From assembly GCA_951804945.1 (NCBI GenBank), contig OX638153.1:52142001-52206000 (forward strand): DNA of 64,000 nucleotides, read 5' to 3'. This document shows positions 1-64,000 of the stretch, piece after piece (within the stretch, counting starts at the first letter, position 1; every line of letters starts with the position of its first letter). The notes beneath the pieces are model-generated. The model was not told where the DNA came from and did not search any database. It saw only the letters and a list, made by a program, of their open reading frames with translations. This DNA is from Podarcis cretensis. Its lineage: Eukaryota. The position numbers and the translations under genes are program-made.

Positions 1-94
1 GAAATTCGTTTTGCGAAGCGCCTCCAAAACGGAAAACCCTTTCGTCTAGTGGGTTTTCCGTCTTGCGAGGCGTTCATCTTGCGGGGCACCACTG
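1..94 (-). mobile_element. End of a Tc1/mariner(Tigger)-like MITE, same family as 40312-40665, in the opposite orientation
   Basis: Ends ...gcggggcaccactg|TA; reverse complement aligns to the left end of the 40312 copy. Confidence 0.8.
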
Positions 95-96
95 TA

Positions 97-232
97 ACCC
101 AGAGATGCATTTTAAATAAAAGGACACATTCTACTCATGTAAAAACACACTGATTCCTGGACCACCTGCGGGCCGGATTTAGAAGGCGATTGGGCTGGAT
201 CCAGCCCCCAGGTCTCAGTTTGCCTACCTATG
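97..232. mobile_element. hAT-like MITE end
   Basis: gcgggccggatt...agtttgcctacctatg terminus typical of small hAT elements; the other end lies outside the window. Confidence 0.55.
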
Positions 233-975
233 GTTTAGCACTTTACCTTTAGCACTGCCAAATACTGTCCTCCACTGCCACAATACAGATAATATTACCT
301 CTTTCCCACCATACAGTAATAAGCCTTGTCTGCTTTAAGAATGTTCCATACTGTGGAACAAAGCAGCTGAAAACAGAATTCCCCCTATTAAATGTCTCAG
401 TTTACAAGGATACTCCAAAACATCTCAGCTGCATTATTTAGTGTTATGGCTCTTGTGAGAGTTTAAGTTTAAAGCAGCCAGCTGTTTATTTTATGTATTC
501 ATTGATTAATCAATAAGAGCATTCCTTGTTGGAAGTTGCTTAAGGTTACTTTCCTGCACATTTTAACAGCAAGATGGCATCCTCCACATATACTACATAG
601 GAGAATGCTAATCCCACTTTCCAAGGCTGGCCACTTGCCTTTTCAGAGGAGTAATCTAAAAAGGACCAGACCATCTCCAATACGTTCTCCTTGGCTGAGC
701 CTATAATTCCACATCAAATGGCACTGAGCACACTTAGTAGTCATGGGATATGAGGACAGGTCCTCTTAAGGATTAGTAACTGGTTAAGCAACAAGAAACA
801 GAGGGTTTTACTAAATGGACAGTTCTCACAATGGGAAACTCCTGTGAGACCTTCCAAAGACTTGTATATATTTGATTAACCAATGGTATTTAATTACTCA
901 TGATCACAACTTGGGGTGAACAGCAAAGTGATCAAATTGTGGATGGAATAGCGTTTTTCAGAATGGTATTACTTA

Positions 976-1145
976 CTGTATTTTTCCGTGTATAAGACAC
1001 CCCCATGTATAAGAAGCCACCTATTTTGGGGGGCTCTAAATTAAGAAAAAACCCCTCAGCACTACCCGTGTATAAGACGAGCCCCAATTTTAAACCTATT
1101 TTTTTGGTTAAAAAACACACAAATCTTTTACACAGAAAAATACAG
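976..1145. mobile_element. Tc1/mariner-type MITE
   Basis: TIRs CTGTATTTTTTCCGTGTATAAGA / tcttttacacagaaaaatacag; TA on the left, TG on the right. Confidence 0.75.
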
Positions 1146-2108
1146 TGTTATTTTGTTATATTTGTCAGTCATCTCGCCTGAAGAGATTCTACGTAGGTCA
1201 TGTACAGTACAACAGAAAGCAAATAGTAAAACATAGCAAAATACCAGCCAAATAATGCAGCCAACCAACAAGAGAAAACAAGTATCAACGTTGACACCAT
1301 CATATAAAGATGAAAACTCCAAATACTAGGAAGTTTGAGATGTTAGAATAACATTAACGTATTAAAAGACTCAAGCACAATGTGAAGAGCCTCATAAGGA
1401 CCTCTCCAAACTGAATGGGTAACAAAATGGGAAATATGCTTCAGTCTAAGTAAATCTAATGTGATACACATGGGGGGGGGCATCCCAACTTCACATATAC
1501 ACTAATGAGGTCTAAATTGGCAGTAATGAAGTGAAGAAGAGAACCTGGGGCCATGACTCACTGAAAATATCAGCTCAGCAGTGGTGGGTAAAAAGACTAA
1601 TTCTGTGTAGGATGGCTAGGAAAGGTACTGAAAATAAGATTACCAGTATAGTATAATATAAATGAATGTTTTGGCCACATCTGGACCACTTTGCATTTCT
1701 CATCACTTCATCTCAAGAAGGATATTGTACAACTTCAAAGGGTACAGAAAATAGCAACCGAAAGAATTTAAGGACTGGAGGACCCACCTTACAAGGAAGG
1801 CTTCAAGTATTGGGGACTTTTCAATTTAGAGAAAAGGTTATTAAAAACTGGGGAGGGGTATGATACAGTTTTATCAAATGATGGGGTGAAGAAAGTGGGG
1901 AAAACTTTCCCCCTCCCCTAATTTCTTTTCTTGCATATTTTAATAATGTGTTCTTATCTATATCGTTGTGGAATTGGTTTTACACTTGTAAACCACTTAG
2001 AAGTCCTTTGGCAATTATGTAGTATATAAATTAAGAAATCAATAATACTAGAATTCTTCAATGAAATTTATTGGTGGGAGATTCAGCACAGACAAAAGTC
2101 ACAACATA

Positions 2109-2334
2109 AAGTGGTACCTTGGGTTACATACGCTTCAGGTTACACACTCCGCTAACCCAGAAATAGTGCTTCAGGTTAAGAACTTTGCTTCAGGATAAGA
2201 ACAGAAATTGGGCACCGGCGGCGCAGCAGCAGCAGGAGGCCCCATTAGCTAAAGTGGTGCTTGAGGTTAAGAACAGTTTCAGGTTAAGAACGGACCTCCG
2301 GAACGAATTAAGTACTTAACCCGAGGTACCACTG
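2109..2334 (+). mobile_element. 226-bp Tc1/mariner(Tigger)-like MITE
   Basis: TA|aagtggtaccttgggtta ... taacccgaggtaccactg|TA; closely similar copy at 15769-15994. Confidence 0.9.
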
Positions 2335-5300
2335 TAATGTATAATTAAAGGAATTTGCTACCACAGGACGTAGTGGTGACCGTTTCATTGGCTTTAAAGG
2401 GGACAAGGCTATCAATGGCTATTTGCATGCAGTCGAAAGGATCTAGGATCAACCAAGTGTGAGTTTAACATACCCACAACATAACTGATGACAGAACACC
2501 CCCAGTTTGTGCAATATAGATCAAGGATTGGGCAGCCCATTTGCTGGCTGGGAAAACCAATGAAGTTGGCATGCTGGTCAGTTTCACTGTGGTGCAGGCC
2601 GGGCATGATGGTTCTCAAGTAATCTGGGACCATGGTTTCCAGCTCACCTCACCCACCCCCTGTTTTGCAGTGCCACTCTGTGACTCTTTATGGGCATCCC
2701 TCATAGGCAATAGATCCTGCCCAATGCCCTCACTCATCAATGGAAAACTTATGAGAGATTGATATAGTCAGTGAACAGATACACTCACAGCCTTGCTATG
2801 AAGAAAGGCAGGGGGAGCTCACCAGCCAACTGAGGCCATGAAAAGAATGCCATCTTGGATCTGCTAACTAGCAACCAATGCTGTTCATAGTAAGGATTCA
2901 GAGTGAGTAAGCTGGCAACACTGAATGCATTGCAGCACCCACAGTGAAGGCCAGTCCTCAGAGAATGAGTGCAGAAACAGGCTTCCCCATAGGCCCCACC
3001 CAAGGAGCCAACTAGGGCCAACCATTGGCTCCTGAAAGGGCCAGGTCTGGTCTGAGCTACAGCTTGAAGGTGGCCCACCCAGACTCAGCTAGCTGCCTCC
3101 TGCCCCCTCTGAGCTGGGGTGCAAATGTGGACCACTATGGAGAGGCTGTGAGCTGGTTGTAGTCCTGATGGCTTTTATGGAGGCTACAAGTACAGAAGCA
3201 GTATTGTGGCTGAAAACCAGTTATTGAGGTCAAAGCTATAGGAGAGTTTCTGCCTTCATGTCTTTATGGTGGAATCTGCTTGGTCATGATGAGCTACAGA
3301 ATGCTATACTAGATGGACCCATATTCTGATTCAGAAGGTCTCTTCTCATGTCCTTATACAAAAATGTTATCATTGTGGCACATACATTCCCATCTTTATG
3401 CCAACTTTCATCAGCTTTGGATGTTTTGGACTATAATTCCAGAACATCTAGAGGGCACAAGGTTGCAGAAGGCTGCTTTCTCCATACGTTGAGGCAGATC
3501 TGATTCTATGCAGTGGGAAACACACACAAAAACTGGCAAAGGGCCATAATCCCCTTCTGAAGAAAATCTTCTTTTGTGGTTGGTCTCAAGCTGCCTGACA
3601 TACAAGTTATAGCAGAATATTGCTGTGAAATCATCTAGCCCCCAAAATACAGTGAATATTGTAAAGTATTTGCATATAGGGACTTATTTTGGAGACAAAA
3701 TGGTACCATACTACACCTTGATGAAATTAAGCAGCATCTAAACTAGTTAATTGTTTTCATCCAGATCAGCAGATCACATAATAGAAAACTGAACCATAAA
3801 TAAAGCCTATGATCTTTTATACCTGGAGATGGGCAAATGAACAGAAAAAACTGAGGACAGAATCCAACTCGTGCCAAAGATTAGAATGGTGGGTATGACT
3901 GTATTTTCCATTCCTGGGAGAACTCAACTCAAAGCTCAATCCATTCAAGCACCTGGGTTTCGTTTCATAATAGCCTCTGTTCCTTGTTCCTTATTATCAG
4001 AGCCAACTATGTTCAAGCTAAGGCAGATCTTGTTCCTAAATTTATGTCTCTGTGTGTGACCACTACAATATGTGTTTTGTATGCTTTCTCCTGAAAGCCT
4101 AATATAGTGACACTGGTGACACAGCTTGGACTCTTCCTTTCATGTATATTACCAACTTGAACTGCAACCTGCTGGCAGATTTTTCTTAAACTCTAAAATG
4201 AGGGTCTAACCTTCTCTTCTTCTTCTTTTTCTTCTCTGTTACCTATAATCTTGATTTGACTCACACAAAAGCGACACAGTGGGAAATCCACTCAAGAGGA
4301 CTTTGACAACGAACAATGGAAGCCTACCTACACGGAAGCTGACTGGTGGCGTTTATAGCGAGGAAATGTATTAAAGTTTAAAGATGTCATGTATGTTAAC
4401 TTACTGGTGTTGCTGGTCAAAGGAAGGATGCTTAGAGTCACATCAGCGAAAGTGCAAATATGCTTGTGTATAGAGCACACAGGACAACAACAAGGAGGAG
4501 GAGGAGAGGAGGGTCGGTTTAAAATTGTGAAAACAGAGACATAGGATAACACCTAAGTGATTCTATGCCTGATCAATGAGAATGCTAGAAATGATCGATA
4601 GTATGGTGGAGCAGGGTGGAGACTAATAAAAAAGAGTTGTGTTGCTAACAATGTGAGCACTCCCAAATTCCACCTCATAATGAACTCGCAGAATGGCCCT
4701 AGGCAAAATGTTGCAAGATAGAAATAATAATATTGACTATGTTACAGGGTATTTTTGACCACTTGAAAAGTAATGTAATGTTTGTTAGGAAATCACTGGG
4801 GAATACATGCGTGGGAAATACAGAAAAAAAATGTCTGACTGCCTGAATTCAAAAAGTGTGAGGGGCTTGACTCACTACCTAGCCAAAAGGGCCCCCGGCG
4901 GAGTTTAAAACAGAAATACGTGCAGCATTTGTAAAGCATGGGAAATATAGGTTGTTAGACCTTTAAATATCCCAGTATTAAGCACTCACAATTGTGCTCC
5001 CCCACCTCTACCCCTCTCAGAGTGAATAAATTACAACCTAAAGTAAGTTTAAATGCTTTACTTACAGTAATCAAAGTTCTCAACCCTCATTCAAGGCTAT
5101 AGCAGAAACAACACAGGCAAGGTGTTCTTGGTTAGAAAATACAAAAGTTAGTCCCAAACATGCAGTCAGAGTCTGGAAGCCCATCCACAGACGGCAGCTG
5201 CATGGTTCAAAGAGAAGAGAGCGGAAAAGAACAGGAAGAGGAATTTTTTCTTCCTTCCTCTCTGCAGCTGAGGGATCTTGATAAATCCAAGCCTTCTTTA

Positions 5301-5485
5301 GCAATTAAGAACTCTGTGATCCTTAACCCCTTATTGACTAGCAATTATGCAGAGTCATGTTTGGCTGCATGAATCTCTCACAATATCCACGTTCTATTGC
5401 AGTGGGTACAGATATTGACCCCACCCTTGCTGCTGCCTCACCTTTGCTTCCACCCCACCACAACTGGATCAAGGTAAGCTGCAGC

Positions 5486-5854
5486 TTTTGAATTATGGTG
5501 CTGGAGGAGACTCTTGAAAGTCCCATGGACTGCAAGAAGATCAAACGTATCCATTCTTAAGGAAATCAGCCCTGAGTGCTCACTGGAAGGACAGATCGTG
5601 AAGCTGAGGCTCCAATACTTTGGCCACCTCATGAGAAGAGAAGACTCCCTGGAAAAGAGCCTGATGTTGGGAAAGATGGAGGGAACAAGAAGAAGGGGAT
5701 GACAGAGGACAAGATGGTTGGACAGTGTTCTTGAAGCTACAAACATGAGTCTGACCACACTGCAGGAGGCAGTGGAAGACAAGAGTGCCTGGCGTGCTCT
5801 GGCCCATGGGGTCACAAAGAGTCAGGCACAACTAAATGACTAAACAACAACAAC
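5486..5854 (+). mobile_element. 5'-truncated BovB (RTE clade) LINE
   Basis: ORF VPWTARRSN..ILKEISPECSLEGQIVKLRLQYFGHLMRREDSLEKSLMLGK; (CAA)n tail; 10-bp TSD AAGCTGCAGC at 5476-5485 and 5855-5864. Confidence 0.93.
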
Positions 5855-5927
5855 AAGCTGCAGCAGTCTCTGTGCCAGGAGGGTGGCTCCACCCCATCAC
5901 ACACACCCGCTACTGTCAAGGCAGAGC

Positions 5928-6120
5928 TTCATTTATTACAGTTTTTAACCCTGCCACTCCTCTATAAAGCTCAAGGCAGCATATATTGTGCCCTTCCATT
6001 TTATTCTCATAACAACTATAGGATGTAGGTTGAATGGAGAGGTTCACCCAAGGTCACCCACTGAGCTTCACAGCTGAGTAGGGAAGTGAACCTGGTTTCC
6101 TCCAGGATGTATCTAACAGC
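5928..6120 (-). mobile_element. Old CORE-type SINE relic
   Basis: cccaaggtcaccca...gaacctggtt core shared with the 25801-26064 SINE. Confidence 0.55.
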
Positions 6121-6867
6121 AAGCCCAGTAGGACCAGCACTCAGCCACAAACTTGCTTTTCATGCTAGGGCTCAGCCCAAGCACAGGTACGGTGTCAATG
6201 TGTGCCAACTGCTTTTCGTCTCACTACGCCAAGTACCAAAACATCTAGGATGTGGCGGTGGCTGGGTTAGTGGCCAATGGTCATGGATTTTAACATAGGC
6301 CAGAACTTGTGCAATCCTTGCAAAATTAAACCGTTCTCCATTTCAATTGCATTTTTTTTTTAAGAACCTGGAGGTTTTACCACCTACACTTACCACAGAA
6401 AGCCTCTGAGAAGGAAAATAAATTCCACTGACATCCCTTAAAAAAAATAAAATCCAAGCCCAAATTGTTTTTACTACCTCTATCCAGCCCCGAGTCAGTA
6501 TAATTTCATCCTGCTGCCAATCTGTCTGGCTGCAGAGAAAAGCTTTCCAAATGGGCTCGGATGTGAAGGGAGTGCATGGCTTTACTTACTTTGTTTAAAG
6601 AGTAGCCTGGCTCAAAGAAAGGCAAAGGCAAGCTTAGCACCTGCACACTTGTACAGGTGCACAATGATGCTGCAGAGGAGCTGCACCATTGATGCAATTC
6701 CAACTGATCTCATTCATCTGATTAACAGAAGGGAACGCATGCCTAAATCACTCCCCTATAGCCATTTTGGAAACTATTTTTAGTGGCATATAAATATTTG
6801 AAATCACTGCAAACTTCTGGATTGGATGGCCCAAGCAGTTCTCTCTGGCCACTGCTGTTCTGGAACT

Positions 6868-6868
<1 letters not shown>

Positions 6869-6910
<42 letters not shown>
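6869..6910. repeat. (GT)n microsatellite
   Basis: Direct read. Confidence 0.95.
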
Positions 6911-6913
<3 letters not shown>

Positions 6914-8435
6914 CATATATACTGAGTCAAGTGCCTCAGACCTCTAATTCTAAATCCCAGCACCCTGGCAGAAGGAAGGCTAAGTATCCTAGAATCTCCT
7001 GAATTCCTGATAAACCTGCTTGGACCTTCAGTACCCTTTACCCTCCTCTCCACACCTGAAATGTGAATGCAGGTTTATCCAAGCTCCGAGGCTGTCTTCT
7101 TTCCTTGTGAATCATGAACCAAACCCAGACCCATGACTGGTGTGTGTGTGTGTATGTGCACATGCATGAGACTCATGTCACAATCATAATTCCATTAGCA
7201 AGTTTGTTTTGGAAGAATAGTATTGTTTGTTTTTAAAGCACTGACATCTAAGCAACAAACCAAACCCTTGCTATGGTTTCAATCACATACCAGAAGAGAT
7301 GAATTGTGAGGAAAAGAAATGTTTTCCCTGAACAAACTCCTCCGAAAAGTGTTTTGCCTTTGCATGCAAGCAAGAAAATGCCCCGGATAAAACAAAGTTT
7401 GCTTATTTTAGTTTCTACTCAATTACCTGTTAATGGAAAAAATCTGGCCCTACTAATAATGAGGGAGAAATGAGATCACTGTTCTTGAGGCCTGGTTTGT
7501 CAGGGACGCTTGCAACAAGAAGTGCATTTATCTGCCTTTCTATAACCCTTTTCAAGCCCCCTGGTAAAGAGCCGAAATTGAACAGCCAGTTTAGGAGGAA
7601 CTTGGAACCTGCTCCAGGCTTCGTAGGCCCTCTGGGACGAGGAAAATTATTGTTGGCAAGCCTGCCTGGCTCCAAAAGTCAATCCAGTACCCCCCACTTG
7701 CCCATGCAGAAGCTATAGCAGCAGCAGCAGACACAGCTAAGAATTTTGTTATAATTAAATAACAGAGTGCTGATTGGCTGACTGAAGGTGGTCTTGAAAC
7801 CGATGCTTAAGGCCTGAGAGAACAACGGCAGCTATTCATAGGAAGAGGGAGAGAAGCTCAAAAGCTGCGTGTTTCCATTCCAAACTTAGTACCCACCTAC
7901 CTAAAAATGCCAAGTCACTGTGTTTTAAAACTACCACCTGCCTGGATCTTTTGTACTTGACGCATTTGAAAGTGAAGAGAGCATCTTTAAAAGGTACAAT
8001 TGGGACTTGAGTGGGAAACAGCAGCCTGTTGACAAGGGAAGATAACAAAGTTATCTGGCAAAACCTGGCATCCAGCAGCAATAAATGGGATTGTTTTGCA
8101 AATAAGATAGCGATGTTTTCTCAGTGCTTTCCTGCCTTGCTCATCGACCAGAAAAATATATATATAGGGAAAAAGGTTTTCAGCCAAACAAGACATAACG
8201 CATACAGAGCCACATCTTGTAAATGCTCCACAAATATGAATAGGCTCACTAACGTTACACCACACAGCAGAGTGTGTATTTTAATCCAACTGGCTCTTGC
8301 CTGCGTGGATGACACCAAGCGGTGTTATTGACTTTGCTACAGAACCATGAAGAGTCCTGGGGCTTTGCTGCACAGAAAGCTGAATTTCCTCCAAATGAAC
8401 AAGTCTAAAGAATTTCATAATTTACTATCCCACAG

Positions 8436-8439
<4 letters not shown>

Positions 8440-8485
<46 letters not shown>
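8440..8485. repeat. (AT)n microsatellite
   Basis: Direct read. Confidence 0.95.
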
Positions 8486-8487
<2 letters not shown>

Positions 8488-9624
8488 ACAAGCTGAGGTT
8501 CAATCATAGACAAATATTGTTGTCCCTTCTTCCAAAACCCATAGGTCACAGAATATATATATATATGCACAAACACATATACATGCACACACGCAGTAGA
8601 TTAATGGTTTTTAAACATAAAGTTGATCATGGGCAAAACATTTACCTGGATGTCCTGCACAGGTTTTGTCTCGTTTAAATGCTTTTACTATATGGGCCAA
8701 CTTAAATTCACACTTTAGTGTGCCAGCTACCTGAGACCCATGAGGCCAAGGCCGCCAGGCCACTGTACTGCAGTCACCAAGCTAAGTGAGGCAAAAGGGA
8801 CCAACTTGTTAGCACCAGCAGCTTCACATCCAATAGCAATTGATCTCTTTGGCTTGCTGCAGGAGGAAAGAAAGAGGGTGGCTTTCAGTTTAGAAGTAGG
8901 ACTGTAACCTGGCTCCTTCATCCTCCATCAGTTTGCAGGCCAGCAGTGGTCCACAGGTCAATTGCTGGGACTGGGGCACAGGAAAACCAACAGCCCTTTC
9001 ATCCAACACTATGTTGACTATATAGAATTGATATAATACCACGGCATCCCTTATTTTTGGCATGGAAGCGGCAAGGCAATTCAGGCTGCAGAAAAAGCTC
9101 CTATGAATTCTTTTTTATTGTCAATGCCAATTAGCATAGTCAAAGAGCAAATTTTATTGCACAAACTGGGATAATTTAAATGTACAAAATGATATAATTA
9201 CATGAGTTTGTATTTTACTTCTCTATGTCAACACACACACAAAGTAAGGTACCAGCCTCCTGCTCTGGGGAGAATAAAATCAGACAAAATAGACTCTCGG
9301 TTTGTAGTAATGATTGTGAGAGGTCATGGTGTAACACAACTACACTCTGCAGCATTTAAGACACTGTGGGATCACACAATAGAGATGGATTGGCATCGAT
9401 CTGATACACAGGCAATCCAAACCTGTCAATATGTTTACATTTTATTGTATTTGTGTTTTTTGGGGGTGGAAGGGAGAAAGTAAGGCAAAATATAGAGGAA
9501 AAATACACTGCATTCTTTATCTTAAGTCAGTGGGATCTAATGGGTGGAATGCTGTTGGTTCAAACTGCCCTCTGAGATTCTTTCCATATGGCAAAAAAAT
9601 GAGACTATAATAGCTACAGAAGAA

Positions 9625-9960
9625 TATCTCAAGGCAAATCTTTAAAAAGTAGTATAAACACTGACAATTGGGAATCACTGGCCTGCAAGCATTCCAATTG
9701 GAGAATAGCCTTTACCAAAGGTGTCATGGACTTTGAAGACACTCAAACTCAGGACGAAAGAGAGAAACGTGCTAAGAGGAAGACACATTTGGCAAACCCT
9801 CACCATGATCAACTCCTACCTGGAAACCTATGTCCCCACTGTGGAAGGACATGTGGATCCAGAATTGGCCTCCGCAGTCACTTGCGGACTCACTGTTAAG
9901 ACTGTGTTGATGGAAGACAATCTTACTAACCCATGAATGATCGCCAAAGAAAAAAGAAGA
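9625..9960 (+). mobile_element. RTE-clade LINE 3' fragment with terminal C2H2 zinc finger
   Basis: Frame at 9831-9899 reads CPHCGRTCGSRIGLRSHLRTHC*, followed by a short UTR and an AAG-rich tail. Confidence 0.75.
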
Positions 9961-12900
9961 ATAAGTCTCCTTCGTAGTTTCTGATCATGTCCTTCCAGGA
10001 TCTTACACAAGATGAAGATATCAGTTTTGTCTTTTCTGTGACCTCAAGCAATTGCATTTTTCTATGGAATGATTTGGGGGAAAACTTTAAGCCAAATAGT
10101 AATATGAAAACACAGTACCTTTCAATGGTGTGTGAAGGATGTACCCAAGTGGGCCATATACTCAAACTTATTTGATGGGCAAAAGGAAGTCTAGAGCCAG
10201 TGTGTCATCTTGCAAATCTGGGAAGCAAAGTTCATCCTGAGAATAGATACTTGCATCTATGACTCCTAGTATTAGAAGCCCACAAAAAATATGTGCTCTT
10301 TCAAATTTTAAAAATAGGGTGGGGGTGGAATTAGACACCTTGGCACAGCATGTGTAATAAAACAATATTGACTTCCTTCTTCCTCTTCCTTTCCATTCTC
10401 TTTCATCTCTTTTACCTTTCTCTTTCTTCCCATCTTACTTTCTCTTTTTTCTTTTTTCCACTTTCTAAAAAAAGCCCAAATTGTTCACAAGCAATTTCCA
10501 CTAAGCAAAAATGCTTAATACAAAACTGTAACAACTGGAGATAAGAGAGGTAGTTGTGGGACAAGAAAACAGTAGTTTGTAATCAACACCTACTGTTAAA
10601 AAACTGGAATAAAATATGAATAATAAAGAATTTTAAAGTGCATAATCATGAACTGCAGTCTGTGAGAGGACCTGCCAAAATCCACATGAGAAATCCAAAG
10701 TAGTGAAATAGTTTGCACCTGCCAGCGCACTCAAGATTTCTTCTCTGCTGGGAAATGGAAAAATGTTCTCTCTCTGTATAGATTTAACTGTTTGAGATAT
10801 AGACACAGATCCTTTTTCCTCCTTAGTTTTATCACCAAAGAGTAATAAAGTAATTTCCAGTAATTTGAAAGTCCACCAATTTATCCAGTTTGCTTTTAAA
10901 GATTTGGCAATATTAGAGTAACACTAGAGTATGTATGTTTGGTCTGTTTGGTGTAGTCAGTTGTATATCATATTCCATTTTTAGTTTACCAACTCCCCTG
11001 CGAAATCAATGAAACAATTCCATGTTACCAGGTGTTTCCTCCTTCACTGAGTACATTCTTCTGATTAAGCCAAGCACTCAAATTCTAATATAGGTGGTCC
11101 ATTATCTGACACGACAAACAAAATGAGCATGTTGTTTTGTAACCCATTCTAACCAAGCTACCACACTTTCAATAATCACATTTGGTTGTGCTGCCATGTT
11201 CAGTTTGAAATTCCCTGTAAAACTATGGACCACTAACAAAATATTCCAGTCCTTTGTCAAAAATGGTTGCTGTAAAGTGGAGTTTCTCTAATTTTCTATT
11301 GCCAGGACCCAGTTGAAAGGGTTGGAAATTACTGGAGCCCACCAGTCACAAAATGACAGCCGGTGGAGGTGGAACACCTGGAAATTGCTGACATCATTAT
11401 CTATAATTACCTATTATTTCTTCCAGCCTACCTCTTAAAGGAGACCTATCCCCACAGTAACTCCAACTTCTTAAGGCTGCAATCCCATGGTCACTGTCAG
11501 CGCCAGATTTAGGGTAGTGGGGGACAGTCCCCTACATAAGGCACTGAGCCAAAAAGGCACATGACAACAACAGCAACAACCTATATTTATGTGGGTAAAT
11601 ATACAAATAAACTGCACCAGAAGGAATTATTGCTCCAGACACCATATTACCAAAGTCCACCCATGTCCCTGTCACAGCTCTCCACAGGCCATAGAATAGT
11701 ATGGACCTCCCTCTCTAAAGGCTGACCAGGACACTCACTCACCAAGGCATCCTCCTTGGCGGCTGTGGAAACCTCTGTAGCTGCCCCTCTTCCACTGTCA
11801 GTGCCCAGGTGGTGGAGTGGGGGGAAAGGAGGCGTTCTGGGGTGGATCAGGGGATACTTCGGATCCATTGGAATTCAGTCCATTCTGCAGAGTGATGTCA
11901 ATAGATTGCCTGTTATTTTCAACACATGCTTAGGAGATATGAAGCATAACTGCTGGGGTTTTCTTTGTGAACACTATTTTTGGAACCAATTTTTCCTTCT
12001 CTAAAAAGTCTTTGAAAACAACCCCCAGATGTTATTAAACCTCTTCACTCTGAAACAAACAGAAAATGGCTGGGTACAACCCAAATCACTACCATAAAAA
12101 GGATACGTGATTTTGATTTTTTTTAAAGCCAGATACTGTGTTTAATTTACTTTTTCTGGAATTCTATGACAATTGCCTTTTTATTGAATAAAAGTGTTTC
12201 TTGAGACTACACACTCATGGTTTTAAGGCAAGCTGTCTTTTGTTCATCTGATGCTTAGTCAATGCATATTTTTTAGCTTGTTTCAAAGGGTTTGTCTGGT
12301 TTTCTTGGTGTATATGGTTTCATTACTTTGCTCCCTTAATAAACCAAGAATGAATCACAAATACATATTTTAAATGATTATAAGAAAATGGAACTTTCTT
12401 GAGGTACCAAGTCTTTTAATGGGTTCTATCTTTTCAACTATGGACTTTCCACCACTACTTGATTGCTTTAAAATGGCAAAGGAAGAGGGATATTTGCAAG
12501 GAGGTGGAAAGCTAGGGAGAGTCAATGGCAGATAGGAATGAGACTAAATTTTAAAAAGTCAGAGTCATATCCTAATTCCATAAAACTGGGGAGAGCTATA
12601 GTTTTTCTCCCCACTCCCCCTGGATCTTTCTCTCTCATAAGGCAAGGACCTCATTTTATTTTAAGCATTAGAGAAATTTCAGAAGTAGTTCATCCTGAAC
12701 ATTCCTCTTTTCTCTCTTTGTCCTGGTGATAGCGGCTTATTTATATTGTCTCTGGCCCTTTCCTATCCAATGAACCAGTGTGTGCAACTGAACTCATTGC
12801 CAGAAAATGTGACTAAGCAATTAACTGATTGTTGTCCACTGCTTATACTTTGGATGTCTATAAATGAACAGTTTAAACAGAAGTTTAAACTAATAGTTTG

Positions 12901-13674
12901 GACCAGAGCACTTTGTAACTGGAGCAGAAGTAATGAATTTAAAATTCCCACTCACACTCCATCATGTTACAAATTGCATCTGTTTGTTTTATTTTAAAAG
13001 CCTTTGGATTAAAAATGTGATTCATAAGCACTGTTTTGCATTTTATTTTATTTTGATATTTTAGATTTGTTGTGGTTTATGTCAGAACAAAATTTCCATT
13101 ACGTGGCATAAATCAGATGTGGAGATAAAATTAGTATATAAAGGAAAAATACTCCTGGTGTAAGAAACTTCTTATTATAATATTGTTTGTTGCAAACTTT
13201 GCATGGCTCATGAATCAGAAACATGAGAGTATAAGGAAAGCAGCGTGGCGTCAAGTTCGTTTTCATTCCTCCAGTTCCCTTGCAACAACTTGACTCCACT
13301 GCAACGTTTACTCTGGTATATGATGCCATGAGAGAAAGGCCTATCATTCAAGGATCTTATTTCCCAGAGTGGCCAACCAGATGCCTCTGGGAAGCCCTCA
13401 AGCAGATGTCAGTGCCACAGGAGATGTGAATGGCACAAACTTCACCTGACACCCAAACTACAGGTGATCTCAAAATGGCTCCTGTGCTGGGTTTCAGTTC
13501 TCTGCTGGTATGCCCCCAATATGCTTTCATTAAGACACTCGTAAGTAGGAAAAATTTGGTTCCCACTAATCATTAGATCTCCCTTTTATTATTCTCTGTA
13601 TCTGATTGCCTCCCCATTGACATTGTCAGCTCAGTGTCAAAGTACTTCTCTAAAGCCCCACTGACACTTGGTAC

Positions 13675-13828
13675 CAGTGCTTCCCCCCCAAAAAAAAATA
13701 AATGTTTAGGGGTACTCTCATTTTCCTACTCATATTGAAATGCTGCCCCTCAATGAGGCCAAACTTAGATTCACAAAATGTTTAGGGGTATGCGTCCCCC
13801 TGTGTCCCCCCCAGAAAAAAACCCACTG
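13675..13828 (+). mobile_element. hAT MITE
   Basis: CAGTG...CACTG ends, perfect 8-bp TSD CTTGGTAC; inverted copy at 53240-53376. Confidence 0.9.
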
Positions 13829-15149
13829 CTTGGTACTACAACCATTTCAGTTTCTCAGACCTGATACAGGAACATCTCCAATTTCACTTGTTTTGTCCAT
13901 TGTGGGCTTGTGAGTTTTAGACAATTCTAATGCTGATAGCTAATGACAGTGTTCTCCAGATTTCCTCTGTTCCTCTGTTGACTACTGCATCATCAGCCTG
14001 AACCAAATATGATATTGATTTATATGCATCTTTTTTAGTTATTTAATATTTTACACCCTTTTCCTTTAATCTCAAAGCACCTTTCAACTCAAAGTTTCAT
14101 TAAAATGACAACTGTCCTAGCTTGTCCATCTTTTGCTTCAGTGTTTTATTTTCAGTTTCCCATCTGATAGGAATATTTGCTGCTGACAAGCTTACAAAGC
14201 AAACCTACAGAAGTAAAGCAGAAGAAACTTTTCCTTACTAAGCAACTCAAAGCACCGCTGAGCCTCATTGGCCCACAGGAAGAAGAGAGACCTGCAGAAA
14301 ATAAGAGTTAACTGTAGGTGCTTGCAGAGCTATGAAAGTGGCTTCAAAACTAAATAATGAACAAGCCAAGTTTTGAAACCAGTTTGCTCCTGGCTTGTCC
14401 TCACAAAGTGGTTTAAACAAACAATGGTTTCCAAGTTCATATATAGACGTCAACTTGTCAAACCTGAGAGATCAATTAACTCTGGCATCAATATCTTCTG
14501 ACTGACTCAGATCATAATTGGATCTTATAGGTTAGCAGCTGCCTGTGAGTTTATTTTCTGAAACAACATTGTTTTCCCAGCTTCCATTCTAAACCCCACT
14601 ACAAAATCACTGACCACTGTTGGGGGAAAAAACACTATTTCCCCAAGTGAACATTAGACAGGAATTTAGTCCACTGAATGAACTGGGAAAAAAACCCACT
14701 AAATGTAAACTATTGGGTTGGCAAAAATTGCATTCCTGCCACACTCCTGGAATTAAGATGTGAGAGAGACTGTGAGTAGGTCAGCTATGGGTCATATAAC
14801 TATTAATTTACATGTCTAATCTGCACCATTATTAACTTAAAGACAACTCTGGTTGAGTTGAGAGCGAGGAGACTTTAAATTGGTCAGAGAGCCAGGGCCT
14901 GTGGGTAGTATATACATTTAACAAATGAGTAAAATGTATTTCCCTGTTTGGCTTGTACAGGTGACTCTGGGCTAGGCTCCAACCTGTGACTGATCTTTGT
15001 TCTGAAAAGCGTGGACAGTCAACATCAGGAAGCTTCTAGAAGGGCTGGGAGACTGCTTAATCCAAGATACTTTGAGTGGGAGATCTGGCAAGTCTGTATG
15101 GATTTCAGTCTGTCCTTGACAGGGTTTACTCCCCTTGAAGGATTAAGTT

Positions 15150-15760
15150 TAACATTTGGTGGTGCTACTAAACACCTTGCTGGCTGGGAAACCTCAAGTG
15201 ACAATGGTAGCCAGGAGTGCCTTTTACCAGCTTAGATTGGTATGTTACTTGGGAGTCCTGACTGAAGAATTCAAATCTCACCTCAGTTTCAAACCACACC
15301 AGGCTTACTGTAATGTGCTCTGTGTAGGGCTGCCATGGAAGATGTTTCAGAAGCTTCAACAAAAAATGGAATCCAGGCTATAGGTGAGAAGCAGGCAGTC
15401 AAAATTTGCCACACTAACTGCATTTCTGGGCCCCGTTCACAATGCCAATTTTTACTTTTAAAGCCCCGAACACCTGCAATCCCTACAAAGATAAGGTGGG
15501 CTACATGTCTCGGGTCTTTTAAGAAGGCAGCTTTTAAAGCCTGTTAGTTCTCGAAAGCTTTTAATTTCAGATTATAAATGAGAGTAGGGATATAGCTCAG
15601 TTATTATTGTTTTGTGCTAGCCACCCCTTCCCCAATTATTATTGATGATGACTAGGGGCTTTAAATGGTTTTATGAAAGTAGATTTGCATTTAAAAATGT
15701 TGTAAGGTGTCTTGTGGAGGGTTTTTTCAGAAAGCGGAGAATAACTCTTATAAATAAATG
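15150..15760 (+). mobile_element. L2-like LINE 3' relic
   Basis: ORF 15156..15383 (VARSAFYQLRLV...YCNVLCVGLPWKMFQKLQ) resembles an L2/CR1 ORF2 C-terminus; taaataaa tail near 15750. Confidence 0.65.
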
Positions 15761-15768
15761 CATAAATA

Positions 15769-15994
15769 CAGTGGTACCTCGGGTTACAGACACTTCAGGT
15801 TACAGACTCTGCTAACCCAGAAGTAGTACCTTGGGTTAAGAACTTTGCTTCAGGATGAGAACAAAAATCACGTGGCAGCAGCGCGGCGGCAGCAGGATGC
15901 CCCATTAGCTAAAGTGGTACCTCAGGTTAAGAACAGTTTCAGGTTAAGAATGGACCTCTGGAACAAATTAAGTTCTTAACCTGAGGTACCACTG
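15769..15994 (+). mobile_element. 226-bp Tc1/mariner(Tigger)-like MITE, second copy
   Basis: TA|cagtggtacctcgggtta ... taacctgaggtaccactg|TA. Confidence 0.9.
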
Positions 15995-18900
15995 TAAATA
16001 CCTTCTGGACTCCCTACTCAAGCCCCCCCCCCATGTTGGTTGCAACCTATGGAACAAGCCAAACAGTCTCCCCCCCCTAAAATTTACTCCTCAGACCCAC
16101 GACCATCAACTGACTTAATTCCGCACTGCCAGAAGTCAGGGTGAGCAATTGGGCGGTGACCACGGCTAGGAAATGCAGTTTGGAGGCAGCTGGTGTAACA
16201 ATCTGTAACTGAAGCAGGACACCTCAGTAATCCAGCCTGATCCACATGTGCCCCCCTTATCCTGCAAGGGGTGGAAGAAATCCAGTGAGCAATGAGGGGC
16301 GAAAGAGGCTTCTAATAAGTTTTTTACTAAAACCCCAACCTGTCAAGTGTCTGTTAATGCCTTTTTTAGATTTCCCCTTTCCCATTATATTTTAAATGTC
16401 ACCACATCTCCTCTAACTGGTGCAGAAAAACCATTCCTTTACTAGCCTTTGCTGAAGAATGACTCCTATTGCTCTGCTTCAGATAAGAGTGTATATATTC
16501 ATAGCTTAAACAATAATCCAGGAAAGTTGAAATGCACACATCTGCTTCAATTGGCAGTAAGTGGCAGAAGAGCCTCACGCTACTGCAGTTAAGACTGAAT
16601 GACTCTTTTTACCACACACATACCAGAATCAGGAGAGTGGCTCAAAAGTAGGGCTGCAACCTGATTACATTTTAACTAACCTTGTGAATTTCAGCTGAGC
16701 AATTACATATGCGTAAATGCAGACGCAGTATACTTAAATTGAGGAGCATACTTTTGTTGTTCTTAGATAAATTGTTGCATGTAGCAGGTATCATCTTAGG
16801 AGAGGCAGCACCTCCAGTGTAAGACAGGATGCCTCTTTTAAGATGAGGTTTGCCCTCTGCAGTTTTTAGAAGTACTTGGAATAAAAATAATTTGCCATTT
16901 GTAAAAATCTACTGTCTGGTTAATTGGGGGCATCATTTAGTCGATTAAAAGGTGTGTATTGATTAATCAATTAAATACTGCAGCCCGACTCAGGTGGCAT
17001 GTGCAAGATCAGCCTTAGAGATGTGGGTGAGGACACCCCTAGTCCTTTGCATCTTAATATGAGAAAATTACTCCACTGGACAAGGAATAAAAGGCAAGGA
17101 AGTGGAAGAGTGCAGAGTAAGCAATGAACAAGTTTTTGTGCCCTATTAGAGGAAAAAAAAATGTCATTGGAGAGTTGACTTTGGGTCAGTGTGGTCCTCT
17201 GCCTGCAAAAGCAGGAGCAGGGTTGGGGATAAAGTCCGGAAGCAGGTAGAAAAAGCAAAATTAAAAGATGTTGGAAGAGGATTTGGGCTGTGGACCAGCA
17301 GATAACAGGGTGGCTTTAGCTGTCTTTGCAACTTAACAACCTTAAGGGGCTGAATTTCACATAATGTTTAGAAATAGCCACTATGTGAACTTTACTTTGT
17401 TCTAGTTGCACTTTTATTGGTCTCAAAGCTCCAACAAAACACGGCCACCACAATTTCCTGGCAGGGCCCTGTGCTTTTAAAAACTGTGTAGAGCAGAGGT
17501 TTATCAAGTAAAGCTTTTCCCACTTAAGAGATATAGCAAATGTTGTGCCTGCTACATTTTTGCCAGGCATACCACCATGGAAATTTAATCAAGGCACTCT
17601 GAAATTTACTTTTTTGTATAAGACGATTGATAAAACAGCAGCAGCAGCAACAACAACAATAATAGGTATGGCATCCCTGCCAAGTAAAATGGGATAATAT
17701 GAAACAAACTATACAACATTGCACAAATAGAATAATATTTGTAAAAGTATGTATGTGTGTCCAATTTATATAGGTCTGTCTGATTTAGTTTAGAGGTGAT
17801 TTTTTAAATTTCATTTTGTTTTATATCCTTACTTGTTTAAGCTTTCAGTATAGGGCAGTAAGAAATATGGGACAGAAATTATTCTTCCTTGTATGTTTTA
17901 ATAGTTTCTGATTTGGAGGAAAAACATGAGATTAATACTTTTTTTTCATCCCACCATTCCTCTACTGTTTAATCTATTGTCGATCTGCAAAAAAAAGATG
18001 CAAGACTAAGAAATTCAGATGTTCCAGTGTTTCCCTCAGTACAGTTTTTGCTCTCAAACAATATGGCAATTCTAATGTCTCAAGTACATCTTCTCTCAGC
18101 TACATGAGTTATTGGTGTTCACAGATGGCTACAAGTTGCAAAAAAGATACAGTAATCCTTTTTATTGAGAAAATAATGTCATGCAGATAATGCAACATTA
18201 AGAAGAAAACACAACATACTGCCAAGTAAAGGATATGTACATTATTCAAATGTGTGCTGTTCTCCAAACAACAGTGTCCAAAGTTGGGCAGCTCTTAGAA
18301 CTGAGGAGCCACATAAGTTTTAGTTGATGGGAAAGCATGTGTCAGAAGAATTGAAATGCACATAATGTAAGCTGAATTTAGCTTACTAAGTATCTACAAA
18401 TTCCTGGCTGCAATAATTCTTAGCACTGTATGTGCTTCAAATGCATTCTGTCCTTGCAGAGAAGGGAAGCTGGAGATTCCATTCAACAGGCATAGGAAGA
18501 CGTATGGTTGTGCCAATAATTAAAATCCTCAAATGAATGGCAGCAGAATTCTAGAGATGATCTTGTCTGCAAAGATGGGAGAGAGATATTTGCTCCAAGT
18601 TTTTCACAACAGAATTTACTGCAGTGGGGAAGAACTGTGGGTGAAAAGGGTGTCCAAATTTCAAAAAAAGAGAGACAGGATTCCTGAGGGACTTCTTTTC
18701 AAGAGCTGTATGGAGGAGTAGAATGGCATTATCATTTTTTCCATATCCTTGCAACATTGTGGGATACTATGTACATTTCAAGAGGCACTGAAGAGCATCT
18801 CAGCAAGTTTTCTCTCATTTACTTTCTCCTGCTCCTTGTAATATAAGAAAAGGGAACTCTATTCCATCTAAGAAATACGTAAGCTCCATGTTCACCTGAA

Positions 18901-19519
18901 GCTTACACCTCTCCCTTTTTTGTTCTTTTGTTTGCATACTGCAAGGAACTGTGGAAAGCGGGATCCTAGGTGTGGTTGTGCTTTCCCTCTAAGATGCTTC
19001 TTGAAACCTGCCAAGAGGCAGCTGGGTTCTTTTCAGATCTCTTACAGCAACAGAAGCTATACCCCTTTTCAGATTATGGTTGCCCTATGCTTAGTCTAGA
19101 GCAGAGAGAACCACCATGGATGCCCTCCAGAGGTTGTTGGATGGCCAGTGGCCAAGATGAGAACGTAAGTTGGCTGCTCCTGGCCTAGAGGCTAAAGTAT
19201 CCAAATTTAGTTCAGATTGTGTATTTTGGGTGAGACACAATCTCTCAGTGAATATTACCTATCTGTGTTTGGTGAATAAACACAGTGTCTAAATGGTCTT
19301 GAGTCAATCCTATGCTCCTCTGATCTGAAACATTATAAAATAACCTCAGGACTAGGCAGTCACAAAATACTTAGCAACCTGCCCAACCTCTATGTTGGTT
19401 TATTCAGCATTTTTTAAAGCTGCTTTTCCTGAAAGAGATAAAAACACATCCTGTCAAAAGCCTTCTTGGCGGAGGTGCTGGGGGTTAAATAAAACCTCTA
19501 GGTAAATGAGCTGCAAGTC

Positions 19520-21298
19520 CATCTGCACGTACTAAGTTGCTTTTATTAATCCAGAACTGCATGCTACAGATACTGTACAGCATGGACATTTATTCATTAC
19601 AAAAATGGCTTCCAAACCATTAGAAATGAAAAATCGGAATAAGAGCAATAAAACGGAACAGTAACATCACAACTGTTAGGAAACATTCAAAGGATTCACA
19701 AAAAATGTCATAGTTAGCATCTTAATAAACCAGAGAAGAAAACTGGAGACAGTTTTACAATCGCTTCATGTCAACTACAATGGCACTGGATGAACAGATG
19801 AACATTTTTTTCAGCTTTATACAGCATTTATCTTCTTTTAAAAAATTTGCAACATCAACATGCCTAGGTTTTTTTTTTTAAAGTTTGCTACCTACCTGTA
19901 TGTAGTAAGTGTACATAAAAGTGGCAGTCTGATTTTTCATTTTATGAATAATCTAATATACAGAATTTGGCCCTTTAGGGTTTATACCTCTTCATTTTAA
20001 AATGCTTTCTGGACAATCTGCTACCAAACACGTCTGTAATAGGTGACATTAAAAACTACATACATATCTACCTATGCAACATCACAGCAAAACAGGATGA
20101 ACAAAAAAAAAAAATACAGCATAAAAATTGTCGGGAAAGGAGAAAATCACTGAGAATTTTGGCACATAAAATTTTTTGCTCACAGCCTACAAGTGGCAGG
20201 GGAAGTCATCTGCAGTTCTGAATGGGAAATTCTGCTGTTTTTCCAACAGCACTGATAAAAAGTCCCGTGCTAAATTTTCAAGTCTTATTTCATGTAATGG
20301 CTTTTAAAGCTTTTTTTTTTTTTTTACACTATTGATCCATCTGCAAATGTCCATTTGGTGGCAACTGTGTGACAGAAAAAAAGGAAGAAATTAAAACAAA
20401 ATAAAAAAGAAGCCAACAAAAATATATATATACACATTTATATATAAACTTAAAAACCTTGTACAAATGAGTTGTTATATATATGTTGCTTACACTAAGG
20501 GGGGAAAAAAGACCTTTACACAATGTTTCAAGGAAAAAAAGAAAGGAAAGCATTTCTTTTAAAAAATGGACAAACATACAGATACAACAAGCAATTTCTA
20601 AAGCAATAAATACTACTAGTCCAATAGCGTTGTGATACTTTTTAATTGTTGAGTAGCGTTCCCTCCCCCAAAAAAGAACAACACCATGGAACAAGGTATA
20701 TTAACACATTTTAACCCTTTGTTTCTGTACATTTAAACAATAACAAGTAACATCACAAGAAAAGTTATATCACACAAAGGAAAAAAAACGGGGAAAAAAT
20801 AGCGGCACTGCATTCATTGTGCCCTTAAAAAGTTTTAAAAACCAGATGTAAAATGATTGGTTCGCAAGCTCGTATTTAATACAAATAATAAAGAACCAAC
20901 GCCTTCGGCAAGGGCTGCTTCAAAATTGCTTCTTTTTTTCATTTTTAAAATCAGTCTTTGAAACTAAGCTATTGGAACTACATAACAGTTATGTATATAT
21001 ATATTTATATATATATATATTTTTTAAACGCTACAAAGACTTTAAACAGCTGTTGATAAAAATTTTGGCAGAATCATGAGGCTTTTTTTTTCTCCATCTA
21101 CATATTTAAAAAGGAAAAAAAATTGAAATAAGGATGGGTCAAATATTGACCAATGAACTCGATACACATCAACTAATGTAGCCAGCCATATGGCACAAAT
21201 TTTTAAAAAATATATAAACGGAAAAAAGGGGGGAGGGGAGAAATCTTGACACAAAAAGAAATGAAATAAAATTTAAAAACGGCTACAAGAGGCTAAAG
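19520..21298 (-). other. TCF7L2: TCF7L2 3'UTR (~1.8 kb, U-rich)
   Basis: Follows the E-tail stop, has no recognisable transposon, and ends near tandem AATAAA; the exact cleavage site is approximate. Confidence 0.85.
19542..19594 (-). terminator. Tandem polyadenylation signals AATAAA (19589-19594 and 19542-19547)
   Basis: Plus-strand tttatt at both positions, at the end of the UTR-like block. Confidence 0.8.
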
Positions 21299-21737
21299 CT
21301 ATTCTAAAGACTTGGTGACGAGTGACAGTGGCTGAGGCTGTGTCCCAGCCAAAGAATTATGGGAATGCAAGGAGGATGTCGAGGGTTGCGCTAGCGAAGA
21401 GGAGGACGGCGCGGACTGCGGTAAAGTGGCAGACTGATGGTCCAGTGCCCCGTTCTGACAATTACTAGCAGGCAGACCGCTGGATTTGCTAGTGGAGCTT
21501 TCAGTCAGGGCTATGGAGGACGGCGGGGGCGGCATCATCGAGAGGTGTGAGAGTGGGTCGGGTTTCAATGTGAGCGAGAGAGGTTGGGTTTGTTCAGTCT
21601 GTGGTTTTGAGTCTCTTGTGGGGGAGGCTAGCATGTTGGGAGAAGACGGTGGAGAGTCTAGTAGGCTTCCATCTGAAGAGGGTGGGCTGACGCAGCTGCC
21701 TTCACCTTGTATGTAGCGAACGCACTTTTTTTTTCTC
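21299..21737 (-). CDS. TCF7L2: TCF7L2 exon 17 coding part. Long E-tail RRKKKCVRYIQGEGSC...PLSLT...PLSLVTKSLE* (two CtBP-binding motifs); medium tail GEKKSAFATYKVKAAASAHPLQMEAY* in a second frame (stop 21658-21660)
   Basis: Acceptor tatttctag|GAGA; ORF 21299..21634; both frames translated by hand. Confidence 0.97.
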
Positions 21738-22008
21738 CTAGAAATAGGGAGAGAGTAATCTGTGAATGAAGGGCAAAGACACTATTTGGAGGGGGAAAAT
21801 AATAACCCTAAAGCAAAGAGCCATCAACCAACTATGCCGGGCTCTGTTTAGCTATACCCAATTATTATAATGGTGCTGTCTACCTCTGGACAACGATTAT
21901 GGAATCCGTCTTTCTCCTAACTAGCGGAATTTGCGCTTTGTCCCATTTAGGTAATTTTTTATTTATTTTAAAAGCCATCAATTTTATGTTCTTTTAGCAC
22001 CAGGTGAA

Positions 22009-22199
22009 TTTATTCTTAGCTTTTACATTCTCGTTCCCCTACAAACCAAAATATGGCAGATACTTCCTCTCAGTTGGCACCAAGCATTCTGAAAGACTGA
22101 CTCTGGAGTCTCGCTTCTGGAATATCTCCCTGCCTGCCTTGGAAGAAACCCCACCTTTGCGACCAACTGTAGCCGAGGATCTACCACTCCTGCTTGTTT
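22009..22199 (-). other. Candidate additional TCF7L2 exon (alternative terminal exon, or 45-nt cassette 22155-22199)
   Basis: Acceptor ctaaacag| after ~150 AG-free pyrimidine-rich nt; 53-codon open frame from phase 1; AATAAA at 22009-22014; internal AAG|gtgggg donor. Confidence 0.5.
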
Positions 22200-23224
22200 C
22201 TGTTTAGAACCACACCGTGTGAAAACAAAAACAAACAAAAAAATCAACGTCACACAGACACAAAAAAGAGGAAAGAGTAACAGGAAGAATAAAAGTGGGA
22301 AATGAAGGAAAAGGAAGATGAACAGAAATACCGTCCAAATTAACAAGAATAACTGGTTGTATAACCTGCAGGTTGTGGATTATCACACATTCATTTATTT
22401 TATTTTATTTCGTAAAGGGTGGGGTGGGAGAAGGGATCGTTTGGCTTCTACTTTAATTTATAGAAATTAAAAGAACTTCAAAAGAAAACTTAAATCTTGG
22501 TTAGGCGTGGAGTGTACAAACAAAGCAACAACAGGTATCATTGTAAAGAGAAACAATCAGAAAACGGTTAAGAATTTCACAAAAATTATCAATGCTATTA
22601 AATCAGGCCACTAGGCACCCTGGCTTATCCAACTTACATAAAGAACAACATCTATGCATTGCACCTACTGCCTAATATTCAGAAGACACGTCTAGTGGCA
22701 GAATAAAAATATTAGGCATACAATGAATGCGTCCTCTGGAGCAGTTTCCCACAGGGCAAACAGATTCTAAAAACCGGTCACAGCAAACACGACGTTTTGA
22801 TCTTTTTCATTTTTGCCCAAAGCACTCATGTTGGAGTAATACAAGGCACCTTTCTCAACTGAAGTTCACGTCTGTTAGCATGAGACTCTCAGCTGAGGCT
22901 GAGAGGCAAGTAATCGTATGTGGCCAGTTGACCCTGTGTTGAAACTGACCAACGCCCCCATCAGGTGTCAGGGCTTAAGTGATTGATTCCAAGCTGACCC
23001 ATATGTAGAATTATAAAGGTCAGCTGGCGCAATTTTCCACTGGTATAATTATAAAAGTCCAGTAAAGTAACACTATCACCCAGTCATCTGTAATCTGAGA
23101 GTTAACACTTTCAAATCCAAGTGAGTGGACTATGTCCACTTCAGAGGGCATTCCACCCAGCATTAGTTTCATGTCACAATCTCCATTTCGCTTCACTGAT
23201 GCTCTGTCAGTGCACCTTTAATGA

Positions 23225-23370
23225 TACATTTGCACTTTATTCTATGAGGTCCCAGGTTCAATCCCTGGTATCTCCAGGTAGGACTAGGAGAGACCTCTGT
23301 CTGGAAGCTGCTGCCAAGGCAGTGTAAACAATACTGGTCAAAATGGAGCAAATTGTATAAGGCAGCTTCC
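23225..23370 (+). mobile_element. Old tRNA-derived SINE relic
   Basis: B-box-like ggttcaatccc followed by a ...tataaggcagcttcc tail; related relics near 41010-41170 and 42560-42680. Confidence 0.55.
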
Positions 23371-25800
23371 AAATTTAGCTCTTATCCCCCCCCCCTTTGA
23401 ATTGTTTTTAACTTTTTATGCTTTTATGAATCATTTTTTAAAAAAATCATTTTAATGTTGTAAACTGCTTTGATATGCTCTTAGGACTTAGTGGTATATA
23501 AATATTTTTATAATAAATAAATAGAATGGGTCACATTTTGGAAAGGATTAGCTAGGAAACCCAAGCAACTTGCTCTTGTCAATTCCTAAAGTTTTCTGGA
23601 GCAGAACAGATTAATAACTTTTCCCTTAAAAAAAAAAAAATGAGATTAAGGTTCTGCCCCACGTTCCACACAGCAAAGTCAATTGTTAGGGCAGTGGAGA
23701 ATTTTAACCACATTAGCCTGCTGATCAATACATGCTAGAAACTAAGACAGCCATGCATGTAAAACCTTATGAATTAAAGCAACAAAGCACAGAGCAGAAA
23801 ATAAAAGGAAAGAGAAAGTGTGAGATGGCAAGCAACAGCAAACCATGCTTTATTAAGGCAAGTTAAAAGATAAAAAAGAGTAATTGGTGGGCTCTAAACA
23901 GAACCTTGCTAGAAGCCTCCTACCTAAAGTAATAAAAACTGGAAATCTATTAGCGAGAAATTGATGTAGTCCACTGGCCTGAACTATTTCATGTTCTTTA
24001 TGTCTTACTCTTTAATTAGTCCCTTTAGGCAGAAAGGAGGCAATGTTACCATATCAACAGTTCAAAGCAGCATTTTTTTTTTTACCAACCCATGGGAAAT
24101 AAGCAAGATTATATTAACAGAGTGGTGCTAATATTTAGGAGATCCCATTATATGTTCCACATCGGCATGCAAGGTACTATTATCTTGCCTTACAGATCAG
24201 CGTTTTCCAAATAGCACACAGAGCTCTACCTGTCAATGCCATGGGGACCTTCTGAATCAGTCGCCATGCTGTTGGTGGGAGGCAGTGGGAGGCTCTGGCA
24301 GGCCATGCAGGACAAAGGATAGAGGAGCATGTGTGTGCATGCATACACTTCATGGATCAATGGATAGGATCTCTAGATGCTAACCCCTCTCACCAAACTC
24401 AACTTCACAGATCCTTGCTCAAGGATTTGGTCATTACAGACATAGCCTGCAATGGTAAGCCCATAAAGAAGCCAACAAGCTTCAAGATGGGTTCTTGTTC
24501 TGAGGTGCTGAAGAGAACTATACATGTCTGCGTTACCAGTGTTGTCCCTAATAGGATTGGGATCAGTGCCCAAATTCAGTTTCCTCCACCTCCCTGACAC
24601 CCACTCTTCTTTACAACTAAAGGATTTCCCTACAGCATCGGGCCAAGAAAACCCAGAACATGCGATGGCAAAATGTAGCGTCATTACTGAAAGTGGTGTT
24701 TCGGTTGTTACTGTTTGCTGCCGTTCATTTACAGAAATCACTTCAAAATCAGAATCAGTCTCGTATGGTTCAGGCAAATCAGTTTTATATAAAGGACAAG
24801 AGAAACTGATGTTTCTTAGGACATGTGTGATTAGTGTTGCATCACAGTAGGTCATCAGCATGAGGCTTGTAGAAAACAAGTAGTAAGCCCAGGGTAGTAT
24901 GTAAAAAAAAAAAATTCAGTGCTGAGAAAAGCTGAATTCTACAATAATTAATAAATACAGACCTATTTTCTTATCCTGAACAGTTTATTTTGTGAGTTAT
25001 GGCAAGGGACAAAGTGCTATGCAAGCCATAAATGTATTTTCCTTCTCTGGTCAACATTTGGAAATTCAAAATGTTGGCAGTGATTTTCCTGACCATAAGG
25101 TCCAGGAACTTGATTTTTTTAAAAAATAATCTTACAACTTTTTAATTCAGCACTCAACAAAAGTTTCTGTGCTTACACAGAGCAGCCACAGAACTGTGAA
25201 ATATAAACACAGCACTAATAAGTCATGGAACATGCAAAGCGCTCTCTCTCTCTCTCTCTCTCTCTCTTTGCACTTTAGACCTAATGGATTATGGGCAAAT
25301 TTTTTAGCTCCAAACCATGTTTAGATTAATTAATTGAATAATTAAGGTGTCCCTGAGCCCAGTGGTAAATGTCTCGTACATATATGCTTTAATATAGTGT
25401 AGATGACATACCATGAAGCAAATACTGGAATTGAAACCCCAAAGCACTTTATTGTTCAGCTAGTTATGATGGCACTGGTAACAGCTATAGAAAACCTATC
25501 TAAAAGCATTATACCTAATTTAACTGACCTTTAAAGTATTTAACTCTATGTTCTAGACAGTACTGACCTAGGTATGATACACACATGAAGTGTGGGCCAT
25601 GATACTTACCTATCCTCACAGACTAATGCAAATTTGGAATATTAAGTACTAATTAATACTAATATTGTCCCAACTGTCCTCATTTTACTCTCAGTAGAGT
25701 TTTGCTATCAGAAATCAAAAACTATCTTGGGTTTGTGGGATGCCCTTGCCCAATCATGTCCAGTATTTGCTCCTTTACTGAACTCTGCAATGTATCATCT

Positions 25801-26064
25801 AGAAGAAGAAGAAGAAGAAGAAGAGTTTGGATTTGATATCCCGCCTTTCACTCCCTTTTAAGGAGTCTCAAAGCGGCTAACATTCTCCTTTCCCTTCCTC
25901 CCCCACAACAAACACTCTGTGAGGTGAGTGGGGCTGAGAGACTTCAAAGAAGTGTGACTAGCCCAAGGTCACCCAGCAGCTGCATGTGGAGGAGCGGAGA
26001 CGCGAACCCGGTTCCCCAGGATTACAAGACTACCGCTCTTAACCACTACACCACACTGGCTCTC
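25801..26064 (-). mobile_element. Young tRNA/CORE SINE (Squam3-like) with (TTC)n tail
   Basis: Minus strand begins GAGAGCCAGTGTGGTGTAGTGGTTAAGAGC with A box and B box (GGTTCGCGTCTCC), then a CORE-like body and (GAA)n at 25801-25824. Confidence 0.85.
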
Positions 26065-26933
26065 TATCCCCTGATGCAACACTAAGAAAAACAAAACACT
26101 GGAGTCAAGCAGAAAGAGTGAGGGAGAGAAAGAGAGAAAGTGATGACCTACAGAGTTTCAAGTCAACGTTTATTGTAACAGTTTGTTTTAAAAAAATTTT
26201 TTGCAGTGTTAATATGCATGCTCTGTAGCTTCAAGAATGACATTTTAAAGATCCTACCGCAAAGCTTTTAGAACTAAACTGAAATTATGTTAAGCTGAAA
26301 ATGCTATTTTGTATTAGAGAAAATAGTTTGTTTCTCTCCACACACAATTCAATGATCATTTGACTGAAAATACTACAGATCATGTAGCAGATCCTCTTTA
26401 AATATGACTTGAAAACAGTTAAATGTAGTTTTAAATCAATAAAATACTGGCTGCAGTAAAAAGGTAATAAAAGAGGCAGATGCTGGAGACAGGCAGCTAG
26501 AGGCAAATCTGATCCTCAAAATACATCCTATTGGGCTCCCTTGATCCCAACCTCCTTCCCATGCACAATTAGGCACCTTGGTCACTTTCGACCAAACCAA
26601 GAAACATACAAAAATGGTCTTTAATCTCATTTTCCTCCCAGGGCAAAGAGTCGTGCACAAACCAAGTCACAGGTGAATATGGCAGTGAGCACCTGAGGTG
26701 CCCCAAACGAAGCCTTTGACAAAGTATTTATTACTGTATAGCCTTCAAGACAGATGGCTAGGGATGCCTTTGTTTATGTTGCAGTGACCAGATGTGTGGA
26801 GCCAACATTGCTGGCCTCTATCTCAGTTCAAAATAGTCCCTTTACTGATAAGGGATTTAGAGCATAATTCCTACCTTCCACCAGCATTCTAGTTTTGACA
26901 AATATAAAAATGGCCGCCTATGTCTCTATGTAC

Positions 26934-27091
26934 CAGTGGGGGGTGCAGGGGGGGCCGGCCGCACCGGCCGCAACATCTGGGGGTTAGGGTTAGGGGGTGC
27001 AAATCCACGGGTTAGGGGGTGCGAATCCATGGGTTGGGGGCGCAAATTACTTGCCTTGCCCCGGGTGCTGACAACCCACGCCACGCCACTG
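26934..27091. mobile_element. G-rich hAT MITE containing TTAGGG units
   Basis: CAGTGG...CCACTG ends; perfect 8-bp TSD CTATGTAC at 26926-26933 and 27092-27099. Confidence 0.88.
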
Positions 27092-27581
27092 CTATGTACT
27101 AGAATAACTGCCAGATAAGCTTAGTAGTGTTAAGAGGAATTTCTCTCTCTAAATGAGTTGTCTCATTTTTAGAAAGCTAAAGTTGTAATCTGGCTGTTCA
27201 AATGTTTCTTGAACTTGTAATTTCCAAAAGGTATTCAATAATCTGCATTGACAATGACCTGTGCTATTTTGCTGCTTCTGTCACACAATCACAGTGCTTA
27301 CGCATGCATCTGATGGGAAGTTACAGAGTTTAGGTGGAATGCTGTCCTTAAAGGACAATGCATGAACTTTATCTAACAATTAGATGTACAGTACGTTTTC
27401 AATCCATGTGTATAGCTCGGAATCACAAAACTAACAGAATTGGCATGCATATAATATGAATAACTGCTCTATTGTCTAAAAAAACAGAATGAAGCACATG
27501 GTATGGGTGTGAATCAGAGGGAAAGGTGAGGAGGGGAGCACTACATACAGAAAAGAGTGTGTGTTGGACTGAGATACCTAC

Positions 27582-27606
27582 CATCATAATATTCCAAATT
27601 CAAAGA
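27582..27606 (-). CDS. TCF7L2: TCF7L2 alternative microexon 16 (25 nt, '13b'): TCTTTGAATTTGGAATATTATGATG
   Basis: Acceptor tctctgttctgatccaagcag|, donor ATG|gtaggt; length, position and sequence match my recollection of the human 25-nt exon. Confidence 0.85.
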
Positions 27607-28402
27607 CTGCTTGGATCAGAACAGAGAAATAACAAATTTAACCATATTAAGGGGAAAAAAGAATTCAACAAGAGATAGTTTGCTTCCCTTCACCAAGAAA
27701 CAAGTGCATACTGAATTTATCCTGCAGTAGAACATGGGTTGTTTCAAATGTTTTGGTCTACGGTGCCATTAAGCTGAACAATGCAGAACAATGTCCTGTA
27801 ATTTGATTAAAATCCCAAAACAACTTGCCAAGCAAATGTCAACTTAACAAGCCAGAGACAAATGGACTACTGCAAATATTTATTGCCAGGCACCTTATGA
27901 ATGTGCCTAATATGAATTTTAGTTGAGCTTTCATAAGCACACAAGATTGATTCAAAAATATACAGAAGAATTTGTTATATAGACTCCCAATATATTATTA
28001 GCTTAGATCCAAGCAGAAATTCTAATTTGTATCCTCTTTCATCACAGTGAAAATACCAGTGCTGCAAATATCCTTTGGAGACTGAGAGCATACACTTATA
28101 GACACTTGTACGGATGTCCACTTAACACACTTGTTTGACCAAGAAAATGTTAGTTTCTGCATCTTGGGGATGTGTGTACCAACTCCCAGTTCTACTACCA
28201 AAAGAGAGGTTATTGGTCAAGAAGGAAAAGAAATTTGCATTGAATTAGCAAAGAATTCTGAAGATCAAAAATTGATTAGCAATCAATGTCGTAGAAGCAA
28301 GGAAGGCGAGAAGTGGAAGGGGAGGGGTTAAAAATAAACCACACATTTAATACTAAGATGACAGAATGCTTTTAGTTCCCAAAGGCCTAATGGGTAGTAT
28401 AC

Positions 28403-28475
28403 CTGCACGGTTTGCACCATAAACTCTGTCGGTCAAGCCCGAACAATGCCCGACACTTCTTTGGAGTATTTGCAT
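28403..28475 (-). CDS. TCF7L2: TCF7L2 alternative exon 15 (73 nt), C-clamp CRALF: [24 protein letters not shown]; after exon 14 it reads [14 protein letters not shown] (stop 28433-28435)
   Basis: Acceptor gctaacag|ATGC, donor GCAG|gtatac; same length as and paralogous to exon 14. Confidence 0.96.
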
Positions 28476-28718
28476 CTGTTAGCACAAGGTAAACACAAAA
28501 AAATACAACACAATGGTGGATAGAGCTCAGTTGGATGCGAAATCTTAGCTACAGCTAACGTTTCTCCCAGTTCATTTGGCAATCTCGCAGACCAAAGGGC
28601 AAGAAAGAAAGAGGATCTCCACAAGGCGACACACACTTACAATGCCTAAGCCTGCTGTGCATTCTCTTCACTTAGCCCTGCTGAACTGTGCACTGTGGTA
28701 TCAAAGGATGTTTAGCAA

Positions 28719-28720
<2 letters not shown>

Positions 28721-28762
<42 letters not shown>
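28721..28762. repeat. (AT)n microsatellite between exons 14 and 15
   Basis: Direct read. Confidence 0.95.
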
Positions 28763-28770
<8 letters not shown>

Positions 28771-29108
28771 ATGTATGTGGAACTTTCCAGAGAGGAGGGT
28801 GGGATTGTGTGTGCAAGCCTAGGCTGATGCTGTCTTACAGTGGGAATTTTCCAGCTAGCGGCAGTGTGCAGGTGGGTGGAGGAAACAAAAATGAGGGGGG
28901 GGGGGGCGGCAGAAGAGAGCGAAATCCTTTAAACAGAAAGAGATGATCATTCATGGCAGCGTCCCACTCCCTTGTGTCTTCTAGATCACAACACAGAGCT
29001 ACAAAGCAACAAAGCAGGAGGAGAGGGAGGGGAAGGGGGGAAGTACCAAATAAACCAGCTGCAAAACCAGCCATAGCAAGTCGGGGTTGGGGGGGAGACT
29101 ATACACAC

Positions 29109-29181
29109 CTGCAGGGGCCGCACCAGTTATTCTGTTGATCAAGGCCAAAGCGCGCTCGGCATTTCTTAGGAGCGCTCAGGT
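29109..29181 (-). CDS. TCF7L2: TCF7L2 alternative exon 14 (73 nt), C-clamp CRARF: [24 protein letters not shown]
   Basis: Acceptor cattcag|ACCTG, donor GCAG|gtgtgt. Confidence 0.96.
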
Positions 29182-29196
29182 CTGAATGAGGTCAAG

Positions 29197-29331
29197 NNNN
29201 NNNNNNNNNNNNNNNNNNNNNNNNNNNNNNNNNNNNNNNNNNNNNNNNNNNNNNNNNNNNNNNNNNNNNNNNNNNNNNNNNNNNNNNNNNNNNNNNNNNN
29301 NNNNNNNNNNNNNNNNNNNNNNNNNNNNNNN
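29197..29331. other. Assembly gap (N run)
   Basis: Direct read. Confidence 1.
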
Positions 29332-29456
29332 CATTATTAACTGCAAAATATCAACTTTTGATTGTTTTATTTTCTTTAAATAGTGATTGTCACATCTATC
29401 AAACTTTTGAAATTAGCTGTTGCAATTAAAGCTGCAGTATCCCTTTGGAAAGGACT

Positions 29457-29458
<2 letters not shown>

Positions 29459-29495
<37 letters not shown>
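29459..29495. repeat. (TAA)n microsatellite
   Basis: Direct read. Confidence 0.95.
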
Positions 29496-29496
<1 letters not shown>

Positions 29497-30314
29497 GGAA
29501 GAATTGCAATTGATTCAAGAGGCATTGGAGGCACAACCCGTCTACTGTTTCCGCACAAGCCCCAAGAAATGCAGCGGGTTTGTGAAGAACACTATTTGGT
29601 GGACTTCTCTTTTGATACAGAAATATTTATTTTTATAGGGGGAAAAGGTGTGTGGAGGGGAGACAAGGAACTTAGTATAGAAATAGCTAACATGCTTTCT
29701 TCTTGGGGCGGGGGATAATGCAGCTTTGGGAATAAACATTCAATTTGTATTTTTTTAAAAAATAATTTAAAAAAGAAAAAAAGAAATGGCTCAGAATAAG
29801 CAGAAAGCAAAATGGATATGTTAGTTTCAGCCAGAAATAAAATGATCAGAAGCATGGAAGCAAGTGGTATGCAGGTAAAGCAGGTGAATAGCAATGGATA
29901 TGTTTGAGTAGAAAGGCATATGTCTATATATATATCTCTCTATACAGATATATATATCGCATGCAGGCATGAGAAGACTTAGTGGGTGCCGCATAAAATG
30001 CCATTAGATTAAGGAGGTTCATTATTAAGCTTTTTATATCAGTCTCTTTAAAGAAATACTGCATATTCAATTTGCACAGTTAGTACAAATGAGTTATTTT
30101 TACTGCATTACTGTTTAATAGCAACTATAATGAATAACAAATCAGAAACAAAGAAAAAAAACTAACCATAGCACATATATATATACGCTACAAACGTGTG
30201 AATGATAAATTTATTTTTAATGTCAGTGTTTAAATGTTAATAAAATCTAAAATGGCAGGATAAAAAAAGAGCAATTTACAAACTATTTTAAATGGCTGAA
30301 AATGACATTAGCAC

Positions 30315-30365
30315 CTGTAATCGGAGGAAGTGAAAGGCAAGGATTTAGGAAACATTCGCTGTGTT
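30315..30365 (-). CDS. TCF7L2: TCF7L2 alternative exon 13 (51 nt): EHSECFLNPCLSLPPIT
   Basis: Acceptor tttttttcag|AACAC, weak donor ACAG|gtgcta; peptide matches the known cassette exon. Confidence 0.95.
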
Positions 30366-30896
30366 CTGAAAAAAAAGAACAAATTATACAAAGGCTTCAA
30401 AGAAAAAAATTAATCAGGGCTTTTTCAAAATTGACTATGAGATTGCCTATGCAGTATTTCTAATTTTCTAGAAAGAATGGCAAACCTCCTTAATTTAAAA
30501 AAAATGGCTGCAATTTACCACTGTAAAGGCATGCATCAGTTCACACAGAAACAGCCCAGATTAATACCAAACTCTCTCTCACACACACACCTTTGGTAAT
30601 AATGGCACAGGCATTAACAAACTATGGCTCTACAGTGAGTAGCTCTGCAGTTATTAAGGACAAATGTAACTACCATTATAATATGCTATTCATGCATTTA
30701 CGTGGCTACTAGTTTTAAAAGGCGAGCAATAAGAATTTAACTGTACTTAAAATCCAACAGGAAAAAGCTGGATGTAGTAATGGCCCTGTGGCAAGAAGGC
30801 TGGGAGATTTCAAACTTTCTTCTTATGCACAGTATTAGTAACTTATGGCCTTCATTGTTCCACTAAGGAATACGTAAAACATTCCATTTTACTTAC

Positions 30897-30945
30897 CATT
30901 GGTCTCTCCTGGCTGTTTGTCCCTTTTCCTTTTCTTCTTTTTGCC
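30897..30945 (-). CDS. TCF7L2: TCF7L2 exon 12 (49 nt), basic tail/NLS: GKKKKRKRDKQPGETN
   Basis: Acceptor tttcattcag|GGC, donor AATG|gtaagt. Confidence 0.97.
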
Positions 30946-31809
30946 CTGAATGAAACACAAATACATGAAAGGGTTGTTACAGAACCTACTTTCAAAAAGA
31001 GGCAAGAGGAAAGGAATGTTCTGCAAAGCTTGCTAGAATTGTACATATTTGAAAACATTTCAATGTGTGTGGCAACACAACGCTTTTCAGCATCTCAAAT
31101 TGCCCACTTTCTACTTAACATTTCATTCTAGTCATAGCGACACTTCAGAACTCCTAAGAGTATAACTTACACATGTGTACAAAGAGCAGCACATAAATGT
31201 ATGATAAAATAAATCAATAAATAAGTCACCAAATGTGTGTTTGGGTTAAAGGTGGGTCTTGGATCTGAAGCGCTGAAGACTACTGATATAGACTACTACT
31301 GGATAAAATCATGTCAGAGTATTTAATGTTAACACTTCCCATAAAGAATCCAAAACTGGCCAGCAATCAAGACTCTTGTTTGTGTTACATAAATTACCAT
31401 TACATACTTCTGCTCTTCATCCAGTCAGAACAAATGGGACTGGGGATGGGTGGGAAAATATTGTACCCAAAATATGCTCTACAATGTCTGACAAAATCTC
31501 ATGAACAAATAAAGTTAAAAATGGATTGCAAACTTGCATTCAGCAGGAAACCTTTTCCTGTCAACAGTTTTAATTATTTACTTGTGTTTTTATCTTGTAT
31601 TTTATTTTGTAAACCACCCTGAGATCTTATGATGAAGGGGGGTATATAAATTTAAACAAACAAACAAACAAACAAAGACGTAAGTATTAGAAATAAGGCT
31701 CAACTTCCCCATGAACCTTAAGGAAGCATCATTCTTATTTTTAATATGCCAAGAAATGAAAAGAACAGCAGTCCTATTCAGGTATTATACCAGTAAGGAA
31801 ATAAAACAC

Positions 31810-32739
31810 CTGAGAAGGAAGATGGGGGTGAACATGCTAGGCTCAACCCCATCACTATTGCCATTGCCCCTCACAAATTGAGCCGCAACCGTCTGCAGGG
31901 AGGTTTTTCCCACTTGGCTAGGATTCCTCCATGATGCAGAGCTCACTTTTATCACAAGCAGAAGCCAGTTCCCGGCTGCAATTAGTCATGGAGAGCAACC
32001 TTGTGGGTGTATGTGAAGTAAAGCTAGCATGCTCACACTCATCTGTCCTGCCGCTTTCCCTCATTAGTGTAAGGCCTGAATAGGGCTCGTGTCTATGTTC
32101 AGTAAATTTGCTTTCCCTACAACAGAACTGGCAATGCTGAGCAAACATTAAAAGGCTGCTCAGTCTCACCTTGCTTTATTGGCTCTGCGTAGTGTGGTTA
32201 GCCTGGTGGTTACTTGCATGTTCTGCTTCTAATAAGGAGATATTAATGGAAATTCACAAGGGAGTAACAGAGACTAGATCTCTGTTCACCAGCGGGTAAA
32301 CTGAAAGCAGGCTCTCGGAACGAGAAAGCTTTGGGCTTAGTGAAGATTTGGCTACAACCCTAAGGTAGGTGGGCGAGAGGCTTTCCTAGATCTGTGATGT
32401 CTTCTCTTCAATAGCTTGGTCTAGTTCCCACTTCAGCGATTCATTTTGGGTTTCAACTCAGCATGTCCACTATGATGTTTAGGTTCCCTGGAATGTACCA
32501 GTAAGAAGAGGAGATGTGAACGTTCCTTTTGAAAATGTAGCTCATGCAGGTCTCCAGGCATAAGGTCTTTGAACTTGTTCCTCCTTGCTCATTCTGGTTG
32601 TAAACTGCTACCCTGCCGATTTGGATGTGACAAATAAAGTCTTGTTCAGGTGAACTTTTGCTGATGGAAGGCTGTGTCTGTGCTTGCTTGTTTTGTTCAG
32701 ATTTAATGCACCTGCCGGGAATTTTGTGGCACTACTACA
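31810..32739 (+). mobile_element. Possible solo LTR
   Basis: Block richer in GC than its flanks, with AATAAA near 32633, a U5-like GT-rich segment and a ...ctactaCA end. No TSD or clear 5' TG found. Confidence 0.3.
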
Positions 32740-35700
32740 GAAATGGAGTAATTACCCAACTTAAGCCTCAACTTAATCTCTACGACATATAAGGTGATCT
32801 GCAGAATGGAACTAGTATCTCAGCTATATAGTACTACCATACTCAAAATCCACAAAGATTAATGTTTCATAGCCTTTTCATAAATAATTCCACAGGGGGG
32901 GCCAAAACAACTCAGACATTTCAATGGTGTACTGCATAACTAAGGATCAACATTTTTTACGCAATATTATTGAAACAGTTTTAAATTTATGGTATAAAAT
33001 ATATAGATTTTATTTTACCAACAAAAGTGACAAGGATAGTAAACTAGTAAACATCTTTCATGGAGAGTTTATTATTTTGCATGAAAAGGACTGGAGCAAA
33101 ACAGGTAGAACTGAATTAATCCTTCTAGAGGAAGAGGTGGGAAATTCAATTCCCCCTCCCCACATAAAAGTCAAGCAATTATAAGTTTCTACTTGACCAG
33201 CTTCCTTTACCATCAGATAACAAGATAGCTTGTTGAAAAGTAAATTCCTATCATTTAATCTGACACTGTTATAAGCATTTTAGAAAAACTATTCTCCCCT
33301 TCGAAAGTAATCCATCAAAAATACCTGACAAGTGCATCTTTTCACTTCAGATAGTTTGGTTGACTTTCCAAACCAAGCTAGAAAATCTGTGTTAATATAG
33401 ATGAACTTGACAAAGGCCCTTCCATATTTCCTCAAAAACAAGTTTCTGAACCCAGTACATAATATTAAATAAGTGGCAATGTTGTTGGAAGAGAAACAGT
33501 ATAAAGATGATTTGTTTCTATTAGAATCCTTGCATTCTGGAAGAGATGTGTACTTTTCACTATAGAATATGCAACGTTCACAAGCTCCTACACATGATGT
33601 CTAACAGCTATAATTAGGTGGACTGGCAAACCTCTTTTTGTTTACTGAGCCACCATATAGACATTTCCAGCCTAAGGCAAGGATAGGGAATGTGTGGCTC
33701 TCTACATAGTGTCAACCCAATATGATGGGCGCTGCAGTCCAACAGCATGTGATGGGCCAGAGGTTCTTCATCACTGGTGTTAATAATAATTAAATTTATA
33801 CATTGCCCCTCACCCGAGCATCACAGGGAGTTTTATAATATAAAAACACATAACCTAATATTAGTAAATGTTACACAGACAGCATGGGAACATATGATAT
33901 CAGTTATATGGTATCTTGAAAATGAATGGAAAATATGTAGCTGTCTCTCAAAACTGCTACATTTTACGGTATTCAAAAGCACTGTCTTACTGGATCAGCC
34001 CAATATCTACCTACACTTAATATTCATTCCCCAATAACAGACAGTTGGATGCTTCTAGGTGGCTTAAAACCAAGAAACTCTGTTCCACTGCTAGTCCCCA
34101 GAGTTTGCTCACCAGAAACCTAGAGCCTCTGAAGATGGAGATGCTATGACATGGCTAATAGCCATTGACTAATTATTGATTAATTAAAATCAATCTAAGC
34201 TAAGAGACATTATATCTCGCCATAATAAATGTTAATAAGGCATTGCATGTTTAAGTGCTTCCTTTTTGACTTCTAAACCTTACACTGCTAAGCTCTACTC
34301 TATTGTTCTCCCTCATCATTCACTTGATAAAAATGCATGGTTTTATAAATCCTTATTATATCCCTCCTTAATTTTGTATTTTCCAAACTAATAATCCCCA
34401 AAGACTGTTGCTCTTTCAGCAAACTGGCATACTCTTTGAGAGAGAGGACCAGAAATGCACACAGTATTCAGAGTGATCATACTTTTATTTGATAATTTCA
34501 GTCCTTCTTTAGTATTTCCTAACACTGAATTTTTATTTTTCGCTGATGAAACAGGTACTTTTAGTGAGCTCTCCACTCTGAACCCATAGCTCTCTAGGTA
34601 TTTTTGTGATTTTTGTAAGTAGCTTTAGTAATAATAATAATAAAATTTTATTTATATCCCGCCCTCCCCAGCTGAAGCCGGGCTCAGAGCGGCTAATGTT
34701 GTTTTACTGATTTATTTGTTTATTTAACCTTATACCTTTTAATTTAAAATTACAAGTAACTATAGCTAGGCCATCTTCATGTGATGTCACAGTGAACTGA
34801 TGCTTCTATGTGTGTGTGGCATATGAAACCGCTACAATTTCCATAGTGGTACAAGCTCAAAAACCTTAGACCTCTGATATATACGCATCCTGCAGAGATG
34901 CGCCAGCTCCCACAAACAAGAGAATTTATATAAGCATAGATTAGATGTGAGCTGGTGGTGAGACCTTGTGTGATCTAAGTGATCTTGGGTAGGGCCATTG
35001 TCACGTGTGAGCCAGCTGTCAATTTATTAGTACTGTACATTTGTGTCTTGCTCATCAAAATAAATTTTTGTAGCCCCATGGAGACTGAATAGCAAGGGTA
35101 TTGTAAACTGAATCCATCCATCCTGGGACTGAAATTGAACTTCTGAGATTATTTTTAAAATGAAAATTCATGCTATTGTATAACAACTGTTAATCTGTCT
35201 ACAGGGAGTGGTTTTTTAAAAATATTTTTCAAGTATACAAAATTCTTATCCTGGTTGACATGCTGCTTAAATAAAAATAAAAATATGAACCCTAAATTTA
35301 ATACTTAAATTTTGACCGGACACTTGGAACCAAGGACTTAGCATCTGATATTTAATTTTGCTTGAAGTTGTGAAAAAAATTAAGATATGTGCACAGAGGC
35401 CTCCAAAACTTCATTATGTATGGCAGACACTATCATGTGTGTGAGACATAAATACAAGATGAAAAGGACACAGAGGGTCATCTAGTCACTACATACAGTG
35501 CAGTCCCCATTTCCTTTCTATATCTGTAGAAAGACTGTTGTCCAAAGAAAGCACGTGGAAGAGGATAGACTCCAAGAATTCTGAGTGTTATGCAGAAAAA
35601 AGTAAAACCCTTGTAGATCATGTGCTTGTGTGATCCAAAGCTATTGAGTTCTCCTACTGTAGTAAGGTTCCCCCTGAAGGTCAGGTGGGGATAGAGCCTC

Positions 35701-38165
35701 AAGCTGCTGGGGACGTATCAGCTTTCTTATCCTGTCCTTTTTAGCTTGAGAAGAAAGGGATTTTCAGTGCTCACACGCTGAGGACAAATGTAAAGGTCCT
35801 AAACATTTAAGACACAGTACATGCCCATCTGTCAGTGACACAGTCACTAAAGCAGAGGAAATGTTTCCTGGAAATCTTTCAAGCATTACGGCACATCCCA
35901 GCGCTACTCCCCCAGGAACTCCCGAGAGGAATCAGACTGCAGAATACCAGGAATGAATCGACCCTGTGGTCTGACAGCTTCATTCCACTCCATTCATGGC
36001 ACAAAATGTGGGCTATGAATTTGGTGGTGGCAAAAATGGTCGGAGACAGCTCCTGGGTTGTAAGGGAAATCACCTCAAAAGAGGGTATACAGATACTCTC
36101 TTATGCATGTGAAGAAATAAAAACTAAGGAAGGATAATGTGAGGATTTTGATACCACAGATGTTGATTATAAGTTTTAAACAACACTTCATCTTTAGGAG
36201 CCAAAATACTAAACTAAGACGCTGTCTTTGTTTTCTCTCAATAAATGGAATTAATAAAATGTTGCCTAGTAGCATATTAATATGCCTCTCCTCTCCATGT
36301 AAGGCTATATAGGCTTATGCATGCAAATATGTGCAGCTGCATAAGAACATAGGTTACCTAATTTACAGAAGAACAAATTCCTGCCTTTGCAAAACAAAAC
36401 AAAACTAATGCACACACACACCCCCACACACTTAGATCTAAGATTCACTGAGTTCTATGGAGCTTACTCCCAGGAAAGTGTGCATAGGACTGCAGTCTAA
36501 ATAAATAATCAAGACAGCAGATTCAACAAAATTGCTAAGTATAATGCATATCAGATTGTCTGCAATAAGAGAGGTAAGATTGGCAGGAACAATATAATGA
36601 CCAGTGGCAAAGGAGGTCAGGGATCCTGTACCTATTATACCTGTATGAAGAAGGAATTTCAGAGGTCCAGCTTCTCATGTTAAGGTGAAACCTCTCCAAT
36701 ATAACTCTTAAAGCTACAGGATCTGGTCATCCTACCAGATATAAAGCACACCCTTCTCAATTATAGGGCTTTGTAGAACCAGCTGCTCAGGAGATCTGTC
36801 AAAGCCTACTTGTATTAACTTTTCCATAGTGCTTGCAAGACTTGGTTTAAACATCTGTTTGGTAGGGTCTAATATGTTGGGGCTGTGTGGGTGTATTTCA
36901 GCTTTTATGTCATCTTGTATATTATTCTAATTCTGCGAAACAGCTCAAAAGTATCTGTGGCAAAAGCAGAGGAGCAATGTTTTTAAATGAAATAAATTGA
37001 TTACCCCCCTTCCACTTGTGATCTTGCAATAATGTCTTGATACTGTTGACATCTGGCCTCTATTTAAATTTTCCCTTACATGATTGGTGCCTTTCAGTGA
37101 TTGATTGATTGATTAATTAATTAATTAATTAATTAATTATGTCTGGGAAGCTTTAGAGATTTTACCAATTTCTATTAGGTACAATCTTTAAACTTGGAAA
37201 TACTTATCAGTGAGCTATTACTTCCTTCTAAATGTACATGCTATGCTTATTTCCTGCCTATGGGATTTTGGTTGCAATTCAGCCATAGCTGTGACCAAAC
37301 AGTCATGCATATTAATTGGTAGATTTATGCAGGTTTGCATCCCCTTCACATCTAAAGATGAAGCCAGCCACTCCATCAGGGTTTGAATGAACATTTTAGT
37401 GTCCAATGCTCATTCACAATGCATTTGCATTGCCAGCACAAAAGAAGGTTTGTCATGCATGCAAAAGGCACCTTCCATGCACATCTCTCTCTTGCTAAAT
37501 CGAGACACTGATCTCTGAAAGCAAGCAGCCACAGTTAGAATAACTCAATGGAAGAAAAGTGTGGCAAATGAGAATTGCACAGGAATAGTTCACCAATAGC
37601 TAGCACCAAGATGTTTGGTAAAGACATCATGAACTGAAAGCATTTATGAAAAAATTGTGACCATGACAGACAACAGTACAATAATATAAAAAAGTAGAGG
37701 GTGGAATAATTTATTTAGCCCCACTTGAGAGCAAGACCTCCAAGTCTTTGCCAGTCCTTCTCTGAAGCTAGGGTAAGCCATTCTTCCACTTTCCACTATA
37801 CTCTCACACAGGTATGCAACAAGGCACTAATTTGGGGGGTAAGGGAAGGAGATGAGGGTGATAATAGAGGGGGAGCTCTTTCTTGTTTTATTATTTTCTT
37901 TTTTTGGAAACTGCACAAAAGCTGGTGCCCTGATGGAAGACACACGGCCAGATTTCCCCGCCCCCCCTCAGAGCTCTACTGACACACCTCAGTTGAATGG
38001 GTGCCAATTGTATCCAAATGGGTTGGCGACAAAACCAAAACATCCGCTAGAATTACTGGATTGGTAGTGCTTGTCTTCCGTGTGTGGGTGTACTTCAGCA
38101 GATTACAGCAGTACTTGTCTACAAGCTCTACTACTGAAAAAAATTCCACCTACATAGCCACCTAC

Positions 38166-38273
38166 ATAGTTATCCCGTGCGGACCAGCCGGGGTAAAGCT
38201 GCATGTGGAGCTGTCGTTCCTTTCTGGCTAGTTCATAATATTTAGCTTGTTCTTCTCTGGATAATGCATGCCA
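38166..38273 (-). CDS. TCF7L2: TCF7L2 exon 11 (108 nt), second HMG-box exon: [36 protein letters not shown]
   Basis: Acceptor tctctgcag|TGG, donor TAT|gtaggt; ORF 38103..38306. Confidence 0.98.
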
Positions 38274-39561
38274 CTGCAGAGAGAAAGAAAACAAAACCAC
38301 AAGCACAACAGAACATCAGTAATACAGTGTGTGTACAATGTGCATTCACATTCAAACTTTGGAAAATGGCAGCCAATTAAAGCATATCAACTGATGCAGA
38401 ATATTCATTTATTTATTATTAAGAACTCTGTTTTATCCAGGTTAGTTTAAGCTGGGTTATACCGATGGAGCCTTTCACTTTTGAAAACGGAATAGTGTAA
38501 TTCTTCAAGGACTTTTACCAGTGGTAGATAGTGCCCATTGGAAGACCAACAGTAGTAGAAGCAGGAGCCAATGACAGGCAGAATCAACTAATTCCAGCTT
38601 TGTCGCCAACATCCTCTTTGCTGTGTTGTGAAAGGGCAGCACTGAGACTAAGGAGGAGGAAAATGACAGGTGGTGCCATCCCAGGAATGGTTGTAAGTAA
38701 GAAGGCAGGCAGGTGAGGTCTTGATGGGACAGAGCCCCACTCACCCTGATGGACCAGCCGCCAACAGCTATTCCCCTTTAACCAGCATTCATTTGAACAA
38801 GACATGCAAGAAATGCCCATAAAGTAGACCACACTTTAAATTTGCCTCTCCCTTCCCCAGTTGTCACCATTTGTCACTCTGGTAAACCGGCCTCTTCCAA
38901 ATAATAATAATGACATACATTAATCAAACACCTATTTTTAATGCCTGTAAGGCAGGCCTGCACAATGTGTGACAGAACAAGTAAAATAGAACCTACAAGC
39001 TGTAGCTTGCTTGGAAGTCAATAAATCTTGAATTTGCTACCTGTCTTCAGAACTATGCTTTGCCACAAGTTGCAAAGGCCTGCTTTAAGACACAACTCCA
39101 CCTTCCATATGTAAGAAGTTTATTTTTACTATTATTTTTCTGCTACCAGTTACATAAATTACTATAGCTTCACATGGGACTCGTGAACAGAGGCCTACAG
39201 TTCATACAACATCCAGACTTAAGGTTCCTACATCCAGAGAATGGAGAATCAAGCTTCAAGTAAAAGCTTCTACAGTTTCTATGTACAGAGCTCTTTACTA
39301 ATAGGCTACAGTTAGCTTACAGAGAGAAGTAAGAATGCTGGGGTTCCTAAGACATGTCTCAGAATTAAGGAGCAGAGCAACCAAGGTATGGTGATGCCCA
39401 AGCACTGATGGAGAGGTGCATGCAGTTGAAAAGGCAAGGTCTACATCAAAGCGGGGTCATATCTACAGAAAAAGAAATGTATCTGCTGGATAAAAGTAAG
39501 TAGCATATGATTATGCTGTGCAGGTGCACATGCATTTGGTGAAAATGTAACTTTATTTCCT

Positions 39562-39695
39562 TACAGATAGGTAGCCGTGTTGGTCTGCCATAGTCAAAAC
39601 AAAATAAAAAAATTCCTTCCAGTAGCACCTTAAAGACCAACTAAGTTAGTTCTTGGTATGAGCTTTCGTGTGCATGCACACTTCTTCAGATACCA
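39562..39695 (-). mobile_element. Penelope-like element terminal-repeat fragment carrying the hammerhead
   Basis: gtagccgtgttggtctg...agtagcaccttaaagaccaacta...gagctttcg is the pattern I associate with reptile Penelope-like repeats. Confidence 0.65.
39654..39695 (-). ncRNA. Minimal type I hammerhead ribozyme motif (Penelope-like element type)
   Basis: Minus strand TGGTAT-CTGAAGA-A-GTGTG CATG CACAC-GAAA-GC-TC-ATACCA: 6-bp stem I, complete core, stem II, palindromic AGCU stem III. Confidence 0.75.
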
Positions 39696-39898
39696 CTTGT
39701 CTGTGTAAGTAGAATGCAAGGAAGTTTCAAAGCACAAGTATTCAACCAGAAAGCTCGAAAGTTCCACTGGGCAGCCAAATGCCATAATCACACTTAAAAT
39801 AACATTGTGGATTGTGCCCTTTCATTTCAGACATGTATCACACTCTCATTCTATCCCACATGCAAACTTGCATATACATATCCTGACTGGTTACCTAC

Positions 39899-40058
39899 CC
39901 TTCGACCAAGGATTTGATTGATGGCTGCACTCTCTTTCAGTGTGCATTCTGCTACAACTTTTGCTCTCATTTCCTTCATATACAACATAAATGCATTAAG
40001 AGGTTTCTTTATGTGTGGCTTCTTTTTCTCCTCTTCTTTTTTGGAGTCCTGATGTTTT
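39899..40058 (-). CDS. TCF7L2: TCF7L2 exon 10 (160 nt), first HMG-box exon: [53 protein letters not shown]
   Basis: Acceptor catccag|AAAA, donor AGG|gtaggt; canonical TCF/LEF HMG sequence. Confidence 0.98.
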
Positions 40059-40311
40059 CTGGATGGTTGACAAGAACAGACAGAAGGAGCTCGTACAACA
40101 TTGTCAAAATTCTTCTATGCACTTATCCCAATCTTTGCCTCCATCATTAAAACCACATTGAGGGGAGCAAAGAAAAACTCAAAAACCCGGAAACTAGCTG
40201 TAAAGCATCATACCAGCAGCCATGTATGGGAGAGAGCTGCCCTTGGTGCACATCCAATATAGTATTAAAACTTCGATAGATAATATGGCTTCATGAGATT
40301 ACAGTACACTA

Positions 40312-40665
40312 CAGTGGTACCTCGCAAGACGAATGCCTCGAAAGACGAAAAACTCGCAAAACGAAAGAGTTTTTCGTTTTTTGAGTTGCTTCGCAAGACG
40401 GATTTCCCTATGGGCTTGCTTCGCAAGACGAAAACGTCTTGCAAGTTTGTTTCCTTTGTCTTGCAAGTTTGTTTCCTTTTTCTTAAAACCGAGCATTCAC
40501 TTCAAGGAGCAACTCATAGCACGCGGTGTGGTAGCCTTTTTTGAGGTTTTTGAAGACTTTGGTGATTTTTGAAGCTTTTCCAAAGTCCGTGCTTCGCAAG
40601 ACAAAAAAATCGCAAGACGAAAAAACTTGCGGAACGAATTAATTTCGTCTTGCGAGGCACCACTG
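40312..40665 (+). mobile_element. 354-bp Tc1/mariner(Tigger)-like MITE in intron 9
   Basis: 22-nt TIRs CAGTGGT(A/G)CCTCGCAAGACGAA, TA duplication, internal cgcaagacg subrepeats. Confidence 0.9.
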
Positions 40666-41624
40666 TACTCCATGTATTTTTTTTACATCAGGAAAATTTA
40701 TTTACTCAGATTTTTAACCTTTTGCCATATCTACATGGGCAAACCTAGGGTTCTGTGCTCCAAAATATACATAGCCATCAGTTTTGAGTACCTGACTCTG
40801 AAGCAAATATGAGCTTTGAGGTGAACTATCATAAGATGCAGAGGTAGCAAGGAGCCATTTTACTGCCCTCACAGTAAAGGGATCCTCCCCGCTGCCCAGG
40901 ATATTTATAAACACTTCCAACAATTTTCTTCTCTTCCCCACCTGTAACTTCCCCTGTGGATCGTCAAGTAACACAGGCATCTAATAATTTACACCTTGAA
41001 CATGTGAAGAAGCTGACTTATAGTGAACCTGACCATTGGTCTAACTAGCCCAGTATTGGCAGCAGCTTTCCAAAGTCTCCAGCAGACAGGTCTTCTGAAA
41101 TCTAATCAGCTACTGGAGATGCCAGAGAGTGGACCTGGGTCATAAAGTAGGTGTTACTCTGCTGGGTTATAACCACTCTCCCCAAGGCAGTAGACAGCCT
41201 TCAAATCCCAGGTCTTAATTTTCTTGCCTAGCAATAGGTGCTGAGATATGAAGCAATTAGGATAGAGGATGACGAAGAGACAGGTATCCAAACTGTTGGA
41301 GAATGGGAAATCAAAGCCTGTGCAAGTGAACCTGCTCATGAGAATGCAAGAAGAGCCTTCCAAGATCAGAACAATGCTGTACATCTGGTTTCCAGCAGTA
41401 GCCAGCCAGGTGCCAAGCAGTGTGTGAAGGTGATAGCCCCTTCCTGATGCTTATCCCCACCATGTGGCTCTGAAATGTGTTTGCTTTTCTAAAACCAATT
41501 GAGCCAATTGTGATGACTCTGAACACAATGTCTGGGCGGATGAAAAATTGGGCCCCGGGTTAACCATTCAAAATGCTTATTTGGTTAATAATGATCTTGG
41601 CTAATAAAATTACAGCCCCAATTT

Positions 41625-41654
41625 GTGCTCGCTTTGGCAGCGCATATACTAAAT
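41625..41654 (+). pseudogene. 5' fragment of U6 snRNA (3'-truncated retrocopy)
   Basis: GTGCTCGCTTTGGCAGCGCATATACTAAA vs U6 GTGCTCGCTTCGGCAGCACATATACTAAA (2 mismatches in 29 nt); flanked by degenerate 18-nt direct repeats. Confidence 0.85.
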
Positions 41655-41832
41655 CATGGCCCCTATTTAATAAACAGCATATGAATGTGCAAAATATCTG
41701 TGGGGCAAAACTTCTCTCCAAGTCTTACTAGAAACAACATGGGATCACATTCACTGGGTTTAGCCAGAATTGTTGGCAATTGCTTTGGAAACAAATAACT
41801 GAAGTTATTTCAGAAGCTGCATACTTTGCTAT

Positions 41833-42218
41833 AAGGTAAAGGTAAAGGGACCCCTGACAATTAAGTCCAGTTGCGAACGGCTCTGGAGTTGCAATGCTCA
41901 TCTCGCTTTAAAGGCCGAGGGAGCCGGCGTTTGTCCACTTCCGCAGACAGTTTTTCCGGGTCATGTGGCCAGCATGACTAAGCTGCTTCTGGCGGAACCA
42001 GAGCAGCGCACGGAAACGCTGTTTACCTTCCCGCCGGAGCGGTACCTATTTATCTGCTTGCACTGGCGTGCTTTCGAACTGCTAGGTTGGCAGGAGCAGG
42101 GACCGAACAACACGAGTTCACCCCGTCATGGGGATTCGAACTGCCGAGCTCTCAATAGGCAAGCCCACTGTTTAACCCACAGTGCCACCAGCATCCCTGT
42201 GCCACCCACCTCCCATAA
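41833..42218 (-). mobile_element. Sauria SINE
   Basis: (AAAGGT)n tail plus gggacccctgac...; 12-bp TSD ATACTTTGCTAT at 41821-41832 and 42219-42230. Confidence 0.92.
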
Positions 42219-42751
42219 ATACTTTGCTATTAGCGACCCATAAATAAAAAGATAAGGAATTCCTGAGTGCTTCAAATACACACATTTCTTCACTATCTCG
42301 TTCAAAAACCATAGACTTCATATATATCTATACAGGCACTCTCCAAATGAAGGAAAGGGGCTTGGGATTTTCTCAGGTCTGGGGTGGGCAGGCTCATGTC
42401 TCTTTGACATCAATTCACCCTAAACAACTCAAAGGCTAATGAAAGTTAAGAGATTGTAATCACAGTCTAGGTGCTTGTAAATCCCAGCACACCCATCCCA
42501 TAGGAAAAGGGCTGTTCTTTAGTGATAGAGGTGTATGCTTTGCTTGTAGAAGGTAGTACACTTGATCCACAATATTTCCCTGTCTGAAACCCTGGAAAAC
42601 TATTGCCAATATGTGTAATATTGAGCTTGCATGGTCCAATGGTCTTTACTTTGTTTGTCATAAGGCAGCTTCCAATATTCCACACCTTCTACAATAAGCA
42701 ACATTAAATAAAAGTTTGTAAAATAGATTTGAATATTAAAAAAATACTTAC

Positions 42752-42892
42752 GAGCTGTGGAGTGAGCCGACATCATTCTGGGAAGATTCCTGTTTGACTG
42801 TTGGGGTGACTATGGCCGGATGAGGGATCCCAGTCGTATGTAAACTATGATGTGGAGGGACCATGTGTGGAGGGAACCTAGAGGAGAGAAAG
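42752..42892 (-). CDS. TCF7L2: TCF7L2 exon 9 (141 nt with SFLSS; alternative acceptor starting the exon at 42877 gives 126 nt): [43 protein letters not shown]
   Basis: Two acceptors 15 nt apart (acacag|CTTT and ctctag|GTTC); donor GCTC|gtaagt; ORF 42748..43035. Confidence 0.97.
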
Positions 42893-45800
42893 CTGTGTAA
42901 ATCGTCAGAATAAAAATGAATGAATGGGGAGGGGTGTGTACACGCATATAATAAAAGGCATATAAAAAGCAAACAAACTCTAGACAAGTATATATGAATA
43001 CTGGCAACAACAATAAATGATACTTTAAACATCATAACTCTTCTACTTTCATGAACACAAATAACAACTTTTTAAATAATAATAATAGTAACAATAACAA
43101 CAACAACAATAATAATAATAGTTCAGTTCAGTTCATGGTTAAAAAAAAAATAGAAATTTGACCACTCCTTCTTCATTGTAAAGTGCAGGTCCTACTCATA
43201 TAAAATTATGGGGAAACAGCCTCTGGGGAGTTGAACTTTTAATATGAACCTCAAATCAGGCTGAGGATTACAAAATGGCTCTTTATTTCATTGCTATAAA
43301 TAGCAAGTGTTTGTGGTACCTCGATTTACATGCAATTCTTCACCTTATTAGCTATAGTCTCTTAAAATGGAGCGTAAGAAAATTGGGGTTTTTTGTTTTT
43401 TTTTTAATCATTGTCTTATAACTCCATAGCACAGGAAATCAAATTTGAAATTGACTTGAGATTTAAAAGCAGGGACTTCTTAAAGAGGGAAAACAGGAAA
43501 CATTTGAAAGGAAAATGGGAGATGTGAGTGATAAGATCCAAATGTACAGTCATATAAATATTGAATCATGTACTGGTGTTGTGCCTATGTTCCTATAGCC
43601 ATCTTTCACTAAACAAGAATAAATAAATATGCTTTCTAGTGGCAAAACAATACACTGATTAATGAATGGTGTTCAAGTGTACTCAAGTAAGTAGCAGCAA
43701 CATTAAAGTTGACTAGGCTATTTCCCTTCAATCCTAAAACGCTACTCTAGAAGGGGTGTGTATGTGTGTGCTGAACCAAAGAGAGATGGGAGAAGAAGTA
43801 GAGTCCTTCACCTCAACCCACATGCAAAATTGCACAGGTCCCTCTCATCTTTTTGTCATTCTTTGCCATATTCTAATCTAGCATAACCAAGCTACAGACA
43901 ACAACAATGGCATATGCTAGTGCCAGAAGCCGCTCAGTAGGTGAGGCCAAGCAGATCACCTGTGATAGCTTCCCAACAGGTGGGCCGCTATTGCTTACTG
44001 GAAGAGGCAGGAGCAAGGCGTCTGCTTGATGCAAATGCAGCAGCAGAGCCAATCTGAAGATCCTGGCTGGTTGCCCTTCACCAACCTCCCCACCACCTCA
44101 TTCCTGCTGCTCCCAGGAGCAACACACTCAACTACCAGCCAGGAAGCTAGTATAGTGGCTCCATCCCACCTCGCAAGCTGTTCCTGGGAAGGAATAAAGC
44201 TTTACAGATATTGGTAGGGTTGTGTCATATTGGCATCCACTTAGTTAAATAGGACTAGGTATGAAGGTTTCCGTCTTGTGACCAGTGTGTGGAGTGTCTG
44301 GGTATCAGGTGGAGGTATAATACCGGCTCCTGCCCTAGACACGGCTCCCACTGACTTCCACTGGCTCCAGAGTGTAGTGTCACTTTGCCTCTCCTGGTGA
44401 CCCCAGGGCATGGATGCCTTAAACACTTCAAAGCCTTTCATTCCTGGCATGGATATACTCATCACCAACTCACTTCCTTCCCTTATTCATGTTGGATTCA
44501 GCACTTGGGACAGGTGTAGCATCAAATGAGAAGGGGTTAGAAGGGGGTGAAGCAATGAGAATGGGAAAGAAAAGAGACTTGCCACTCCTCAATATTACCA
44601 ACCCTAGCCTTCAAATTGGTAGGCTGTTATCTCATTCTAATTATGGAAACTGTTTTCACCCAAATTGGGATATGCATACAGTTGGTCTTCTAGCCCTTAG
44701 CTGATTGTTTTCCTTGTATGGGAAGGGAAAAGCAGAGTGACATAATATAGGGGGCACAGAGAAGATGGGAATGGTCAATGTCCATTCTGTTCCTCTGTTC
44801 CCCAAAAGAATTTCTTAGGTGGGAAAGCTTGGGTTTCTGCTAGAACAATGTAACCTTCCCACATGTCCCCTAAATATGTTCTGGGTTCCCCCCCTCCCAA
44901 GCCTCCAGAGCAGATTTAGGGGCCATGCAGAGAAAGGACAGGGAGGGGAAGTTCTATTTAACAGCCAGAAGTGCTTATAAACAGGAGCAGAGAGGTGTTT
45001 TCATTTCCAAGATAAGTTTGCAAATCATTATTGAGAATGACTATGGAGGCGGAACTAAGAATTGTGGCAGGGACAAGGAAAGTAGATATTGTACTAACTT
45101 TGGTTTGGTTTTGTGATAGAAGAAGAGAAGACAAGGTGAGAAACCAGGTGTACTACACTACAAAAGGGGCTGTGTTGACTTGTCAAAATGTCATTTTCAG
45201 CACCAGTTTGTACATTGTTTTTTGATGTAGTGAAGCAACAACAGTCTATCATAATTTCATATGGAGAAGAATTTGTGTGAAGGAGTTTCTTCCCATGGGA
45301 AAAGAATGGGAAACTTCCTGCATCACAGAGATAATATGAGAACCATATTTTTCCCCCAATGAAGATTTTTAAGGTATGTCATATTCTTCACTTTGCCATG
45401 GAAAAGGTTGCGGCAAAGCTACTGTATACAATCATAAACCTTGTTACAAAACAACACAATAAACAACCTAAGGAACACCAGGATGGAAATCTCATTATTA
45501 TTCTACTTTAACTAACATTTAATTTCTGGAGGTTGGGACGGAAGGTAAATAAAATTGAGGGTATGCCAAAGAAAGAGCAGGGAACTTAAAAAAGAAATAC
45601 CAAGCAGTAAAGAAGATACTACTTCTGGTATCTGAGAAAACAGACTCCACCATACAAAAGCTCAGAGTGATAGTCAACTAAGTTTTACTCAGAGTAGACC
45701 TATTAAGATCAATGACCATGCTTATTAATTTCAATGGGTGTACTGTGAATAAAACATAATAGAATACTACCCTCAAATTTGTTTGTATTTTTTTAAAAAA

Positions 45801-46020
45801 AACAACTGCATGGGATTTCTGATTATAACTACAAAGGTACTTATCCAGACTCAAACTTTATGTTCAGCTGTAAAATACGTGGTCACAGAATCATAGAATC
45901 GAAAGAGACCACAAGGGTCATCTAGTCCAAATGCCTGCAATGTAAGCCATAAAAGTTTGCTACGCCTTTGGGGTGTAGCAGGGCATAAAAGAAGTGGGCA
46001 AAGTTATATGTTCAACAGTA

Positions 46021-46357
46021 AAGGTAAAGGTAAAGGGACCCCTGACCATTAGGTCCAGTCGTGACCGACTCTGGGGTTGTGGCGCTCATCTCGCTTTATT
46101 GGCCGAGGGAGCCAGCATATAGCTTCCAGGTCATGTGGCCAGCATGACTAGGTCGCTTCTGGCGAACCAGAGCAGCACACAGAAACGCCGTTTACCTTCC
46201 CGCTGGAGCGGTACCTATTTATCTACTTGCACTTTGACGTGCTTTCGAACTGCTAGGTTGGCAGGAGCAGGGACCGAGCAATTGGGGATTCGAACTGCCG
46301 ACCTTCTGATCGGCAAGTCCTAGACTCTGTGGTTTAACCCACAGCACCACCCGCGTC
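46021..46357 (-). mobile_element. Sauria SINE, second copy
   Basis: Highly similar to the 41833 copy; imperfect TSD caacagta / caagagta. Confidence 0.92.
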
Positions 46358-46532
46358 CAAGAGTAGAGAGGTGTAAAATATGAGTTGATGCCCAATTTCA
46401 GAATTTGACAGAGAGCTGTAATGTGTGAGTGTGAGAGAGAGGGGGGGCAGGGAGGGTGAGAGAGAAGATAGTAATCTACTTTAGTGCTTAATTCTGTGTC
46501 TGTGTGAAGGGGGGGAATCTATCATCTTTTTA

Positions 46533-46563
<31 letters not shown>

Positions 46564-47853
46564 TAATTAATTAAATAAATAAATAAATAAAATTAAATAT
46601 TAAATCAAACCACCTATTCAATACAACGGGGCATGATTATAAAAGGCACATGTCCTGCACTCATGCATGTCAAAAGAGAACAAGCATAAACATATGAATG
46701 TGGTGCATGTTCAATTACACAGAGCATATTTAGCAATGTAAAAAACTGCATGTCAGCAAAAATGCTTAATCACACTATTCATCACACAGTAGGTCTTAAA
46801 GTTGAAATTTTCACATATGAAATAAAAGCACACATTGTACATTTTAATGTGTTTTGTCCATTAAACATAGAGAACATGTTTCATTGTGCACACACATGCC
46901 ATGTGCATGCACATGTGGATTATTTTTTAAACGCTACCCCTTTTTCTGCGTGTTTGTTTGCATAGCGTGCTATCACGTATAAAGGACACACACCCTTCTT
47001 TGACTGAGAAATTCCTTTCCGCAGACAAGTATTCTATGAATTGCAATAAACACCCTAAAAAATTCTAAGCAGCTCATTATATACCCCTGTCTGCTTTTAT
47101 GGCTCCAAGCCAGAATATAATGATGAGCCGTAACTTGTTAAGGACAACTAATTTTTTGTTCCTGGCTGTCTCAGGGGCTTCTCTCTTACTCACTCTCACT
47201 TTACTTCACTGTTGACATGTTTCTGTTAACTGGATGTCATCTGCCTGCCTTGATTTTATGCACAAGCAGTGGGATGCATTTTTTCGTGCAACAATTCTGC
47301 TTTGAGTTGCATTAGATTTGTCATTATTTCCTCATTTTCCCCTTGCACTTGTAACATTTCATCTATTCCTGCCTCTCCCCCCCTTTTTTCCCTCCTTTTT
47401 TTGAGCCACGGTGCACCCATATTATGGTTTATACATGATCTTGCTCCCTTTGAAGCCGGCAGATTTCAGAGCCAGCCCTCGTCAGGAGAAGTGCCTGCTA
47501 CCAATTTAGCAGGCTGAGGGCCCCGAGCTCCAACATCTCAATCTAAAGGGGGTCACAGAGTGGCACAAGCGAGTGTCAGCAAGTGCTGTTTAATTGCCAA
47601 TCTTGGCTTCTCCATGGTGTTTAAAGTATAATGACCCATCACTTAATTCTGAGAAGTCCTGGCCCTGCTGCTGAATAGAATGAATATCAAAGGATGTGCT
47701 AGAACAGGGCAAGGAGCATACAATTCCTATAACTGCTGTAAGTATAATAGACTTGTACTTCTGTCGTCCCATTACCACAATAATGTATTTAATTTGCTGT
47801 ATACCCTTTTTAACTAGATCCCTTTCATAAAGGCATATCTAAGGGATAGAACT

Positions 47854-47892
<39 letters not shown>

Positions 47893-49005
47893 CCTGCCCC
47901 TTGCAAAAAACTAAACAGATAAATAGAACAGCCTTAATAATAATTAAGATGAACTCAGACTCATTTTTATTGCCCTTTCTCAGCTTGCCAGTCTTTTTCA
48001 CAAATGTGCAATATTAGCAGAAATGTTAGCATTAGGGAATCTGGGTTTTAATTATATTTGTGTGTGCAGAATTGGTTTGCTGCCTCGTTCTGCGACTGTT
48101 TAAGAGAAGAGTTATCTGCTAGCCATGAAGTTTCCTTTAGCTTCTCTGTGCCCTTTGCTTCCTCAAACCCTTCCTCCTCTGTAATCTAACCTTCACGTAT
48201 TAACTGCAGGGATTGGAAAGGTCCAGGAGGGGGGCGGGAGTTGAGGGGGAAATGTGGAACCTTGCTATGTAATGCATGCTAATTTAATTATGTACCATCA
48301 TCAAAATGGATTAGCTGTTTCAGCCCATCAGGAAAGTCTAAACCTCCACCGATTTAATTAACTAGACTGAAAATCAGATGAACAGAGAATAAAACTATCA
48401 TTAGGAGCAATTAGTGATTACTTAAACATAGTGCTGCCAAGCAGTTTGTAAATAAAACTAGCAGCCCTTGGAAAATTAGCTGGAATTAATTGGAGGTTGG
48501 GGCAGAGAGAGAGAAAATATATACTTCTAAGCCCTTTAGAGGATCAGGTGGGTCTTTTTATGTCAACTAAAAATAATTTGAGCTTGGGAATGAGAAGAAA
48601 ATGCAACACCCCTCCTTCTAAGTCTGCTTGCATAATAAAAGCAGACAGACCCTGTTCTTCATAGAAAACCTTGCTTGAAATGAGAGCCATGGAGAAAGCA
48701 AAACCTGCAACAGCATAATCTCCAGGCTTCTCAATATCATAGGGTTACAATGATGCCTCCCTCTAGTTAGTTAAGAATTAAAATAAATGCAGTTCAAAAG
48801 CACTGATCTTCAAGAATGGACTTATATGATAAGGCTTTGTCACTGGGAACGATGTGAGGGTTCCCCACACCCGCCCCAAACTAAAACAAAGATCATTGCA
48901 TAACTAAATCAAGGCATTTTTTTAGCAAACGTCACTGCCCTACAGAGAGTGATAAACAGAAGTAGCAGATGCCCCTACTTCTGGACCTGAGTACTTTGAA
49001 CTCAC

Positions 49006-49092
49006 CTTGACATGGAAGCATTGACAGTCAGAGCGGTTGGGTAGGGATGTCGGAATCCCCCTGTTGTGATTGGATAGACTGGTTGACCTTGC
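49006..49092 (-). CDS. TCF7L2: TCF7L2 exon 8 (87 nt): QGQPVYPITTGGFRHPYPTALTVNASMS
   Basis: Acceptor ctttctag|GCAA, donor TCAAG|gtgagt; manual translation. Confidence 0.97.
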
Positions 49093-49159
49093 CTAGAAAG
49101 ATGGGAGGAGGGGGAAAGAATGAGTAAAAAACCAGGGGTATGTATTTTTGGCATTTTAA

Positions 49160-49202
<43 letters not shown>

Positions 49203-49260
49203 CAGTAAGCTTTATTCTCATTTGATCAGAACAAAAATCTTGGGGATTGTACAGCACGGA

Positions 49261-49640
49261 NNNNNNNNNNNNNNNNNNNNNNNNNNNNNNNNNNNNNNNN
49301 NNNNNNNNNNNNNNNNNNNNNNNNNNNNNNNNNNNNNNNNNNNNNNNNNNNNNNNNNNNNNNNNNNNNNNNNNNNNNNNNNNNNNNNNNNNNNNNNNNNN
49401 NNNNNNNNNNNNNNNNNNNNNNNNNNNNNNNNNNNNNNNNNNNNNNNNNNNNNNNNNNNNNNNNNNNNNNNNNNNNNNNNNNNNNNNNNNNNNNNNNNNN
49501 NNNNNNNNNNNNNNNNNNNNNNNNNNNNNNNNNNNNNNNNNNNNNNNNNNNNNNNNNNNNNNNNNNNNNNNNNNNNNNNNNNNNNNNNNNNNNNNNNNNN
49601 NNNNNNNNNNNNNNNNNNNNNNNNNNNNNNNNNNNNNNNN
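49261..49640. other. Assembly gap (N run)
   Basis: Direct read. Confidence 1.
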
Positions 49641-50707
49641 CAAGAAGTATTGTGGGTAACCAATAGACAATCATACCTCATTACAATAATTAAAAAATAC
49701 AGCAACATGCAAAACAGCATCCTCATGAAAGCTACACAACTTTTTCTGATTGAGGTTTGTCTGTGTTGGCTGGTCCTTTTCATCTGTCTTTCAAATGTAT
49801 CCACTGAACGGGTAAGTTGTTATTTGGGGTGTGAGTTTTTCTTGAAAGGTTACTCTGCTAAATATACTCACAGACCATCTTAATACAGAGCAGAGCCCAT
49901 AAATGGTTAAAATAATAAAAATACCAGGTGGACAGTCCTATCTTTTAAAGGAATTTGATGTTTATGCTCTTTGGCTCTTCAAAAAGTTGCATGGGGTACA
50001 AGAAAAGTTATCTCTCTGAAGAAAAGGGGGGGGGGGAATGATAGTTGTACATTAAAATGTCTTTGAAATACCCAAACAGTTATTTATTATGAATTCTGTA
50101 AAATCTACTCCTGCATACAGAAGATATGTAGGTAGCCCATCAAATGACAAGACATTGTAAAAGTCCTACTACAATATAGAAACCAAAGGTATATTGGTGT
50201 TTGTTTGGATAACTGTCACAGGGAGAACAAGAGGCTAGTGATTCTATTTTCCTGCTATTATTTTCTTCCTTTGAAGTGTGAACTTTCTGAAGCATAATCA
50301 GGATGTGTTTTCTTAAAATGCAGTTTTCCCCCCCTAGGGATCACACATTTTGTCTATAAAAATAAGAAATAGGCCGATAGGACCAGGAAAATGAATAGAA
50401 TAGTGTACCACCTGTAAAAGGAACCACTGTTTCCAGGTGGCCACATAAAGGGCCACAGTTTCCAATTCTGGAAGTATATTTGAGCTGTATATACTACAGT
50501 ATAATAGTATAGTGATAGTACTTTACTAGGCTGATATTTTTTCAGTGCAAACAACCTTTCTCCCATTTCAAAACCAAAAGGTTGCAGGGACATAGGGAAC
50601 CTGCTACTTAAAATGGGTTACATAATAAAGGAACTTATTTGAAGCTAAAATTAGATTAATAAAGCCAAACAGAATGAAAGGAGGGGACAACACCACAAAT
50701 CAGGGGG

Positions 50708-50712
<5 letters not shown>

Positions 50713-50761
<49 letters not shown>
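50713..50761. repeat. (GA)n microsatellite; (CT)n runs also at ~47856-47889 and ~49163-49199
   Basis: Direct read. Confidence 0.95.
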
Positions 50762-50763
<2 letters not shown>

Positions 50764-51194
50764 TGGTTCAAGTTAATACTCAAAATCATCAATGTACTTT
50801 TTGCATCTAATGCATTTCGACTAATTGTCATATTCAGACTCATGTAAATCACACAATCTTACTACAGTGGCTTATTACAACTATTAATTTAGAGCACGTT
50901 GCAATCAATTGTTTCAACTAGTGCCGTGGAACAGGATTGCGCAAGATTTGCTTGTCGCTGAAGAAGACAGGTAATCAAAATGTTTGAGGAAATTTACATG
51001 CCACAACACATTTTTTTAAAGCATTGTTTTAAGATTTTGCCTCTTTTAATTTTAATTTTCAGATTAGTAAGACCATTACTGCACCTATTCATTAGACATT
51101 GCAAAAATACTGCCTACACATTAGAACTCTTCTTCCCTCTTGTTGTTATTACACATTTTGAAATTAGGTTCTCCCCATGAGCTCCCTCCTGCAG

Positions 51195-51330
51195 CCAGTA
51201 GAGCCTGAGACTCTTTATCTCAGGATTGTGGGTTTGAGACCCATGTGGGGCAAAAGATTCCAGCATTGCAGCGGGTGGGGCTAGATGACCCTCATGGTCC
51301 CTTCCAACTCCACAATTCTATGATCCTATC
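51195..51330 (+). mobile_element. tRNA-head SINE with CR1-type 3' tail
   Basis: tRNA-like head, then ctagatgaccctcatggtcccttccaactccacaattctatgat (CR1 3' end); a reverse tail relic lies at 45884-45945. Confidence 0.7.
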
Positions 51331-51863
51331 ATTCACTTAGCTCTCTCCCAATTTTTAAGCCATGTTCCAGCCCATTGAAAAATATTATCCCAAACCTTGG
51401 AAACAAGAATTAAAGGGGAATGCAAATGTAATGCAATTACACAAAGCGCAACAGTAGTGCACTATAAAAATAATAGGGTATCAGCAAGGGATGTTTCTGA
51501 AACAGCAATCCTACAAATTATACTATCCAGAACGTTTTCACCCCACCCTTTCAGAACAAATGTTTGACATTTATGATCCATGGGTCACCCTCCGATGTCA
51601 GGACACATGAAATGATGCCCTCATGCTCTGTTCTTATTTAACACGCAATGACCCGTCACTTTAGTTCATTTAATCTTTATTGAGCAAAAGTTATTGATTT
51701 GCCCATGCCATAAACTGGCAGCTGGCAAGCATGCTTAACTCAACGTATGCATTTCAGGCAAAGCAAATAAGCACAATTATCCTTCCCCCCCCCACTCCCC
51801 CGCCCCCACATATGTACAAAAATGAAAAATAAAAAATAAAATGAAAAAAATGGAACTCCTTAC

Positions 51864-51966
51864 TGTGGTACTAACCATCCTAGCGGATGGGGGATTTGCC
51901 CTACAGTGCCCGGTGATAGTGGATAATAAGGAGATATATCTGGAGGGTGCGGAGGCCGTGGAATTC
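51864..51966 (-). CDS. TCF7L2: TCF7L2 exon 7 (103 nt; alternative donor ends the exon at 51876 and removes LVPQ): (G)[34 protein letters not shown]
   Basis: Acceptor ttccctag|GAATT; donors GGATG|gttagt and CCACA|gtaagg lie 12 nt apart, the known LVPQ alternative 5' splice site. Confidence 0.97.
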
Positions 51967-53239
51967 CTAGGGAAGAGGAAAAGGAAGCATCATGAAAGTG
52001 GGTCAGGGCAGGGGGAAAAGGGGGATTAAAAAAGAAAAGAAAAAGGAGGCAGGAAAGTCATACAAATTTCTACACCATGAGTACCACACTTTCTGCCTTT
52101 CATAACTCTACTTCCTATTCTCAAGACATGGCCTGCTGCCTTCACCTATCGTCCCCAGAGCGTCCTACTTAGTACAGTAAGCAAATGAGACTCAGCTAGA
52201 GAAGTAGGACATTTGATCTGTTTTCTTCCCCACAGTCAAAGACCGTGCAGGACTTTGTTCTCCCAAAGTCTTAAAAGGATGGAGGCTCCCACCTTGCTTT
52301 CATTTTGTACCATCATGTGTGTCGCCTCTTTTGTGCAGACACCTTCAGGTCACTCAAAAAGGTACTTTCTAAAATAAACCATTTTATATGGCTGCAGTGC
52401 CTTTCTGTTTCCAGAAGGTTCCTGTTACGAGTTTATATAAGCCACATTTGTTCTAATTTTGATTTGGATTAGTGTTTCCACATGAAACATTAAAACCTTG
52501 ATGGTAAAGGGAGGTTTGGGGGCGGGGGGCAGGGATGGAGTGCTGAGAAAATGAAACAAAACAATGAACTTATATCTGAGGAGTTGGGGGGGGGTAGTCA
52601 TCCATTTAATTAATGTACATTATTAGCCCTTAGCTATTTTAATTACTCTTTTCCTATGGATCACATTCTGTTTCTGTACAAAACAGTAAAGTTTTTCACT
52701 GTTCCAAAATACATTTAGAGAATAGAATGGCAAATTTAACTTCATTAATGACTAAGAAAAGATACTAAATCTAGAAACAAATCCTTGGATTATCAAAGAA
52801 TACTACATTTTCCAAGCACAAGTACGTAACCATATTGTATTGTACATAACAAGAGAAATATGTATGAAAGGTTACATTAATCCACATTATTCTATGTAGA
52901 AAAGGCATCCTCAGTTGCAAAGGTTTGGGCATACACAGTGCTTCTGATTTCATTTAAGTGATCAGTGGTGGTCCATAGGGTTGTATGCTCCCTCTACTTA
53001 TGCATGCAAATCCTCCCTTGATGGCCATAAGTATAGTTAAAGATTATGTTCTAAACTAAAGCTATCATGAAAGGAACCCTAGTTAGTATTAGCCCTGGTT
53101 AGAATCAGTGCACACTAATCCTTAACCATGGTTATAGCCAAAGGAAGTAGGGGATTGAATTGTGAGAGAGAAGCTAGGAAGTGAGTGATTCTTAAGCCCT
53201 TTTAGCCATCTGTGTCTCTACCCAAGTGATAGTTGTAAT

Positions 53240-53376
53240 CAGTGCTTTTTTCCGGGGGGACACATACCCCTAAACATTTTGTGAATCTAAGCTTGGCTTC
53301 ATTGGCAGTATTTCAATATGAGTAGGAAAATGAGAGTACCCCTAAACATTATTATTTTTTTAGGAAAAAAGCACTG
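53240..53376 (-). mobile_element. hAT MITE, same family as 13675-13828
   Basis: TIR CAGTGCTTTTTTCC / ggaaaaaagcactg; perfect 8-bp TSD GTTGTAAT. Confidence 0.9.
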
Positions 53377-55384
53377 GTTGTAATATATACAGCTATATGT
53401 GATAACTGTCCAAATCATGAGTGGTTTGGATTGTTTTGGTGTGGATGCAGAAGAACCAGTTTCAAATGCCTCCCAGCCATAAACAAACTCAAATTTCACA
53501 CTGAGTGTAAACTCAAGAGGGAGCTTCAGCAAGTCCTGACTCTTGATGATAATATGTGCATAAACATCTATCTTTTCAGATAAAATGAGTGTAAAGGATA
53601 AGATCCTTGAAACACTTTGTTTGGAACTATCCCAAGAGTTCTGCAAGACTGCCCAGGAATAAATAGATCATAATTTGCAGTGCTTGCATGTTCAAACTTT
53701 CTCAGGTGAGTAAAAGTTACATGGTTGGATACCTCAAGAGAACCCAGCTCTTCAAAATATAGCAAATGTAGAATTAAGAACAGAAGCATTAAAATGAAGA
53801 GGCACTGTATTCACAGCTAAAAAACGATTTTTTTAAAAGACACTCAGGGAGCTTTTAATCTCTAAATTAAATCTTCCTGTGTGACATTTTCGGGCAGACA
53901 CAGCTTTTTCTCCATTACAAAATCCAAACAGATTAACTGGGCTTTAACCATACAGTGAGCTGTTTGCACACTTGAAAGAATGTTCGCAGAAGAAAAGTAA
54001 ACAGTCTATGGACGTTAATCATATGTTTTACGATAACCATTTAGAAACCATTCCCTGTACTACCATTATTTAAATGGGTGTCAGACTATGCTGCCATGCA
54101 CTTGCAATACAGAGACGGCAGGATGGAGATCCTTTTAAACCTATGCAATATTAGCATTAAACACAATCCAAAGGAAGCCCAATTGTAGCATATGGGAATA
54201 AAAGAAACATTGATTCATTCATTCATAGACTGAGTTTGGATGCATTATCTAAATATGTTAATCACAACTACAGCAATTCTTTGACAAGCTCTAACACGTA
54301 TTCACAGTTTCAAATTTACTTTTTAATTAACTTGCAAGGATTTGGACTAACTGAAAAAAATGCCCTCTGAGGACTCTATGCAGTCTACAGAACAAAGACT
54401 GACACTATTACATCCTCTAGGGCAACAGGCTAACAAGATATATATTTTTAGTTAACAAAATAACTAAAATCTAGTCTTTAACACTAATAAATCTAAGCAG
54501 GGTTTAGAGAGTGCCATGTGTCCACAATAATCACTTTGGACTGGAGTAAAATTTTCAGAATGTAGCAGTGGGATTAAAAATTACAAGAGAGCATTCGATC
54601 CTGTGACACTGGCAGCCAAAAAGATCATTTAACATGATTATGCATTTTATTCATTGGCTAAAATCAGTAAGCCACATACATAACTCTGTAATAATCTTGA
54701 TGAAGTCAACAGAATGGTCTCAAGAATGTGGTTTTATAACTACACATAGGATTTAGATTTCATTTTTAAAAAACAGAATTGTTAAAAGCTAAGGTAAAAA
54801 AACTGATTTTATCCAGGAAAAGAGCTAAAAAAGTATTATAGAACCTTTAAATACTGTAATATAAAAAGTAGTAGGAAATGACTCTGAAATTAAGATCAAA
54901 TAAACTATTCAAAAAGCAGGACAATCTCCATTTATCCTCTTTCTAGGAAATGCTCTTTATCATGCATCTAAAATAGCACCTCCAACATCAGTTATTTGGA
55001 ACAGTGAATGCATGTATAGCATTACAGACTGCTGCACTGTCTATTAGAATTTAACAATAGGGACAACTTGTTATTTCAGTTTCTAGATTTTGATCAGTGT
55101 ATTCCATCATATGCATAGATGTTAGAAATTGAACACACTGTTGTTATTAAAATGCGATTGAGGGCCTAAATGACAGGAGACAGCATCCTGAGATCAATTA
55201 CACAGTCAATATGTTCATTTTATTTATTTTTGGGTAATCTGCAGACTGTTAGCTTTAATATACTTACTCCTAAGTGAATATTGTGTGTGTCCCCCCCCAC
55301 CCCCAAAATGATCTAACTCTATGATATTTCAGGAAGCTTCCTCCCCCCAAAGCCTAGCTCCTCATCAAACATTGTTCACCCTAC

Positions 55385-55517
55385 CTGTTTTCGGATCTAC
55401 GTCGGCTTGTAAGTGTGGAGGAGGATTCCCTGGTGTGAAGTGCTCATTGCTGTACGTAATAAGCGGCGTGAGAGGATGTACATGGTGTGGGTGCTGCACA
55501 ACTGGGACTTTGTTAGA
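55385..55517 (-). CDS. TCF7L2: TCF7L2 exon 6 (133 nt): [45 protein letters not shown]
   Basis: Acceptor ttttttcacag|TCT, donor ACAG|gtaggg; matches ORF 55365..55580. Confidence 0.97.
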
Positions 55518-57008
55518 CTGTGAAAAAAGAAAATGGAGAGTGTGAGGAAAATGCTGTGTTAAGAAAGCTACATAGCGCAAACATTAAGAAAGCAGTTTAG
55601 AAACACACACATACTCTGCTATAAAACTAGCCAGTAAGACATTTGTACACAGTAAGAGTGTCATCAAAATAGCCTCAGTCCCCCCCTCCCCATTTTCACA
55701 CAAGCTTATTAGTTCCTGCTTTTCCTAATGATCTGGTTCTCAAACTGTTTGCTAAAGATGTTGGTCAAGATAAGCTCATTGTTATTAAGGACCACCCTTT
55801 GGCTTGCAAAAGCCTGACCTGTAAAATGAAACTTCTTTAATCCCATGCACTGTATTGTCCCAGCACCCATTCCTGGTGACCTTGTAACCCATCTGTATGG
55901 TTTTCGGGACCTACAGACAGGCCACCCACCAATTGGGAGGGGGGGCTGCCCTTATGGCACAGAAAGTAGTATATTGTGTTTGTTTGTTTTACTGTGCTTA
56001 GACAAAGGCAGGATGCATTGTGGTCTTGTAAGGAGCTTTAGCATCCTGAAATAAGGAAGCCTAATGGAGCAATTGATTGTTGATTGTTATCGGGTATAGG
56101 AGTTAAAAGGATCACTTTCACCAATATGTACCTGCTAATAATGCAACGTTCAAACTGCTGAGACACCGCTCTCACCCACAGTCAGATGTGTGCATGCTGC
56201 AGAGTTCATTCCAGGACACACAGATCTAGCCAAAAGTGAGACCCATGTGTCGGCAGTTCAAAAGTTATATTAGTGGGCATGCAGAAGCCAGAGCCAATTG
56301 TGCATCTGCTACACCCTGTAATAAGTTGCCATTCCCATTGGACCCTGTGTGTTCTAAAATAAAGGGCAAATCTTTACAAGGTGGAGGCCTGGCAAATCAA
56401 ATTTCACCCCCAATTTTCCCTTCATGGCTTTTGAGAACAGGCAGTTCTATTATTTCCTTACGGAGAAACTATTTACATCCTTTTCTTTCATCAGAAGGAC
56501 CAACTTCTGTTTTGCTTTGTTTAAAACTCTTTCCATATGAACCGGAGAACGGGACAAATTGTTTTGCAGTATTTAGACCATTAAATAGAAAAGAACAACT
56601 GGTCACTGCTCTGTAGTAAAAGAGATTGAGACTACAATCCTCTACACATTTTCTTGAGGGTAAGACCCTTTGAATTCAGTGGAGCTTACTTTTGAATAGC
56701 TATGTATAAAACTGTGCGGCAATGTTCAGTTCGAAGTACACTAATAAACAGCTTCTTAACAATGAATGTAAGTACACTAAGTTTTAGGGAGAAAAATGGC
56801 ATGGTTATAAACAGATGCTTAAAGACATGAGGGCACATTTTTTTCTCTTATGATTCCAAGACAATGTAAAGCTATTATTTATTTTTAAAAATAACACAAA
56901 CAGAATGCAACAATATATATTTTTTAAAGTGATACAGTCTGTATGATACTGTGTTCACAAGATCACCAAGGAAAAATTAAGATGAAACAAGCAAAGCAAA
57001 GAACCATT

Positions 57009-57140
57009 NNNNNNNNNNNNNNNNNNNNNNNNNNNNNNNNNNNNNNNNNNNNNNNNNNNNNNNNNNNNNNNNNNNNNNNNNNNNNNNNNNNNNNNNNNNN
57101 NNNNNNNNNNNNNNNNNNNNNNNNNNNNNNNNNNNNNNNT
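57009..57140. other. Assembly gap (N run)
   Basis: Direct read. Confidence 1.
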
Positions 57141-58289
57141 TACAATAAAATCCTACAACAGGGACATTTAACCAGATTAGGTAGCAGCAAAGATAAAGAG
57201 GCTAGTATTAGATGACAAATGGATTAGAGTCAACTTTCATTTTCAAATGTGTCTTCATTTTCTTTTATTACTTTAAGTAAGGAACAATTTGCATTAACAT
57301 CAAGTAAAAGGAATTACATTAAAAGACCGAGGGACAGTGCAGTGGTGCTCTCGAGCGCCACCTCAGTCCAGCACCTGCCAGTCTTTGCTATTATCCTCAG
57401 ACTAGATTAGCAACATCCATTGTCAAAAGGGGGTGGATGTTTTCAATGGAGACCATGAAACCTAGAATGTGTTCATTAAAAAACAATACGTATGTGTTTT
57501 GTTGATCTGTTCAAAGCACTTTTCAAAATACTGTATCATTCCTGTTTGTTTTTGCAGTAAGATTAACAAAAACTTTGAACGGGTTAAAATTAAGTTAAAA
57601 CTTCAGCACAGCTATGGAGTGAGTGAGGTCTGCTTAATGCTACAGGAGTTACTACTGAAAACAAAGAATCTATCTGGAAAGCTGCAATCCTAGGCACACT
57701 TAGTAGGGACTGAGTTCCAATGACCACAGGGAGACTTGCTTCTCAGTAAACATTCAGAGGAACACACCATGCATTCATGGGAAAGTCATGCTTTCTTGGC
57801 CTGATTTTCCCACCTGTACAATGGGAATAAACACAACTTAACTCACTATTTTATGAAGAATAATTCAACAAGGACCGTGCATTTACTGCCTATTGTTCTT
57901 ATTTGTTGTTTTATGCTAACTCGTTTTTAGAAGAATTTTATTATTATAAGGCTTTTATTTCGCAAGCTATTTCAGAAGCACAAATGAATGTCTAAAAAGT
58001 GGTATTTGAACGAAGCAAATGGGTAGGTATGTGTAGAAGGGTTTCTAACAGACTACAAGGTGTGGTGGTTCGCCCATCTTGTTCTGTGTGGAATTGTTCT
58101 AAATGGGTGATGCAGTCAAGCATTTTAGTATCTTTCATCCTTCCGTGAATGCATCTTGCATTTTTATATCTGCAAACTGTAAACTGTGACCTAATTAAAA
58201 AGAATGCACACACCAAAATGTTAGAGGAAAGTCACACTAGAGAAGAAAATCCTTTGGGATTCATTCTATCTCTTCAACTAGCTTTGTTG

Positions 58290-58291
<2 letters not shown>

Positions 58292-58328
<37 letters not shown>
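58292..58328. repeat. (CA)n microsatellite
   Basis: Direct read. Confidence 0.95.
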
Positions 58329-58329
<1 letters not shown>

Positions 58330-61300
58330 TGCTTCCACACTTCCTTTCCCTCTGTTTTCAGACAAATTGCATGCTTGCAGTTTTTACAGTGTAAGTATGT
58401 CAGAGTGTACTCAGTCATGTAGCTTTTAAACTCCTCAATGAACCATCAGTCAAATGAATCACATGGATTCTATGTAGAATTCTCAGATTCCATGTACTGT
58501 ACTGCAGAGTCCAGTTCACTGATCACACCTCCATGGCTTCCATGAGAAGCCATGGCATATAATCTGGTACGACCAGCCAAAATATATGACATGGAACATC
58601 TTTTCACTTTGTGTGTATAGTTTGGACCACAACATACTAAGCCAGATGTGACAAACCTATGAAAACTTTGGGAATGATTGACACATTTTATTAATAACAT
58701 GCACTGCCTTAACAGCATCCATGGTCTACATGCCTGCTTTGGCATTAGAACTGCTCGGATACAGAAGTAAAATTATAATGCCAGCTTCCAGTGTTCCAAA
58801 GTTCATGAAATGTTACATACGACATGGTAAAACGCAAGAGCAGCTGATGGGGAGGGCAGCCTGTGGACCTGGCATCCTGATACTGGTGTCACTGAACTTA
58901 CCAGGCCAGGGCAGGAGCAGGGCATGGCAGCAGTGAGTTTGGGATGGTGACAGAGCACCAGTGGAACCCTCCCACCAGAGCACCCCCACCTCGCCCCTCT
59001 AAGTGGCAGTAACACCAGTGGCAGGAGGTCAAGTCTGCAATACTGCCTGTCCCTCCCAGCCATGAGGAGAGAATGTACAATTCCCAAAGAAAGAGTTTAG
59101 AGAATAATTTGGTAAATCTTTACCTGGGAAAATCTCTTTTATTCAAATAGTTACCCAGAAGCTAATGTTCTTATGAGTGAGCACTTAGCTCCAATCCTCA
59201 CTCTTCCTATAAATGTTTAGCATGAGCGATGCTGACTTTTCTTCACCACATCAAGAAATTTATGCTAGAATTCAAGTCTGAGGCACCTTCATAGCAGGTC
59301 TTCTGAGTTATCATCAGACTTGTAATAACTGCTTTGTGAAGGAGGGAAGCCTTTGTTTTCCTATTTCACTCCTGCTATTCTGAGTCCTGCCATGCCACGT
59401 TCAATGCCTGGAACAGCCTCAACTGGTTATTAGGGGAGTTTATTCCTGAAGGTTCTGTAGGTTACTCCCTTGTCACATCAAACACTCATTTGCCCTTCAC
59501 ATACTGTCAAGCCTTCCTTTCCTGCTTTGTCCACCAGGTCTGATACCAGTGATCAGATCTCTGAATAAGCGTTCGGCACGCTGTTGGTTTTAAAGCAGAA
59601 GTGAAGCAGAACAACGGCATGGTGGTGGTGGTGGTTGAATTTGCAAATTTGTACAGAAGGCAGTTTACACAAAACTGACACAGTACAAAATAAGATTTAA
59701 AAAGCAACCTAAAAACAAAATGCACTAACAAACAAACCCAACAGCAGTTAAAAGCAGCAGTTTAAAAAAGCAGGTCACACAACAGAAGACTGGGAGTCAT
59801 GAATCTGTAGTCTCTTCCACTCCAGTTTCTCCTACCAACACTCGGTTCAAAACTAGGGTCTGGAGCTGTTTCCACAGTTAAGAGGGAAACGCACCACCAG
59901 TAAGTGGGCTGATACATAGTGCTGACCACACATGGTTAAAACTAATCTATGTCGATCTATCTATATATGCATATTTCTATAGAAATGAAGCTCTCCCTTT
60001 GTTTGGCGGCCACAATTTAGTTTTGTTGCGGATAGAAGAGTAAGGTGAAGACAATCACTGAAGAAGGAAGCATTGGGAGAGGAAAGCTATGCTCGGTTTA
60101 AAGATATCCAATAATTTGCAAGAGGAAGGTACAAACAATTCTGGAAGCACTTCTGGTTGTGTAACACACAAGGTTGGCTTTAAAAGTAGGATTATGGAAT
60201 TATATTAAATAAGCTTTCGCTGGGGGGGGGGGAGTAGAGGCACAGGGGGAGACTATTAGCAATGTGAGTGATGAGAAGAAGATTAATCCTGCATTTGCTT
60301 CTCTCTTTGAAGTATACAGGGGGTTTGCCTGACTAAAAAGAGCAGTCTCTAGCACTATCCAATGGCTATAAAAGGTAAGTCACAGAAATTAGATAAAAAG
60401 CACTATTAGATCATCTTAGCCCATCCCGTCTTCCAGATACTGTATGTGATTGTCCTCTGGAGTATATTTTCCTCTTACTTTGTTCATGCTTATTTTATAA
60501 TAAAAGCTAATAGCTATTCTGAGAAAATTGAAGTTCTTTGGAAACAGCATCTCTTTTTTATGCCATTAATGGCTATCACAGCAGTTCTTATTTTTTAAGT
60601 TAGTTATCCTAGTAGACGGAATTTAGAATAAATGCAAACGTAAATATAAAATGAGAGAATAAGGAAGTAAGGCACTCCTTTTGTTTTAAACTTGCTAATT
60701 AATGTTCTGGACTGAAAAGGCAAATCAAAATACAAACAACAGGAAAAGTTTGTTTCCCCCCCTTGATTGCCTATGCCTGAAGCAAAGCAAATTAAATTGC
60801 ACTCATGGAATCAACAATGAAGTTACCAAACAGGAATTAGGGATGGTTTAGCACATGTATAAACAAAGATAACATAAACCATAGAGCTGAGTTTCCCATT
60901 AGAAATGTAAGCTGAACTGTGGTTGAAAGAACAGCTGTGTTGTGAGTAAATTCCTATACATTTCCCTCAATGCATGAGGTGGAGAAAAACCAGTGCATTA
61001 CACACGCAGGGATACTGCTAGTAAAATTAAAGGTAATTGCACACAACAGCAATAATTACATATACAGCCCAATGCACTACCTTCTTATATGCCAAATGCT
61101 CAAGGGTACAGAAAGCTTTCAATAGGAACAAATCAGATCCATGCCATAGTTCATGAAGGTCACAACCCTGGGAAAGAACCGCTCACCTTCCAAGCATACT
61201 TAAAGCATAAACTTCTGTTAGCTTGCACAGCATGTTCTGTTAGCATCCTCCTGTCTACACTGTTCACATTTTGGATTGTGGTAAATTTAATATTGAATAG

Positions 61301-64000
61301 GCACTTTGCCCCAGACCTCTATGGCTCTAATTCTTCCTCTAGGATTCATATTCTAAAAGAAATGGAATCTCGCAACTCACCTCTAAACCTATGAATCACC
61401 ACCACATATTGAAAACAAATGGAACTATAGCTCTACCTGCCTTTCCCTCCCCATCAATATTCCCTTAGTGCTTTATTTTTCTACACAATAAAAACTGGAC
61501 TTGTAACTTAAAACTGCCTTTAAAAGCCTAATACACTAAAGCAAAAGAGAAGTAGTTTTGTAGGCCTTTTCTGTTAATCTTTGAGAGATTGCATTAAAGC
61601 ACAGTCATCTTGGATTACTAAGCCCTTCCAAGGACAGCTCTGTGCACCAGCAAATTGTGCCATTCACAACACATTTACATTTAACAACTGGTATTCTATA
61701 CTCTTTCCAGATGCTCTTATTAAAACTCTGCACCATACTTATGGCAGTCGGTAAAATATTATTATGAGGTAACACGCTTACGACTAGAAAGATTCACTAA
61801 TTTTTATTCTCAAGACTGAAATGCATAAATTTAATCTCATTTATCTTCACTAACCAATGAACATTTTAAAGCTTTCTTTAGAAGTTTCTGGACTTTACAA
61901 ATCTAGAAAAAGCAACGTGCCTGTAGCCAGTTTATTATTCTACAACATCAGCCACACTGAACATGGATTTCTCTCTTGTTTTGGCACACCATAAGTAACT
62001 AATTTCACAGGAGAAGCGCCCGAGTTTTGCGCTATTTCTAAATTTTATTTTTACCAACCTGTCTCCTATAACCTGGTTGGTCCTTGCAGTCATAATTGGT
62101 ACCTAATGCCATATTTACAACAGAAATGTGTGTCTTTAATGTGCATTATTAATTCGAACAAAATAAGATTGTAAACCTTTTGAAACATGGAGCAGTATAT
62201 AAATTACCTAAATAAACAAATACAACAGAATAAGAAAACAAAAACATCACATTTTAGAGAATTCTGACACATTTAAAAGACAATGAATACAAACAAACTC
62301 TTCATCTTTCCCCCTTCCAAGTGCTGGACATGTTATTGTGCGGAATGAGACCATTCTGTTTATCTACGCAACATGCACTTTATTGAAATAAAGAATGCTT
62401 TCACACCTGACTAAGCATTTTCTTCAGAAATCTACTTCTCCTTAGCCTATTATTGTTGATACAGTACTCTGAACCCTTTCAAAGTTTAGTGTAGCTCATT
62501 TCTACCTAAGGTCTTGCCCTGTGCTCGCTCCCTATTGTAACTGAAGACAAGGCCTCCATTGATAACCATGGCTCCCTACACTAAAAAAGGGCTCATTTTC
62601 TTCCTTCACACAAATGACAACAGAAGCGCTGACAACCATGTGCTGAGACAATACTCCCCTAGCTTGAGTCTGACAAAAAGCAAACCACACACACACACAC
62701 ACACACACACTCTCAAGGAGTGGCGTAGGCACAGCATATTTCTACTTCCCTTCTGTTTTTCTCTTAGCAGCTATTTCCTGGTTAGAGGACTGCTCCTATC
62801 AATAAGGGCCTACCTTCCAGTCCCCGTAATTCAGTAAATTGTTTAAATAAAACAATGCTGGCTTCTTGCTCTAAAATATGGGACAGCTAATTTAAACAAA
62901 GTATGGGGGCAATGTTCACTGATATCCCATGTCCCCTGTCTCACTTCTACATGACACTTTTATACACTCTTTCTTATAGAAAGATTGCAAGACATACCCA
63001 CGTAATTTAATAACAAAGACACATTAAGGATACAATCCTAAGAATACCTACCAGGAAACAAGTTCCAACAAACTCAGGGCGACTTGCTTCCAAGTAAACA
63101 TGGCTAGGATCGGTCTGTAACTGAAATCATTAGGATTTTACCACTTGCTTAGGAGAAAGAAAACTATACATAGTACCTCAAACAATAAGATTAAAACAAA
63201 TGCATTTTTTTAAAAAAAAGATTGCTGTTATTTTAATGCTACTTTTGATGGACAGAAAACCAACCGTGTTTCATAATAGCATGTGACATAGCCCAGAATG
63301 TACAGGTAATAAATGTGATAATATACATGAAATATTCTTTTACAGGGAGGTTTTATTTTATTTTATTTTATTTTATTTTGGGGTGAGATCTAAATACTCC
63401 GGCAAGAAGATTTTGGGAACAATCAATATCATGTCAGTCAGTGTTAGCTTTTAAAAGTTCTGCCAAAAAACCTACAAGTTAATACATTAAACATGGTTTT
63501 TTCCTAATTCATGCTAATTTCTTTATGTAGTGACAACAATGCTTAGTTTTTTATTACTTGAAACAATTTAGCAGCCTGTTAAATAACTAGCCATTTAAAA
63601 ATTGTGGCCTGCGTAATTCCAGGTTAGTTTTACCAGCATTATAAAAGGATTAAAGATTGAAACCCACAGGTGTATGCCTAATACAAGAAGTTGTGATGGA
63701 AAAACGGACAGCCATCACAATCTGCCCCCTCCCCACCTGCCTAGTTCTTGATGGAAACTTTGGAACAAGCACTAATTTCATTCTATGTTATATTTAAACT
63801 CATCTACATAATTTGTTTTAGGTTGTTATACACTGAGATATAATACGGATAAAGATCAAGAGCCCAGTGACATGATTTTTCTCCAAAGTGATGCTCGGAA
63901 GTACATGCATCAACCTCTTCTAAAACAGAGAAACAAATGAAACCAATCACAAAACAAATAACAATACACACACGCAAAAAAAGCATATAACTGTGCTTTG

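Follow-up and report, generated by a model that had tools for sequence, protein, structure and literature searches.

The 45-base element that lies between exons 16 and 17 of TCF7L2 in the lizard Podarcis cretensis is best explained, with a probability of roughly one half, as a cryptic exon that splicing usually passes over and whose acceptor would be masked by a predicted RNA hairpin. It is the annotation that points to skipping. This reading is favoured by the weak acceptor, the hairpin, the lack of the exon from all TCF7L2 proteins compared and the missing places for five of its six predicted products in the isoform series of Podarcis muralis. According to the proposed mechanism, a UUUG tract would fold onto the AG of the acceptor and the beginning of the exon during RNA synthesis, the hairpin would block U2AF binding, and the upstream exons would join exon 17 directly. 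Rare inclusion transcripts would use the donor at 22154 and would therefore give no 53-residue tail. Inclusion from exon 12 or 13 would lead to an M-type protein, 15 residues longer, and inclusion from exon 14 or 15 to an S-type protein in which the C-clamp is cut and whose transcript is predicted to escape decay.

The C-terminal exons of TCF7L2 determine whether this main Wnt effector retains its C-clamp and CtBP sites. Whether the element acted as a cassette or as a last exon, the product would be a C-clamp-truncated or C-clamp-less TCF7L2, belonging to the already-known M and S classes. If used, the candidate exon would be one more route to such proteins, and the functional gain would be modest unless inclusion were high or tissue-switched. 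If the exon is real, its control would be of more interest, namely a compact hairpin in which the pyrimidine tract is paired with the acceptor itself; if it is never used, the candidate is an ordinary pseudo-exon. The most far-reaching version, which seems improbable to us, is a hairpin-gated, unannotated exon with a distant branch point. It would provide lacertids, and perhaps squamates more widely, with a tissue-specific C-clamp cut or with an early mRNA end and a new basic tail, thereby retuning the choice of Wnt targets.

Splice signals of the candidate exon

The window, i.e., the whole 64,000-nt stretch of DNA that was analysed, holds the 3′ part of TCF7L2 on its minus strand, in a host genome of 1.5 Gb. 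Its exons match P. muralis TCF7L2 X1 with 97-100% identity where the alignments stop at exon borders, and one annotated P. muralis tail is slightly unlike that of the window. An earlier note on this DNA had placed exon ends at 30897, 30315, 29109 and 28403 and the start of exon 17 at 21737, and a coordinate check agreed with all of them (Table 1). The candidate exon starts 5,382 nt past exon 16, and exon 17 lies 417 nt beyond its internal donor. According to the available text of PMC9303524, the C-clamp is completed by a motif that lies where the last exon begins. The start of exon 17 in the window also carries a tandem acceptor (TAG, then GAG) and a run of nine A residues (21735-21740, minus strand); frameshifts in the exon 17 A run are known from human tumours, as mentioned in the accessible part of PMC2847248.

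Table 1. Features of the candidate exon and neighbouring TCF7L2 exons (positions in the window)
Feature	Position	Strand	Remarks
Exon 12	30897..30945	-	49 nt, basic tail
Exon 13	30315..30365	-	51 nt
Exon 14	29109..29181	-	73 nt, CRARF C-clamp half
Exon 15	28403..28475	-	73 nt, CRALF C-clamp half
Exon 16	27582..27606	-	25 nt
AG-free U-rich zone	22202..22352	-	151 nt, 74% pyrimidine
Possible distant branch-point adenosines	22340..22341	-	predicted, about -141, near the 5′ end of the zone
Predicted hairpin	22187..22241	-	24 bp, 6 G-U pairs; inverted repeat
Candidate acceptor AG (CAG)	22200..22201	-	exon start 22199
Candidate cassette exon	22155..22199	-	45 nt
Stop after entry from exon 14 or 15	22181..22183	-	26 nt before cassette end
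Candidate donor AAG/GTGGGG	22149..22157	-	GT at 22154; top GT/GC site between the acceptor and exon 17
52-codon frame and stop	22039..22197	-	needs entry from exon 12 or 13 and the donor at 22154 ignored
AATAAA	22009..22014	-	TGTA upstream; A-rich, not U/GU-rich, downstream
Second, weaker donor GAG/GTAGAC	21878..21886	-	GT at 21883; 92nd percentile
Exon 17 (canonical last exon), 5′ end	21700..21737	-	

The acceptor named in the earlier note, with the exon starting at 22199 after about 150 nt of mostly pyrimidines free of AG, is present, and the preceding AG lies at 22354. No other N-free zone on the window's gene strand is as long as this one (83 T, 29 C, 22 G and 17 A). The background for chance statistics was the window together with 200 kb of adjacent DNA in which exons 1-4 lie, 261 kb in all. 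In this background, zones of at least 150 nt precede 3 of 17,156 sense-strand AGs, the candidate's being the third longest, and zones of at least 140 nt precede 5 of these AGs versus none of 18,224 antisense AGs. Of the two sense-strand zones that exceed the candidate's, one precedes the real exon 2 of TCF7L2. The acceptor of exon 2 (L020:5971, minus strand), an AAG, follows 155 nt free of AG; exon 2 is itself a candidate distant-branch-point exon. Because 5.9% of shuffles of the zone's own composition are also free of AG, U-richness accounts for most of the effect, and the strand excess of U-rich zones may reflect general intron composition.

Donors and acceptors were scored with approximate consensus tables and not with MaxEntScan. 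On this scale, the last 14 bases of the candidate acceptor are weak, at the 77th percentile among AGs of the locus. Some real acceptors are equally weak, which counts against the skipped-exon reading: the proximal acceptor of exon 16 reaches the 80th percentile and that of long exon 9 the 72nd. Most constitutive ones reach the 91st to 99.8th. Across the acceptor AG, the GC content rises from 0.32 to 0.54, with a pyrimidine-to-purine step at that point. The GC content of the 45-nt candidate (0.51) is unexceptional among 16 YAGs with long pyrimidine-rich zones.

In addition to the adenosines listed in Table 1, branch points are predicted at 22319, 22250 and 22244, and the zone contains 11 loose branch-point matches that span positions -151 to -5. 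The candidate resembles the human long-zone exons with distant branch points described in PMC1431707, being preceded by 151 pyrimidine-rich nucleotides with branch-point-like adenosines near their 5′ end, whereas those exons are confirmed and the candidate's branch points are only predicted, with closer ones at -45 and -51. In its available portion, that work counts 165 exons in human that follow zones of at least 150 nt and reports that only between a half and a fifth of zones of at least 100 nt mark a distant branch point. A distant branch point serving exon 17 itself was also considered and rejected, since many AGs intervene.

Both donors proposed in the earlier note, AAG/gtgggg at 22155 and GAG/gtagac at 21884, exist. 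The GT at 22154 scores 9.6 bits, which is the 99.5th percentile of 13,920 GTs; the real donors of exons 12, 14, 16, 15 and 13 score 10.0, 9.9, 8.0, 4.7 and 4.0 bits, respectively. YAGs with an AG-free zone of at least 80 nt and 70% pyrimidine number 16 on the sense strand versus 2 on the antisense strand, and the candidate is the only one of the 16 with a donor of at least 9 bits within 30-250 nt. Two of the 16 belong to known exons (7 and 9), both of which fall below the 9-bit donor cut. Among 7,595 YAGs, a donor of at least 9 bits follows in 5.6% of cases within 30-250 nt and in 1.0% within 30-60 nt.

These figures bear on the doubtful reading that the site has no role in splicing. The element would then be a U-rich tract of low complexity with a short inverted copy of a UUUG repeat at its end, the AG would be the start of the purine arm, and the donor would be there by chance. 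Such a view is consistent with the share of AG-free composition shuffles given above and with the finding that, of the 15 other YAG zones that are long and rich in pyrimidines, 13 lie at no mapped exon. It is opposed by the rarity of the combination, since 242 kb of sense strand contain a single instance of a zone and YAG with a top-0.5% donor 45 nt away, and the antisense strand contains none. Other long pyrimidine-rich AG-free zones that end in YAG at no mapped exon are found at window position 50646 (minus strand, 116 nt), at L018:6667 (103 nt) and at L014:3524 (126 nt).

Because a strong donor lies 45 nt into the exon, the signals match a 45-nt cassette better than a last exon. The earlier note had called such a cassette frame-preserving. 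This holds for entry from exon 12 or 13, where the M tail gains 15 residues, but not for entry from exon 14 or 15, where a stop is met inside the cassette; the short frame that the note had described for the latter entry does end after five codons. The decay rule has a 50-nt limit before the last junction, as stated in the part of PMC13187750 that was available. The stop lies inside this limit, and an S-type protein is therefore predicted.

A regulated cassette would use the same zone, YAG and donor. In this second reading, which we consider unlikely, the 45-nt exon is real and restricted to a tissue or stage, its branch point is distant, and the hairpin is opened by a protein or by splicing kinetics. 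It would mimic exon 16 by converting the long forms with a C-clamp (E) into truncated ones (S). Its place in the alternatively spliced 3′ cluster of TCF7L2 is in line with this, and so are the proximity of the stop to the last junction (less than 50 nt) and the observation that human zones of at least 150 nt more often precede cassette exons (32.5% vs 19.8%, in the accessible part of PMC1431707). UG-type tetramers are likewise enriched in the zone (7 vs 1.8, P 0.014, for one of four motif sets tried). Repression by PTB finds no such support, as composition explains the count of PTB-type motifs, which does not exceed that in shuffles (P 0.71). Rbfox motifs are absent between 21738 and 22700.

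Predicted structure over the acceptor

The hairpin, which is absent from the earlier note, is predicted to pair the UUUG-rich tract with the AG of the acceptor and the 13 exon bases that follow it, burying the nearby U-tract. In a 71-nt window picked after the fold had been seen, the local energy is -20.7 kcal/mol (z -3.6; 1 of 200 shuffles). The same folding gives -0.3 to -11.2 kcal/mol for 12 of 12 real TCF7L2 acceptors. Among YAG windows, 15 of 2,299 with matched GC content fold as well as the candidate, and 601 of 7,742 do so without GC matching. The signal is weaker in longer windows, with z -2.2 over 101 nt and -1.1 over 261 nt (22100-22360). In a 260-nt context, the AG is predicted to be paired with a probability of 1.0 and the 15 exon bases after it with one of 0.97, values unsurpassed among 13 sites; paired AGs are also predicted for two real exons, 11 and 13 (0.94 and 0.99).

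Another way to read the stem is as an inverted copy of a UUUG repeat that arose by chance. The best-folding GC-matched control is a simple-repeat hairpin, which speaks for the reading without a splicing role.

RNA structures that hide acceptors are known, for instance at the intron 15/exon 16 border of F8, as described in the available section of PMC11802352. In both cases, a local structure is predicted over the pyrimidine tract as well as the 3′ splice site; unlike in F8, the lizard fold is a prediction and the exon itself a candidate. A search of Rfam with 21740-27600 gave one match, far below threshold and outside the candidate.

Long reading frame and AATAAA signal

The headline of the earlier note was an alternative last exon encoding a new 53-residue tail. 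Its elements are in place: the frame runs for 52 codons past the junction residue to the stop at 22039-22041, and AATAAA is present at 22009-22014, with two more hexamers at 21967 and 21963. This reading would involve splicing to 22199, reading through the donor and cleavage after AATAAA, so that the 53-residue tail would be gained and exon 17 with its long 3′ UTR lost. Besides the frame, stop and hexamer, a TGTA just 5′ of the hexamer is in its favour.

We nevertheless judge it the weaker reading and very improbable. A frame of at least 52 codons follows 6.7% of 7,040 intronic YAGs by chance, and the AATAAA density of 0.93 per kb corresponds to a chance of about 9% within any 100 nt, so that the long frame and the hexamer are ordinary. 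No U/GU-rich element follows the AATAAA at 22014, where the sequence is A-rich. U1 suppresses nearby poly(A) sites, and the strong internal donor at 22154 would compete. In addition, 3′ RACE in human tissue gave no shortened 3′ UTR, according to the part of PMC2748888 that was available.

The tail peptide, whose homologues the earlier note had suggested looking for, found none in three protein searches, which weakens the last-exon reading further. One search returned 10 candidates, none with E of 1 or below, and a second returned no candidate. The third gave 3 matches, all to unrelated repeat proteins, and another search gave self-matches only. Among the matches listed in a metagenome scan were two contigs of 62% GC, with a 50% match over 30 residues, which were set aside.

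The candidate shares some features with physiological cryptic last exons (bioRxiv 10.64898/2026.01.30.702498), being unannotated, intron-derived and possibly protein-truncating. As reported in the available text of that study, such exons are poorly conserved and occur in normal vertebrate tissues, which lends the last-exon reading some plausibility; TCF7L2 is unnamed in its main text. Those exons, however, are RNA-detected and transposon-rich, whereas the candidate is single-copy in the searches made and closer to a cassette.

All searches run found the region in a single copy. Matches in its own genome are to itself only, in a search that skips very common words, and an origin from a transposon was rejected (0 matches in about 260 kb vs 5 for a SINE control). 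The latter is a SINE-like repeat in intron 16, at about 25830-26070 of the window.

Isoform records and known systems

To compare predicted isoforms, 310 proteins were assembled from the best 120 of 3,529 matches to exon 9, 3 proteins from the peptide search and the listed cluster members (up to 15 per cluster, 30 look-ups). Fifteen lacked exon 12 and were set aside. None of the remaining 295 TCF7L2 proteins contains a five-residue word of the phase-1 frame in its last 260 residues or terminates in the peptide of the phase-2 frame. The candidate exon is thus absent from all the database proteins in this check, which the earlier note had proposed. The absence, in a set that includes a lacertid series with exon 16 forms, argues against a regulated cassette, and it is also what a site without a role in splicing would give.

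The isoform series of P. muralis points in the same direction. Its consecutive isoform numbers have lengths of 533, 515, 503, 492, 491, 491 and 486 aa; numbering is assumed to follow length order, a rule obeyed by all 16 isoforms seen. The six products predicted from the candidate, if the same N-terminal half is assumed, would measure 518, 506, 501, 495, 489 and 478 aa. Among the coding records of the series, there is no slot for five of these six lengths, and 478 aa falls among unseen numbers. The missing lengths include the 518 and 501 aa expected from the last-exon reading. The series is not blind to minor events, because exon 16 forms and the use of an unusual acceptor in intron 14, at 28854, are both recorded in it.

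No description of the candidate exon was found in the literature consulted. PMC9303524 lists 14 C-terminal TCF7L2 isoforms, with no exon at the candidate's place in the available text, and its Figure 3 covers reptile- and bird-specific exons. Six peptide words gave 0 matches in its three supplements, a weak negative since cells cut at 400 characters hide the C-termini. The mouse exon lists in the accessible parts of PMC2847248 and PMC12166992 are without the candidate exon, and PMC6908431, as far as its available text goes, deals with zebrafish exon 5.

A close known counterpart is exon 16 of TCF7L2 itself (human 13b, TCF7L2-NE), a short optional exon just 5′ of the last exon, according to the available portions of PMC2847248 and PMC2830605. 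Entered after a C-clamp exon, exon 16 stops translation and costs the protein its CtBP sites and the last part of its C-clamp, as the candidate would; forms with exon 16 are brain-enriched in human (PMC2830605, same portion). However, exon 16 is 25 nt long, frame-shifting, supported by RNA and present in lizard, bird, amphibian and mammalian records, whereas the candidate is 45 nt long, symmetric, 5.4 kb further on and represented in 0 of 295 proteins.

Another relative may be human brain-tumour exon 16′ (PMID 15547706), known here only through one sentence in PMC2847248, which describes an extra exon named after exon 16 and absent from healthy tissue. The comparison extends to that one-sentence description; the two exons may or may not be orthologous, which makes the novelty of the candidate exon provisional.

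Orthology to unusual bird exons was considered as well. The candidate site ranks 21st of 540 AGs for a bird 43-nt exon and 78th of 540 for an eagle exon, so that neither orthology is supported, and this lack of a match is a further point against a regulated cassette. The same mapping method, used as a positive control, placed the eagle tail at 28854 with a score of 21.9, versus 7.9 for the next of 540 AGs.

Several other C-terminal variants were seen in these records. The acceptor at 28854 (minus strand) is a second one in intron 14; RefSeq P. muralis X19 (P0135) makes use of it, and golden eagle X17 (P0164) shows a counterpart. Use of this acceptor resembles an S-type event conserved between lizard and bird, is unmentioned in the literature consulted, and is better supported than the candidate exon. 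Between exons 12 and 17, Cinclus cinclus X4 (P0118) and Athene noctua X8 (P0120), from two distant birds, carry a related insert of 43 nt, which leads to a long tail without the CRARF/CRALF part and has no clear match in lizard introns. Finally, in 17 of the 295 proteins (e.g., P0079 and P0089-P0098), exon 12 runs on into exon 17 in the long frame, for which a shift of the acceptor is apparently responsible. These 17 proteins have tails with CtBP sites and no C-clamp, and those checked include birds and a crocodile.
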